Positions 1-64,000 of a DNA stretch of 64,000 nucleotides are shown in pieces. Positions within the stretch are counted from its first letter, which is position 1. Every line of letters begins with the position of its first letter. The notes under the pieces are model-generated. The model was not told the DNA's origin and did no database searches. It saw only the letters and a program-made list of their open reading frames with translations. Position numbers and translations under genes: made by a program. The stretch comes from Mobula hypostoma (Eukaryota): NCBI RefSeq assembly GCF_963921235.1, contig NC_086124.1, positions 22,940,001 through 23,004,000 of the forward strand. Direction: 5' to 3'.

Positions 1-332
1 CTCTCTCCCTCCTTTTTTAAAAAGTGGGGTTACATTAGCCACCCTCCAATCCTCAGGAACTAGTCCAGAATCTAACGAGTTTTGAAAAATCACTAATGCA
101 TCCACTATTTCTTGGGCCACTTCCTTAAGCACTCTGGGATGTAGACCATCTGGCCCTGGGGATTTATCTGCCTTCAATCCCTTCAATTTACCTAACACCA
201 CTTCCCTACTAACATGTATTTCGCTCATCCCTTGTCCCGCCAGATTTACAAACTTGCTCTCTGCTCCACGTTGACAAATACAGTCCCGTGCAAAAGTTTT
301 ACACAGCCTAGCTACATAGGTATCCCCAAGAC

Positions 333-3300
333 TTGGAACATAGAAATCTACAGTATATTACAGACCATTTGGCCCACAATGTAACCTATCAGAAGAGGCT
401 CTCAAAAGACCCTATTGTATCCGCTTCCACCACCGCTGCTGGCAGTGCATTCCACACACCCATGACTCTGTGTGAAAAACTTACCTCTGACATCCCTTCG
501 GTACCCATTTCGAAACACCTTAAAACTATGCCCCCTCGTGTTAGCCGTTTCAGCCCGGGGAAAAGCCTCTGACTATCCACATAATCAATGTCCCTGATCT
601 CACACACCTCTATCAGGTCACCTCTCACCCTCTGTCACTCCAAGGAGAAAAGGCCGAGTTCACTCAACCTATTCTCATAAGTTACGCCCTCCAATCCAGG
701 CAACATCCTTGTAAATCTCCTCTGCACTTTTTTAAAATAGTATCCACATCCTTCCTGTAGTGAGGTGACCAGAACAGAACACAGTGCTCCAAGTGGGGTC
801 TGACCAGGATCTTATATAGCTGTAACATTACCTCTCTGCTCTTGAACTCAGTTGCATGGTTGATGAATGTCAACACTCCATATGCCGTCTTAAAAACACT
901 GTCAACCTGTGTAGCAGCTCTGAGTGTCCAATGGACACGAACCCCAAGATCTCGCCGATCCTCCACACTGCCAAGAGTCTTACCATTAATAGTATATCCC
1001 GTCTTCATATTTGACCTACCAAAATGAACCACTTCACACTTATCTGGGTTGAAGTCCATCTGCCACTTCTCAGCCCAGTTCTGCATCCTATCGATATCCT
1101 GCTATAACCTCTGACAACCCTCCACACTATCCACAACACCCCCAACCTTTGTGTCATCAGCAAATTTACTAACTCACACTTCTACTTCCTCATCCAGGTC
1201 ATTTATAAAAATCACAACGAGGAGGGGTCCCAGAACAGATCCTTGTGGAACACCACTGGTTACCGACCTCCATGAAGAATACGAAAAATCTACTACCACC
1301 CTTTGCCTTCTGTGGGCAAGCCAATTCTTGACCCACAAGGCAAGGTCTTTTTGAATCTTATCAATTGTCTTACTGAAATCCATATACACTACATCCACTG
1401 CTCTACCTTCATCAATGTGTTCTGTTACATCCTCTATGAACTCAATCAGGCTCATAAGGCACGATCTGCCCTTGACAAAGCCATGCTGACTATCCCTAAT
1501 CAGATTACGTCTCTCAAAATACTCACAAATCCTGCCTCTCAGGATCTTCAACAACAACTTGACCACCACTGAAGTCAGAATCACTGGTCTATACTTTCCT
1601 GGGCTATCTCGACTCCCTTTCTTGAACAAGGGAACAACATTTGCAACCCTCCAATCCTCTGGCACTTCTCCCCTCCCTATTGACGACACAAAAGATAATC
1701 CCAAAAGGCTCAGTGATCTCCTCCCTCGCTTCCCACAGTAGCCTCATCTGCTCCTGTTGACTTATCTAACTTAATGCTTTTCAAAAGCTCCAGCACATCC
1801 TCTTCCTTAATGTCTGTATGCTCGGGTGTTTCAGTCTGCTGTAAGTCACAGTTGTCAAGGTCTTTTCCCCTTGTGAACACTGAAGCGAAGTATTCATTAA
1901 GTACCTCCGCTACCTCCTCCGACTCCATGCACGTTTCCACTCTCACTCCTGACTGGTCTTATTCTCACCCCTCTCATCCTCTTGCTCTTCACATACTTGT
2001 AGAATGCCTTGGGGTTTTCCTTAATCCTGCCCACCAAGGCCTTCTCATGGCCCCATTCAAGCTCCTTCCTAGCAACTTTGGAATTTTCTAGAACTCTGAC
2101 AGTGCCTAGTTTCTTGAACCTTTTGTAAACTTTTTTTTTCTTAACTAGATTTTCTACATCCTTTGTACACCATGGTTCTTTAACCCTACCATCCTTTCCC
2201 TGCCTCAATGGAACATACCTACGCAGAACTCCGTGCAAATGTTCCCTTAATATTTGCCACATTTCTGCTGTGCATTTCCGAGGACATCAGCTCCCAGGTT
2301 CCGGCCTAAAGGCTGATTTATAGTTGTGCGTCATATCAACACCGTAGGTACGGCGTAGCCGCGAACCCTACGCAGAGCCTACGCCGACCCCTACACCATA
2401 GCCTGACGCGCACCGCTCCCAAAATGTAACTACGCGTCGTGGCAACGCAGACTGCAACAACTGTGATTGGTCCGCTTGGTAGCGTCACAGATCCTCCTAC
2501 GCTGCAACAGCTTCCCATTGGGCGACTGAAGGGCAGGGAAGGAACTCTGGCTGCAATGCTTTCCATAAAGCTTTACAGACCCCCGAAATTATGGAGGACA
2601 CATTTCGCTTTTACGAAAAAAGACGCTCACTTTAAACTTGTTTACCTCGAGAAAGACTACCATGACCATGAAGCCTTGCACGGGCAGGTGTGTGCGTGCG
2701 TGAATTGCAGAGTGACGCAGACGCACCAACACACAAGTATAAATGCTCACAACGGCATAGCGCACTTGCGTAGACTACGGCGTAAGCTGGTACGCACAAG
2801 TATTAATCAGCCTTTATAGTATCATATTTCCCCCTACCCCAATTAAATGTTTTCCTAAATTGTCTGCTCCTATCCCTCTCCAGTGCTATGGTGAAGGAGA
2901 TAAGAGTTGTGGTCACTACCTCCAAAATGCTCTCCCACCGAGAGATCTGACACCTGACCAGGTTCATTTTCCAAAACCAGATCAAGTACAGCCTCTCCTC
3001 TAGTTGGCTTATCTACATATTGCGTCAGGAAACCTTCCTGAACACAGCTAACAAACTCCACCCCATCTAAACCTCTTTTGCTAAGGAGATGTCCATCAAT
3101 ATTGGGAAAGTTAAAATCTCCCATAACAACAACCCTAATGTTATTGTACTGTTCCACAATCTGCCTCCCTATCTACTCCTCGATATCCCTGTTACAACAG
3201 GGGGCGGGGGTTAGTCTATATATAAAAAAAAGCACCCAGTAGTTCCACCCCCTGCAAATCTAGTTTAAACTCTCTCTAATAGCATTAGGAAACCTCTCCA

Positions 3301-4340
3301 CCAGGACACTGGTCCCACTTGGATTCAAGTGTAACCCGTCCTTTTTGTACAGGTCACACCTACCCCGGAAGAGGTCCCAATGATCCAAAAAATCTGAATC
3401 CCTGTCCCCTGCTCCAATCCTTCAGCCACGCATTTCTCCTCCACCTCATTCTATTCCGATACTCACTGTCACGTGGCACAGGCAGTAATCCCGAGATTAC
3501 TACCTTTGAGGTCCTGTTTCTCAGTTTCCTTCCCAACACCCTGTACTCTGCTTTCAGGAAGGGCCTCCACCATTTTTCTATCCATGTCGTAGGTACCAAT
3601 ATGTACTACGATCTCCAGCTGCTCGCCCTCCCATTTCAGGATATCGTGGATGCCTTCAGAAACATCACGAACCCTGGAACGTGGGAAGCAAACTACCATC
3701 CTTGTTTCTTTTTCGTGCCTATCTGTCCCCCTAACTAGAGTTCCCTGCCATCCTCTTCCATTTCCTACCCTTCTGAGCCCAGACTCAGTGCCAGAGGCAC
3801 GGCCTCTGCTGCTTCCAACAGGTAGGTTCCCACCACTCGCCCCCAAAACAGTACTCAAAATGGAGTACTTACTGTAAAGGGGGCAGCCACAGGGGTGCTT
3901 GCCACCACCTGACGCCCGCCCTCCCCTCTGCTGATGGGTCACCCACTTTCTGTCTCCTGTGGCCCCGGGGTGATTACCTGCCGGTAGCTCCTGTCTATCA
4001 CCTGCTCACTCTCCCCAACAAGCCGAACGTCTCTAAGGAGCTGTAGCTCAATGCACCTGGCGCAGATGCGGCCATCAAGGAGACTGGAGGTCTCCCGGAC
4101 ATCCCACATCTGACACCCAGCACAGAAAACTGGCATCGCAGTCGTACTCACTATTCTAATGCGCTGATACCCGCAACACGCTCCTTTTAAAAACTTTTCT
4201 CCCAGACCTGTGCAAAGCTCACTCTCTACGAATCGATTGGTCTGCCGCTAATGCACTGGACCCCGCAAAACGCTCCTTTATAAAACTTTTCTCCCCGACC
4301 TGTACAAAGCTCACTCTCTCTTTGAATCGACTGTTTCACC
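333..4340 (-). mobile_element. Near full-length decayed CR1-clade LINE (ORF1 Cys-rich + SGNH esterase; ORF2 APE-RT) in IMP4 intron 5
   Basis: Minus-strand fragments: CAGCQMW..ICARC (3939-4151); esterase-like IVVHIGT/VVISGLLPVP (3360-3760); APE VMGDFNFPNID..LDLVL..SDH (2870-3157); [44 protein letters not shown] (1174-1704); C-terminal LVRPHLEHC (682-1086). Many frameshifts. A ~92-bp duplicated unit lies in the 5' UTR (~4171-4330). Ends approximate. Confidence 0.9.
2310..2813. mobile_element. Non-autonomous DNA transposon (MITE), PIF/Harbinger-like, nested in the CR1
   Basis: Terminal inverted repeats AGGCTGATTTATAGTTGTGCGT and ACGCACAAGTATTAATCAGCCT (20/22 match), flanked by TAA (2307-2309) and TTA (2814-2816). 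CR1 sequence resumes on both sides. No transposase inside. Confidence 0.75.
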
Positions 4341-5379
4341 ACTTCTGCACAGGAAGGCAATGGAAGAACATCCTTGCTTGGACTGTGTTCGTCATTGACG
4401 CAAACGGCGTATTTCACTGTATGTATCGATGTGCATTGGACAAATAAAGCTAATCTTTACCTTTCTGCCATTCTCCACCCACATTTGCAACTAAATTTTT
4501 AACGCTGTAATTGTAGTCACCTCCACCCTTCCTCTGTCAGCTCATTCCTCACACCCAACACTCTGCGTGAAGCTTAAATCTCTCCCGTCACTCTAAACCT
4601 GCAGCTTCTCGCTTCGTATTTCCTTCAGGTTATGTTGCAACCTGGCCGGCCGCAGCCCAGTCCAGAGAGTGAGGCCGATTCCAATGCTCGCCCTTATCTA
4701 GGAAAGGATGGGCTGACATTGAAGAGCGCTGAGAGGAGGCTCAAAGAACGATTCTGGGGAACAAAGGAGCATTTGATAGCCTGGGTCTGTACTCACTGGA
4801 ATTCAGAAGAATGAAGGGGAATCTCATTGCAACCTATTGAACGTCCAAAGGCCTCTACAGAGTAGATGTGGAGAGGATATTTCCGATGGTGAGGGAGTCA
4901 AGACCAGAGGACACAGCCACAGAACAGAGGGCCGTCCATTTAGAATGGAGATGAGGAAGAATTTCTTCAGCCGGAGAGAGATGAATCTGTGGCCACAGGA
5001 GGCTGTGGAGGCCAAGTCATTGAGTATATTTAAGGCAGAGGCTGATAGATTTTTGATTAGTCAGAGCATGAAAGGGTAGGGAGAATAGGAGATTGGGGCT
5101 GAGAGGAAAAATAGATCAGCCCTGAAGAAATGGTGGAGCAGACTCCAAGGACCAAATGGTCTAATTCTGTTCCTATATCCTCTAATAGTCTTTGCCATCT
5201 GTGACCACTTCTCCATCAGTGAACCTGGGATATGACACTGCCAGATGTCCGTCTGCTCTGCCCCTCCTACAGAACACAGCTTCCACCGCACCCCACGTAA
5301 CCTGTCACCTAAACTGGGACACTCTGGCGCCTTCTGCGCTCCCCCAGAACCACCCCCTCCACCACATCCGTGATCTGAC

Positions 5380-5512
5380 CTGGGACGCCGCGGTGCTCAT
5401 GCACGACAATCAGGTCGGTCACCGCGTTGGCCTTGCACGCCGTCACCAGGGCCTCGATGTCGTGCTTCCCTCGGTTCATCCGCTGGCTGCCGGGGAAGAT
5501 CAGCTTCAGCTC
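5380..5512 (-). CDS. IMP4: IMP4 exon 5 (U3 snoRNP protein IMP4, Brix domain)
   Basis: tttcag|GAG CTG...GTC CCA G|gtcaga; ELKLIFPGSQRMNRGKHDIEALVTACKANAVTDLIVVHEHRGVP; 133 nt, phase 0->1. Later exons were not found in 1-5379 and presumably lie left of the window. Confidence 0.95.
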
Positions 5513-5637
5513 CTGAAACAAACGTACATGGGGGTGAGAAGTTCAGGGATCAAAGCTGGGGAGAATAAAATATAATCACCTCCGGGAAACTGTGGGGCTT
5601 CTCCCCAAGCTGGAGAGAGGGCAGAGGAGATTTAAGA

Positions 5638-6120
5638 TCTCAGTGGCCACTATATCAGCTACCTCCTGTACTGAACAAATTGGCCACTGAGAGTATGTTT
5701 GTGGTTTTCTGCTGCTGTGACCCATCCACTTCAATGTTTGACGTGTTGTGTGCTCGGAGATGCTCTTCTGCACACCACTGTTGTAACACGTGGTTATTCG
5801 AGTCAGTGTTGCCTTCCAGTCAGCTTGAACCAGTCTGGCCATTCTCTTCTGACAAGGTGTTTTCACCCACAGAACTGCCGCTGATTTAAAAAAAATATTT
5901 CTGGCACTTTTCACTGTAAACTCAACAGACTGTTGTGTGTGAAAATCCCAGGAGATCAGCAGTTTCTGAGATACACAAACTACTCCATGTGGCACCAACA
6001 ATCATTCCACAGTCAAAGTCACTTAGATCACATTCCTTCCCCCATTCGGAACAACAAACTGAACCTCTTCACCAAGTTTTTTAAGTGTTGAGTTACTGCC
6101 ACTTGGCTAACTGATCAGAC
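5638..6120 (-). mobile_element. Tc1-derived non-autonomous element (decayed transposase N-terminus)
   Basis: End motif ctcagtggccact; minus translation MARLVQADWKATLTRITTCYNSGVQKSISEHTTRQTLKWMG resembles the Tc1 HTH region; same family recurs at ~31165, ~33030 and ~48185. Confidence 0.7.
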
Positions 6121-6395
6121 ATAGGATGGATGTAGTGTAATGGTTAGCACAATGCTTTACAGTACCAGCGAACTGGATTCAAATCTCACCACTGGGAAGG
6201 AGTTCTCCCCATGACTGCGTGGGTTTCCTCCGGGTGCTCCCGTTTCCTCCCACAGTCCAAAGATATAATGGTTGGTAAGTTAAGGGTTGTAATTAGCCCT
6301 GTGATTAAACTTGGATTAAATCAGAGGATTGCCGGGTAGTGCAACTCGAATGGACGGAAGGGCTTATTCTGCGTTGTATCTCAATAAACAAATAC
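6120..6395 (+). mobile_element. tRNA-derived V-SINE-like element
   Basis: A/B-box-like head, V-domain ttctccccatgactgcgtgggtttcctccgggtgctcc and A-rich tail. Other approximate copies: 6475-6690(-), 21462-21712(+), 34480-34755(-), 38008-38150(+), 42385-42640(-), 43040-43235(+), 51930-52210(+). Confidence 0.65.
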
Positions 6396-6907
6396 TCGCA
6401 TTAATGAGCAGGTGTATAGGTCGACACAATGTGTACATCAGTGACAATGAACAAAATCCATTTTATTTTTCACTTAATTCATACCCTTCCAGCCACTCTG
6501 CCCAGCAACCCTCCGATTTAACCCTAGCCTAATCATAGGACAATTTACAATGACCAATTAACCTACCAACCTTTCGACTGTGGGAGGAAACCAGAGCACG
6601 CAGAGGAAACCCACGTGGCCATGGGGAGAACGTACGAACTCCTTACAGGCAGTGGTGGGAATTGAACCCGGGTCGCTGGAAGATCCTGAACACACCACGG
6701 ATTCTATCATTTCACACCAGGGGCAATTTGGCCATTTACAGGGGCCGATTAACTACCGACCCCACCGGTCGTTAGGATGCTGGGAGAGAAACCCACACAG
6801 AGACAGACAGTGGCCGGGGTCGCAGTTGAACCCGGGTCTCTGGCACCGTGAGGTTTACCCACTGCGCCACTGCACAACAGCGATCTGACATCAGCGCTCT
6901 CTCTCAC

Positions 6908-7017
6908 CTTGGCAAACTGCTTGAGCTTGGCACTGGGGTCCCGGGAGGTGGTGATCATGACTTTCGGGTCCTCCACTCCGGCCCACCTGTACTCGTCGTC
7001 CACCTGACTGCTTACTC
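6908..7017 (-). CDS. IMP4: IMP4 exon 4
   Basis: ttgcag|GA GTA...GCC AAG|gtgaga; (G)VSSQVDDEYRWAGVEDPKVMITTSRDPSAKLKQFAK; 110 nt, phase 1->0. Confidence 0.95.
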
Positions 7018-8374
7018 CTGCAAAGGGACGGAGGTCGGTGATGGAGAGCTGGCCTGGCCTCTAGAGACGCACGGACACCACTTCCAGTCCAGTAATTGGT
7101 GACCCCCCCCCCACTATTCCCCATTTCCCTCTCTCATCTCATCTCCCATCACCTCCCTCTGGTGCTCCTCCCCCCTCTCCAGCCCTTTATCTCTTTCACC
7201 AATCGACTTCTCAACTCTTTACTTCAGCCTGCTGCCCCTCCCGGTTTCACCTGTCACCTTGTACATCTTTATCCCCTACTCCCACCTTCTTACTCTGGCC
7301 TCAACTCTTTCCCAGTCCCGATGAAGGTGGTCGGCCCGAAACATCGACTATTTACTCTTTTCCATTGATGCCGCCCAGCCGGCTGTGTTTCTCCAGCACT
7401 TTATGAGTTACAGTCCACCAGCTATACAAAGGATGTCATTACACTGGCCCGGGGGGGGGGGGGGAGGAAGATTCACCAGGATCTTCTGGGGACCGGAGGG
7501 CTCGATATCTTGATATATGAGGAGAGGCTGGACAGACTGGGACTGTTTTCCCTAGAGTGAAGGTGGTTGAGGGGTGACCTTGTAGAGGTTTATAAAGCCA
7601 TGAGGGTCGTAGATAAAGTGGATAGTGACAGTCTTTTCCCGCAGGGTAGGAGCATCTAAAACGAGAGGGCACAGGTTTGAGCGGAGGGGTTCGCTAGGAA
7701 CCTGGGGGGCAGGTACTTCCACACAGAGGGTGGTGGGTTTATGGAGCTGCCAGAGGAAGTGGTTGAGACAGGACACTCACAATGATAAACAGACAGGAAA
7801 TGCTGAGGCTTTATAAGCCATTGGTCAGACTGCACGTGAACAGCTTCAGGCCTCTCATCTAAGAGAGGATGTGCGGGCATTGGAGAAAGTCCAGAGGAGA
7901 ATGATCCCAGGAATAAAAGGTTAACATACGTGGAATGTTTGATGGCTCAGGGCCTGTAATCGCTGGAGTTTACAAGAACTGGGGAAGCTCACTGAAACCT
8001 ATTGAATATTGAAAGGACGAGATACAGTGATTGCATAGAGGAAGTTTCCTATATCGGGGGAGTCTAGGTCCACAGGGCATAGGCTTTGAATAGAAAGATA
8101 TTTCTTTAGAACGGGGACGAGGAATCTCTTTAGTAAGAGGGTGGTGAATCTGTGAAATTATTTGATACAGATGGCCGTGGAGGCCAAGTGGTCAAAGGTA
8201 GGATGTGCAAACTCTACACCAAGTATTCAGTGCCAGAGATGTTGAAGTTGTCCAAGACGTTGGTGAGGCCAAACTTGGAGTATTGTGTCCAGTTTTGGTT
8301 ACCTACCTACAGGAAAGATGTAAGTCAGGTTGAAAGAGTACAGAGAAAACTTACAAGGATGTTGCCGGGTCACC

Positions 8375-11300
8375 CATTGGAGACTCTATAGTCAGGGGAG
8401 CAGACAGGAGATTTTGCGGATGTGAAAAGGACACCCGCATGGTTTGTTGCCTCCCAGGTGCCAGGGTCCAGGATGTCTCTGACCGGGTGCACGACATCCT
8501 GGTACGAGAGGGAAAGCAACCAGAAGTCGTGGTACATGTTGGGATCGACGACATAGGCAGGAAGAGGGATGAGGTCCTGAAGTGTGAGTTTCGGGAATTA
8601 GGCAGAAGGCTGAAGAACAGGACCTCAAGGGTGGCGTTCTTGGGATTGCTGCCAGTGCTACGTGACAGAGATGGTAAGAATTGGAGGAGATGGCAGTTGA
8701 ATGCATGGCTGAGGAGTTGGTACAGGGAGCAGGGTTTTAGATTTTTAGATCATTGGGATCTCTTCTGGGGAAGGTGGGACCTGTACGGATTGGATAGGTT
8801 GCACCTGAACTCGAGGGGGAGCAATATCCTTGCAGGTAGGTTTGCGAGCATGGTTCGGGAGGGTTTAAACTAATTTGCGAGGGGGATGGGACCCAGAGCG
8901 ATAGAGCATTGAAAGAAGTGCATGGAGTAAAGCCAGATCTAACATACAGAGAGGCTTTGAGGAAAGAGAAGCAGGATAAACAGTGTAAAGACAGTAAGGT
9001 AGAAGGGCTGAAATGTGTGTACCTCAATGCAAGAAGCATCAGGAACAAAGGTGGTGAACTGAGAGCTTGGATACATACATGGAATTATGATGTAGTGGCC
9101 ATTACAGAGACTTGGCTGGCACCAGGGCAGGAATGGATTCCCAGTATTCCTGGATTTCAGTGCTTTAAAAGGGATAGAGAGGGCGGAAAAAGGGGAGAGG
9201 GGGTGGCATTACTGGTCAGGGGTACTATTACAGCTACAGAAAGGGTGGGTAATGTAGCAGGATCCTCTTTTGAGTCAGTATGGGTGGAAGTCAGGAACAG
9301 GAGGGAGCAGTTACTCTACTGGGGGAATTCTATAGGCCCCCTGGTAGCAGCAGAGATACAGATTGGGAGGCAGATTTTGGAAAGGTGCAAAAATAACAGG
9401 GTTGTTATCATGGGTGACTTTAACTTCCCTAATATTGATTGGCACCTGATTAATTCCAAGGGTTTAGATGGGGCAGAATTTGTTAAGTGTGTCCAGGATG
9501 GATTCCTGTCACAGTTTGTGGACAGGCTGACCAGGGTGAATGCCATACTAGATCTAGTACTAGGTAATGAACCGACTCAGGTCACAGATCTCTCAGTGGG
9601 TGAGCATCTGGGGGACAGTGACCACCACTCCCTGGCCTTTAGCATTATCATGGAAAAGGATAGAATCAAAGAGGACAGGAAAATTTTTAATTGGGGAAAG
9701 GCAAATTATGAGGCTATAAGGCTAGAACGTGCGGGTGTGAATTGGGATGATGTTTTTGCAGGGAAATGTACTATGGACATGTGGTTGATGTTTAGAGATC
9801 TCTTGCAGGATGTAAGGGATAAATTTGTCCCGGTGAGGAAGATAAAGAATGGTAGGGTGAAGGAACCATGGGTGACAAGTGAGGTGGAAAATCTAGTCAG
9901 GTGGAAGAAGGCAGCATACATGAGGTTTAGGAAGCAAGGATCAGATGGGTCTATTGAGGAATATAGGGAAACAAGAAAGGAGCTTAAGAAGGGGCTGAGG
10001 ATCTTTATGTCCTCATTGTCCATGGGAATGGTACCGGAGGATTGGAGGGAGGCGAATGTTGTTCCCTTGTTCAAAAAAGGTAGTAGGGATAGTCCGGGTA
10101 ATTATAGACCAGTGAGTCTTACGTCTGTGGTGGGAAAGCTGTTGGAAAAGATTCTTAGAGATAGGATCTATGGGCATTTAGAGAACCATGGTCTGATCAG
10201 GGACGGTCAGCATGGCTTTGTGAAGGGCAGATCATGTCTAACAAGCCTGATAGTGTTCTTTGAGGAGGTGACCAGGCATATAGATGAGGGTAGTGCAGTG
10301 GATGTGATCTATATGGATTTTAGTAAGGCATTTGACAAGGTTCCACACGGTAGGCTTATTCAGAAAGTTAGAAGGCATGGGATCCAGGGAAGTTTGGCCA
10401 GGTGGATTCAGAATTGGCTTGCCTGAAGAAGGCAGAGGGTGGTGGTGGAGGGAGTACATTCAGATTGGAGGATTGTAACTAGTGGTGTCCCACAAGGATC
10501 TGTTCTGGGACCTCTACTTTTCATGATTCTTATTAACGACCTGGATGTGGGGGTAGAAGGGTGGGTTGGCAAGTTTGCAGACGACACAAAGGTTGGTGGT
10601 GTTGTAGATAGTGTAGAGGATTGTCAAAGATTGCAGAGAGACATTGATAGGATGCAGAAGTGGGCTGAGAAGTGGCAGATGGAGTTCAACCCAGAGAAGT
10701 GTGAGGTGGTACACTTTGGAAGGACAAACTCCAAGGTAGAGTACAAAGTAAATGGCAGGATACTTGGTAGTGTGGGGGAGCAGCGGGATCTCAGGGTACA
10801 TGTCCACAGATCCCTGAAAGTTGCCTCACAGGTGGATAGGGTAGTCTTATGGGGTGTTAGCTTTCATAAGTCGAGGGATAGAGTTTAAGAGTCGCGATGT
10901 AATGATGCAGCTCTATAAAACTCTGGTTAGGCCACACTTGGAGTATTGTGTCCAGTTCTGGTCACCTCACTATAGGAAGGATGTGGAAGCACTGGAAAGG
11001 GTACAGAGGAGATTTACCAGGATGCTGCCTGGTTTAGAAAGTATGCATTATGATCAGAGATTAAGGGAGCTACGGCTTTACTCTTTGGAGAGAAGGAGGA
11101 TGAGAGGAGACATGATAGAGGTGTACAAGATAATAAGAGGAATAGATAGAGTGGATAGCCAGCGCCTCTTCCCCAGGGCACCACTGCTCAATACAAGAGG
11201 ACATGGCTTTAAGGTAAGGGGTGGGAAGTTCAAGGGGGATATTAGAGGAAGGTTTTTTACTCAGAGAGTGGTTGGTGCACGGAATGCACTGCCTGAGTCA

Positions 11301-11452
11301 GTGGTGGAGGCAGATACACTAGTGAAGTTTAAGAGACTACTAGACAGGTATACGATGGAATTTAAGGTGGGGGCTTATATGGGAGGCAGGGTTTGAGGGT
11401 CGGCATAACATTGTGGGCCGAAGAGCCTGTACTGTGCTGTACTATTCTATGT
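8375..11452 (+). mobile_element. Relatively young 5'-truncated CR1 LINE (ORF1 esterase part + internally deleted ORF2) in IMP4 intron 3
   Basis: ORF1 esterase 8439-8873 (VVVHVG..FLDHWDLFWGR..DRLHLN). ORF2 8909-10426, 10439-10888 and 10854-11396 carry APE (YLNARSI, ITETWL, GDFNFP, SDH) and RT (QGSVLGP, FADDTK) motifs. 3' tail actattctatgt. tcacc occurs on both sides (8370-8374, 11453-11457). Confidence 0.92.
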
Positions 11453-12132
11453 TCACCTGAGTAATATGGAAAGAGTGAATAGGCTAGGACTTTTATTCCT
11501 TTAGCTATAGAAGATTGAGGGGAGATTTGATAGAGGTATACAAAATTATGAGAAGTATAGATAGGGTAAATGCAGTCAGGCTCCTTCCACTGAGGCTGGG
11601 TAGGACTGCAACTAGGGGTCATGAGTTAAGGGTGAAAGGTGAAAGGTGAAAAGTTAAAGGGGAACACGAGGGGAAACTTCACTCGGAGGGCCGTGAGAGT
11701 GTAAGCGAGCTACCAACACAAGTGGTGAATGCGAGCTCGAATTCAACTTTAATATAGGCACAGGGATGGTCTGGGAGCAGGTCGATGGGAGTAGGCAGTT
11801 TAAATGTTTCAGCACAGATTAGAAGGGCCAAAGGGCCTGTTTCTGCATTGCGCTTTTCTGTGACTGTGACAAATAGTGCTGGGGTCGGGACTGAAGGCGG
11901 GTTTTGATGGAGCCGTGTGGCAGGGGGGCTACTTGATGGTGCTGACAAGTAAAGTTGTTTCACCGGCAGCATCACCTGCTCGAGCTGAAAGGAAGTACTG
12001 CCGCACAGTTGCTACCATTTCTCTCCTCCCCCCACATCAGACCGCGCAGTCTCTCTACCCCCGCTGCAGCAGCCCCTCCCCCACCAAATCCCACGCCTCA
12101 TCACCCCTAACGGGAAAGGAAGCCGCCCTCAC

Positions 12133-12216
12133 CCTCGCCTCCTTCGTCGTCGTACTCCAATGCCTTCTGCAGCTCCAACGCTTCCCGCCGCAGTTCAGTG
12201 GGGATCAGCTTGTTCT
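12133..12216 (-). CDS. IMP4: IMP4 exon 3
   Basis: ttgcag|AG AAC...GAG G|gtgagg; (E)NKLIPTELRREALELQKALEYDDEGGE; 84 nt, phase 1->1. Confidence 0.95.
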
Positions 12217-13611
12217 CTGCAACAGAGAGGAAGGGGAAAATGGAACATCGTCACCAGGAAAAGAAAGTTCAAGGTACATTTATTACCAAAATAAAAAATA
12301 TACCCTGTGGCCACCGCGAGAGGAAATGCAGTGCAGGCAGAACAAAGGGCCATGACAAAGTAGACTGAGATTTCATGTTTATCATACAGGATGTCCGCTC
12401 TGAAGTCTGGTAACAGTGGGATAGAAGCTGTCCTCGAGTCTGGTGCTTTGTATCTTCTGCCTGATGGGAGGTGGGAATAAGAGAAAAAATCTGAATTGGG
12501 AGGGGCCTTTGATTACGCTGGCTGCTTTACCAGGGCAGTGGTAGACTTAAAGGGGACCGGGGGTTAACTTCTTCACAAAGCGGATGGTGGGAACATTGAA
12601 CGAGTAAGAAAGCAGAGCAGGTGAGGACATGAATTACATTTAAAAGACACTTGGACAGCTACAGGGATAGGAAAAAGTTATAGAGCAGAGGTTCCCAAAC
12701 TGGGGCCCAACTCCGTTAACGGGAAGGCTCCACGGCACAGAAAGGGTTGGGGAACCCCTGGTTTAGAGGGGTATGGGCCAAATGCTGGCAAAAACCATAG
12801 TCCACATTTAAAGCAGAGGTTGGAAGGTCCTTCATTAGTTAGGGCGTTAAAGATTATGGGGAGAAGGGAGGAAAATGGAGTTGAGAGAGAAAACAGATCA
12901 GCCATGGCACAGCACACTCGATGGGCTGAATGGCCTAATTCTGCCCCTGGTGGCCACATGGTATGGCAGAGAAGGTCCCGGTTCTGAGCTGGATGACTGC
13001 ATAACGACCCCAATCGGAGCTCCAAAGTAGTTTAATAATAAATCCACGTCACCACACACTGCCCCGAGATTCGTTTTCTTGCAGGCATTCACAATAGAAC
13101 AAAGAAATACAATAGTATCATTGAAAATAAAAACAAAGTGATAAACAACCGACGTGAAAAAGACTAGAAACTGTGCAAATAATTATACCGCATCATGATC
13201 GACTGCGAGAATCTGGTGAATGTGCATGTGGATGATTGATTGCGTGGTGAACCAACTGGATCTCCTCCACGTGGCAGGCTCTCCCTTTTGGGTGTGGGCT
13301 TTCGAGTGTGCATGCTCTTCATCCTACTGGCCCCGATTTGGCACTCCCACACTGTAAGTTACGCAGCGTGTACAGTCACGAACATGAATCAGTAGAAGTA
13401 TGGAATCCTGTTACCCTGTCGTTGGTCCTGAGCTTCGGATACGTAACAGTAATAATCTTATGCGCGTCCTGTGACAGATGCTCGGCCACCAGACCCCGTG
13501 ATCTGCTGATGCTGTCTACCCAATTGAAGTCCATCAGCCCCACCTCCAGGCTGCTCAGTGAGCAGAGAGACCCCGTGAAGGCAGGAGCAGACCCACCAGG
13601 CAGAGACTCAC

Positions 13612-13720
13612 CGTCCAGGGCGCTTTGCAGTTTCCGCTTTTTCTCCTCTATTCGGCGCAGCTTGTCCTCCTGCGCCTTCCGGTACAGGTACTCCCTCCGC
13701 ATCCGGGCCTGTCGACGCAG
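13612..13720 (-). CDS. IMP4: IMP4 exon 2
   Basis: gttcag|CTG CGT...GAC G|gtgagt; LRRQARMRREYLYRKAQEDKLRRIEEKKRKLQSALD; 109 nt, phase 0->1. Confidence 0.95.
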
Positions 13721-14399
13721 CTGAACAGGGGCAGGGATAACACAGAACAAAGCTCAAAGTCAATTTTAAAAAAAAACAGTTTCAGGCAATCTCAAGCTCC
13801 TGGATCTCAAAATCTCTGGGGACCTAACCTGGACCCAACACATCGATGCAGCTATAAAGGAGGCATGACAACAGCTACATCTCATTAGGAGTTTGAGATG
13901 ATTTAGTATGTATTCCTCCCTGGCCAAACTTGAGCAAAAGAACAGAGAACATAAAACAATAGAGCACGATACAGGGCATTTGGCCCACAATGTTGTGTCG
14001 ATCTTTCAACGTATTCTAAGATCACTCAAACCCTTCCCTCACATGGAGTCCTCCATTTTTCCTATCGTCTAGAGCTTTCTAAATGTCCCTAATATATCTG
14101 TTTCTACCATTCCACACAAACCCACCAATCTCTGCATAAAGAACTTAACTCTTAAATTACTGCCCCTCCCCTTCATTCGGCCAAAGACCTTAAAATTATG
14201 TTCCTTTGTATTAGTAATTTCTGCCTCGGCAAAAATTTTCAATATACCTTTAACTAATAAATAAATTCAAATGTATGTGACTTTTCGATTTCCATTCTAA
14301 ATACTTATAGAATGCATATCACGAATAAAAATGCTTAAAGTGCCGTGCAGTTTCCAGGTTGTATAAAAATTTCCTGCTCAGATGCACAGCTGTCCGTTT

Positions 14400-16330
14400 C
14401 TCTTTCTCCTTTCCCCCTCCCTCCCCCTTCCCTGGGTCCCTTTCCCACCTCCCTCCCCCGTGTCCCTTTTCCCCCTCCCTCCCCTTCCCCGTGTCCCTTT
14501 CCCCCTCCCTCCCCCTTCCCCGTGTCCCTTCCCCCCTCCCTCCCCTTCCCCGTCTCCCTTCCCCCTCCCCCTTCCCCGTGTCCCTTCCCCCCTCCCCGCG
14601 TCCCTTCCCCCCTCCCTCCTCCCCTCCCCCTCCCTCCTCATCCTTTCCCCTCCCTCCTCCCCTTCCCCCTCCCTCCACCCCCTTCCCCCTCCCTCCCTCT
14701 TCCCCCTCCCTCCCTCTTCCCCGTGTCCCTTCCCCCTCCCTCCCCCTTCCCCGTGTCCCTTCCCCCCTCCCTCCCCCTTCCCCGTGTCCCTTCCCCCCTC
14801 CCTCCCCTTCCCCGTGTCCCTTCCCCCCTCCCTCCCCTTCCCCGTGTCCCTTCCCCCCTCCCTCCCCTTCCCCGTGTCCCTTCCCCCTCCCTCCCCCTTC
14901 CCCGTGTCCCTTCCCCCTCCCCCTTCCCGTGTCCCTTCCCCCTCCCCGTGTCCCTTTCCCCCTCCCCCTTCCCCGTGACCCTTCCCCCCTTTCCCATGAC
15001 CCTTCCCCCTCCCTCCCCCTTCCCCCCTCCCCCTCCCTCCCCCCATTCCCCCCTCCCTCCCCTTCCCTTCCCCGTGTCCCTTCCCCCCTCCCTTCCCTTC
15101 CCCGTGTCCCTTCCCCCCCGCGTCCCTCCCCCCTCCCCCTCCCCTCGTCCCTCCCCCTCCCATCGTCCCTCCCCCCTTCCCCTCCCCTCGTCCCTTCCCC
15201 CTCCCTCCTCCCCTTCCCCCTCCCTCCTCCCCTTCCCCCTCCCTCCTCCCCTTCCCCCCCTCCTCCCCTTCCCCCTCCCTCCTCCCCTTCCCCCTCCCTC
15301 CACCCCCTTCCCCCTCCCTCCACCCCCTTCCCCCTCCCTCCTCCCCTTCCCCCTCCCTCCACCCCCTTCCCCCTCCCTCCACCCCCTTCCCCGTGTCCCT
15401 TCCCCCTCCCTCCACCCCCTTCCCCCTCCCTCCCCCCTTCGCCGTGTCCCCCCTNNNNNNNNNNNNNNNNNNNNNNNNNNNNNNNNNNNNNNNNNNNNNN
15501 NNNNNNNNNNNNNNNNNNNNNNNNNNNNNNNNNNNNNNNNNNNNNNNNNNNNNNNNNNNNNNNNNNNNNNNNNNNNNNNNNNNNNNNNNNNNNNNNNNNN
15601 NNNNNNNNNNNNNNNNNNNNNNNNNNNNNNNNNNNNNNNNNNNNNNNNNNNNNNNNNNNNNNNNNNCCCCTCCCTCCCCCTTCCCCGTGTCCCTCCCCCT
15701 TCCCCGTGTCCCTTCCCCCTGCCTCCCCCTTCCCCGTGTCCCTTCCCCCCCTCCCTCCCCCTTCCCCTTCCCCCTCCCCCCTCCCCCCTGCCTCCCCCTT
15801 CCCCTTCCCCCTCCCCCCTCCCCCCTGCCTCCCCCTTCCCCCCCTTCCCCGTGTCCCTTCCCCCCCTCCCTCCCCCTTCCCCGTGTCCCTTCCCCCCTCC
15901 CTCCCCTTCCCCGTGTCCCTTCCCCCCTCCCTCCCCCTTTCCCGTGTCCCTTCCCCCCTCCCTCCCCCTTCCCCGTGTCCCTTCCCCCCTCCCTCCCCCT
16001 TTCCCGTGTCCCTTCCCCCCTCCCTCCCCCTTCCCCCCTCCCCTTCCCCGTGTCCCTTCCCCCCTCCCCCTCCCCCCCGTGTCCCTTCCCCCTCCCCCCC
16101 TTCCCCCCTCCCCTTCCCCGTGTCCCTTCCCCCCTCCCTCCCCCTTCCCCCCTCCCTCCCCCTTCCCCGTGTGCCTTCCCCCTCCCTCCCCCTTCCCCGT
16201 GTGCCTTCCCCCTTCCCCGTGTCCCTTCTCCCCTCCCCTTCCCGTGCCCCTTTCCCCTTCCTTCCTAACCTCCTTGTGCCTTCCCCCTTCCCCTCCCCTC
16301 CCCCTTCTCCGTCCCCGTCCCCCTTCTCCC
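14400..16330. repeat. Polypyrimidine/polypurine minisatellite (core ccccgtgtcccttcccccctccct) filling much of IMP4 intron 1
   Basis: ~1.9 kb almost pure C/T with recurring CGTGT; source of the spurious Pro-rich and Gly/Arg-rich ORFs. Confidence 0.95.
15455..15666. other. Assembly gap (212 N)
   Basis: Run of N inside the C-rich repeat. Confidence 1.
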
Positions 16331-16357
16331 TGTCTCTTTCGCCACAACCCCTCTCAC

Positions 16358-16360
16358 CAT
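16358..16360 (-). CDS. IMP4: IMP4 exon 1 coding part (ATG only)
   Basis: Minus strand gccaagATG|gtgaga: good Kozak context directly followed by a donor. Splicing in phase 0 to exon 2 gives MLRRQAR, matching the IMP4 N-terminus. Confidence 0.85.
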
Positions 16361-16825
16361 CTTGGCAGCTCCAAGCTCGTCACCCACGTTACTTCAAACG
16401 CTGTAGCACACTGGCTGACAAGCCAGAACCAATGGTTGCTCGCGATACTGCGTTGTCTTCTGAGCATTCGGATTGGCGGTAGGAAAAAGCCACGCGGATG
16501 CTATTGGCTGACGGCAGGCAAAGCAAAGACGACCGCCTAATGGTCAGAAACCTGGAAAGGGATGCTCAACTATTGGTGTAACTGACTGCCACTTACAGAA
16601 CACGATGATTCTATTGGTGAATCAAAGAAGGGACCATGGTAAAGAGGCGGGGAATCAAAACATCGAGGGAAGGAAGCAACTCTCATTGAACTTGGGCGGG
16701 AGATAGCGACGATGACGTTCATTGGTGTACATTCCTGTCGATCACAGTGGATGCGAGTATTATTGGTCGAAGGGAGGGCGGGCTCGTTGATGATTGGTGC
16801 GAGGGGTGGGGGACATGGAGCCGTG
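16361..16825. promoter_or_regulatory. IMP4/CCDC115 bidirectional promoter and 5' UTRs
   Basis: Divergent ATGs about 465 bp apart; CpG-containing and repeat-free; 8 CCAAT/ATTGG boxes (16429, 16472, 16503, 16572, 16613, 16721, 16762, 16793); GC boxes near 16645, 16693 and 16776. Confidence 0.85.
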
Positions 16826-16948
16826 ATGTCCGAGGAGGCCGGGCGGGGGCCGCTCTCTGAGCGGCTGGACGAGCAGCTGCTGCGCTACCTGGAGGAGATG
16901 GAACAGCTGAACGACCGCAGGGAGCGGCTGGAGAGGCTGATGGAGCAG
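16826..16948 (+). CDS. CCDC115: CCDC115 (VMA22, V-ATPase assembly factor) exon 1
   Basis: MSEEAGRGPLSERLDEQLLRYLEEMEQLNDRRERLERLMEQ|gtgagc; coiled-coil N-terminus; 123 nt, phase 0. Confidence 0.88.
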
Positions 16949-16989
16949 GTGAGCCCGGCCGCAGGGGGAGGAGGAGATCACCTTTAACC

Positions 16990-17670
16990 AGACGATGATG
17001 TCAACCCTATTGACATCAATGGATCTGGGGCTGAGATGGTGAACAGCTTCAAGGTCCTTGGTATCCAAGGCCTTCACATGGTCTGTACATACTGGTTGTG
17101 TGGTGAGAAAAACATAACAGCCACTCTTTCACCTCAGTCGGTTGAAGAAGTTTGGCACGAGTCCCCAAATCCTAAGAACTTTCTACAGGGGCACAATTGA
17201 GAGCATCCTGACTGGCTGCATCACTGCCTGGTACGGGAACTGTACTTCTCTCAATCGCAGGGTTCTTCAGAGAGTGGTGCAGACAGCCCAGCGTATCTGT
17301 GGATGTGAACTTCCCACTATTCAGGACACTTACAAAGACCGATGTGTAAAAAAGGCCCGAAGGCTCACTGGGGACCCAAATCACACAAACTGTTCCGGCT
17401 GCTACTCTCCGGGAAACGGTACCGCAGCATTAAAGCCAGAACCAACAGGCTCCGGGACAACTTCTACCACCAGACCATCAAACTAATTAATTCACGCTGA
17501 TACAATTGTATTTCTATGCTATATTGACTGTCTTGTTGTAAATCTTACGGTACATACTATTTATTACAAATTACTATAATTTGCATATTCAGACAGATGT
17601 AACATAAAGATTTTTACCCCTCATGTATGTGAAGGTTATAAGGAATAAAGTCAATTCAATTCAATTCAAC
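16990..17670 (+). mobile_element. 3' fragment of an L2/Rex1-Babar-type LINE
   Basis: LKKFGTSPQILRTFYRGTIESILTGCITAWYGNC is typical of this RT C-terminus; ends in aataaag plus a (tcaat)n tail. Confidence 0.7.
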
Positions 17671-20323
17671 GTGTCTACCCAGTGACTGAGAATTTTGACT
17701 GTCTGAGGTTTGCGGGGCCACTGATAACACTGGACCACAACTTATGGATCTGGGGGTGCTGATCCTGAAATTTTCCATGACATTTCCCTACCATGTACTG
17801 TTTCTTTTTGAAATTGTCTGTTTTTGTTATTTCAATTCGTAATTCAAGTCAATTAAAATGTTGCCCACAATGTAAGCTGAAAAGTTTTCTATCTTGTCCT
17901 GGCATGCTTAGGCAGGGGACATGGAATGCACAAAAAACAGGGGGAACTCAGGCAGCATCTGTGGAGGGGAGAGTGTCAGCAACTTTAAATTATAGAGGCT
18001 CTGTCCTGGGCCCATAAGTGCCACATCTGCATGAAACGCTGTCGCAGGAAAGCAGCATCCATCATCAGAGACCCCCACCACCCAGTACATGCTCTCTCCT
18101 TACTGCTGCTATCAGGAGGAAGGTCTTGGGACTCACACCATCAAGTTCAGGAACAGTTGTTACCCCTCAACCATCAGGTTCTTGAACCAAAGGGGATAAC
18201 TTCACTCAACCTCACTTGCCCCATCATTGAAATGTTCCCACAACCTCTGGATTTAACTTTCAAGGGCTCTTCATCACATGTTCTTGATATTTATTGTTTA
18301 TTTATTTATATTATTCTTTCTTTTTGCATTGTCACAGTTTGTTGTCTTCTGCACTCTGGTTGAAAGCCTGAGAAAGGAAAGAGGCCTGAGTAGGGAATAG
18401 AAGAAGAGGGGAGGAGGACGGGCAACTTCGTTTCAACAGGAGGAGAAATCGATATTCGCGTCTTCAGGTTGGAGGCTACCCAGATGTTATATAAAGTGTT
18501 ACTCCTCCAACCGGAGGGTGGCCTCCTCTTGACACAAGGGGAAGCCATGGACTGGCATGTTGGAATGGGAATCGGAATTAAAAGGCTTACAACCCTCTGC
18601 AGCCCTTCTCTGATCCTGTGCAGTGGCCCCCTCCATACCAGAAGGTGATGCCACCAGTTAGAACGCTCTCCTCGGCACACCTGTAGCAATTTGCGAGCGT
18701 CTTCGGTGTCCTCCAACTCCCGATGAAATATAGCTGTCGTCCTGCCTTCTTCGTAATTACATCGATATGTTGGGCCCAGGATAGACCTTCAGCGATGTCA
18801 ACACTCGGGAACTTGAAGCTGCACTACTGACCCCTCCATAAAGACTGGAGTGTGTTTCCCTTGATTTCCCCTTCCTGAATTCCACAATTGATTCCTTGGC
18901 CTTGGTTGGTTGTAACAGTAAGTCTCTCCCCACCGCCCATGTCCTTTCACTGAATTTGAATTGTCTGGTGTTCGAAGTAACCCACATTCTGGGCCAATAG
19001 GAGTTTAAAAATGCAGGCACCGAATGGTGGGTGTGCAGATGCATCTCACTAATTGTCGTATCTGAATATCTGGATTCTGACAACTCTCACTCGTCCCGCA
19101 ATCACACTTCGTTCTCTCATGTGGAAGGGCAAAGGGTTCTGACCCCGTCACCAAACTTCTGAAACTTCAACTCTGAATCGCCAGTTTTCTTTCTATTTCC
19201 TCGGTGTGCGCATGAACAGACGATCGAACCTGGACCCGCAGCATCTCCTCACGAGTCAAGTAGGCACAGTAACATCTACTTGGCTTGCAAGGCTCCCTGC
19301 CCCCATTCTAACAACTTGCGATTGGAGTGTGTCCCGTCTGGCTGTATGATTGTGTGGTGCGGAACCTGCAAGATCCTACCGTGGACAGTCATAACTGCCA
19401 AGAGGATCACCAGAGTCTTCTTTCCCCCCGCCCCCCCCATTTGTGACATTTACCAGGAGTGTTGCAGATGAGGGGCCCAAAGCATTGTTGAGGATCCTCA
19501 CCACTCATCAGGAAGGAGCATCAGGACTTGGACTGCCAGACTGGGTAACAGCTTCTTCCCTCAGGCTGTGAGACTAATGAACACCCTGCCATCACCAAGA
19601 TCCCATCACTAGGACAGTGAGCTTTTCACTGTTCCGCTCTCTGGATTGAGAAGCAACACCTACATTCTGTCTGGGTAGCCTCCAACCTGATGACATGAAT
19701 ATCAATTGTGGTTTAAAAAAAAATCCTTTCTTCTCCCTCCTACTTCTATTTTTCATTCTGGCCTCTTCTCACCTGCCAATCACTCCCCCCCCCCCACAGT
19801 TCCCTCCTCTTTCCCTTATTCCATGGTCTACTCTCATCTCCCATCAGGTTCCTTCCTCTCCAGCCCTTTACCTTTCCCACCCACCTGGCTTCACCTATCA
19901 CCGTCTAGCTATCCTTCTCCTTCTCACCCCCTTCACTTTTTTATTCTGACACCTTCCCCTTTCCTTTTCAGCCTTGAAGTAGGGTCTTGCCCTGAAATAT
20001 CGACTGTTTATTCCTTTCCAGAGATGCTTCATGACCTACTGAGTTCCTCCAGCATTTTGTGTGTGGTGCATTTTGAATTATATTTCATTAACTTATTCCT
20101 GGTAATATTTTGTTTTGTGTGCTGTGTGTGATAGACGTTTTGTGGGAGCACCATGGTCGGGAGGATCAATATTTTGTTTGATCAATGTCAATGTCTATAC
20201 AGTATAGATATACAGTCAGGTGATGATGATCTTGAATGTTTATACAGATATTGATCCCATAGAAAGTTTCTGCACTTTTGAATCCCATCATTTGCATGTC
20301 TGACCAGAAGTCTCCCTCCTCAG

Positions 20324-20427
20324 GGTTGGTTCTCGCTCTCCAAGGCTCGCTACTCCATGGGGACCAAGTGGGTTTCTTCTCTCCAGTACGGACCGGAGAT
20401 GGTGCCGTTGGCTCGTGTTGATGTGAG
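20324..20427 (+). CDS. CCDC115: CCDC115 exon 2
   Basis: cctcag|GGT TGG...GTG AG|gtaagt; GWFSLSKARYSMGTKWVSSLQYGPEMVPLARVDV matches the conserved GWxSLxKARYxMG..LQY motif; missed by the ORF track. Confidence 0.93.
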
Positions 20428-20734
20428 GTAAGTGTCGAGCTGTGTGGTACGTGGCCGCGCAGTAACTGAAATGCCTCCGTGCACATAGCCTTTGTTGCCA
20501 CGCAGCTGGGATTTTCAGTGTTAATATAATTGTGAAATTATGCCAATATAATTTTAAAATCTATGTTGATATAATTGTGAAATATTCTGTAATTAATGCT
20601 GTGTGTTAATGAATATAATCCATAAATTTTCTAAATAATAAATGTACACAATTTTTACTTTGGAACATTTCAAAGCTTCAATGTGTTTACATTGTCAGTG
20701 TTTCACGTTGCAAATTGTAACAATAAACACCGAA

Positions 20735-21105
20735 TTGGGTGGCGGGTGGAGGTGCGTCCCTACCAAAGGAGGTGTAAGACGCTCCTTCCCTCCGCTGGCC
20801 TACAGGTCACCCTTGGACAAGGTGTAGCACCTGCTTAGCCCCTCGATCAGGGTCATGTGAAGTCATGGGAGCAGGTAGTGGATGGTCATACGAGCAGCTG
20901 GTGCGCATCACAGGTCCTGCTTATGTGACCACAGATGCCAGGCAGACAATCTCTGAAGAATATAGTTATGGCTGGAGGTCACCCATCTTGTAAAGACACT
21001 GCCCAGGAGAAGGCAATGGCAAACCACTTCTGTGGAAAAATTCACCAAGAATATGGAAGGACTGTGATCACCCACGCCGTACGACAGGGAACATGATGAT
21101 GATGG
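20735..21105 (+). mobile_element. SINE-like repeat with RTE-type 3' tail (second copy ~61310-61710)
   Basis: Two similar copies in the window; tail ggagaaggcaatggcaaaccacttctg resembles RTE/BovB 3' ends. Confidence 0.55.
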
Positions 21106-22113
21106 TAAATCTATTGGTAGTGTTTGGGGCACTTAAGAGATTCGTTGATAGGTATATAGGTGAGAGCAAGTTGGTGGGTCTATGTTGGAGGGAAGGGTTA
21201 AGATCGATCGTGGAATAGTTTAAATGGTCAACACAACATCATGGCCCGGAAGGCTTATTGTGTTCTGTGTTCTTATTCTGGCTGCTTTTCAAGTATAGAT
21301 GAAGAGTCTGGGCCTGAAACATCAACTGTTGACTCCTTTCCGCAGATGCTGCATGACTTGCTGAGTTCTCCAGCATTGTGTGAGTGTGTGTTGTCCGGCT
21401 GCATCTGTTTCACACTCGTTCTCCTGCCTCCCTGTGCTGTGGCGACCAGAACTGTGCCGTCAGGGCAGCACCGTGGCGTGGCGTTCAGCGTAACGCTGTT
21501 ACGGCACCCGCCGCCCGGGTTTGATCTTGTAAGGAGTTTGTACGTTCTCCCCGTGACCTCGTGGGTTTCCTCCAGGTGCTCGGGTTTCCGCCCACATTCC
21601 AAAGGCGTACGGGTTAGTAGGGTCATTGGCCACATGGGTGTAATTGGGCTCCTGGCGCTCACTGGGCCAGAAGGGCCTGTCACTGTTACGTATCTCTAAA
21701 TAAATAAATTAACAAACTACTCCTCAAGTGTGGCCTCACCAATGCTTAAGATCATAAGACAGCAGAGCAGAATTAGGCCATTCGGCCCACTGAGTCTACT
21801 CCATCATCCCATCATGGCTGATGGTATTATCCCTCTCAACCCCATTCTCCTGCCTTCTCCCCGTAACCTTTGCCACCCTAACTAACCAAGAACCTATTAA
21901 CCGCCACTTTAAGTATACCGAAAGACTTGGCCTCCACGGCCATCCGTGACAATAAATTCCACAGATTCACCAGCCTTTGGTCAAAGAAATTCCTCTTCAT
22001 CTCTGTTCTAAAGGGACATCCCTCTATTCTGAGGCTGTGCCCTCTGGTCCCAGACTCCACCACTACAGGAAACGTCCTCCCCGCATCCACTCCATCTAGG
22101 CCTTTGTCCTATA

Positions 22114-23333
22114 CAGGTTTCCCCCGCCATCTGAAGCTAGAGCGTTCCTATGAAACGGTTCGTAAGCCGGAAAGTCGTAAAGTGAAGAAACAATTACCAT
22201 TTATTTACATGGGAAAAATTTGTGAGCGTTCGCAGACCCAAAAAATATCCTATCAAATCACGCCAAATGACACATAAAACCTAAAACAACAGTAACATAT
22301 AGTAAAAGCAGGACCGATATGATAAATATACAGCCTATATAAAGTAAAAATAATTTTCTACTATCATTGCCGCATCGCCTCTGAACTAGGCCAACATTTA
22401 CGTGCCTGGCTGCACCTAATTAATTAGCTTGTTTATTTTAGCTTTTTCTCTTAAAGATGTGCTGGGTGCGTCCCGGCTACCACTGCACCACTGCATGCTT
22501 CGCGGCAATGTATCAGTCTGCGGCCTGGAGGTTGGGACCACTGGGGTGGTGGGACACTGAGGTGTCATCTCATCATCGTCTGTTTCCATCAGGGCAGGCA
22601 AGTCATCTTCTTCAATGTCTGCCTGCCTCGATATCGAAGGTCGAGGTTCGTCGTCTGCTGTGGCTGATGTGGAAGGCTTGAAAAATGACAGTATGCTTGA
22701 CTGCTTAGCCTCGCGCATTTTTCTATCATACAGTTCTTTGTAAGCACTCAAACCATCCTGCAAATATGCTCTAAACCTACGTACCCTTTCAAAATTAAAG
22801 TCATACTTTTCTGCAATCATTGCAGCGAAAATCTCACGCAGTTGCTTCACGTTCAGTTCCTGGACGACTTCACATTCGGTTTCGATTGTTATCCTTTCCT
22901 CTTCCAATTGCATCAGCTCTTCATCTATCAGTTCTTGGTCATGGGATGCCAAAACCTCTTCAACATCATCTTTGTCAGCTTCCACAAGCCAAACTCACTT
23001 TGTCCTTACTTCGTTCACCACGATCGAAACGCTTAATTATGTCTAGTTTTACGCTAAGTGTAACACCCTTACAAGCTCTTTTAGGCTTTTCCGATACCGT
23101 AGAACTTGTCTTGCTAACGGGTGCCCAAAATAAATTGAGATAAAGCACAGATGCTCACAGGCATGTGTTTAAGCAATGCCGGCTAGGATACAGTTTCGGG
23201 GGAGGATCTTGTCGCGCGCTGCCTTTTTTCGTAACAGTGAAAACATCTTCTGTTAGTGAAAACAGGTAACTAATGTAGGTCTTTTGTAACAGCAGTGTCG
23301 TAAAGCGAACGCTCGAAAAGCGGGGGACACCTG
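22114..23333 (-). mobile_element. Internally deleted Tigger/pogo DNA transposon in CCDC115 intron 2
   Basis: TA|CAGGTTTCCCCCGC ... GCGGGGGACACCTG|TA (TIRs plus TA duplication). Minus strand has a CENP-B-like HTH start (KPKRACKGVTLSVKLDIIKRFDRGERSKD, ~23000-23095) joined out of frame to a transposase C-terminus (DDVEEVLASHDQELIDEEL..KQSSILSFFK). No DDE core. Confidence 0.88.
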
Positions 23334-23505
23334 TACTGATTTTCGGTCAATGAAGGTCAGCGTGCCAGTTGCCCTATCCCACCCTGTTGTCTCTATGAGG
23401 GGAGCTCTGACTTGATCCCCCGAGGTCCCTCAGTGCATCATTACCACCAAGCTCCCTTTTAGTATCTGATGTCTCCCTAAAACATTTCCTCATGACTTGT
23501 TGCAG

Positions 23506-23639
23506 TCAGAAAGAAGACGGTTACTACAACTTCAGAGTGGAGCGGGTGGACTCTGGAGAGCAAACGGGTGGGACCATCGTGGAAAAGCGCTTGGAGATTG
23601 AGGAGATCGGACCCAAAGAGCAGGAGGAAGCTCCACTCG
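23506..23639 (+). CDS. CCDC115: CCDC115 exon 3
   Basis: ttgcag|T CAG...CTC G|gtaaga; (S)QKEDGYYNFRVERVDSGEQTGGTIVEKRLEIEEIGPKEQEEAPL; phase 2->1. Confidence 0.88.
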
Positions 23640-25139
23640 GTAAGAAAATGCAGCGGATTCTGTTTAATTGGACCATTGGTTTAACGGGGCAGACATTTAT
23701 TTGTGACAACCCTTCAAGAACAAAAACTGATTGAGAAAGTAGCCGGGATTCACTTCATTTATTTGGGACATTTATGCCTCTTAATTGGGACAGGAGACTT
23801 GCTGAGCAGTTTCTAACTTGTGTCAGTCCTGTGCACTTGTGTGGCATTTGACACTGCAGCATGCTTAGAGCGAACAGTTTAAAAAAAAATGTCATTTGCC
23901 TGTATTTGTGTTCAAAAAGCAGTGATTTTTGTCACTGAGTGTCAGCGAAGAATAAGCATTCAGACAATTGCCTCTCAGCCCCATTCTCTGCCCTCACCCC
24001 ATAACCCTTGACACCCTTACTAATCAAGAACCTGTCGACTTCCGATTTACATACGCCGAATGATTTGGCCCCTACAGCCGTTCATGGCAATGAATTCAAC
24101 AGATTCATCAACGTCTAGTGACAGAAATTCCTCCTCTTCTCCATTCTAAAGGGACATCCTTGTATTCTGAGGCTGTGCCCTCTGGTAATAGATTCCCCCA
24201 CAACAGGAAACATCCTCTGCTTGTCCACTCTAACTAAGCTATTCAACATTTGATAGGTTTCAATGAGTTCCACCACCTCCCCCTCCCCCCGTGAGAACAG
24301 GCCCAGAGCCATCGAGCACGCCTCACACGTTGTCCCGAGATTCAGTGAGGAGATTTATTTTGTGTACCATCCAGACAGATTATTCCAAATGCCGTACATC
24401 ACAGTAGTATTAAATTATGAGGGTTATAGGATTCCTTCAAAGTTCAAAGTAAATTTATTATTAAAAACGTATGTCACCATATACAACCCTGACATTCATT
24501 TTCTTGCGGGCATACTCAATAAATCTACAGAATCTATAAGATGATGAGAGGCATCGGTCGTGTGGATAGCCAGAGGCTTTTTCCTAGGGCTGAAATGGTT
24601 AACACGAGGGGGCACAGATTTAAGATGCTTGGAAGTAGGTACAGAGGAGATGTCAGGGGTAAGTTTTTCACACAGAGTGGTGGGTGCATAGAGACTCTTT
24701 GATAGGTACATGGAGCTTAGAAAAGTAGAAGGCTATGTAGTAGGGAAATTGTAGGCAGTTTCTAGAGGAGGTTACATGGTTGGTACAACAGTGCGGGCTG
24801 AAGGGCCTGTAATGTGCTGTAGATCTCAATGCTCTATAATAACCATAACAGAATCAATGAAAGACTGCACCAACTTGGGCAATCAATGTGCAATAGACAG
24901 CCAACTATGCAAATACAAAAAGTAATAATAAATAATTAATAAATATCGAGACCGTGAGATGAAAAGTCCTTGAAAGTGAGTCCATAGGTTGTGGGAACAT
25001 TTCAACGATGGGGTGAGTGAAGTTAAGGTTGTTATAGCCAGGAGTAGTAGTGGGTACAGTTTCCCTCTCCCTAATTAAATGTGCCTGTCTTAAATAGCGT
25101 CTGACGCTGATTCTAGCTCCTGGCCTTCATTATCAGCTA

Positions 25140-25607
25140 CAAAGCCTGGAGGAACGGGCTGTTCCCAGGGCCGCACACGGAGACCAACATCCGGTGCTGC
25201 TGGCAGATCGTCAACTCGCTGAGAGACACTGTTTGGTCGGCCCGAAGCTTGCTGGTCCGCCAGCACGTGGAGATGTCCGTGGGAGAATGCTGCCGGCTGG
25301 CACATTCTCGGCTGCAGGAGTACGTGCTGAGGGACGCACTCAAACTCGGTGCAGCCACCGCAAGGGCCCGGTGGGGAAGGACCACAGTATAGGTTTCTCC
25401 ACCCGTGGGAGTGGGAGGGGTCAGGTGGTGGGGAGTATACCCCTCAACAATGGTGTGGAAAGGTGAAGCAACAGAGTGCCACATGGGTGGCTAAGAGTGT
25501 GGAAATGTATAGACCGTAATGGAAATGTCTGTAAAGGATTGGCAGTCATTGAATGGTTTATTGTATGTAATTTTAATTTTGAATAAGGTATATTTTGTTT
25601 AAAAAAA
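25140..25607 (+). mobile_element. 3' end of a Tx1/L1-clade LINE inserted in another repeat
   Basis: Frame reads GLFPGPHTETNIRCCWQIVNSLRDTVWSARSLLV..ECCRLAHSRLQEYVLRD..WGRTTV*, followed by an A-tail; the flanks continue the repeat family also seen at ~26600-27170 and ~38330-38880. Confidence 0.6.
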
Positions 25608-26309
25608 TTGTTTCTACTGACAGGAGAAGGGGCAAAAGCGGGTTACTGGTGCCTTAAAGACAGTCGCTTCAGGCAGATAGGGCTTCACAGCTGTGGCGGG
25701 CAGTTCATCTGGGAGAAGGAAAACTCTGATCTCAAACCTCTGCTGATTTGCGGCTATATCTTCTCACGGGGAAGGCTTCGGGAGTAAACCCCGAGGGGGG
25801 GATAAACCTGGCGCTGGAGTCCCGACGTTGAGTTCAACGCGGACTGGCGACTCCTGTGCCAAACTGTATCGGTCTCTGCCTTTTGTTTGGCTTCGTCAGC
25901 TGCGGGGGGAGGGGGAGCCTCCCGCATGGGTGTTCTTCATGTCGTACTGTTCCCTGGCTTGCCGATCACGTAGGCTGCGTGCTGGACTCCGGCCAACAGG
26001 GGGCCTCGAAGAAGGAGTATATACATGCAGACCTTTCCCCCTCAGGTTGGGTGGGACTAGAGGTCATGGGTTAATGGGGAAAGCTAAAAAATTTAAGGGG
26101 AACTTCTTCAATCAGAGGCTGGTGGACATGTAGACAAGGGATAGAGGGCATCCAGAGTCACTGCCTCTGCTCTGTGCTCGACGGCGTGGATGGGTGACAA
26201 AGGACATCTATGGGGATCGTGCTGACCTAGGTTAGTGGGCCCCAGGGTTGGGCATGAGGACTGGTCAGTTGGTGAGCTTGGAGTTCGAGGTGCCGTCATC
26301 GGCTAGCTT

Positions 26310-26348
<39 letters not shown>

Positions 26349-29300
26349 AAGTGGTTTGTGTTGTGTTGTGTTGCTGGTTCGTCGTTTGCTGTGTTCTCTG
26401 TTCTGCCGAGCATTGTGGGCGTGCTACATTGGCGCCAGAATGCATGGCGACATTTGCCGGCTCACCCTCAGCACCCCCTCGGGTTCAAAGCTCAAAGTAA
26501 ATTCATTATTGAAGTACATGTATGTCACCATATACAGCCCTAAGATTCATTTCCTTTTGGGCATACTCGATAAATCCATAATAGATTAATAACAATAATA
26601 GTAGTAGTAGGCAACTGTCAATCCCAGGGAAGCATGGGTTTTTGTCTCTGGTCAACTGTGTCCTCTCCAGGATGAAGCCTGGGCGGGAAGATTTGAAGAA
26701 CTGGCTGTTGCCCATGCGGTGGCTTCCCCTCTCCACGTCACTGGGTGGGTCTTGGGGTGTAGTCCAAGGGAAGGGCAAGCACTGGTACAGCCTGGCACCA
26801 GTGTCGTTGCAGAGGTTGCCAGAATGAAGTCGTAAACGACATCAAACTGCCTTAGGGACCCTGGCTCTGGATTTCTCCCTCGGGGTTTACTCCCGAAGCC
26901 CTTCCCATGGGTGGATATGGCGGCAAGGCAGCAGAGGTGTGAACTCAGAGCTTCCCTTCTCCTTGGCTGCTGATGAGCCCCACCTACCCGAAGCAACTGG
27001 TTTTAAGGCGCCAGTGGTCCACCATTGCCCCTTGTTAGTAGAAACAGTTCTGCTGGGCCTAGTAGCTAAGCCACTCGTGAAGGCCAAGAGTTGGACTTGG
27101 TTGTCAGAGGCTGTTAGAGGTGCACACCATTTGGAGCACTTTATAGGTAGTGGGAGCTTATCCCTGCTACCACCCCCGGCTCTGACAACCTTAGGAACCA
27201 ATAACCATGATAGAACCAGTGAAAGTTTACACAAACTTGGGCGTTCAACCGATGTGTAAAATACAACAAAACTCTGCAAGTACACAAAGAAATAATATCA
27301 ATAAATAAATTAGCAATAAATAGCATGACATGAAGATTCCTTGAAAGTGAGTCCATAGGTTGTGGGAACATTTCATTGATGGGGGCAAATGAAGTTATCC
27401 CCTTTGGTTCAAGAGCTGATGGTTGAGGGATAATAACTGTTCCTGAACCTGGTGGTGCGAGTCCTGAAGCTCCTGTACCTCCTTGCTGATGGCAGCAGCG
27501 AGAAGAGAGCATCTCCTGGGTGCTGAGGGTCCTTCAGTGATGGATACTGCTGTCCTCCAACAGCAGTTCACATGGACGTGCTCAATGGTGGGGAGGGCTT
27601 TACCCGTGAGGGGCTGGTTTGAATCGACTACATCTTTGTGCGATTTCCCGTTCAAGGGCATTAGTGTCTCCATACCGGGCCGTGATGCAGCCAGTCATTA
27701 TACTCTCCAGAAGTTTGTCAAGGTGTCATGCTGAATCTGTGCAAACTACTGTGGAAGTAGAGGTGCTGGCTGTGCTTTCTTCGGAATTGAACTTGCGTGC
27801 CGGGCCCAGGACGGGTGCTCTGAAATAATAACACCAAGGAACTTCAAAGTTGCTGACCCTCTCCACTGCTGATCTGCCAATGAGGACCAGCTCATGGACC
27901 TCCGGTTTCCTTGTCCTGAGGTCAGTAATCAGCTCCGTGGTCTTGCTGACACAGAGTGAGAGGTCGTCGTTGTGTCACCACTCAGCCAGATTTTCAGTCT
28001 CCCTCCCCGATTCGTCGCCACCTCTGATTTGGCCAACGACAGTGGTGTTGTCAGCAAGCTTGAATATGGCATTGGAGTTGTGCTTAGCCACACAGTCATA
28101 AGTGCAGAGTAGAGCTGGGGGCTAAGCACGCTGCCTTGTGCTGGCCCTGCGCTGGTGGAGATCATAGAAGAGATGTGTGATCAAAGAACCTAAATTCGAA
28201 TCTTGAACTGGAACAAGCTGCCGTTGAAAGTGGTGGATGCGAGTTCAGCTACAATACTTTAGAGAAGTTTGCATACTTTATACTTCATTGTCGCCAAACA
28301 GTTGTTACTAGAACGTGCAATCATCACAGCGATATGTGATTCTGCGCTTCCCACTCCTGGATTACAAATATTAAATATTAATAATATTAAAATAGTAAAA
28401 TTTAGTAAATATTAAAAATTTAAATTATAGATCATAAATAGAAAAAGGGAAAGTAAGGTAGTGCAAAAAAACCGAGAAGCAGGTCCGGGTATTTGGAGGG
28501 TCCGGCCCAGATCCGGGTCAGGATCTGTTCAGCAGTCTCATCACAGTTGGAAAGAAGCTGTTCCGAAATCTGGCCGTAGGAGTCTTCAAGCTCCTGAGCC
28601 TTCTTCCGGAGGGAAGAGGGATGAAAAGTGTGTTGGCTGGGTGGGTCGTGTCTTTTGTTACCCTGGCAGCACTGCTCCGACACGTGCGGTGTAAAGTGAG
28701 TCCACGGACGGATAGGTACATGGATGGGAGAGGGAGGCGTGCAGGTCGATGGGACTAGGCAGGAAAACAAGTCAGGATAGACTAGATGGGTGAATGGCCT
28801 GCTTCTGTGCTCTTCTGCTCTGTGACTGAACACTGAACTGATTCCTGAACTTATGGACTCACTTCCAAGGAATCAAAGATTCAAAGTGCATTTATTATCA
28901 AAGAATAAACTTGAGTCTTTTTTGCTTACTGGCCGTCACAAAGCAAGGAACCTGAAAGAACCCATGTAGAAGAAGAAGAAGAAGAAGAAAGAAACCAACC
29001 CCCAGTGCCCACACAGAAGGGGAAGAAAAAAAAACAAAACAAATCACGCAAACAATAGAAATGAGCAATAACAACAGCATTTCGAACCAAATTGAGTCCT
29101 TGGATCCAAATCCCCAGAGCAACCTGGAGTAGGCCCAAAGCCCAAACCCAGTTCATCACATTAGCGGGGCAAATCACCGCAAAATTCGCAGACATGAAGC
29201 ACTGCAGCCCGGGGCAGTCTCACACACAGCCTTGGCATTACGGAGAGAGAAGCCCCCAGCCTATATGGGCCGGCGTTTAAATTGTCCGAACCTCGCACTA

Positions 29301-30452
29301 GAGCCTATCCCTGCCACAGCGAATCTCTCCAGGTCTGAATTTTGCTGCTGGGGAAGCTGTTCTCGACCTCCGCACACCTCAGCACCCAGAACGATCCTAC
29401 CTCACCCGACACCCTACCCTCTGGTCTATCTGGGCTGGCATTTAGATTCTCCAAACAGTGGATTGTACCTCGCATTAGGACCCGGGCCTCGCCGTGGCGA
29501 ATTGCTCCAGGCCTAGAACAGGCCACCCAGCGATTCGCTTTGGACCTGGATTTCGCTGCCGAAGAAACCAAACCTCGACCTTTCCAAATCGGCTCGGCAC
29601 TTGGATAGATCCACCCTCCCACCCAAGCCAGCTGGATGGGCATCGGAACACCTCTGCCCCGTCTTCTCCCTCCGAAACATCCACTCCAACTCCCAAGTGC
29701 ATCGATTTTCCAGCAGACCTGCGGGGCACATCCTGTGAATTCACTTATAGCCTTCGCTCACTTCTTCATTGTTTGCGGTGATAGTTCACCACAATTTACT
29801 TCTTTAAAAAAAGTGTTATTAATAATAGTTTTAATTACGTTGCTTTCGAACTGCCGGTGAGCTGTTGCACATCTTCAGTAGTGCCATCTTAAACCAGAGG
29901 TTCTACAACACGTTCTCAATATTATTTATTATGCATTTCGTCGTCTGCGTACTTAGTTTCCTTTTGCACATTGGTTGTTTGTTTGTCTTTGTGTGTAGTT
30001 TTTCATTGATTAATTCTGTTATATTTTGTTTATCTACTGTGAATGCCTACAGGAAAATGAAACTTAGAGTAGTGTATGGTGATGGATACGTTCCTTAGTA
30101 ATAAATTTACTTAATTGGCTAATCGTTGGAGTCCATGGCATACAGAATGTTGGGAACCCCTTTGAACTTTGACCCGCTGACTCTAAGCTGCCTTTGAGTC
30201 TGGTGGTACTTTGTATCGTGGGAGATGGGGGAGAAGAGAATGTCCTGGGTGGGAAGGGGGTCTCTCCTTATGCTGGCTGCTTTACCAAGGCAGTGGGAAC
30301 TGTAGACAGCGTTCGTGGAGTTGGGGGGGACTGGTTTCCGTGATGGACTGTGCTGTGTCTCCAACTTGCTGGAGAGAGAGGGGAAGGGAAAATGTGAACT
30401 TCCTCCGTAAATAAACACAGCCTGACCACTGGCGCCTTGCTCTGTTGCACAG

Positions 30453-30653
30453 TGAGGAGGAGGAGGAAGCCAGAGGACAGCGGGGAGAAGGCGCCGCGTG
30501 CCGACAAGGAGGTCTGCGGGACGCAGGCCTCGGTGGAAGATCGTGAGAGACCATCGCGGCAGGGGGGGCCACCGCTGGCTCGGGATCCGCTGAGGTGGTT
30601 CGGGGTCCTGGTGCCGCACAGCCTGAGGCTCGCTCAGGCCTCTTTCAAAGAGG
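30453..30653 (+). CDS. CCDC115: CCDC115 exon 4
   Basis: gcacag|TG AGG...GAG G|gtgagt; (V)RRRRKPED...RDPLRWFGVLVPHSLRLAQASFKE contains the hallmark DPLxWFGxLVPxSLRxAQ motif. Confidence 0.95.
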
Positions 30654-31622
30654 GTGAGTGGTCTGAGACGCGGGCAAGGGGTGGCGAGGGCTGGGCTCTG
30701 GGAACTGGGGCTGTGGAGACGAGGCGGGGGTAACGATCAGAGGAGAACGAGTATGGCACAGAAATGGCAAGGAGGGAATGGGGAGGAGAGTGAGGAAAGG
30801 ACGAAGCGGGCTGCGGGGAGGCAGATTTGAGGATAGAAGATGGATGGAGGGAATCCGTGAGGAAAGTATGGCAAAGCAAGGAAATGAGATGGGGAGGGGT
30901 TAGCTGGTGGTTTGTAGGGGGGAAGAGAGCGGCAGGGTCAGGTGCATGGTGGGGAAGAGGATGGGATTTGAGCTGGTGGTCTTTGGGGAGGAGGGAGGGT
31001 GGGCAACATGGGCTTTGGGGAAAGGCAATGCCAGCCAACTTCCTTGAACCACTCACCGACAAGAGTCCATCAGACTGCTCATCGTCTGGAATGAGATGGG
31101 AAGGAATTTCCTCAACTGTCATGCCCTTCACTCCCTGGCCACAGCTCTTCCCCTCTCCCCTGGGCTGTTACTGTTGTAATACGTGGTTATTTGAGTTACT
31201 GTCACCTTCTTGTCAGCTTGAACGAGTCTGGCCATTCTCCTCTGGCCTCTCTCATCAACAAGGTGTTTTCGCCCACAGAACTGCCACTTACTGGCCGTAT
31301 TTTATTTTTGGGACCAATCTCTGTAAACTCTAGAGACTGTTCTGTATGACAATCCCAGGAGATGGGCAGTTTCTGAGATACTCAAACCACCCCATCTGGC
31401 ACCAATAGTCATTCCATGGTCAAAGTCAGTTAGATCACATTTCTTCCCCCATTCTGATATTTGGTCTGAACAACAACTGAATCTCTTGACCATGCCTGAG
31501 TGTCTTTGTACATTGAGTTGTTGCCACATGATTGGCTGATCAGATATTTGCAGGTGTAACTAATAAAGTGGTCACTGAAAATGTTCTCTCTCTCTCTCTC
31601 TTTGCCCCCACTGCCCGGTCAG

Positions 31623-31738
31623 TTATGGAGCTAGCAGCTGAGGTGGCCACTCTCCAGAGCAGAATCTCAAACACCAAATCACGGTACCGGGACCTCCTGC
31701 GGCAGAAACAGGAGCTGGCAGAGCGGCCGAGCCGATGA
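31623..31738 (+). CDS. CCDC115: CCDC115 exon 5 (last coding exon)
   Basis: ggtcag|TT ATG GAG; (V)MELAAEVATLQSRISNTKSRYRDLLRQKQELAERPSR*; total CDS 678 nt, 225 aa. Confidence 0.9.
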
Positions 31739-34700
31739 CGGAAGGGCTCTGCGCCCCCCCTGCATCCGCTGCACCAGGTCCCTCACTCCCATCCTCCAGC
31801 CACAGGGATGGTGAATCCCACTCTGGAAAAGTCTCAGTCCCGGTGAACATCAGCTGTGGAGGACCCATGTCATGTACATTTCACCAGAGTTACGCCAAAG
31901 ACAAGGACTCGAATGGAAAAATCGAAGGGGTGGGATGGGGTGTGCGTAGATTGGAACTGTAATGGATTCACATGCAGTGTGTCTGTAATCTGAGTTTAAA
32001 CAGAGGCTACCTTTTTTCTGGTGTACTGAGATTCATAACTCGGGGCGCTTCTCGAGTGGGGCAATGCGCCCAAAAGTGCTGGAGGAATTCGGCAGGTTGG
32101 GCAGCAGCTGGGGAGGGGAATAAACAGTCGATATTTTGGGCCAAGACCCTTCTTCAGGACTGGGAAGGAAGGAGTGAAGCCAGCATAAGAAGGTGGGGGG
32201 AAGGGGGAGGAGTACAGGCTGGCAGGTGATGGGTGAGGACGAAGATGAGCAGGGGGAGCGGCTTTATCGTCATTTTGCAGCAGCAGTACAGTGTAGGTGT
32301 AAGAAATTACTGTGTCACAGTACAAAATAAACAAATATTGCAAAATAATGCAAGGTGGTGTTGATGGGGTCACGGACCGTGCAGAAATCTGACGGCAGGG
32401 AGACAGTAGCTGTTCCTAAAACGTTGAGTGTGTGCCTTCATGCCCCTGTGCCACCTCCCTGCTGGTGGTAACAAGAAGAGGGCACGGCCTGAGTGATGGG
32501 AATCCTGCAAGATCGATGCCGTGCTTTGAAGATGTCCTCGATGTTGGGGAGGCTGGTGCCTGCCATGGAGCTGGCTGTCTATTTCTTATTTTATTTAGAG
32601 AAAGAGTGAGGAGAAGGCCTTTCCGGCCCAGCGAGCCACACAGTTCACAACCCTGTCTAACACAGGACAATTTACAATGTCCAATAAAACTGTCTTTGGA
32701 GTGTGGGGGCAATCGGGAGCAGTCAGAGGAAACCCAGGCGGTTCAGAGGGAGAACGTAGAGACTGTGCCGGAATTGAACTCCGGGTTTCCCACGAGCCGT
32801 AATAGCGTCACGCTAACCGCTACCATGGCGTCTACAACCCTCTGCAGTCTCTTAAGTTCTTGCGTATTGGCGCCTCCATGCCAGTAAATGGTATGAAGTA
32901 AGAAGCTGGGAGGTGATAGGTGGAAGAAGTAAAGGGCTGAAGAACAATGAATCTAATTGGTGAGGAAAATGGATGGCGAAGTAATGAGTAAACAAATTAT
33001 GGAAAACTTTAGTGGTCCGTTCTCTCCCTGATGAAGTGGCCACTGAGTGTAAGTTCATGGTCTTCTGCTGCTGCAGCTCACCCAGTTCATAGCTTGACAT
33101 GGTGTGCGTTCAGAGATGCTCTTCTGCACACCACTGTTGTAACGTGTGGTTATTTGAGCTACTGTCACTTTCCTGTCAGCTTGAACCAGTCTGGGGTTTC
33201 TCCTCGGACCGCTCTCATTAACCAGGTGTTTTCCCCCCACAGGATCGCAGCCCACTGTACGTTTTTGTTCCTGGCACCATTCTCTGTAAACTCTACAGAC
33301 AGTTGTGTGAAAATCCCAAGAGATCAGCACTTTCTAAGATACTCTAACCACCCTGTCTGGCAGTAACAATCATCCCACGGTTGAAGTCACTTAAGTCACA
33401 TTTCTTCCCCCATCTTGATGTTTGGTCTGCACAACAACTGAACCTCTTGACCATGTCGGCGTGCTTTTTTGCATTGAGTAGCTGCCATATGATTGGCTGA
33501 TTAGATATTTGCATTAACAATTATATACAAGTGTATATAATTGTGATATATAAATAAATGAACAATGAGTAATGAATGAATGAGTGGGGGACAGGGCAGG
33601 AAACACAACAAGCCCCCCGCCCTCACCCCCACCCTCTCAACAGTTTCCAGTCAGGTACTCCAAGGGTGAGACACAGACTGAAGCTCCCTCTACATCATCC
33701 CGTCAACATCCTTGGAAGTGAGACGGGCAGAGGGTGAAGCCCTCACTGCACCCGGTCTCGAAGAGCACCGAGCTCCCGATGGCATTCCTCGCCGGGCTGG
33801 CTTCAGTGTCACACCACCAATTAAACACCAGGTGTTGGGACACCTCCGTCCCTGTGTCGGCACAGGAGAGGAAGACAACCCTTTGCAGAGGACACTACAA
33901 CCTTTTATTAGCAACGTAGTTGTGAGGTTACAGCATGGCAGCGGACAATGCTCGTGGAATTACACACGCAAAAAAATGCTGGAGGAACTCAGTTGGGCAC
34001 CATCTATGGAGGGGGAATAGATAGTTGTCTGTAGAATCTCGTGCTTGTGGAGTTGCTGCTGTCGGATTTAATTTTGGAGGCGTTTTCATCTGTTCACGGC
34101 AATAACAAATATATCCCAAACCCAGATTACTTTGAACTGGTGCGACCTTGGTGGCAAATGCACTTGTTCTGTCTGTGTTGTCGAATGAGTCCCAGCCAGG
34201 ACGCGTGGAGAAGGGGCGTAGAGAGGAAGGGTTGGCGCTCCCGCTAGATCAATGCAGTGCGTAAGCCACCTCGTGTCGGCGGTGCGGTTGGGTCCTGTGG
34301 TAATGGACCTTGCACTCGGATAATGCAGGTTCACTTGGAGAACCGCTCTGTGCTGAGACTGGCTGCAGTCTGCCCTTCCCACGTTCAAAGTCACAACGAT
34401 GAGGTCAGGGGAGCAGAGATTTGCACACGATCTGTAAAGGTGACGGGAGGGAGTTTCTTGCATTGACAGGGAGCTTTTAATTTTAATTACTTGATTTAGA
34501 GATACAGCACTGAACAGACACTTCTAGCCCAATGAATCTCGACTAGCAAACCCACCGACTTAACCCTAGCCTAATCACAGAACAATTCACAATGACCAAT
34601 TAACCTGATAACCGGTGCGTCTTTGGACTGTGGGAGGAAACCAGAGCACCTGGAGGAAACCTACGTGCACACAGGAAGAACGTACAAACTCTTTACAGAC

Positions 34701-34789
34701 GCCACTGGGATTGAACTCTGAATTGCAGAACACCCTGAGCTGTGATAGCATCACAATATCAAAGAAAAACGGCATTTTGTAAATTTTTG

Positions 34790-34795
34790 TTTATT
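34790..34795 (-). terminator. Candidate ALAS2 polyadenylation signal (AATAAA on minus strand)
   Basis: TTTATT on plus, ~765 nt past the stop codon; the first canonical hexamer I noticed downstream of the stop. Confidence 0.4.
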
Positions 34796-35558
34796 GTTAC
34801 TGAGTCTTTACAGCGAGTGTCAGGGAACATAATTTTTGTTCAGTTAAGGTTTTAAATCGCTGTAGCGGTCCAGAAAGCTGAGCTGTGTGAATCGGTTATA
34901 TGGTGTGTGGAACTATATTGAGTGTATGCAGTTGTGTGGATATTTGAAAATAGTGGATTGAGTTCTTCAGTATGGTGGCCAACCTTGGAGGAGTGGTGGG
35001 AAAGAGACCTTGAGGTGGTCGGAATTGTCCAGGACCGCCGCGGCTCTTTGCGTGCACGGGAAAAACGGCTGACAGGGTGTGACCTCGGGATAACACTGGT
35101 GCTTAAGTGAGACATACGGGTAAGAGTAGCATGTTACACTGATGCTGTGGGGATGTGGGCGGGGTGTGTCGGTGTTACTGTGAGGGGTGAGGGGTGTGTT
35201 GGTAATACAGTGAGGGGTGCAGTTGAGGAGTGGGGGGGGTGTTGGTGTTATAGTGAGGGGTGTATAGTCATCAAAGATCTCACCACTGAAGGAGTGGACG
35301 TTGTCATCAGATTTCGATGGACAACTGAAGAGAGGGGTGTGGAGTGTGGGGTGGGTTGGTATTACATTGAGGGGTGTGTCGGTGTTACAGCGAGTGGCGT
35401 CGGTGTGTTGGTGTTCTGGAGAGGTGTGTGGGGTGTGTCGGTATAACAGTGAAGGGAATATGTCATGTAGGCGTTACAGCGAGGGGTTTGGCTTTTATAA
35501 TTTGTCCAGGACTCATTGTTTTCATTGTTTGCCCGGACCAAAGTGCTTGAGCTGTGGT

Positions 35559-35722
35559 TCAGGCGCGTGCTGTGATGTACTGGCCCTCTGGTCCACCGAA
35601 GTAGCTGCGCTCCCATTCACTCATCAGCTCGAAGTGCAGGGGCCGTTGGCAGAAGCTGCAGGCCGTCGGGGACAGGTGTTGGATGGGCAGGCCTAGGTCC
35701 TTCCAGACACCCACCAGGCAGT
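35559..35722 (-). CDS. ALAS2: ALAS2 exon 11 (last coding exon)
   Basis: tttcag|AC TGC; (D)CLVGVWKDLGLPIQHLSPTACSFCQRPLHFELMSEWERSYFGGPEGQYITARA*. ELMSEWERSYFG..QY is ALAS2-type rather than ALAS1-type; CXXC motif present. Confidence 0.96.
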
Positions 35723-37733
35723 CTGAAACAAGAGACCGTTGATCGTTACCAGGAGTGATCGGTGAAGCAGTTAGAAACGGCGGCAGTGTGCAGGTCAACT
35801 TGCAGGTTGAGTTGGTGGTGAGGGAGGCAAATGCAATGTCAGCATTCATTTCAAGGGGGACTGGACTATAAAAGGGGACGTAACGTTGAGGCTTTATAAA
35901 GCACATTGAACAGTTTTTGACTCCTTTCCTAAGAAAGGTTATGCTGGTTTGGAGAGATCCAGGGGCAGTTCATGAGAGTGATTCCAGGAATGAAAAGAAG
36001 TACTTGATGGCTCTGCGTCTGTACTTGCTGGAGTTTAGAAGACTGAGGGAGGAGGATCTCAATGAAACCTAAAAAATATTGAAAGGACTAGATAGAGTGG
36101 AGGGGTTATTTCGTATAGTGGGGGAGTCTGGGAGAAGAAGGACGTCCCTTTAGAACAGAGATGAGGAGCAATTACTTTAGCCAAATTGCAGTGAATCTGT
36201 GGAATTCATTGCCACAGACAGCTGTAGAGGCCAAGTCATTGGGTATACATATTTAAAGTGGAGTTTGATACACAGGTTCTTGGATAATCCAAGTACTTGG
36301 GAGTTTTATGAGCAGTTTTGTGCTCCTTATCTAAGAAAGGATGTGTTGGCATTGGAGAAGATCCGGGGAGAATTGAATATTGAAAGGCGTAGATAGAGTG
36401 GGCGTGGAGAGGATGTTTCCTATAGTCATAGTCATACTTTATTGATCCCGGGGGAAATTCATTTTCGTTACAGTTGCCCCAACCAAGAATAGAGTATAAA
36501 TTATGAATAGAGAATAGACTATAGTGGGTGAATCTAGCACCAGAGGGCACAGCTTCAGAATAGAGGGATGTCCTTTTAGCTAGAGGGCGGTGAATCCGTG
36601 GAATTCATTGTCACTGAGGGCAGATCAGGCCAAGTTATTGGGTATATTTAAAGTGAAGTTTGATAGGTTCTTTATTAGTCAGGGCATCAAAGGTTGCGGG
36701 GAATAGGCAGGAGCCTGAGAGGGATAATAAATCAACTATGATGGAATGGCAGAGCAGACTCAATGGGCCAAATGGTCTGTTTTACTCCTATGTCAAGAAA
36801 AGTGACCAGAACTGAACAGTCAGAGTTGAAAAGAACAAAGGCACAAAACCGGGGGCAGAGACTATAGAGCAATGTTGGTTGTAGCTTTCGACCAGAGCCA
36901 ATAAGAAGTTGACCCAGGTAGCTCAGGTGACCTGGAGCCTACAGGATGGAAATGTTTTGAAAATCATTTGAAATGATGAGGAACACTATAAGAGTTAGGA
37001 CCTTCAAATGCACCTGAAACCAACCATCATGAAAGTTGAGCCCCCCGCGGACACGTGGAGATCGGAGCAGGACCACGAGGAACACATGGCCAGCATAGGC
37101 TCCTGCTACTGGTGTTAACTCTTCTGTTCTGTGACTGTTTATGGAGGACCGGGAGAGCTTAGTAGGGTATGCACACGGGTACTGGGTTGTGTAAATTCAC
37201 GTGCCCTTCCAATGAGACACGAAGGGTACTTGCCGGTAATTGCAGATTCTCTCTGTGCCTCTCTGATCATATTACTAAGCGGCGGATCCTAGTAACAGTT
37301 GCCACTTGATTGACAGGTTAGATATTAGCAATAACGAGCAGGTGTACCCAATAAAGCGGCCACTGAGAGAAGTATAGCAGAAGATTTTGGGCCGAAGACC
37401 GGTTCCTGTAGTCTGCTGTTCTACGACTATGTGAGGAATGGAGGGACATGGACGGGACGGGATTTGGTTCAATTCAGCTTCGCATTCGGCACAGACATGA
37501 TAGGCTGGAGGGCCTATCTCGGCTATGTTTCAAGATTGCTGCCTCCTCGCATATCGCAGGGCCTCCCCCCCCCACCCCCAGTGTGGTGAAAAGGGGCAAG
37601 ATCTCAAGCTGGCGAAAGCTGGTCACTGTCTGCCCCCTCTGCCGGCACTCCCTCCACGTTCAGCGGCTCGTCAGAGTTCAGAAACTCCCGCCCCCCACCC
37701 ATACACCCAATGCCACGGTTTCCCGTCACTCAC

Positions 37734-37896
37734 CCACGAAGCGGCCCATCATGTGGGGCTGGTGGTGCGGGGAAGGAGCCAGCCGCAGCAGCTCCTCCCC
37801 GCGGGGCACTGTCGGGTAGTTGATGGCCTGGATGTAGATGCCGTGTTGGCTTAGGAGGACGTCAGAGATCTTCGTGTTCTTGGCGGCATCTCCCAC
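37734..37896 (-). CDS. ALAS2: ALAS2 exon 10
   Basis: cgaaag|GTG GGA...GTG G|gtgagt; [54 protein letters not shown]; 163 nt. Confidence 0.96.
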
Positions 37897-39801
37897 CTTT
37901 CGGGACAAACAGCGGCCGGTTAAAGACAGCGCCATTCCGCCCCCATTCCTCCCCAGACCTTCCCCACCCCGCGTGGATGCTGGTTCGGGTCCTAGAAGTA
38001 TCTAGTCTTGGCACGGTAGCGTAGTGGTTAGCGTAATGTTTCACAACACCAGCGATCAGGGTTCAAATCCCGCCGCTCTCTGTAGGGAATTAGCACGATC
38101 TCTCCATGGCCGCGTGGGTTTCCTCCGGGCTTCCATCCACATTCCAAAGGTCCATATGTTAGGGATGGAAAGTTGTGGGTATGCTACGCTGACGCCAGGA
38201 GCTGCGCGACACTTGCGGGCTGCCACCCGGCACATCGACACATTTCACTCTACATTTCGATGTGCATGTGGCAGATGAAGCTAATCTTTGGGTGTGCAGT
38301 GAGGTTGTTAAAGCGGGGGGTGGCAATGGGGAGACAAGCTCCCACTATCTGTTAAATGCTCCCAGTGGCGTGCGTCTCAGGTAGTCTCTGACAAACTAGT
38401 CCAGCTCCTGGCCTTCACGTGTGCCTTAGCTACTAGGTCCGGCACAACTGTTTCTATTGACAGGAGAAAGAGAAGAGCAAAGGCGGGTCACTGGCGCCCT
38501 AAAACCAGTCACTCCGGGCAGATGAAGCTCGTCAGCCGTGGTTGGCAGCTCATCAATCAAGGAGAAGGAAAACTCTGATTTTAAACCTCCGCTGCCTTGC
38601 GGCTATACTCACTCATGGGGAAGGCTTCGGGAGGAAACCATGAGGGAAAAAATCTGGAGCTGAAATCCCTACAGCGATCCTACGCTGAGTTCAAAACTGA
38701 CTGGCAACTCCTGTGACGCGGCGGGTACCAAACTATATCGGTCTGTGCCGTTCCCTTGGGTTTAGATGTGTGAAGAGTGGGAGCTTGCTACACGGGCAAC
38801 AGCTCGCTCGCCATATCGTACTGCCCAGGCTTGTGTAGGCAACTAGGAAGCAACATCCACGGTCATTATGACTAACAGCGGCCTCACTCACCGTGAGATG
38901 AGACGATCCGGATGTTCAGCTTTGGGTCAGTCTCTCCCAGTACCATTGCTGTTTTCTACACAGGGGAAGTCCCCACGTTAAGAGAGGGCGCAGTAATTAA
39001 TTGTAACCCCAAAACTTGGCCTATCGCAAGCAAACTGCGGAACGGACAGCAAGACTGAATATCCACGGGCGGCTCTGCTAGTTGGGATGTGAGGAACACA
39101 CAAACCTCATAAAGACAGCGGCGGGAATTGAACCCGGGTCTCCTGAGCTGTAAAGTGATTGCGCTAACCACTACGCTACCATGCCCCACCTCAAAGGGGT
39201 GGTGGTGGTGGCGGGGGGTGGGGGGGGGGAAGCTATTTTTCACTGATTACCCAAGTGCGACCCGTTACTGGTTATTGGTGAGATCACCTCAGTTTGGTGT
39301 TCCTGGTTATCGATGAGATTATCGTATATCCCGGTTAACGATGAGGTTACCACATCTCCTGGTTATCCCATGAGCTTATACTGGTACTGGCTAACCAGGT
39401 TCTACAGTGAGATTTCTCCAGCGTGTATCGCTGGACTTATAGGACGATATCAGCCCGATATCTCCGGCTGTATGGAGAAGGAGAGATGGCAGCCACTGGC
39501 ACCCGGAGTTACACAGAGAACGCTGTAGAGTCTCAGCGGGTCAGGCAGCATCCGCAGGGGAAGAAAAATCTGAGACCTTTCACCTGGACTGACCTGGATG
39601 GTCTCGGCCTGAAAAATGAAATAGCCGTCCACTTCCTTCCATGGACGCTGCCCAACTCGGGGATCACCACCGGCGCTCTGAGTGTTTAACCCCGGTTGTT
39701 GGTGAGATTGCCCAGGCCCGGTGTCTCCGGTTACGGGCGCGAGGTCCCCCATCCACCCCACTTCCCCAACCCCGGGCGTTGTAATGGCGCACCGCACTCA
39801 C

Positions 39802-40070
39802 CCGGATGGGGATGATGTGGCTGGGGCAATTGATGACGGGCAGTCCCGCGTCCACCAGCAGTTGCCTCAGGTACCGGACGTTGCGCTGGTGGGCGCGCCG
39901 CAGCAGCCGGCCCTCCTGGCCCCGCAGGGTGCGCACGGACTCCAGGGCGCCGGCCAGCGCCATGGGAGGCAGGGCTGTGGTGAAGATGAAGCCGGCGGCG
40001 AAGGAGCGCACAGCGTCCACCAGTGCGGCCGTGCTGGCGATGTAGCCGCCCACGCAGCCGAAGGCTTTCC
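39802..40070 (-). CDS. ALAS2: ALAS2 exon 9 (PLP-binding Lys of SGTLGK)
   Basis: cggcag|GG AAA GCC...ATC CGG|gtgagt; [32 protein letters not shown]; 269 nt. Confidence 0.97.
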
Positions 40071-42357
40071 CTGCCGACGAGGGGAGACGGGTCACAGTCG
40101 GCTCTCACACACCCCACTCCCAGCCCCCGGCAGTTTCCTTATTTCCTGGCTAGCCCCTCCCGATTACTTCACTGGCTGTAATTACACTTCTCTCTCCCCT
40201 TTCTCTCCCGTCTCTCTTCCTGTCCCCCACCCCTTCCCCTCTTTCCATTCATCTTCTCCCCACCCTCCCTCTCCATTTCCCTCCCCGCTCTCCCGTCCCT
40301 TCTCCTTCTCCCCCACTTTCCACCCCTGCTCTTCTATTTCCTTCCGTTCTGTGCAACCCTTCCTGTCTCTTCCCCTCTCCATATCAATTCCCTGCCTCCC
40401 CATACCCTTCCCCTTCATTTCCCTCCCCTCCAATTCGTCTCTTCCCCTTCGACCCTCATTTCCCTCTCTCCCCTTCTTACCCTCCCCCTTACCCCCAATC
40501 CCACCTCCACCCTCAACCCTCTTCTTTCCTTCTGTTCCACAACGCCATATTATGGAAAAAAGAACAGGAGCAGGCCCTTCGGCCCACATTGTCTGTGCTA
40601 ATCCAAATTAAATTACATCCCGTCTGCCTGCACATGGTGCATATCCCTCCACTGTTTTCCTGCACATTCAGCCTGTTTAATAACCTTTTAGACTTCTCTG
40701 TCGTATCTACTTCCACTACCGCCCCCGGCAGCACATTCCAGACACCCACCGCTCTCTCTGTAACAAAACTTGGCATCTCACATCTCTTTTAAACTTATCT
40801 CCTCTCACTTTTAATGTACGATCTCTAACAATTGACATTCCCAACCTGGGGAAAACAAAATTCTCACTGTCCACAGTAATTCTGCCTCTTGCAGTTTTAT
40901 AAACTTCTCGCAGGTCTCCCCTGAACCTCCTACGCTCCAGAGAAAACAACCCAGCGAGAAACTCCCAGTCTTCATCTCCTGAGAAATTCCCCTGAGAGCC
41001 AAATCACCATCCTCCGCGATTATAGAACAGTCCAGCATAGGTGTTTGTACTGTTCGGTCCACACTGAACACGGGATTGAGCCCGAACATGGACAACATCC
41101 CTCCATTTCCTGTATTTTCATGTCTAACGGCTTCTTAAACGCCCATTTCGTATCTATCTCCACCTTTGGCAGCACATTTCAAGCACCCACCTCTCTCTGT
41201 GTTAAAAAAAAAGAATCCCCCCCCCCCATATCTCGTTTGAACTTTGCCCAGCTCACCTTAAGTGCATGCCCTCTGGTATTAGATGTTTCCTTAGTGCGGG
41301 TGGGGGTGGGACATTTGCCGACCTTATCAACATAAACAAGATACTGAAGGAACTCAGCAGGCCAGGCAGCATCTATGGAAAAGAGTAAACAGTCGACACT
41401 TCGGGCCGAGACCCTTGTGAGACTGTTGTGGGGTCTCGGCCCGAACTGTCGACTGTTTACTCTTTGGATTTTCAGCACCTGCAGATTTTCTCGTGTTTGT
41501 GTCTACCCTCTCTCTATGCCTTTCATAACATCTCAGGTTTCCCCTCGGTCACCACCGCTCCAGAGAAAACAGCCAATTTTATCCAACCTCTCCTTATAGC
41601 TCACCCCCTCTAATCCAGGCAGCATCTTGGTCACCCTCTCCAAAACCTCCACATCCCTCCTGTAGGTGGGGTGACCAAAACCGCACACCAGACTCCAAGT
41701 TCATCCTCACAAAGTTACATAATGACTCGCTGATTCCTATGCAGTCTCCTGAACAAGGTTAAGAGGGAAATCAGAAGGGCTCAAAGTTCAAAGTGACTTT
41801 ATTATCAAAGTATACGCATATCACCATGTATAACCCTGAGATTTATTTTCTTACGGGCATAATCAATAAAACTGCAATAGAATAACGACCATGATATGAT
41901 CAATGAAAGGCCGCACCAACTTGGACGTTCACCAGTGTGCAAGCTATGCAAATACAAAAATAAATAAATAACAATCATGAATAGATAAGCAATAAAGATA
42001 GAGAACATGATATGAAGAGCCACTGAAAGTGAGTCCATAGGTTATGGGAACATTTTAATGATGGGGCAAGTGAAGCTGAGTGAAGTACAGTTATCCCCTT
42101 TGGTTCTTCCAAGCGAGCCACAACCTTGTCATTGGGTTTGGAGGCTTGCGGGCCTCAGGGACCTGGAGAGCAATGTTGGCTGGAGTCAGGGTTTTATGCT
42201 TTAACTCTTGGTAAGGTCACCTGTGCCAAACACATCGCTGAGTAGAGGTCAGACTAAGAGTGACCCACCGCTCCACCTTGTTCTCTTGTGGCCACCGTAG
42301 GTACAGGAGAAAAATTGATGGGCTGAATGGCCCAATTCTGCCCCCCGGCCACTCTAT

Positions 42358-42388
<31 letters not shown>

Positions 42389-43758
42389 TTGAGATACAGC
42401 ACAGAATAGGCCTTTTTGTCCCTTCCTGCTACACCACCCAGCAACCCCTGATATAACCTTAGCTTAATTACGGGACAATTTACAACGGCCAATTAACTGG
42501 CCAACCGGTACATCTTTGGATTGTGGGAGGAAACTGGAGCACCCGGAGCAAATCCACGTGGTGACGGGAAGAACATGCAAACTCCTTACAGACAGCGGCT
42601 GGTACAGTATAGCATTGTGCTGACCACTACACTAACCACTACTGAAGAATAGGATTGAGATCTCACAGAATGCAATTGAGAGGAATAGTAAATTAGCCAT
42701 AATGGAATGGCGCGGCAGAATTTATGGACTGAATGGCTTAATTATGCTTCTGTGTCTTATGGAATGGGATTGGGAGGGATAGTAAATCAACCATGATGGA
42801 ATGACGGAGCAGACTTGATGGCCGATTGGCCTGATTCTGCTCCTGTGTCTTAAGGTCTGAAATTTGTTGGGTTCAGTGCAAGGTATAAAAATACTTTAAG
42901 ATACAATAAATACGTAAATAGAGCAAGAGCCAGAACAGGAATAATGAGGTGATTGTCCATGGACCAGTCAGAAATAGGGGAAGAAGCTGCTCCTAAAGCG
43001 TCGTGTGGGTCCAATACCTCCTCCCCGGTGGTGGAAATGGGGGCAGCACGGTAGCGCAGGGGTTAGCGTAATTACGGCACCACCGACCCGGGTTCAATTC
43101 CCGCTGTCTGTACGTTCTCCCCATAACCACGTGGGTTTCCTCCCACATTCCTAAGCCGGTAGGTTAGTTGGTCACATGGGTGTAATTCGGCGGCGTGGAT
43201 TTATTGGGCCGAAGGGCCTGTTACCGTGCCGTATCTCGAAAGAAAGAAAGAAAGAAAGAAGATGCCCTTAGAAGTGGATGCCACCTTGTTGAGTTCGTTC
43301 ATTTGCTCGCCTTTGCTATTTATGTTCCTGTTCATCTGCCTTTTAAACTTTGTTAATGTATCTGTCTCAATGACTTCTTCAGGCAGCTCGTTCCGGACAG
43401 CCACCACCCGCCGCTTTAAAAAAAACTCCGCCCCTTGGGTTCCTTTTAAAATCCGCCCCCGCTCACCTTAAACCGTGCCCTCCCGTTTTTCGGTTCCCTT
43501 TTTTTTTGCGCGCTTTCACTCTGTCTGTGCCTCTCATGAATATTTCGATCAGATCACAGTTGAGGGCCAGTGGGGATCGGATAACCGAACGGCCTCTTAC
43601 GCACAACGCGAGCGAGCGTGTCCGCATCTGCGAACTTACTGCGCTCTATCCATTTGACATGATCCACATTGCATCGCCCCGCCGTAAGGTCCAAACCCGT
43701 CCCGCCTTTCCCCGTCCCCGTCCCTGCGGTGAGTGGGAAAGAGCTAACTCTGACTTAC

Positions 43759-43923
43759 CGAGTGTTCCCGACACGATGTCCAGTTTGTGGAGGACGCCGT
43801 CCCGCTCTCCGATCCCGGCGCCCTGGATTCCGTACAACCCCACCGCGTGCACCTCGTCCACGAAGGTGATTGCCCCGTACCTGTGCGCGACATCGCACAA
43901 CTCTTCCAGGGGGCAGATTGCAC
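43759..43923 (-). CDS. ALAS2: ALAS2 exon 8
   Basis: gcccag|GT GCA...CTC G|gtaagt; [38 protein letters not shown]; 165 nt. Confidence 0.97.
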
Positions 43924-44625
43924 CTGGGCGGAACAGAAAGGTAGCGTCATGAGACGTGGTCCAGAGTGCATTTGGCGTGATGTGCGCAGTTTTGGGCACC
44001 ATTTCGAACAAGGGACGTGCTGGCATTGGAGAGGGTCCAGAGGAGGTTCACAAGAATGATCCCAGGAATGAAAGGGTTAACGAACGAGGAGCGTTTGATA
44101 ACTCTGGGCCTGTACTCGCTGGAGCTTAGAAGAATGAAAGAGGATCTTGTCGAACCTACGGAATACTGAAAGGCCGAGATAGAGTGGGCATGGAGAGGAT
44201 GTATCGTATAGTGGGAAGAGTCTAGGACCATAAGGCACAGCCTCAGAGTGGAGGAGTGTCCATTTAGAACAGAGATGAAGAGGAATTTCTTTAACCAGAG
44301 GATGGTGAATCAGTGGAGTTCATTAGCACAGACGGTTGCGGAGGCCAAGTCATATTTAAAGCGGGGGTTGATTGGTTCTTGATTAGTAAAGGCGTCACAG
44401 GTTATGTGGAAAAATCAGGAGATTGGGCTAGAGCGGGAGAATAAATCAGCCATGGTGGAATGGCGGAGGAGCCTTGATAGGCCGAATGGTCTAATTCTGC
44501 CCCTGTGTCTTATGGAAAGCCGATGCCATTTTAATAGGCTGAATTTAAGATTGACTCCCCTCCAGCCAGCCCGTCCCGGCAGCTTCCACTCTGTCCGGCT
44601 CTGGCAGCATGTGCCGGCTCCTCAC

Positions 44626-44805
44626 CATCCATCGAATGCACCGTCTCAAATGCCACGATCTTTGGAGTCTTGGGGTCCGACTGCCTCAGCAGTTGCTCCA
44701 GGTGCTGGGCGTCGTTGTGCCGGAAGACGAATTTGGGCACCCTGCTGTTCCTGATGCCCTGGATCATGGAGGCATGGTTCCCGGCGTCGGAATAAATCTC
44801 ACAAC
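44626..44805 (-). CDS. ALAS2: ALAS2 exon 7
   Basis: cggcag|GT TGT...GAT G|gtgagg; [32 protein letters not shown]; 180 nt. Confidence 0.97.
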
Positions 44806-44844
44806 CTGCCGGATTCAGACGCGCTGTTAAACCGATTGCTTGCC

Positions 44845-45340
44845 CTCTTTCACTCGCCTCCCTCCACTCCCCCTCCCCTTTGCCTCTCCTTCCTTCTCTC
44901 ACCCTTCCCTCATCCCTTTCCTCTTTCCCCTCCCTTCCCTCTCTTCCCTTCACCCCTCCCCCTCACCTTTCCCACCTCACCTCTCTCCCCCTCACCCTCC
45001 TTCTCTGTCCCCTTCTCTCCCCTTCCCTCCGCTACCCCTCCTTCTCTCTGTTGCCCCATTTCGTCTTCTCCTCCCTCCTCTTCTTCCCCTCTCCCCTCCC
45101 TCCCCTCCTTGCCCCCTCTCCCTTCCTCCCCTCCTTCTCCCTCCCCTTCTTCCCCTCTCCCCTGCTTCCCCCTCTCCCTTCCCTCCCCCTCTCCCCTCCC
45201 TTCCCTCCTTCCCCCTCTCCCCTCCTTCTCCCTCCCCCTCTCGCCCTCCCTTCCCTCCTTCCTCTCTCCCTTTTCCTCGTTCTCCCTTTTCTCCCTCTTC
45301 CTCCTTTCCCTCCCCCGGACTCTGCCCCCCCCGCCCCCTC
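44845..45340. repeat. C/T low-complexity tract filling almost all of ALAS2 intron 6 (similar tract 40185-40535 in intron 8)
   Basis: Nearly pure pyrimidines on plus, G/A-rich on the pre-mRNA. Confidence 0.9.
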
Positions 45341-45352
45341 CGCGCCTCATAC

Positions 45353-45537
45353 CGGGCAGCATCTTGGCCAGGGTGAAGAGGGTGGAGTCGTTGGCCACGA
45401 AGCAGGACGAGAAGAGGAGGGCGGCGTCCTTCCGATGAAGGCTCGCCAGCTCCCGTTCCAGATCCACGTGGAACTTGCTGGTGCCCGAGATATTGCGCGT
45501 CCCTCCGGCTCCTGCGCCGTGCTGCTGCAGCGTCTCC
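45353..45537 (-). CDS. ALAS2: ALAS2 exon 6
   Basis: ctgcag|G GAG...CCC G|gtatga; [45 protein letters not shown]; 185 nt. Confidence 0.97.
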
Positions 45538-45683
45538 CTGCAGGTAGCGCACTAGTCACGGCCGGTACGTCATACGGAAGCTTCCTAAATAATATCAGAG
45601 GGCCGAGGCCAATGCGGATCTGGCACACGGCTGGGGCCGATCAGGCGTGGTCGCATTGAACACCTGGGGTCTGTCTCCTTGCG

Positions 45684-46387
45684 TAGAACATAGAATAGTA
45701 CTGCACAGTACAGGCCCTTCGGCCCACAATGTTGTGCCGACCCTTAAACCCTGCCTCCCATATAACCCCCCACCTTAAATTCCTGCATATACCTGTCTAG
45801 TAGTCTCTTAAACTTCACTAGTATATCTGCCTCCACCACTGACTCAGGCAGTGCATTCCACGCACCAACCACTCTCTGAGTAAAAAACCTTCCTCTAATA
45901 TCCCCTTGAACTTCCCACCCCTTACCTTAAAGCCATGTCCTCTTGTAATGAGCAGTGGTGCCCTGAGGAAGAGGCGCTGGCTATCCACTCTATCTATTCC
46001 TCTTATTATCTTGTACACCTGTATCTCATCCTCCTTCTCTCCAAAGAGTAAAGCCCTAGCTCTCTTAATCTCTGATCATAATGCATACTCTCTACACCAG
46101 GCAGCATCCTGGTAAATCTCCTTTGTACACTTTCCAGTGCTTCCACATCCTTCCTATAGTGAGGCGACCAGAACTGGACACAGTACTCCAAGTGTGGCCT
46201 CACCAGAGTTTTATAGCGCTGCATCATTATATCGCGACTCTTAAACTCTATCCCTCGACTTATGAAAGCTAACACCCCATGAGCTTTCTTAACTACCCTA
46301 TCCACCTGTGAGGCAACTTTCAGGGATCTGTGGACATGTAGCCCTAGATCCATCTGCTCCTTCACACTACCAAGTATCCTGCCATTC
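45684..46387 (-). mobile_element. CR1 3' fragment, same young subfamily as 8375-11452
   Basis: Near-identical reverse complement of ~10760-11452 (VHRSLKVASQVDRVVKKAHGVLAFISRGIEFKSRD..). Confidence 0.9.
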
Positions 46388-46434
46388 TCGTGTGGTGCCT
46401 CGTTTAAGTGGGAAGGAAGGGCATGGACTGGGCT

Positions 46435-46575
46435 AATCCCTCCAACCTACACCATCTTCATATCCCTCCAACCTACACCACCTTCATATCCCTCCAACCT
46501 ACACCACCTTCATATCCCTCCAACCTACACCATCTTCATATCCCTCCAACCTACACCATCTTCATATCCCTCCAT
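46435..46575. repeat. 26-bp minisatellite (tccctccaacctacaccatcttcata), about 5 copies
   Basis: Direct tandem copies visible, one slightly shortened. Confidence 0.85.
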
Positions 46576-48184
46576 CTTCCTCACATCCACGTGCCTATCC
46601 AAACGTCCTTTAAAACCTCTAACATATTTTCCTCCATCACCATAGCAGGCAGGCATCCACGACTCTGAGTAAAAGACTTACCCCTCACATTCTCCTTGAA
46701 CCTCCCCCCGCCACCCCCAGTCCTTCAATGCATGCCCTATGGTGTTAGACATTTCAACCCCGGGAAACGAAAACTCTGTCCACTCCATCAATGACTCTCA
46801 TAATCTTGTAAACCTCTAGCAGATGTCCCCCTTAACCTCCCGGCGCTGCAGAGAAAACAATCCAGCCTCTCGTGATAGCACTTCCTGGTAAACCTCTCCT
46901 GCATCCTCTCCAAAGCCTCAATATCTTTCCTACAGCGGGCGGCCAGAACTGTATGCAATACTTCAGATGCAGCCTAACCTGTTTTATAAAGTTGCTTTTG
47001 ACTTTTGAACTCAATGCCTCGTCTAATAAAATCAAACATTCCATATGCCCACAACCACCTAATCGACCTGTGTAGCCACTTCTATGAAATCGGAGCCCAA
47101 GGTCTTTCTGCTTAGCCACACTGTTGAGGATTGTCGCCTTAAGAGTGCATTGTTTCCATGCATTTCCCCCCACTAAGATACAGTGCCTTACATTTAACTG
47201 GGTTAATTTCCAATTTATCTGGGTTAAGCTCTTTCATGTAGTCCAAGTCAGCATGGAACTGTGCAGCCCGTCAGCCGACAATGTTGGCCCAACCAGTTAA
47301 ACATTCTCTCTTCTCTCCTCCCCATCGGGCCTAAGATACAAAAGATTGAAAGCTCCAAGCTCTATAAGCACTTCTACCCGCTTTTATAAGTCTATTAAAT
47401 GGTTGTCTGCCTCTTAAAGGCCAACTCCACGTCCCTGGTGGAAACGGGTAAGACCGGCCAATGGGGCTCTAGTGAAACTATAGGCCAATCGTCTGTACAG
47501 CGGATAGAATGCATGGCAGAAACATTGATAAACTCCAAATATACCTCTGGCTTTGGACGATGGAGAGAGGGGATCATCAAGGCCTATGCTCCACTGGGAG
47601 CCAAGGGCCCAAGAAGAAAGAAGAAATGGGTTTCTAGTATTGGAAGATGGATTCTTGACCTCACAACCTATCTTGTTATAATCTTGCATCTTATCATTTA
47701 CCATTGCTCCCTCTCTTTTGCGGTTACCTTGCTGAACTCTAAACAAGTAAATAAATAAAATTGAATGAGTGAATAGATAGATAGATAAAGACATATACGG
47801 TATATAATAAACCGTCAACATTTCATTCCAGATCCTTCTGTTCTACCGTACTCCTCAGTGCCTACCGCTCCACCGCGTTAGACCTGGCCTGGTTTGTCCT
47901 CCCCAAAGTGCCATACCTCACGCTTGTCTGAATTAAATTCCATCTGCCATTCAAAGCCTATTTTGTCAGCTGGTTCAGGTCCTGCTGCTAGATCAGACAG
48001 CCTTCCTCTCTGTCCACTACGCCCGAATGTATATGAAACCGGGTCTCTGCTACTGCAAAGCCCCGGCTCTACCCGCTCCGCCACTGTGCTGGTCCGTGCC
48101 TCGTGGAACAGTGAAGGACCCTTTCCCGGGCATTTTCACTTGCCCGAGCCCATATTTCTGGCGGGCTGACTCAGCGCTGCGTTT

Positions 48185-48737
48185 GGACTCATTGGCCACT
48201 TTGCCAGCTACCTCTTGTTGCTAATAAAGTGGCCTCTGAACCTATGTTGGTCGTCTTCTGCTGCTGTTCCTCACCCACATCATTCAGAGACGATCTTCAG
48301 CTCACCACCGTTGTAACGCGTGTTTTTCGGGATTACTGTCGCCTTCCTGTCAGCTTGAACCAGTCTGGCCATTCTCCTCTGACCTCTCTCTTTAACAAGG
48401 CCCTTTCGCTGACAGAACTGCCACTCACTGGATTCGTTGTCGTTTTTCACACCATTCTCTGTAAACTCTGGAGACTGCTGTGCGTGAAAAGCCCAGGAGA
48501 TCAGCAGCTTCTGAAATACTCAAACTACCCCATCTGGCACCAACAATCATTCTAAGGTCAAAGTTCCTTAGGTCATATTTCTTTCTCCATTCAGATGTTT
48601 GGCCTGAACAACTGAACCTCTTGACCGTGTCCACATGCTTTTATGCATTGAGTCGCTGCTGTGTGATTGGATGATTAGATATTAATGTTAATGATCAGGT
48701 GGAACAGGTGTAGCTAGTAAAGTGGCTAATGAGTGTA
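48185..48737 (-). mobile_element. Tc1-derived element with both ends present
   Basis: Inverted ends actcattggccacttt / aaagtggctaatgagt; minus translation KKYDLRNFDLRMIVGARWGSLSISEAADLLGFSRTAVSRVYREWCEK resembles the Tc1 paired-like HTH. Confidence 0.75.
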
Positions 48738-48789
48738 CGTGGATGGCTGTGGGAAGTCGTGTGTGGGCGGGGTTCGTCCTTCCACTTAC

Positions 48790-49009
48790 ATGATGGCTTT
48801 CAGGACGCGGGGGTGTCGGCTCATTCCCAGATAGTCGTTGCTGCACCACACGGACACGTCGTGTCCTTCCGCCGTGGGCTTAGCGTAGTGTTCCGCGAAA
48901 GGATACTCCGCCGCTTTCCGGTTCACGGTCTTGAACACACGGTAGGTATGATCTTCTTTCTTCTCCTCGATCTTGCGCTCAAAGAATCCGTCGTAGTCAA
49001 AGGCATTGT
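48790..49009 (-). CDS. ALAS2: ALAS2 exon 5
   Basis: tgacag|AC AAT...ATC AT|gtaagt; [52 protein letters not shown]; 220 nt. Confidence 0.97.
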
Positions 49010-51575
49010 CTGTCAGTTAAAAAAAAGATGTGCGGGAGAGGGGAAGGAGACAGAAACAGCGAATCAGTCAACGGGACAAACTTAACTAACCAAATTGGTA
49101 AGTCGGTTTATTATCGTCACGTGTACCGAAGTACAGTGATAAAACTTTGCATGCCGTCCATCTGCGCATCGAGTCAGTACAAAGGAATGCAGAATAAAGT
49201 GTTTCAGTTAGCGAGGAAGTGCAGTGGAAGCAGACAGTAAGCTGAAAGGGCCGGAACGAGGCACAGTGCCCATCGAATCCTGCGAGAGAACCGTTCCACA
49301 ACAGCGGGATAGAAGCTGTCCATGAGCCCGGTGGTACGGGCTTTCGGGCTTTTGTATCTTCTGCCCGATGGGAGAGGGGAGAAGAGAGAGTGTCCGGAGT
49401 AGGCGCGGTCTTTGGCTGCTTTACTGAGGCAGCGAGAAGTGTGGGCAGAGCCCGTGGAGGGGAGGCTGGTTGAGCTGGGTCCACAACGCTCCGCACTTTC
49501 TCGCGGTCTCGGACCGAGCGGTTGCGGTCCCAAGCCGTGGTGCATCCGGACAGGACGCTTTCCGTGGTGCGTCAGTTAAAAGTTAGTGAGTGTCAGTAGG
49601 GAAATGGCAAATTCTTCAACCCGATGAGGAAGGAGAGACAATGAGTGAGCTTTGTTGGCCCGTGGTGACTGCGTGGCTGGACTAGGGGTTGACCTCCCTT
49701 CCGCCTCCCTCCCCCAGGAAGGCAATAACCAGTTCCTTTGATTTTCTGACACCTCAAAGCGAAGGTCGAATCTGAAGGCACAATACAGGGCTAATGACAG
49801 ATTTCTTAACAGTGTGGAGGAGCAGGGGGATCTTGGGGTCAACGTTGAGAGATCCCTCAAAAATGACACGCAAGTAGATCGGATTGCTAAGAAGGTGTGA
49901 GAAGGCCTTCATTAATCGGGGGACTGAGCTCAACAGCCGCGAGATTATGGTGCAGATCTATAAAATTCTGGTCAGACCACATTTGTGCTCATTTCTGGTC
50001 ACCTCATTATAGGAAGGATGTGGAAGCTTTAGAGAGGGTGCAGAAGAGATTTACCAGGATGCTGCCTGGATTAGAGAGCATGTCTTATGAGAAGAAGTTC
50101 AGTGAGCTCAGGCTTTTCTCTTTGGAGTGAAGGAGGGTGAGAACAGATTTCTTTTGTCCCCTTAGATGGGGATGGAATTCCGAAATCGATGTGGAAGGGA
50201 GCGTAGGAGTCTTAGTGCGGGATTCCCTAAAGCTAAACTTGCAGGCTGAGTAGGTAGTAGAAACGGAGGTTTTAGAACAGCTCCTTCCCCTCCGCCATCA
50301 GATTTCTGAATGGTACCTGAAGCCACTAACACGACCTGTCTATTTAGTTTTTCACTTTATTCATTATAATTTATATTTTTATGTCTTGCCACAAGGGGGA
50401 AATTTCACACGTGTCAGTAATAATAACTGATTCTGACTCTGATCTCTGACCTGCCGTGGTCGGCTTAGTATTTATCCGTTAATGCTCTGGTCGGCGAGGA
50501 CGCCTTTGATGTGAAGACCTGGCAGTCCCCTACCACTGGCACTCAGGAGTCGCCGGTGGGAGTCCGTCGTGTTGGAGGCAGTGGTTCCCGGTGTGTTGGG
50601 AAGGAAATTTCCAGCCCGTGTCCCAGTACTGTCCGCATCTGTCTGAGCGCAGGTGTCGGCCGTTCTATGCTCTTGTCTGAGCCGATATGAGGAGAGGCTG
50701 GACAAACGAGGGTTGGATCCCTGCAGCAGCGGGGGCTGAGGGGAGGCCTGGCAGAGCTGTGAGGCGTAGATAAAGCAGATAACCGGTATCTTTTATCTCC
50801 AGGACGGTAATGTTTAATACTAGACGACATACATTTAGAAGGGGAAGATTTAAAGTAGACATGCGTGGTAAGTATTTCACTTGGAACTGAAAATAACTGA
50901 CAAGACCAACCTACGTTTGAGTCTGGGATTTTAAATGCTGAGTATCACATACTTGGAAAAAATGTGCGAAGATCCAGAGAGACAGGGAGAGACAGCGAGA
51001 TTAGTCAGGGTGTCAAAGGTTACTGGGAAAAGGCAGGGAACTGGGGTTGAGAGGGGTGATAAATCGGCCATGATGGAATAGCGGAACAGGCTCGATGGAC
51101 CGAATGGCCTAGTTCTGCTCCTATGTTTTAGGGTCTTAAAATCACAGACAGATGCACACATGCACGCAGACACGCATGGAGACATACGGACACACAAACG
51201 CACGGATTCACAGTCTCGTGCGGGACTACAACTAGAGGTCATGGGTTAAGGGTGAAAGGTGAGAAGTTTAAGGCGAACATGAGGGGGAACTTCTTCACTC
51301 GGAGGGTGGTGAGTGTGTGGAACGAGCTGCCAGCACAAGTGGTGCATGCGAGCTGGAAATCAACGTTTAAGAGAAGTTTGGATAGCTACATGGATGGTAG
51401 GGGTATGGAGGGTTATGGTCCCGGTACAGGTCGATGGGATGAGGCAGTTTAAATGTTATTGGCATGGACTAGTTGGGCCGAAGGGTCTGTTTCTCTGCTG
51501 AATTTCTCTATGACTTTATGAACCACAGACTCTCAGACTCGCCCATACACATACAGACAGACAGACAGACAGACA

Positions 51576-51576
<1 letters not shown>

Positions 51577-51612
<36 letters not shown>

Positions 51613-51787
51613 CCACACACATACCCCTGTCCATGTTGTCCTGGAGAAGGTGAGTAGTTGCTGGGACGCCGTCTTGGACCTCGTTATCCAGCGCCGGCTG
51701 CCAGTCGAGAATCGCCTCGGTCTGGGTGAGTTCTGGAAGGCAGAGAGATACCGTGATGATACAGCAGCACGTAACGGCGACTCCGGG

Positions 51788-51832
<45 letters not shown>
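51577..51832. repeat. (AC)~17 at 51577-51611 and (GT)~21 at 51790-51832, in inverted relation around ALAS2 exon 4
   Basis: Direct reading of the sequence; (ACAG)n precedes at 51553-51577. Confidence 0.95.
51625..51732 (-). CDS. ALAS2: ALAS2 exon 4 (symmetric phase 1-1, 108 nt)
   Basis: ttccag|AA CTC...AGG G|gtatgt; (E)LTQTEAILDWQPALDNEVQDGVPATTHLLQDNMDR; THLLQDNM matches the ALAS HLxQxNM motif. Confidence 0.88.
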
Positions 51833-51835
<3 letters not shown>

Positions 51836-54396
51836 GGGGTTGGTGGTGGTGGGAGTTGATCGTTCTCTTGGGCCTGACCCAAAGTTGTTCGCCCTCCTCT
51901 CCGCTGTCAGCCACATCTTCGGTCCAATTGGGCGCCACGGTAGCGTTGCGCGGCCCTATTACAGCTTGGTGTGTCAGAGTTCAATTCTCGCTCCGCCTGT
52001 AAGGCGTTTGTACGTTCTCCCCGTGATCGCTTGGATTTCCTTCGGGTGCTCCGATTTCCTCCCACAGCCAAAGACTAGTTTGCTGGGTTAATTAGTCATT
52101 GTAAATTGCCCCGTGATTAGGCTGGGGTTAAGTGGGTGGTTTGCTGGGCGGTGCGGCTCGTTGGGCCGGAAGGGGCTGCTCCGCGCTGTAGCTCTATAAA
52201 TAAAATAAAACTGTGGTCAGCTCGGCGTCGGGGGTTCTCGGACTGATCCTCTCGGCTGCCAGGACCCCACTCGCCCCTGGGGCCGGACACTGCTGAACCA
52301 AAGCTCAATGCAGACCAACATCCAGCAGCTCCTGGACCAGGACCCGATGGTAGAAGTTCCCCAGAGGTGGGGTGGATCAGGGGAGTGTGCCAACCTCTCT
52401 GTCTAAAATAACGCCTCCAGCTAGGGAAGAGGCTAGGTAGCATCCACGCCAAGACGACCAGACTGAAAAACAATTAGTCAGAGTGATCGGCACCTCCACC
52501 CATTAACCCATGCCATCACCCACTATCACCATTACATCCACAGCAGCCCTTCATCTCCCCATGCACTGCCAATATACGCTTACACTCCATACCTTATACC
52601 TACACGGACGCAGTCACTGCCTGCTGCTACGTAGAAGAGTTCCTCTCAATACCATAAGACACAGGAGAAGAATTTGGTCATTTGGCCCATCGAGTCTACT
52701 CCGCCATTTCATCATGGCTGAACCATTTTCCTACCTTCTTCTCGTATCCCTTCATGCCCTGACTAAACAAGAATCTATCAACCTCTGTCTTAAATATACG
52801 CAAAGATTTGACCTCTACAGCCGCTTGTGGCAACGTATTCCAGCGATTCTACTCTTTCTGGTGAAAGAAATTCCCCCTCATTTCCGTTCGAGAAGGACGC
52901 CCCTCTGTTCTGAGGTTGCGTGCTCTGGTCCTAGACTCCCCCATCATAGGAAACATTCTCGTCACACCCTTTCAACATTCGATAGGTTTCAATGAGGTCA
53001 CCTCTGGTACTTCTGCATTCCAGTGAACACAGGCGCAGAGATGTCAAACACTCTTCATGTGACAAGCCGTTCAATACTGGAATCATTTTCGTAAACCTCC
53101 TTTGAGCCCTCTCCAGAGTCAGCACAATTTGAGTTCCTCTTGCCAATAGTCGCCTTGTCAACTTTATCATGTCCTGTCAGTCACCTTATGTTCAGATACT
53201 GCGCCACCTAGCGTCACTTCACGATACAGTCTGTCTATAAGCTAATCTTATGTACATAACTAACAAGGCTTTTTGTGTTTTGTGTTTTTTTAATGTTGAT
53301 CGGATCCGGAGTAACAATCACTTCCTTCTCTCTTACACTGGTGTACTGAAGAATCACAATAAACAATCTTGAATCTTGAGCCTTTAATGACATCACCGGT
53401 TTTTATTTCTCAGCGAGAGACCATCTGGGCCGTGTCGCCCAAGATGCCCATCCAGGCTATTTACCAGAGACCCCTCGGTGAATGGGAGGGGTCTATGGCA
53501 TAAAAAGCTTGGGAGCCCCTGCTCCAAACCTTTCCTATCCATGTACCCGTCCAACTGCCTTTTAAATGTCGTTATTGTACATGCTTCAACCAGTTCCGCT
53601 GGCAGCCCGTTCCAGACTCACCACTCTCTGAGTGAAGTTGTTCTGTCTCAGGTTCCCTTTAAACATTTCACCTTTCACCCTTAACCTGTGACCTCTAGTT
53701 CTAGTCTCACGCCAGAGGAAAATGTCTGCATGTATTAACCCTATCTATACCAGTCCTAACTTTCTATACCTCTGTCAAATCTGTCCCCGTTCTCCAAGAA
53801 ATACAGCTTTTACCTACTCAGCCTTTGCCTATACACCAGGTCTTGGTTAATTTTCTCTGTATTCTATTCAATCTTATTGATATACTTCCTGTAGGTAGGT
53901 GACCAGGACTGTGTACAATATACCAAATTAGGTTTAATCAACGTCTTATACAACTTGAGCATAACATTTCAACTCCTGTACTCAGTACTCTGATTTATGA
54001 AGGCCAATGTGCCAAAATCTCTTTTTACGGTCCTATCCTACAGTGATCCCACTTGCAAGGAATTATGTATCTTTATTCCCAGAACCGTCTATTATGGCGT
54101 AACCCTCAGAATCGTGCCCTGCTTTGCCCTTGCAAAGTGCAACACCTCACACTTGTCTACATGAATAACAAATTACATCTGCTATTCTTATAACTATTCT
54201 ACTTGTGACGCCGATTTCAAGGGATTATGGAACTTAGTTCTGTGTAAAAATGGCATTTCTCTGCTCGGACTTTAGAACAGTGCGGTGATAGGGGGCCACG
54301 CTGTTCTTCTAGTGCACAAGTAAATAAAGTGTGTTTGCCAAATGGAGTTCGAGTTTTCAGTGTCCAGTTAAGCGGGGGTGACAGAGGCACACTCAC

Positions 54397-54579
54397 CTCT
54401 CCGAGGTGCCATGACTGCCAGGTCCTCCTGCACCGCCAGGCTGGCCTTGCGGATCAGCTTGCTCAGGCCCCCCTGAGCCTCCAGCTCCACGAAAGGGCAG
54501 TTGGACGCGACGTCCTGGCTGCCGGACTGGATCATGGCCTTGGCCGAGGCTAGCAGCGGTGACGGAAAGCCGCCAGCCC
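54397..54579 (-). CDS. ALAS2: ALAS2 exon 3 (third CP heme-regulatory motif)
   Basis: tttcag|GG GCT...AGA G|gtgagt; ..QDVASNCPFVELEAQGGLSKLIRKASLAVQEDLAVMAPRR; 183 nt, phase 1->1. Confidence 0.92.
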
Positions 54580-54639
54580 CTGAAAGACAAAACAGCTAGA
54601 TATTCGGACACCCAAGACTGTCGCTGCAGACTCCTCATT

Positions 54640-55450
54640 TTCTCCCCTGCCGAATAGGTTATCCACACCTCTGCTAGTTGAGAAAACTCCCATAATTCTT
54701 CCTTCTCCAATCGTCCCTCCCCACTGTGATGTCCCTCCCACCATGACAAGTGCTACACCTATACTCCTCCCTCACCTCCACCCAGAGCCCCAAACAGTCC
54801 TTACAAGTGAGTCGCCACTTCACCTGCAAGTCTGTTAGGGTCACCTACTGTATCCGGGGCTCCTGGTGCAACCTCGTCTACGTCGGGGAGAACCAACGTA
54901 GATTGTGGGAGGGAGGTGTCCAATTAGTCGAGCAGCTTCGCTCCGTCCACCACAATAGACGGAATTCCCCGGTGGACACCCATTTCAATCCCACTCTCCA
55001 GTCCAATCCCACTCTCCATTCCATTCCGGCGTGTCGGTCCATGGTCTCCTATACGGTCACGAGGAGTTCGCTCTCTAATACGAGGGGCAACATCTTGTAT
55101 TCCATTTGCTTAGACTCCAGCCTGACGACATGAGCATCGATCTCCCTAACTTCTGTTAATTTCTCCCCCTTCCCCCTCTCTTTTTCCATTACCCATTCTG
55201 GCTCCTCTCTCACCCCTTCTCTGTTCCCCACCTGTCTATCGCTTCACCCAATGCCCCTCCTCCTTCCCTTTCTCGCATGGTCCTTTCGTTTCCTCTATCA
55301 GCTTTCTACTTATTCAACCCTTCACATCTTCCATAAATCACCTCCCAGCTTTTTACTTCAATACCCCTTCCCCCACCCACCCTCCTTCCCCCCGACCTGG
55401 CTTTCCCTATCACCTTCCTGCTTGTACCTCAACCCCATTCTCTCCTCTGC
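54640..55450 (+). mobile_element. Penelope-like element fragment (GIY-YIG endonuclease region)
   Basis: PKQSLQVSRHFTCKSVRVTYCIRGSWCNLVYVGENQRRL..EQLRSV; decayed. Confidence 0.7.
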
Positions 55451-55470
55451 CCTCCCCCTCCTTTCCGATA

Positions 55471-56070
55471 GGGGGAGCTCCACCCTGTGTCTGACTCCAG
55501 GAATGAGTTATGGGACGGTGTAGAGGAAACTTCAATCAGTGTCTGACGCCGGGATGTGTAATGGAACGGTGCAGAGGGAGCTTCACTCTGTGTCTGACCC
55601 CAGGAATGTGTGATGGGGCAGTGAGGGTGGAGATTCACTTTGCGTCTGACCTCTGGAGTGAGTGACAGGATATTGTGGAGGGAGCTTCACTCCGTTTCAG
55701 TCCCCAGGACTGTGCGATGAGACAGGGTAGAGGGAGTTTTACAGTGTGTCTGACCCGGGGATATGCGATTGGACAGTGTAGACAGAGTGTCACTCTGTGT
55801 CTGACCCCGGGAAAGTCTGATGGGACGGTGTGGAGGGAGCTTCACACCGTGTCTGATCCCGGGAGTGTGAGACGGGACGGTGTAGAAGGAGCTTCACACC
55901 GTGTCTGATCCCGGGAGTGTGAGATGGGACGGTGTAGAGGGAGCTTCACACCGTGTCTGATCCCGGGAGTGTGAGATGGGACGGTGTAGAGGGAGCTTCA
56001 CACCGTGTCTGATCCCGGGAGTGTGAGATGGGACGGTGTGGAGGGAGTTTCATGCCATGTCTGAGCCTGC
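55471..56070. repeat. 52-bp minisatellite (gggagtgtgagatgggacggtgtagagggagcttcacaccgtgtctgatccc), about 11 copies, ALAS2 intron 2
   Basis: Unit starts at 55861, 55913, 55965 and 56017 (period 52); copies further left are more diverged. Confidence 0.9.
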
Positions 56071-56177
56071 CCAGGGATGCTGGCGACTGCATCAATCGGG
56101 TGTTGAAGATTGTCAAGAGGTGCGGTATCGTATTGTTGAACGGTGCCATTAGGACTCCCCCTCCCCCCCACGTTTAC

Positions 56178-56349
56178 CAGATGATTCCTTCTCCTTGGCC
56201 CACTGCAGGTTGAAAATGGAGGTGGCCACGCCGCGGGACATCACGGGGCAGCGCTGAGCGTAGACAGCCAGCGAGGGTCCCGCCTTCTGCATGAAGATCC
56301 GAGGAACTCGGAGCAGAAAGGGGCAGGTGTGGGCGAAGAACCCCATCAT
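56178..56349 (-). CDS. ALAS2: ALAS2 exon 2 coding part (mitochondrial presequence, two CP motifs); exon begins at 56359
   Basis: ttgcag|gtcagagctgATGATGGGG...TCT G|gtaaac; MMGFFAHTCPFLLRVPRIFMQKAGPSLAVYAQRCPVMSRG... The second ATG (56346) has the stronger Kozak context. Full CDS 1809 nt, 602 aa. Confidence 0.93.
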
Positions 56350-57109
56350 CAGCTCTGACCTGCAAAACAAAGGCACGGAAACTGGAACCAAGTGACTAGT
56401 GTGTGCGTGACTGCGTGAAAGTGATTGCGAGTCTGTGTGAGTCTGTGTGTGATTGTAGTCAGTATGAATGTGCGTAAGTGAATGAGTGTGTGTGTGATCT
56501 CAATGTCTGAAAGTCTGAAACTGTGTATGAGAGAGTGTGAGTGTGTGTGCGTGTGAGTGTGTGTGATTGTGTGTATGAGTGTGTGTGTGAATGATTGTGT
56601 GTAAGTGAGTGAGTGTGAGAGTGTGTATGAGTTTGTGTGTGTGAGTGAGTGTGAACGAGTGTTTGTTAGGATCAGGTTTGTTATCACTGAAAAATATATG
56701 TTGAGAAATATGCTGTTTCGTGGGAGCAGTACAGTGCCATATTGAAGTTGCTATGGTAAATAAACAAACAAACAAACAGATAGTGAGATAGATCAATAAA
56801 TAAATAGCGCCAATTAAGACTAGTGTGGTTGTGTTCATGGGTTCATTATCCGTTCAGAAACCCGATGGCGATTTTCCTGAAACGTTGACTGTGTGCTTTC
56901 AGGCTCCTGTAACTCCTCCTTGGTGACAGCAATGTGAAGGGGGCATGTCTTGAGTGATGGGGGTCCTTAATGATGGATGCCGCCTTTCTGAGGCATCACG
57001 ATTTGAAGCTGTCCTCGCTACTAGTGCTCATGATGGAGCAGGCTTGAGTTTACGACCCTCTGCAGCCTCTTGTGATCCTCTGTGTGTGCATATGCGTGTC
57101 TCAGTCTCT

Positions 57110-57145
<36 letters not shown>

Positions 57146-57851
57146 ATGTGTGTGTGTGTGTGTGTGTGCGTCTCAGTCTGCGTGTGTGTGTGTGTCTCAG
57201 TCTGGTCTGTATACCATAAGACTATAAGATATAGGAGCAGAATTAGGCCTTTTGGCCCAATGAGTCTGTCCACCATTTCATCATGCCTGATCTATTTCCC
57301 TCTCAGAGCCAATGTCCAACTTTCTGTCCATAATCTTGGATGCTGTCATAAATCTCTTCCTTAAGTATACTGAATGAGTTGGCCTCCACAGCCACCAGTA
57401 GCAAAGAATTCCACCGATTCATTACTCTCTGGCTGCAGAACCCCCCCCCCCCCCGCCCCTCATCTCCGTTATAAAAGGACAGACCTCTATTCTGAGGCTA
57501 GGGTCTCTGGTCTTAGACTCCCCACCATAGAATGCACCCTCCAGTCTCCACAATTACTCTTTCGTGGTCCTTCAACATCCGGTAGGTTTCAATGAGACCG
57601 CCCTCACCCCCGTTATTCTTTTGAGATCCGGCGAGTACAGGCTCAGAGACATCAAACGCTCCTCATAGTAATAATAATGACCATATATGATACGTCTTTG
57701 AATCCCGGTATATTTATATGCGTTTGTGTGTGTGTATTTGTATCCCTAAGTCTGTGTGTTTGTTTTGTGTTGATATGTGTGTATATGCTTTCCCCAGCGT
57801 GCGTGGCCTTGTCTCTGACTGTACGTGTGTGTGTGTGTGTGTGTGTGTGTG

Positions 57852-57892
<41 letters not shown>

Positions 57893-59484
57893 GCGCTCGT
57901 CCGTGTGCACGAGGAGTCTTCATACGTCTCTGTGACCCTGTGGGTGGTGGAGGGGACCTAGTTCGGGGAGTCGGACCTCTGACCAGAGAGATCGACGACA
58001 GGGCCCCAAAAGAGGCACTGGGGCAGTGAAGAACACACCACCCCATGAAAGGGTCTTCAGTACTGAATCCGTACCCCACCTCCCTCCAGCCGAATAACAC
58101 CTTCACATCTAACCCTCAGGGAAGACAGGTCACTCTCACATCTAGACATTCAAGCTGATTTATCTTACGCATTTAAACTAATTCCAATTGAATGGCCCCC
58201 ACCCTCCAGGTTACGCTCTCTTCTCGCTGCTACCATCAGGAAAGAGGTCCAGGAGCCTTAGGTCCCAAACCACCAGGTTCAGGAACAGTTACTACCCTTC
58301 AATCTTTGAATGCACAACGCATCGAGCCTTGAAGTAGATGGGCTACAGCGGCGGAAGGCTACGCCGGGTTCCACTCTTGCACCTAATCAAGTGGCCATTG
58401 ATTGTAGAACGAGCTGCCAGATGAAGTGCTTGAGAGAGGTACATTAATAACATCAATATTAATAGCAATTGGACAGATACATGGATAGGAAGGGATACAT
58501 AATAAGAAAGGGTTAGATACTAATAAACTGCCCAGCGCCCAGTGTCAAACTGTCAGGCATCAGGCTTTGGAGGGATATGGGCTAAACGCGCGAAAATAGG
58601 ACTAGTTTAAATGGGCATTTTGGTTGGCATGCGCTCGTTGGGCCGAATGGCATGTTTCCATGCTGTGACTCTGTCACTTTCTGACCCTTGTCTCTGGGTT
58701 GGAACTGTTGTGTACGAACAGCCGTGTAGGACTGCAGCTGACAGGCACGCCCCTGACGCGGCGTCTGGGTGCCAGAGATAAGCCGAGACCCTCCGCTACC
58801 CCCAGAGTTTGCCTGGATTCTGCCGAAGGCTTCGGCCAGTGAGAGAGCTGCGGCCTGAATCCGACCAATAGGGGTGAGCTGAGCGACTGGGGAGACTCGC
58901 GGCGGCCAATCGCGTCTTGCAGCGTCGCTGTCGTCAGTCAGAGAGGCCGCTCGGGAGATAACCGGTCCTGCCAGATCAGCACGGACACAAGCCCTCTCGG
59001 CTCAACCTGTCAGTGCCGACCTCCCCAGCTTGTCCACTTGCCCGCGTTTCGCCCAACCCTTCCTATCCATGTACGTGTGCAAGCGCCTTTTAAACCACGT
59101 CCTTTGGCAGCTCGTTCCACGTACCCACCCACTACATGTAAACGTTGCCTCTTTAACTTCTACCCTCTCCTCTTAAATCTGTGCCCGCTACTTTTAGACT
59201 CCCCTCCATTGGGGAGAAAACTGTAACCTCCCTTCCCTTATCTAAACATCTCCTGATTTTTATAAACCACGAATTGCCTAATTCTACTCCTGTGCCTTGT
59301 GGTCTTAATTACAATTGCAGATCACACTTGACAGAACATATCTCGGTAGGCCAAAACACAGGCAAGTGGGATCAGCTCCCTGGTCGGCATTAGCGTGTTG
59401 GGCCGAAGGTCCTGTTTCTGTGCTGTTTGACTCTATAACTCTATACGTTAGCTCTGTACGTTGTATACTGTTTTACATATCTGA

Positions 59485-59785
59485 TGTTGGCCAAGTGGTT
59501 AAGGCGTTCGTCTAATGATTCGAAGGTCGCTAGTTCGAGCCTTGGCTGAGGCAGCGTGTTGCGTCCTTGAGGAAGGCACTTAACCACACATTGCTCTGCG
59601 ATGACACCGGTGCCAAGCTGTATGGGTCCTAATGCCCTTCCCTTGGACAACATCGGTGGCGTGGAGAGGGGTGACTTGCAGCAAGGGCAACTGCTGGTCT
59701 TCCATACAACCTTGCCCAGGTCTGTGCCCTGGAAACCTTCCAAGGCGCAAATTCATGGTCTCATGAGACTAACGGATGCCTATAT
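59485..59785 (+). mobile_element. tRNA-derived SINE with CORE-like segment
   Basis: A box tggccaagtgg, B box agttcgagcc, CORE-like gtccttgaggaaggcacttaac, (ta)n tail; atatctga present on both sides. Confidence 0.6.
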
Positions 59786-61983
59786 ATATCTGAGAGGGAG
59801 TACTTTTTACTTTTTTTTCTGTCTACCCCTGACGGGACTAATTCTGGCCGCACAGGACGAGAAATGACCCCAACACGTACCGCAGTAATTGCAGAGTACA
59901 GGCACCGGGGGTGTGAACTGCTTGGGAACTAGCAGAGCAGTGGGTCTGTGACCCACCCGGGACCGCAAGAGGTGACTCTTTTCCCTGCTGGTAGAAGCTG
60001 GAAGTTTTCTACGGAGAGGACTGAGACTGCTTGCCTCACGGCCGGGCATGGAGGGTCTAATTCACAGCTTCGCATGAGACCTCACAGGGTTGTAGACTTA
60101 TCTCGGGCCACAACCCCTCCCCCACCGTCGGGGACATCTTCAAAAAGCGATGCCCCAAGAGTGCAGCGTCCGTCACTAAGGACCCTCCCCATTCAGGGCA
60201 TGCTGTCTACACGCTACTGCCGTCGGGGAAGACCCGCACTCAACGACTCAGGAACAGTTTCTTCCTCTGAACGTTCTATGAGCCCATGAACACTACCTCA
60301 CGACGCTTCTTTCGCTATCGATCTGTTTATTTTTGTGATTTATAGTTCACAACGTACGTCAGTAAGTCTGGTTCTGATTCGGAATATCAGCGGTATCCTG
60401 CAGGGGCCAGTGAAACGCCACCGTACAGGTAGCTGCATTCCGGGCTCCGGACTGCCTCGCTTCGCTAACAGCCAGCTCAGACACTCCTCTCCCCTGCCCT
60501 CTGAGTCGGCAGCCTCAGCGCAACGGGGTTGGGGTGTGCGTGGGTGAAGCCCTGAGCAGCCTGCAGCCCTAAAGTACGCCCCCTTCATAGCCCTTATCCT
60601 GTGGCAAGGCAAAACCCCCACCATGACCGGGAGTCACTCTGTGCCTGTCTGGATAATTGCCTGTCAGGGCCTTCCAAAGGGTTAAAAGAGCTCTAACGCG
60701 TTAATAACGACTCGACTGACCAATCGAACCGTTCACCGCAAATGACGTAGTCTCCTACACGGAGTGGTAGAGTCACACGGCATGGGAATAGGACCTTCGG
60801 CGGTCGTTTGGCCACTTGTATCAGTAGTCCCAAATAGGACTATCTTGGGACCATCTCCTTGGTCGACGTGGACGAATGGGCGCGAAGGGTCTGTTCCGAT
60901 GTTTTTGATTCTATGACTATGCGTTCTTAAGGGAACTGCTATTCTGTATATCTGAGGGGATTTGTTTTTGCCTGCCACTGACTGGGCTAATTCTGGTGTG
61001 TCGTACAGGACGAGAAATGGTCCCAGTACGCACAGTTATTCTGGTGCACACGCACCGGGAGTGGACTGCGTGAGGACACGCTGACTACACGACCTAATCC
61101 TACTCGCTCGCATTTGCCCCCCTCACATCCCTCTGAACCTTTCCTATCCACCCACTTGTTCAAGATGCTTAAAGTATTGTTAACGCACCCGCCTCAGCCG
61201 CCTGCTCTGGCAGCTCGTTCCACACACCCGGCACCCTCTTGGTGAAGAAGCTGCCTCTCGGGTCGGGTTCACTTTGAACCTGTTGTAGACTCCCCGAACT
61301 TGGGGGTGGGGTGGCTGGCGGGCTGTAGATACGCCTCTATCAAAGGAGGTGCAAGGCGCTGCTTCCCTCCGCTAGCCTGCAGGTCACCCTTGGGCGAGGT
61401 GTAGCGCCTGCTTAGCAAATCCCCGCTCCCCGCACACACCATTCAGGGTCACCTGAGGCCGTGGGAGCAGGTGGTCGATGGTCGTATGAGCAGCCGGTGC
61501 ACATCACAAGTCCTGATTATTCGACAACTGAAGCCGGGCAGACAACCTCTGAAGATTATTGATAATGGCTGGGGTCACCCGCTTTGTAAAGACACTGCCC
61601 AGGAGAAGCCAATGGCAAACCACTTTGTAGAAAAATGAATTGTCAACAGCCACCACGGTCATGGAAAGACCACGGTCGCCTACGTCAAATGACACGGCAC
61701 ATAACGACCGAAAGAACCCCTGGGGGGTGGAGGGGGTAGACCATGACCTTATCGAAGCCCCTTACCGTTTTAATAAACCTCTATAAGGTCATCCCTCCAG
61801 CGAAAAAATCCCAGCCCTGTTTAGCCTCTCTTTATAACTTAAGCCCCCACTCCCATCCTGGTAACATCTGTTCCTGAGCCCCTTCCAGTTCCGGGGACGC
61901 CCTTGCTAGATCTGGGCGACCAGAACTCTACTCAAAAATCCCCAAGTGCGGCCTCACCGCCGCTCCGTGCCGTTGAAGCATAC

Positions 61984-62070
61984 CTGGAGGAGGAATCAAA
62001 GATTCGTTTCGCGATCTCTTCTTGTCAGTCTCTTGTTGTCCTACACTGAGGACGAACATTCAACATTGGG
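61984..62070 (-). other. ALAS2: ALAS2 non-coding exon 1 (5' end approximate)
   Basis: Contains the IRE and ends ctccag|gtatgc; erythroid promoter motifs lie immediately upstream; same architecture as vertebrate ALAS2. Confidence 0.85.
62034..62058 (-). promoter_or_regulatory. Iron-responsive element (IRE) in the ALAS2 5' UTR
   Basis: Minus strand UGUU-C-GUCCU-CAGUGU-AGGAC-AACA: CAGUGN loop, perfect 5-bp upper stem, unpaired C, 4-bp lower stem; closely resembles the mammalian ALAS2 IRE. Confidence 0.96.
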
Positions 62071-62099
62071 ACGGTGGGTTTTTCAACGATGACTAGTTG

Positions 62100-62260
62100 T
62101 TTTCGATGGGGGTGGGGTGCCCTTTTCCCTCGAGCAGGGATTGGTTCCCCGCAGAGGCTGGAACGGCTGAGATAAAGAGGTGGGGACAGCGGATAGAGGC
62201 GAGCGGTGCCCTGGTCGAGAGAGGATAAGGCTGCTGAGGAGAAGGTGGGGGAGGGGGTGT
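62100..62260 (-). promoter_or_regulatory. Erythroid-type ALAS2 proximal promoter
   Basis: Tandem CACCC (GGGGGTGGGGTG 62108-62119), CCAAT (ATTGG 62140-62144), GATA motifs AGATAA 62170-62175, GGATAG 62191-62196 and GGATAA 62223-62228. Confidence 0.7.
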
Positions 62261-64000
62261 TCTCGGTGTTTAAGATTAGCGAGGTGAATTCGTTCCAGGG
62301 CAGAGGGAGGGACTTGCAGTTGGTTAAGAAGGCTGCTCGGTGTGTTGTAGAGGCAGCGAGTACAGCCTCTGCTTTCCAGTGGTGGAGACCCGGGTTCGAT
62401 GCCCACCTTCGCCGTTGTGGTCGCCTGTGTGTGTGTGTGTGTGTGTGTGTACCAAATGGTCAATGCCCGTAACTGCTGGTCAATTTTATATAAAAACGGC
62501 ATTTCTCTGTTTAGACTTTAGAACAGTGTGGGTGATAGGGCCGGGCTGCTTCGCGTGATTGAGAAACATCTGCGAGCTTGTCAAAGTCCCCTTAATCGGC
62601 GACGGCACCTCTGCTTCACTGTGATGCGGCTGCAAATAGCATTTTGATTGTTCCTGCACCTCACCGTGCTTGTGAGCCACCCTGAGGCGGTGTGGGAGAG
62701 ACCAGAGGCGCGCAGGAATCCCTGCTGGGTTGCGCGCTGGCCCCTGCGGGTGCTGCCCTCCAGCGCTCGCACCCTGGAAGCGCAGCTGCATTGCACCATC
62801 TGTGTTTGACCCAGCGGGCAATGTGAATTTCCTGAGCGCTTGTTCTCGCACACACACGCGACAACAGGACAACGCCACATGTACCTTGAACCTTCAGACT
62901 CAAGGACTTGCGCTAATATTATTTTGTGACTGTATGACCTATCGTAACTTTATGTGCGGTGTGCTGTGTGTGACTCTGTTTTGCACCTTGGCGGCGGAGG
63001 ACCGATATTTCGTTTAGCTGTTTACACGTGTATGGTTTGAATGACAATTAAATTTGATTTTGATTTTGATTTGTTTTGGCACGTGACAATAAACATATAT
63101 TGTTGCAAGTTAACACGCATCGTCAGGAAGGGCAGAGGTTCCCGACCTAAGGTCCACCGACCCCTCGGTTAATAGTAGGTGTCCACGGCATTAAGGAAGT
63201 TTGGGAACCCCTGAATTGGGGAAACCAATGTGACTGCGCGCGAATTTAAGTAGAATCTCAGAAGCACCTCGCTTCCTTTACACTTGAGCAGGGAACCAAC
63301 ACATCTCAGGGTGGGCGCCAGGGCTGTCGATGTGCATAATACATCTTCTCGCAGTGATCCCAAGGGTTTCCCCCGGGTTCGCTGATTTCCTCCCATGTTC
63401 CAACGAGTGTTGGGGTGATGGGATTCTGTGTGTGTGTGTGTGTGGGGGGGGGGGTGGGTGGGTATGAAGTGGATCTTGGTAGGATTAGTGTACCAGCGGG
63501 TACTAGATGATGGGAGAAGATTTGAACAGTGGAAGGCCCCGTTTCTGGGATAAGCAACGATGAAACCTGCATTCGTCATACAGGCGGCGTAGGGGATACA
63601 GTGATGTTAGAACACAAGACAGTACGGGCCCTTCACAAATAGCTGGAGTCCTAGACCTGATCCCGTGCTGGGCTACGATCATTTTAATTCCATTAAAATA
63701 ATCCTGGTTTGTCAAGTATCACAGGATCATTGAAACTGGGAAAACAGCACAGTTAATGCCCAGGTTCCTGTTTCCAGTCACCGTCCCTGTCCCTGCAATA
63801 ATCTGTCCTGCCCTCGGCCCAGCACACAGGTGCAATCCTAAGGAAGGCGTACCAACATCTTTGCCTTGTTAGGGCTGGTTACCTAACACTAACACTTCTA
63901 CAGCTGTACTCTTGAAAGTATCCTGAAAGGCTGTATCGTGGTCTGGTTCTGCAATTCGAATGCGCAGAAACGAAAGAAGCTGTAGAGAAGAGTAGTGGAC

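What the first reader, a model, noticed from the sequence alone, without database searches (positions are those of the whole stretch)
51577..51832. Complementary (CA)n and (UG)n tracts clamp the skippable ALAS2 exon 4
Seen: on the pre-mRNA the order is (CA)~21, 57 nt, the 108-nt exon 4, then GUAUGUGUGUGGCU(GU)~17. The tracts can form a >=34-bp duplex that loops out the acceptor, exon and donor. The exon is phase 1-1, so skipping keeps the frame. Established: exon 4 is alternatively skipped in human ALAS2; CA repeats bind hnRNP L and UG repeats bind TDP-43/CELF; paired AC/GT repeats at the ends of fish introns are reported to aid splicing. Here the pair brackets an exon rather than an intron. 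Inference: a microsatellite-length-tuned switch for exon skipping or back-splicing of a heme-synthesis enzyme.
Basis: partly seen in the sequence, partly recalled or inferred. Interest (0 to 1): 0.7.

Follow-up and report, generated by a model that had tools for sequence, protein, structure and literature searches.

The report
Complementary microsatellites flank ray ALAS2 exon
In the lesser devil ray, an optional exon of the red-cell heme enzyme gene ALAS2 lies between two simple repeats that could pair in the RNA and hide the exon, but the pair is recent, about as frequent as chance predicts, and has no sign of a selected role.

Summary
On the minus strand, (CA)21.5 (51832-51790), 57 nt of intron, a 108-nt phase 1-1 exon (51732-51625) and GUAUGUGUGUGGC(UG)17.5 (51624-51577) follow one another. 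RNAfold predicts a 35+7+4 bp stem, worth about -59 kcal/mol. It loops out the acceptor and exon and pairs the donor at -3..+1 and +5..+11.

The gene is Mobula hypostoma ALAS2, a 100% match to XP_062891413.1. The exon is orthologous to vertebrate exon 4.

The "tuned switch" reading is not supported:
- Pristis, Heptranchias and Rhincodon lack the CA tract. It sits in a ~75-nt insertion in otherwise alignable intron.
- Only the GU-rich intron start is ancestral.
- Both annotated isoforms in each of two Mobula species and Hypanus include the exon.
- Isoforms without exon 4 are annotated in a sawshark, a frog, a marsupial and cetaceans, so the exon is an old, widely optional cassette. Whether their flanks hold complementary repeats was not checked.
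- A placement simulation expects 0.3-0.65 such brackets in the windows already scanned.
- Predicted pairing saturates at about 3-5 repeat units.

Most likely this is a neutral, lineage-specific repeat pair that probably lowers exon 4 inclusion. It is one more case of a known principle: complementary intronic flanks promote skipping and back-splicing.

The parts
51790..51832 (-). Perfect (CA)21.5 tract in the pre-mRNA, in intron 3, ending 57 nt upstream of the exon 4 acceptor. It forms the 5' arm of the predicted clamp.
   Evidence: TRF: period 2, 21.5 copies, 100% matches. Absent in Pristis, Heptranchias and Rhincodon.
51733..51789 (-). Last 57 nt of intron 3, holding the likely branch-point region, the polypyrimidine tract (UCUCUCUGCCUUCCAG) and the acceptor. 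The CCUCCC directly after the CA tract pairs with the exon's last GGG plus intron G+1 in the predicted fold.
51625..51732 (-). ALAS2 exon 4, 108 nt, phase 1-1. It encodes (E)LTQTEAILDWQPALDNEVQDGVPATTHLLQDNMDR(D), a poorly conserved linker between the presequence region and the catalytic core.
   Evidence: 100% to residues 161-196 of XP_062891413.1; alignments.
51612..51624 (-). Donor site and GU-rich intron 4 start, GUAUGUGUGUGGC. Positions +5..+11 pair with the last CA units. This GU-rich start is ancestral: Pristis has GUAUGUGUGUGU and Heptranchias has GUACGUGUGGGG.
51577..51611 (-). Perfect (UG)17.5 tract in the pre-mRNA, the 3' arm of the clamp.
   Evidence: It is the only AC(+) tract of at least 12 nt in the 64-kb window.
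51555..51576 (-). (GUCU)n compound microsatellite that continues from the UG tract. It is not part of the duplex.
54397..54579 (-). Exon 3, 183 nt. Its last base G begins the codon completed by exon 4 (GAA) or, if exon 4 is skipped, by exon 5 (GAC).
48790..49009 (-). Exon 5, 220 nt, the start of the conserved catalytic core ([13 protein letters not shown]...).
62026..62059 (-). IRE-like hairpin in the first exon, with a C bulge, a 5-bp stem GUCCU/AGGAC and a CAGUGU loop. It supports the erythroid ALAS2 identity.
   Evidence: Motif scan. Not reported by Rfam.

Best explanation
This is a lineage-specific and probably neutral pair of young, perfect microsatellites flanking the optional exon 4 of Mobula hypostoma ALAS2. 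Shown: the intron 4 start was already GU-rich in the ancestor of rays and sharks, and it expanded to (UG)17.5. A (CA)21.5 tract arose inside a ~75-nt insertion, 57 nt upstream of the acceptor, after the split from sawfishes. Predicted: when the nascent RNA folds, the tracts form a 35+7+4 bp stem. The stem encloses the branch region, the acceptor and 105 nt of the exon in a 157-nt loop, and it pairs the donor at -3..+1 and +5..+11. Inferred: this should hinder U1 and U6 access and exon definition. Some transcripts would then join exon 3 to exon 5 in frame, giving an enzyme 36 residues shorter. A small fraction might back-splice into a 108-nt circle. The arrangement is tolerated because exon 4 encodes a weakly conserved linker that other vertebrates also omit in annotated isoforms. 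There is no evidence that it is a selected or regulated switch.
For: Tracts, spacing, exon and phase. Stem prediction: z -4.3; persists in 1.2 kb; ddG -59 kcal/mol; donor pairing probabilities 0.8-1.0 except at +2..+4. Orthologous segments fold no better than shuffles in Pristis (z +1.3), Heptranchias (-0.25) and Rhincodon (-1.1), against -5.0 in Mobula. Derived state: the CA tract is missing in Pristis, Heptranchias and Rhincodon, while the GU-rich donor context is shared. Exon 4 is optional elsewhere: annotated isoforms lack exactly this segment in Pristiophorus, Leptobrachium, Macrotis, Globicephala and Orcinus. [quoted passage not shown] Zebrafish AC/GT tracts do pair in vivo, and the cross-exon arrangement is called inhibitory (PMC4691745). 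Chance-level frequency.
Against: No RNA data were available for this species. Both annotated isoforms in M. hypostoma, a second Mobula species and Hypanus sabinus include exon 4, and no isoform without it appeared in the homologue search. So skipping, if it occurs, may be minor, or the erythroid tissue may not have been sampled. In cells, CA and UG tracts are bound by single-strand-binding proteins and long duplexes are unwound by helicases, so the predicted fold may not form. In the equilibrium model, donor pairing stays high even with both tracts removed, so occlusion of the donor is not strictly specific to the clamp. DNA for the nearest relatives could not be fetched, so the age of the CA tract is bounded only by the Pristis split.
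Confidence: 0.5

Rival explanations
1. The pair is inert. The two tracts are ordinary microsatellites that happen to lie on either side of a constitutively included exon. In vivo they are coated by proteins or unwound, and they have no measurable effect on splicing.
For: Only exon-4-containing isoforms are annotated in three myliobatiform species. The frequency is at chance level. The tracts are not conserved. Flanking-intron conservation around exon 4 is no greater than around the other exons.
Against: A near-perfect 46-bp stem abutting a donor site, worth -59 kcal/mol, is far stronger than the 13-nt matches shown to drive skipping and circularisation in C. elegans zip-2 (PMC8330042). AC/GT pairing does act on splicing in zebrafish (PMC4691745).
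Confidence: 0.3
2. The tracts act through proteins rather than by pairing. The (UG)17.5 immediately downstream of the donor acts as a TDP-43/CELF-type silencer. The (CA)21.5 near the branch point acts as an hnRNP L site. Each works on its own, and duplex formation would mask these sites rather than being the effector.
For: TDP-43-repressed cassette exons typically carry UG repeats downstream of the 5' splice site, and hnRNP L binds CA repeats (PMC5959245; PMC10197708). A GU-rich intron start is shared with Pristis and Heptranchias, so it predates the CA tract.
Against: No binding data exist for any cartilaginous fish. The two tracts are nearly equal in length and perfectly complementary, and the predicted duplex would outcompete single-strand binding thermodynamically.
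Confidence: 0.13
3. One reading: a selected, microsatellite-length-tuned switch that sets exon 4 skipping or back-splicing, and so heme-synthesis capacity.
For: Arm lengths match (43 and 44 nt). Both tracts are perfect repeats and the target is a frame-preserving exon. Human blood contains ALAS2 circular RNA (review PMC6965350).
Against: The CA tract is not conserved beyond at most the myliobatiform lineage. Predicted pairing saturates at about 3-5 repeat units, so 17-21 units leave no thermodynamic room for tuning. No isoform without exon 4 is annotated in Mobula or Hypanus. Exon 4 is omitted in annotated isoforms of several distant vertebrates, so optional use of the exon predates this repeat pair. 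Frequency is at chance level. A stem that buries the donor would also hinder back-splicing, which uses the same donor.
Confidence: 0.07

Closest known systems
(AC)m-(GT)n intron-bridging introns of teleosts and lamprey (Lin et al. 2016, PMC4691745)
   Same: The same two complementary dinucleotide repeats, within 200 nt of splice sites, form a long RNA duplex that changes splice-site geometry.
   Different: In fish, AC follows the 5' splice site and GT precedes the 3' splice site of one intron, and the pairing bridges that intron and aids splicing. Here the polarity is reversed (UG after the donor, CA before the acceptor). The partner ends of introns 3 and 4 carry no tract, and the pairing spans an exon. 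That paper calls this arrangement inhibitory and largely avoided in zebrafish. The host is a batoid, a group not covered there.
Reverse-complementary matches flanking circularised or skipped exons (Alu pairs in human; the zip-2 13-nt match in C. elegans, PMC8330042)
   Same: Complementary sequences in the two flanking introns loop out an exon. Such matches were shown to promote both skipping and back-splicing.
   Different: The arms here are pure microsatellites rather than transposon copies or unique sequence. They lie unusually close to the splice sites (57 nt and +5), so the donor itself is in the stem. The exon is short (108 nt). No RNA product has been observed.
TDP-43-repressed exons with UG repeats downstream of the 5' splice site, and hnRNP L CA-repeat elements (PMC5959245)
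   Same: A long UG run in the first 50 nt of the downstream intron and a CA run in the upstream intron are the sequence signatures of these silencers.
   Different: Binding is untested. Here the two motifs are mutually complementary, so pairing and protein binding would compete.
Exon 4 skipping in human ALAS2 (Cox et al. 2004, PMID 14643893; only the title could be checked, details are from my own knowledge)
   Same: The orthologous, frame-preserving exon encodes the linker ending in THL(I/L)QDNM. Annotated isoforms without exon 4 exist in several vertebrates.
   Different: Skipping has not been shown in Mobula. The exon is 21 nt shorter in Mobula and Hypanus than in Pristis and Heptranchias, and 15 nt shorter than in Rhincodon.
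Donor-occluding stems such as MAPT exon 10 and SMN2 TSL2 (my own knowledge, not checked here)
   Same: The predicted helix covers part of the U1 binding site and would lower exon inclusion.
   Different: Those stems are short, local and conserved. This one is 46 bp, long-range (a 157-nt loop) and made of recent repeats.

Membership tests
(AC)m-(GT)n intron-bridging introns (Lin et al. 2016) | AC repeat within 200 nt downstream of a 5' splice site and GT repeat within 200 nt upstream of the 3' splice site of the same intron | tested here: not met
   Polarity is reversed: UG follows the donor of intron 4 and CA precedes the acceptor of intron 3. No AC/GT tract lies at the other end of either intron.
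(AC)m-(GT)n intron-bridging introns (Lin et al. 2016) | The duplex brings the two splice sites of one intron together | tested here: not met
   The predicted duplex encloses the exon with its own acceptor and donor.
Exons flanked by reverse-complementary intronic matches (skipping or circular RNA) | Complementary sequences in the upstream and downstream introns able to form a stable duplex | tested here: met
   35+7+4 bp; duplexfold -79.8 kcal/mol; ddG -59 kcal/mol; z -4.3 to -5.0.
Exons flanked by reverse-complementary intronic matches (skipping or circular RNA) | An observed back-splice junction or skipped isoform that depends on the match | not testable with these tools
   No RNA data for Mobula. 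Annotated isoforms X1 and X2 both include exon 4.
TDP-43-type UG-repeat silencer | Long UG repeat in the intron just downstream of the 5' splice site | tested here: met
   GUGUGUG at +5..+11 and (UG)17.5 at +14..+48. The literature pattern is in PMC5959245.
TDP-43-type UG-repeat silencer | TDP-43 binding and TDP-43-dependent repression | not testable with these tools
   This needs CLIP or knock-down in ray cells.
hnRNP L CA-repeat splicing element | Intronic CA repeat close to a splice site | tested here: met
   (CA)21.5 lies 57 nt upstream of the acceptor.
hnRNP L CA-repeat splicing element | hnRNP L binding and a length-dependent effect | not testable with these tools
   No binding or genotype data.
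Erythroid ALAS2 gene with cassette exon 4 | Protein orthologous to vertebrate ALAS2 | tested here: met
   All exons are 100% identical to XP_062891413.1 (5-aminolevulinate synthase, erythroid-specific, mitochondrial-like, Mobula hypostoma). The best outgroup hits are named ALAS2.
Erythroid ALAS2 gene with cassette exon 4 | Iron-responsive element in the 5' UTR | tested here: inconclusive
   A motif scan finds one canonical-looking hairpin at about 62026-62059. Rfam reports no IRE at gathering score or at E<=1.
Erythroid ALAS2 gene with cassette exon 4 | The exon is symmetric and is omitted in some annotated isoforms of other vertebrates | tested here: met
   108 nt in Mobula, 129 in Pristis and Heptranchias, 123 in Rhincodon (the last two from the output corrected by one base at the donor). 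Isoforms without exon 4 occur in Pristiophorus, Leptobrachium, Macrotis, Globicephala and Orcinus.
Erythroid ALAS2 gene with cassette exon 4 | Exon 4 is actually skipped in this species | not testable with these tools
   No transcript data. No isoform without exon 4 is annotated in Mobula or Hypanus.

The most novel reading that the evidence does not exclude
The pair is a functional, heritable splicing dial in devil rays. In one version, the CA tract was fixed because it masks a TDP-43-type UG silencer that had expanded at the donor, which would make it an RNA decoy built from a microsatellite. In the other version, length polymorphism of the two tracts sets the ratio of long to short ALAS2, or of a 108-nt circular RNA, in erythroid cells through folding kinetics rather than equilibrium.
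Probability: 0.08. Interest if true: 0.6.

Novelty: new member of a known kind. Interest (0 to 1): 0.27.

Why it matters
If the clamp acts in vivo, it would be a clean natural example of a cross-exon AC/GT pairing. Lin et al. found that arrangement depleted in zebrafish and called it inhibitory. Here it sits on an exon whose omission is tolerated. It would show how new microsatellites can shift isoform ratios of a rate-limiting heme enzyme without breaking the gene, and it would be a simple system for separating RNA pairing from TDP-43/hnRNP L binding by swapping the tracts. As it stands, it is one non-conserved instance at roughly chance frequency, with no expression evidence. Its value is as a testable curiosity, not a discovery.

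Tried and rejected
1. I searched the protein collection with the 140-aa open frame that reads through both tracts and the exon, hoping to find the same region in other rays' assemblies. Only one irrelevant low-complexity hit came back.

2. DNA for the second Mobula species, Hypanus sabinus, Cetorhinus and Hemiscyllium was not delivered because the sample files were too large. Narcine, Orcinus and Macrotis products were not on record. The nearest relatives, and the species with annotated isoforms lacking exon 4, therefore could not be examined at DNA level.

3. Rfam found nothing in the window at gathering score and no IRE at E<=1 in 56000-62300.

4. I tested whether the exon 4 flanks are unusually conserved, which is a hallmark of regulated cassette exons. 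BLASTN extension into the introns is no longer than for the other exons, so this gives no support.

5. I considered that each tract is half of a Lin-type intron bridge. This was rejected because no partner tracts lie at the far ends of introns 3 and 4 and the polarity is reversed.

6. I tried to find open text stating that human ALAS2 exon 4 is skipped. Only the title of Cox et al. 2004 was found, in reference lists.

7. Earlier scan notes hold no other complementary-repeat brackets.

Full report
**Observation.**
The minus strand of 51500-51900 reads, in RNA sense: (CA)21.5 at 51832-51790, then 57 nt ending in UCUCUCUGCCUUCCAG, then a 108-nt exon at 51732-51625, then GUAUGUGUGUGGC at 51624-51612, then (UG)17.5 at 51611-51577, then a (GUCU)n run. 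Tandem Repeats Finder gives 100% matches for the GT(+) tract. A regular-expression scan shows that 51577-51611 is the only AC(+) tract of at least 12 nt in the whole window, against six GT(+) loci.

**Gene and species.**
Open segments on the minus strand give a complete 5-aminolevulinate synthase gene between about 62.06 kb and 35.56 kb. A search of 1.84 billion representatives with exon 9 returned a caecilian ALAS2 (P0001). Searching with that protein and then with the best ray hit showed that every exon of the window is 100% identical to XP_062891413.1, [quoted passage not shown] (P0229). The same species' isoform X1 (P0320, 602 aa) starts at 56349. The second Mobula species differs at nine residues.

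A motif scan finds one canonical-looking iron-responsive hairpin at about 62026-62059, with a C bulge, a GUCCU/AGGAC stem and a CAGUGU loop. Rfam reports none. The annotated protein reads ...VMAPRR-E-LTQ...[12 protein letters not shown]... So the exon is phase 1-1, and joining exon 3 (54579-54397) to exon 5 (49009-48790) gives GAC and keeps the frame. In alignments the exon ends in the conserved THL(L/I)QDNM motif and corresponds to exon 4 of other vertebrates.

**Predicted structure.**
- RNAfold of 311 nt gives a 35-bp helix plus a 7-bp helix. The energy is -137 kcal/mol against -112 ± 5.8 for dinucleotide shuffles (z -4.3, none of 100 as stable).
- The clamp persists in a 1.2-kb context.
- Pair probabilities show a third 4-bp element. 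The exon's last GGG and intron G+1 pair with UCCC just 3' of the CA tract, and +5..+11 pair with the last CA units. Only +2..+4 stay open.
- Forcing the CA tract unpaired costs 59 kcal/mol, and the bimolecular duplex energy is -79.8 kcal/mol.
- The enclosed loop is 157 nt: 52 nt of intron with the branch region and acceptor, plus 105 nt of exon.
- Within the ALAS2 pre-mRNA this is the only UG tract. Its nearest CA partner is transcribed 165 nt earlier. The other CA-sense tracts lie more than 4 kb upstream in intron 1.

**Comparison with relatives.**
Genomic loci were obtained for Pristis pectinata (L001), Heptranchias perlo (L002) and Rhincodon typus (L003).
- In all three, the exon 4 orthologue is symmetric: 129, 129 and 123 nt. 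The last two come from the output, corrected by one base at the donor.
- The donor context is GU-rich: GUAUGUGUGUGU in Pristis, GUACGUGUGGGG in Heptranchias, GUAUGUAUGGAG in Rhincodon.
- None has a CA tract upstream. Pristis has only (TG)6 at the donor. Heptranchias has no AC/GT tract in 17 kb.
- In the three-way alignment, the Mobula CA tract sits inside a ~75-nt insertion in otherwise alignable intron.
- The orthologous 100-nt + exon + 100-nt segments fold no better than shuffles in the three outgroups (z +1.3, -0.25, -1.1), against -5.0 in Mobula.
- Intron conservation around exon 4 is not greater than around the other exons.
- DNA for the second Mobula species and for Hypanus could not be delivered.

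The clamp therefore arose after the split from sawfishes, but its exact age is unknown.

**Is exon 4 skipped?**
No RNA data were available. The 90% cluster of the Mobula protein holds two isoforms each for M. hypostoma, a second Mobula species and Hypanus sabinus. All six contain exon 4 and differ only at the N-terminus. No separate isoform lacking exon 4 appeared among the homologues.

Annotated isoforms that lack exactly this segment do exist in Pristiophorus (P0272), Leptobrachium (P0165), Macrotis (P0205), Globicephala (P0250) and Orcinus (P0251). So the exon is an old, widely optional cassette, and the Mobula repeat pair is much younger than that property. The flanking introns of those species were not examined. 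For human, the library holds only the title of Cox et al. [quoted passage not shown]". That this variant lacks exon 4 rests on my own knowledge.

**Chance.**
I placed the window's seven AC/GT loci at random and asked whether any of ten internal exons becomes bracketed by complementary tracts.
- Within 100 nt, this gives 2.9-5.4 x 10^-4 per window, or 0.3-0.65 expected over the roughly 1200 windows of this genome already read.
- Within 200 nt, it gives 1.5-2.4 expected.

This assumes all windows are as rich in exons and repeats as this one. Even so, a single find does not demonstrably exceed chance. A proper test needs the whole assembly.

**Length tuning.**
I shortened the tracts in silico. 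Donor-region pairing stays high once about 3-5 units are present. It is also high, through other local pairings, when both tracts are removed. Only the total energy changes. At 17-21 units the duplex is far into saturation, so length could matter only kinetically.

**Literature.**
- Lin et al. 2016 describe AC repeats downstream of 5' splice sites and GT repeats upstream of 3' splice sites in zebrafish. [quoted passage not shown] They call the cross-exon arrangement inhibitory, link it to circular splicing, and note that it is largely avoided. Individual instances are poorly conserved because the repeats mutate quickly. The Mobula case has the opposite polarity and spans an exon.
- McClory et al. 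2018 report that TDP-43-repressed cassette exons mainly carry UG repeats downstream of the 5' splice site, and that hnRNP L binds CA repeats. This gives a protein-based rival that would compete with pairing.
- Human blood contains ALAS2 circular RNA, according to a review.

**Conclusion.**
The anatomy is real and the predicted stem is exceptionally stable. It probably lowers exon 4 inclusion by looping out the exon and covering its donor. Back-splicing is less likely, because it needs the same covered donor. Non-conservation, annotation that shows only inclusion, the old and widespread optional status of exon 4, saturation of the pairing, and a frequency near chance all point one way. This is a recent, tolerated microsatellite accident, not an evolved switch. 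It is a new instance of a known principle.

Noticed in passing
window 62026-62059 (minus strand): An IRE-like hairpin (C bulge, GUCCU/AGGAC stem, CAGUGU loop) lies in the first exon and is missed by Rfam at E<=1. The ATG of annotated isoform X2 (644 aa, MFVLSVGQQ...) lies inside this hairpin. The 42-residue N-terminal extension of X2 is therefore more likely an upstream reading frame in the 5' UTR than a real protein start.
   Followed up: partly
window 51625-51732; L001 about 4840-4968; L002 about 7370-7498; L003 about 14994-15116: Exon 4 is 108 nt in Mobula, and Hypanus has the same 7-residue gap. It is 129 nt in Pristis and Heptranchias and 123 nt in Rhincodon. All are multiples of three, and the only strongly conserved part is the C-terminal THLLQDNM motif.
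   Followed up: partly
P0272, P0165, P0205, P0250, P0251 (protein ids): Annotated ALAS2 isoforms of a sawshark, a frog, a bilby, a pilot whale and a killer whale lack exactly the exon 4 segment. This suggests that optional use of this exon is ancient in jawed vertebrates.
   Followed up: partly
window, whole: AC/GT microsatellites show strong strand bias: six GT(+) loci (26312, 51790, 57109-57195, 57825-57888, 62427, 63428) against a single AC(+) locus (51577).
   Followed up: no
window 55469-56064: A tandem array of about 11.5 copies of a 52-nt unit (79% matches) lies inside ALAS2 intron 2. On the minus strand it reads open in several frames.
   Followed up: no
window 44867-45343 and 14393-16324: Long C/T-rich low-complexity arrays. 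The first begins directly after exon 6, so the open frame runs on into a Gly/Arg/Glu-rich stretch that inflates tblastn hits. The second contains the only assembly gap (N run 15455-15666).
   Followed up: no
window 54370-54396 (minus strand): Intron 3 begins GUGAGUGUG. This could pair weakly (4+4 bp around one mismatch) with the CA tract at the other end of the same intron, as a faint intron-bridging alternative to the clamp.
   Followed up: no
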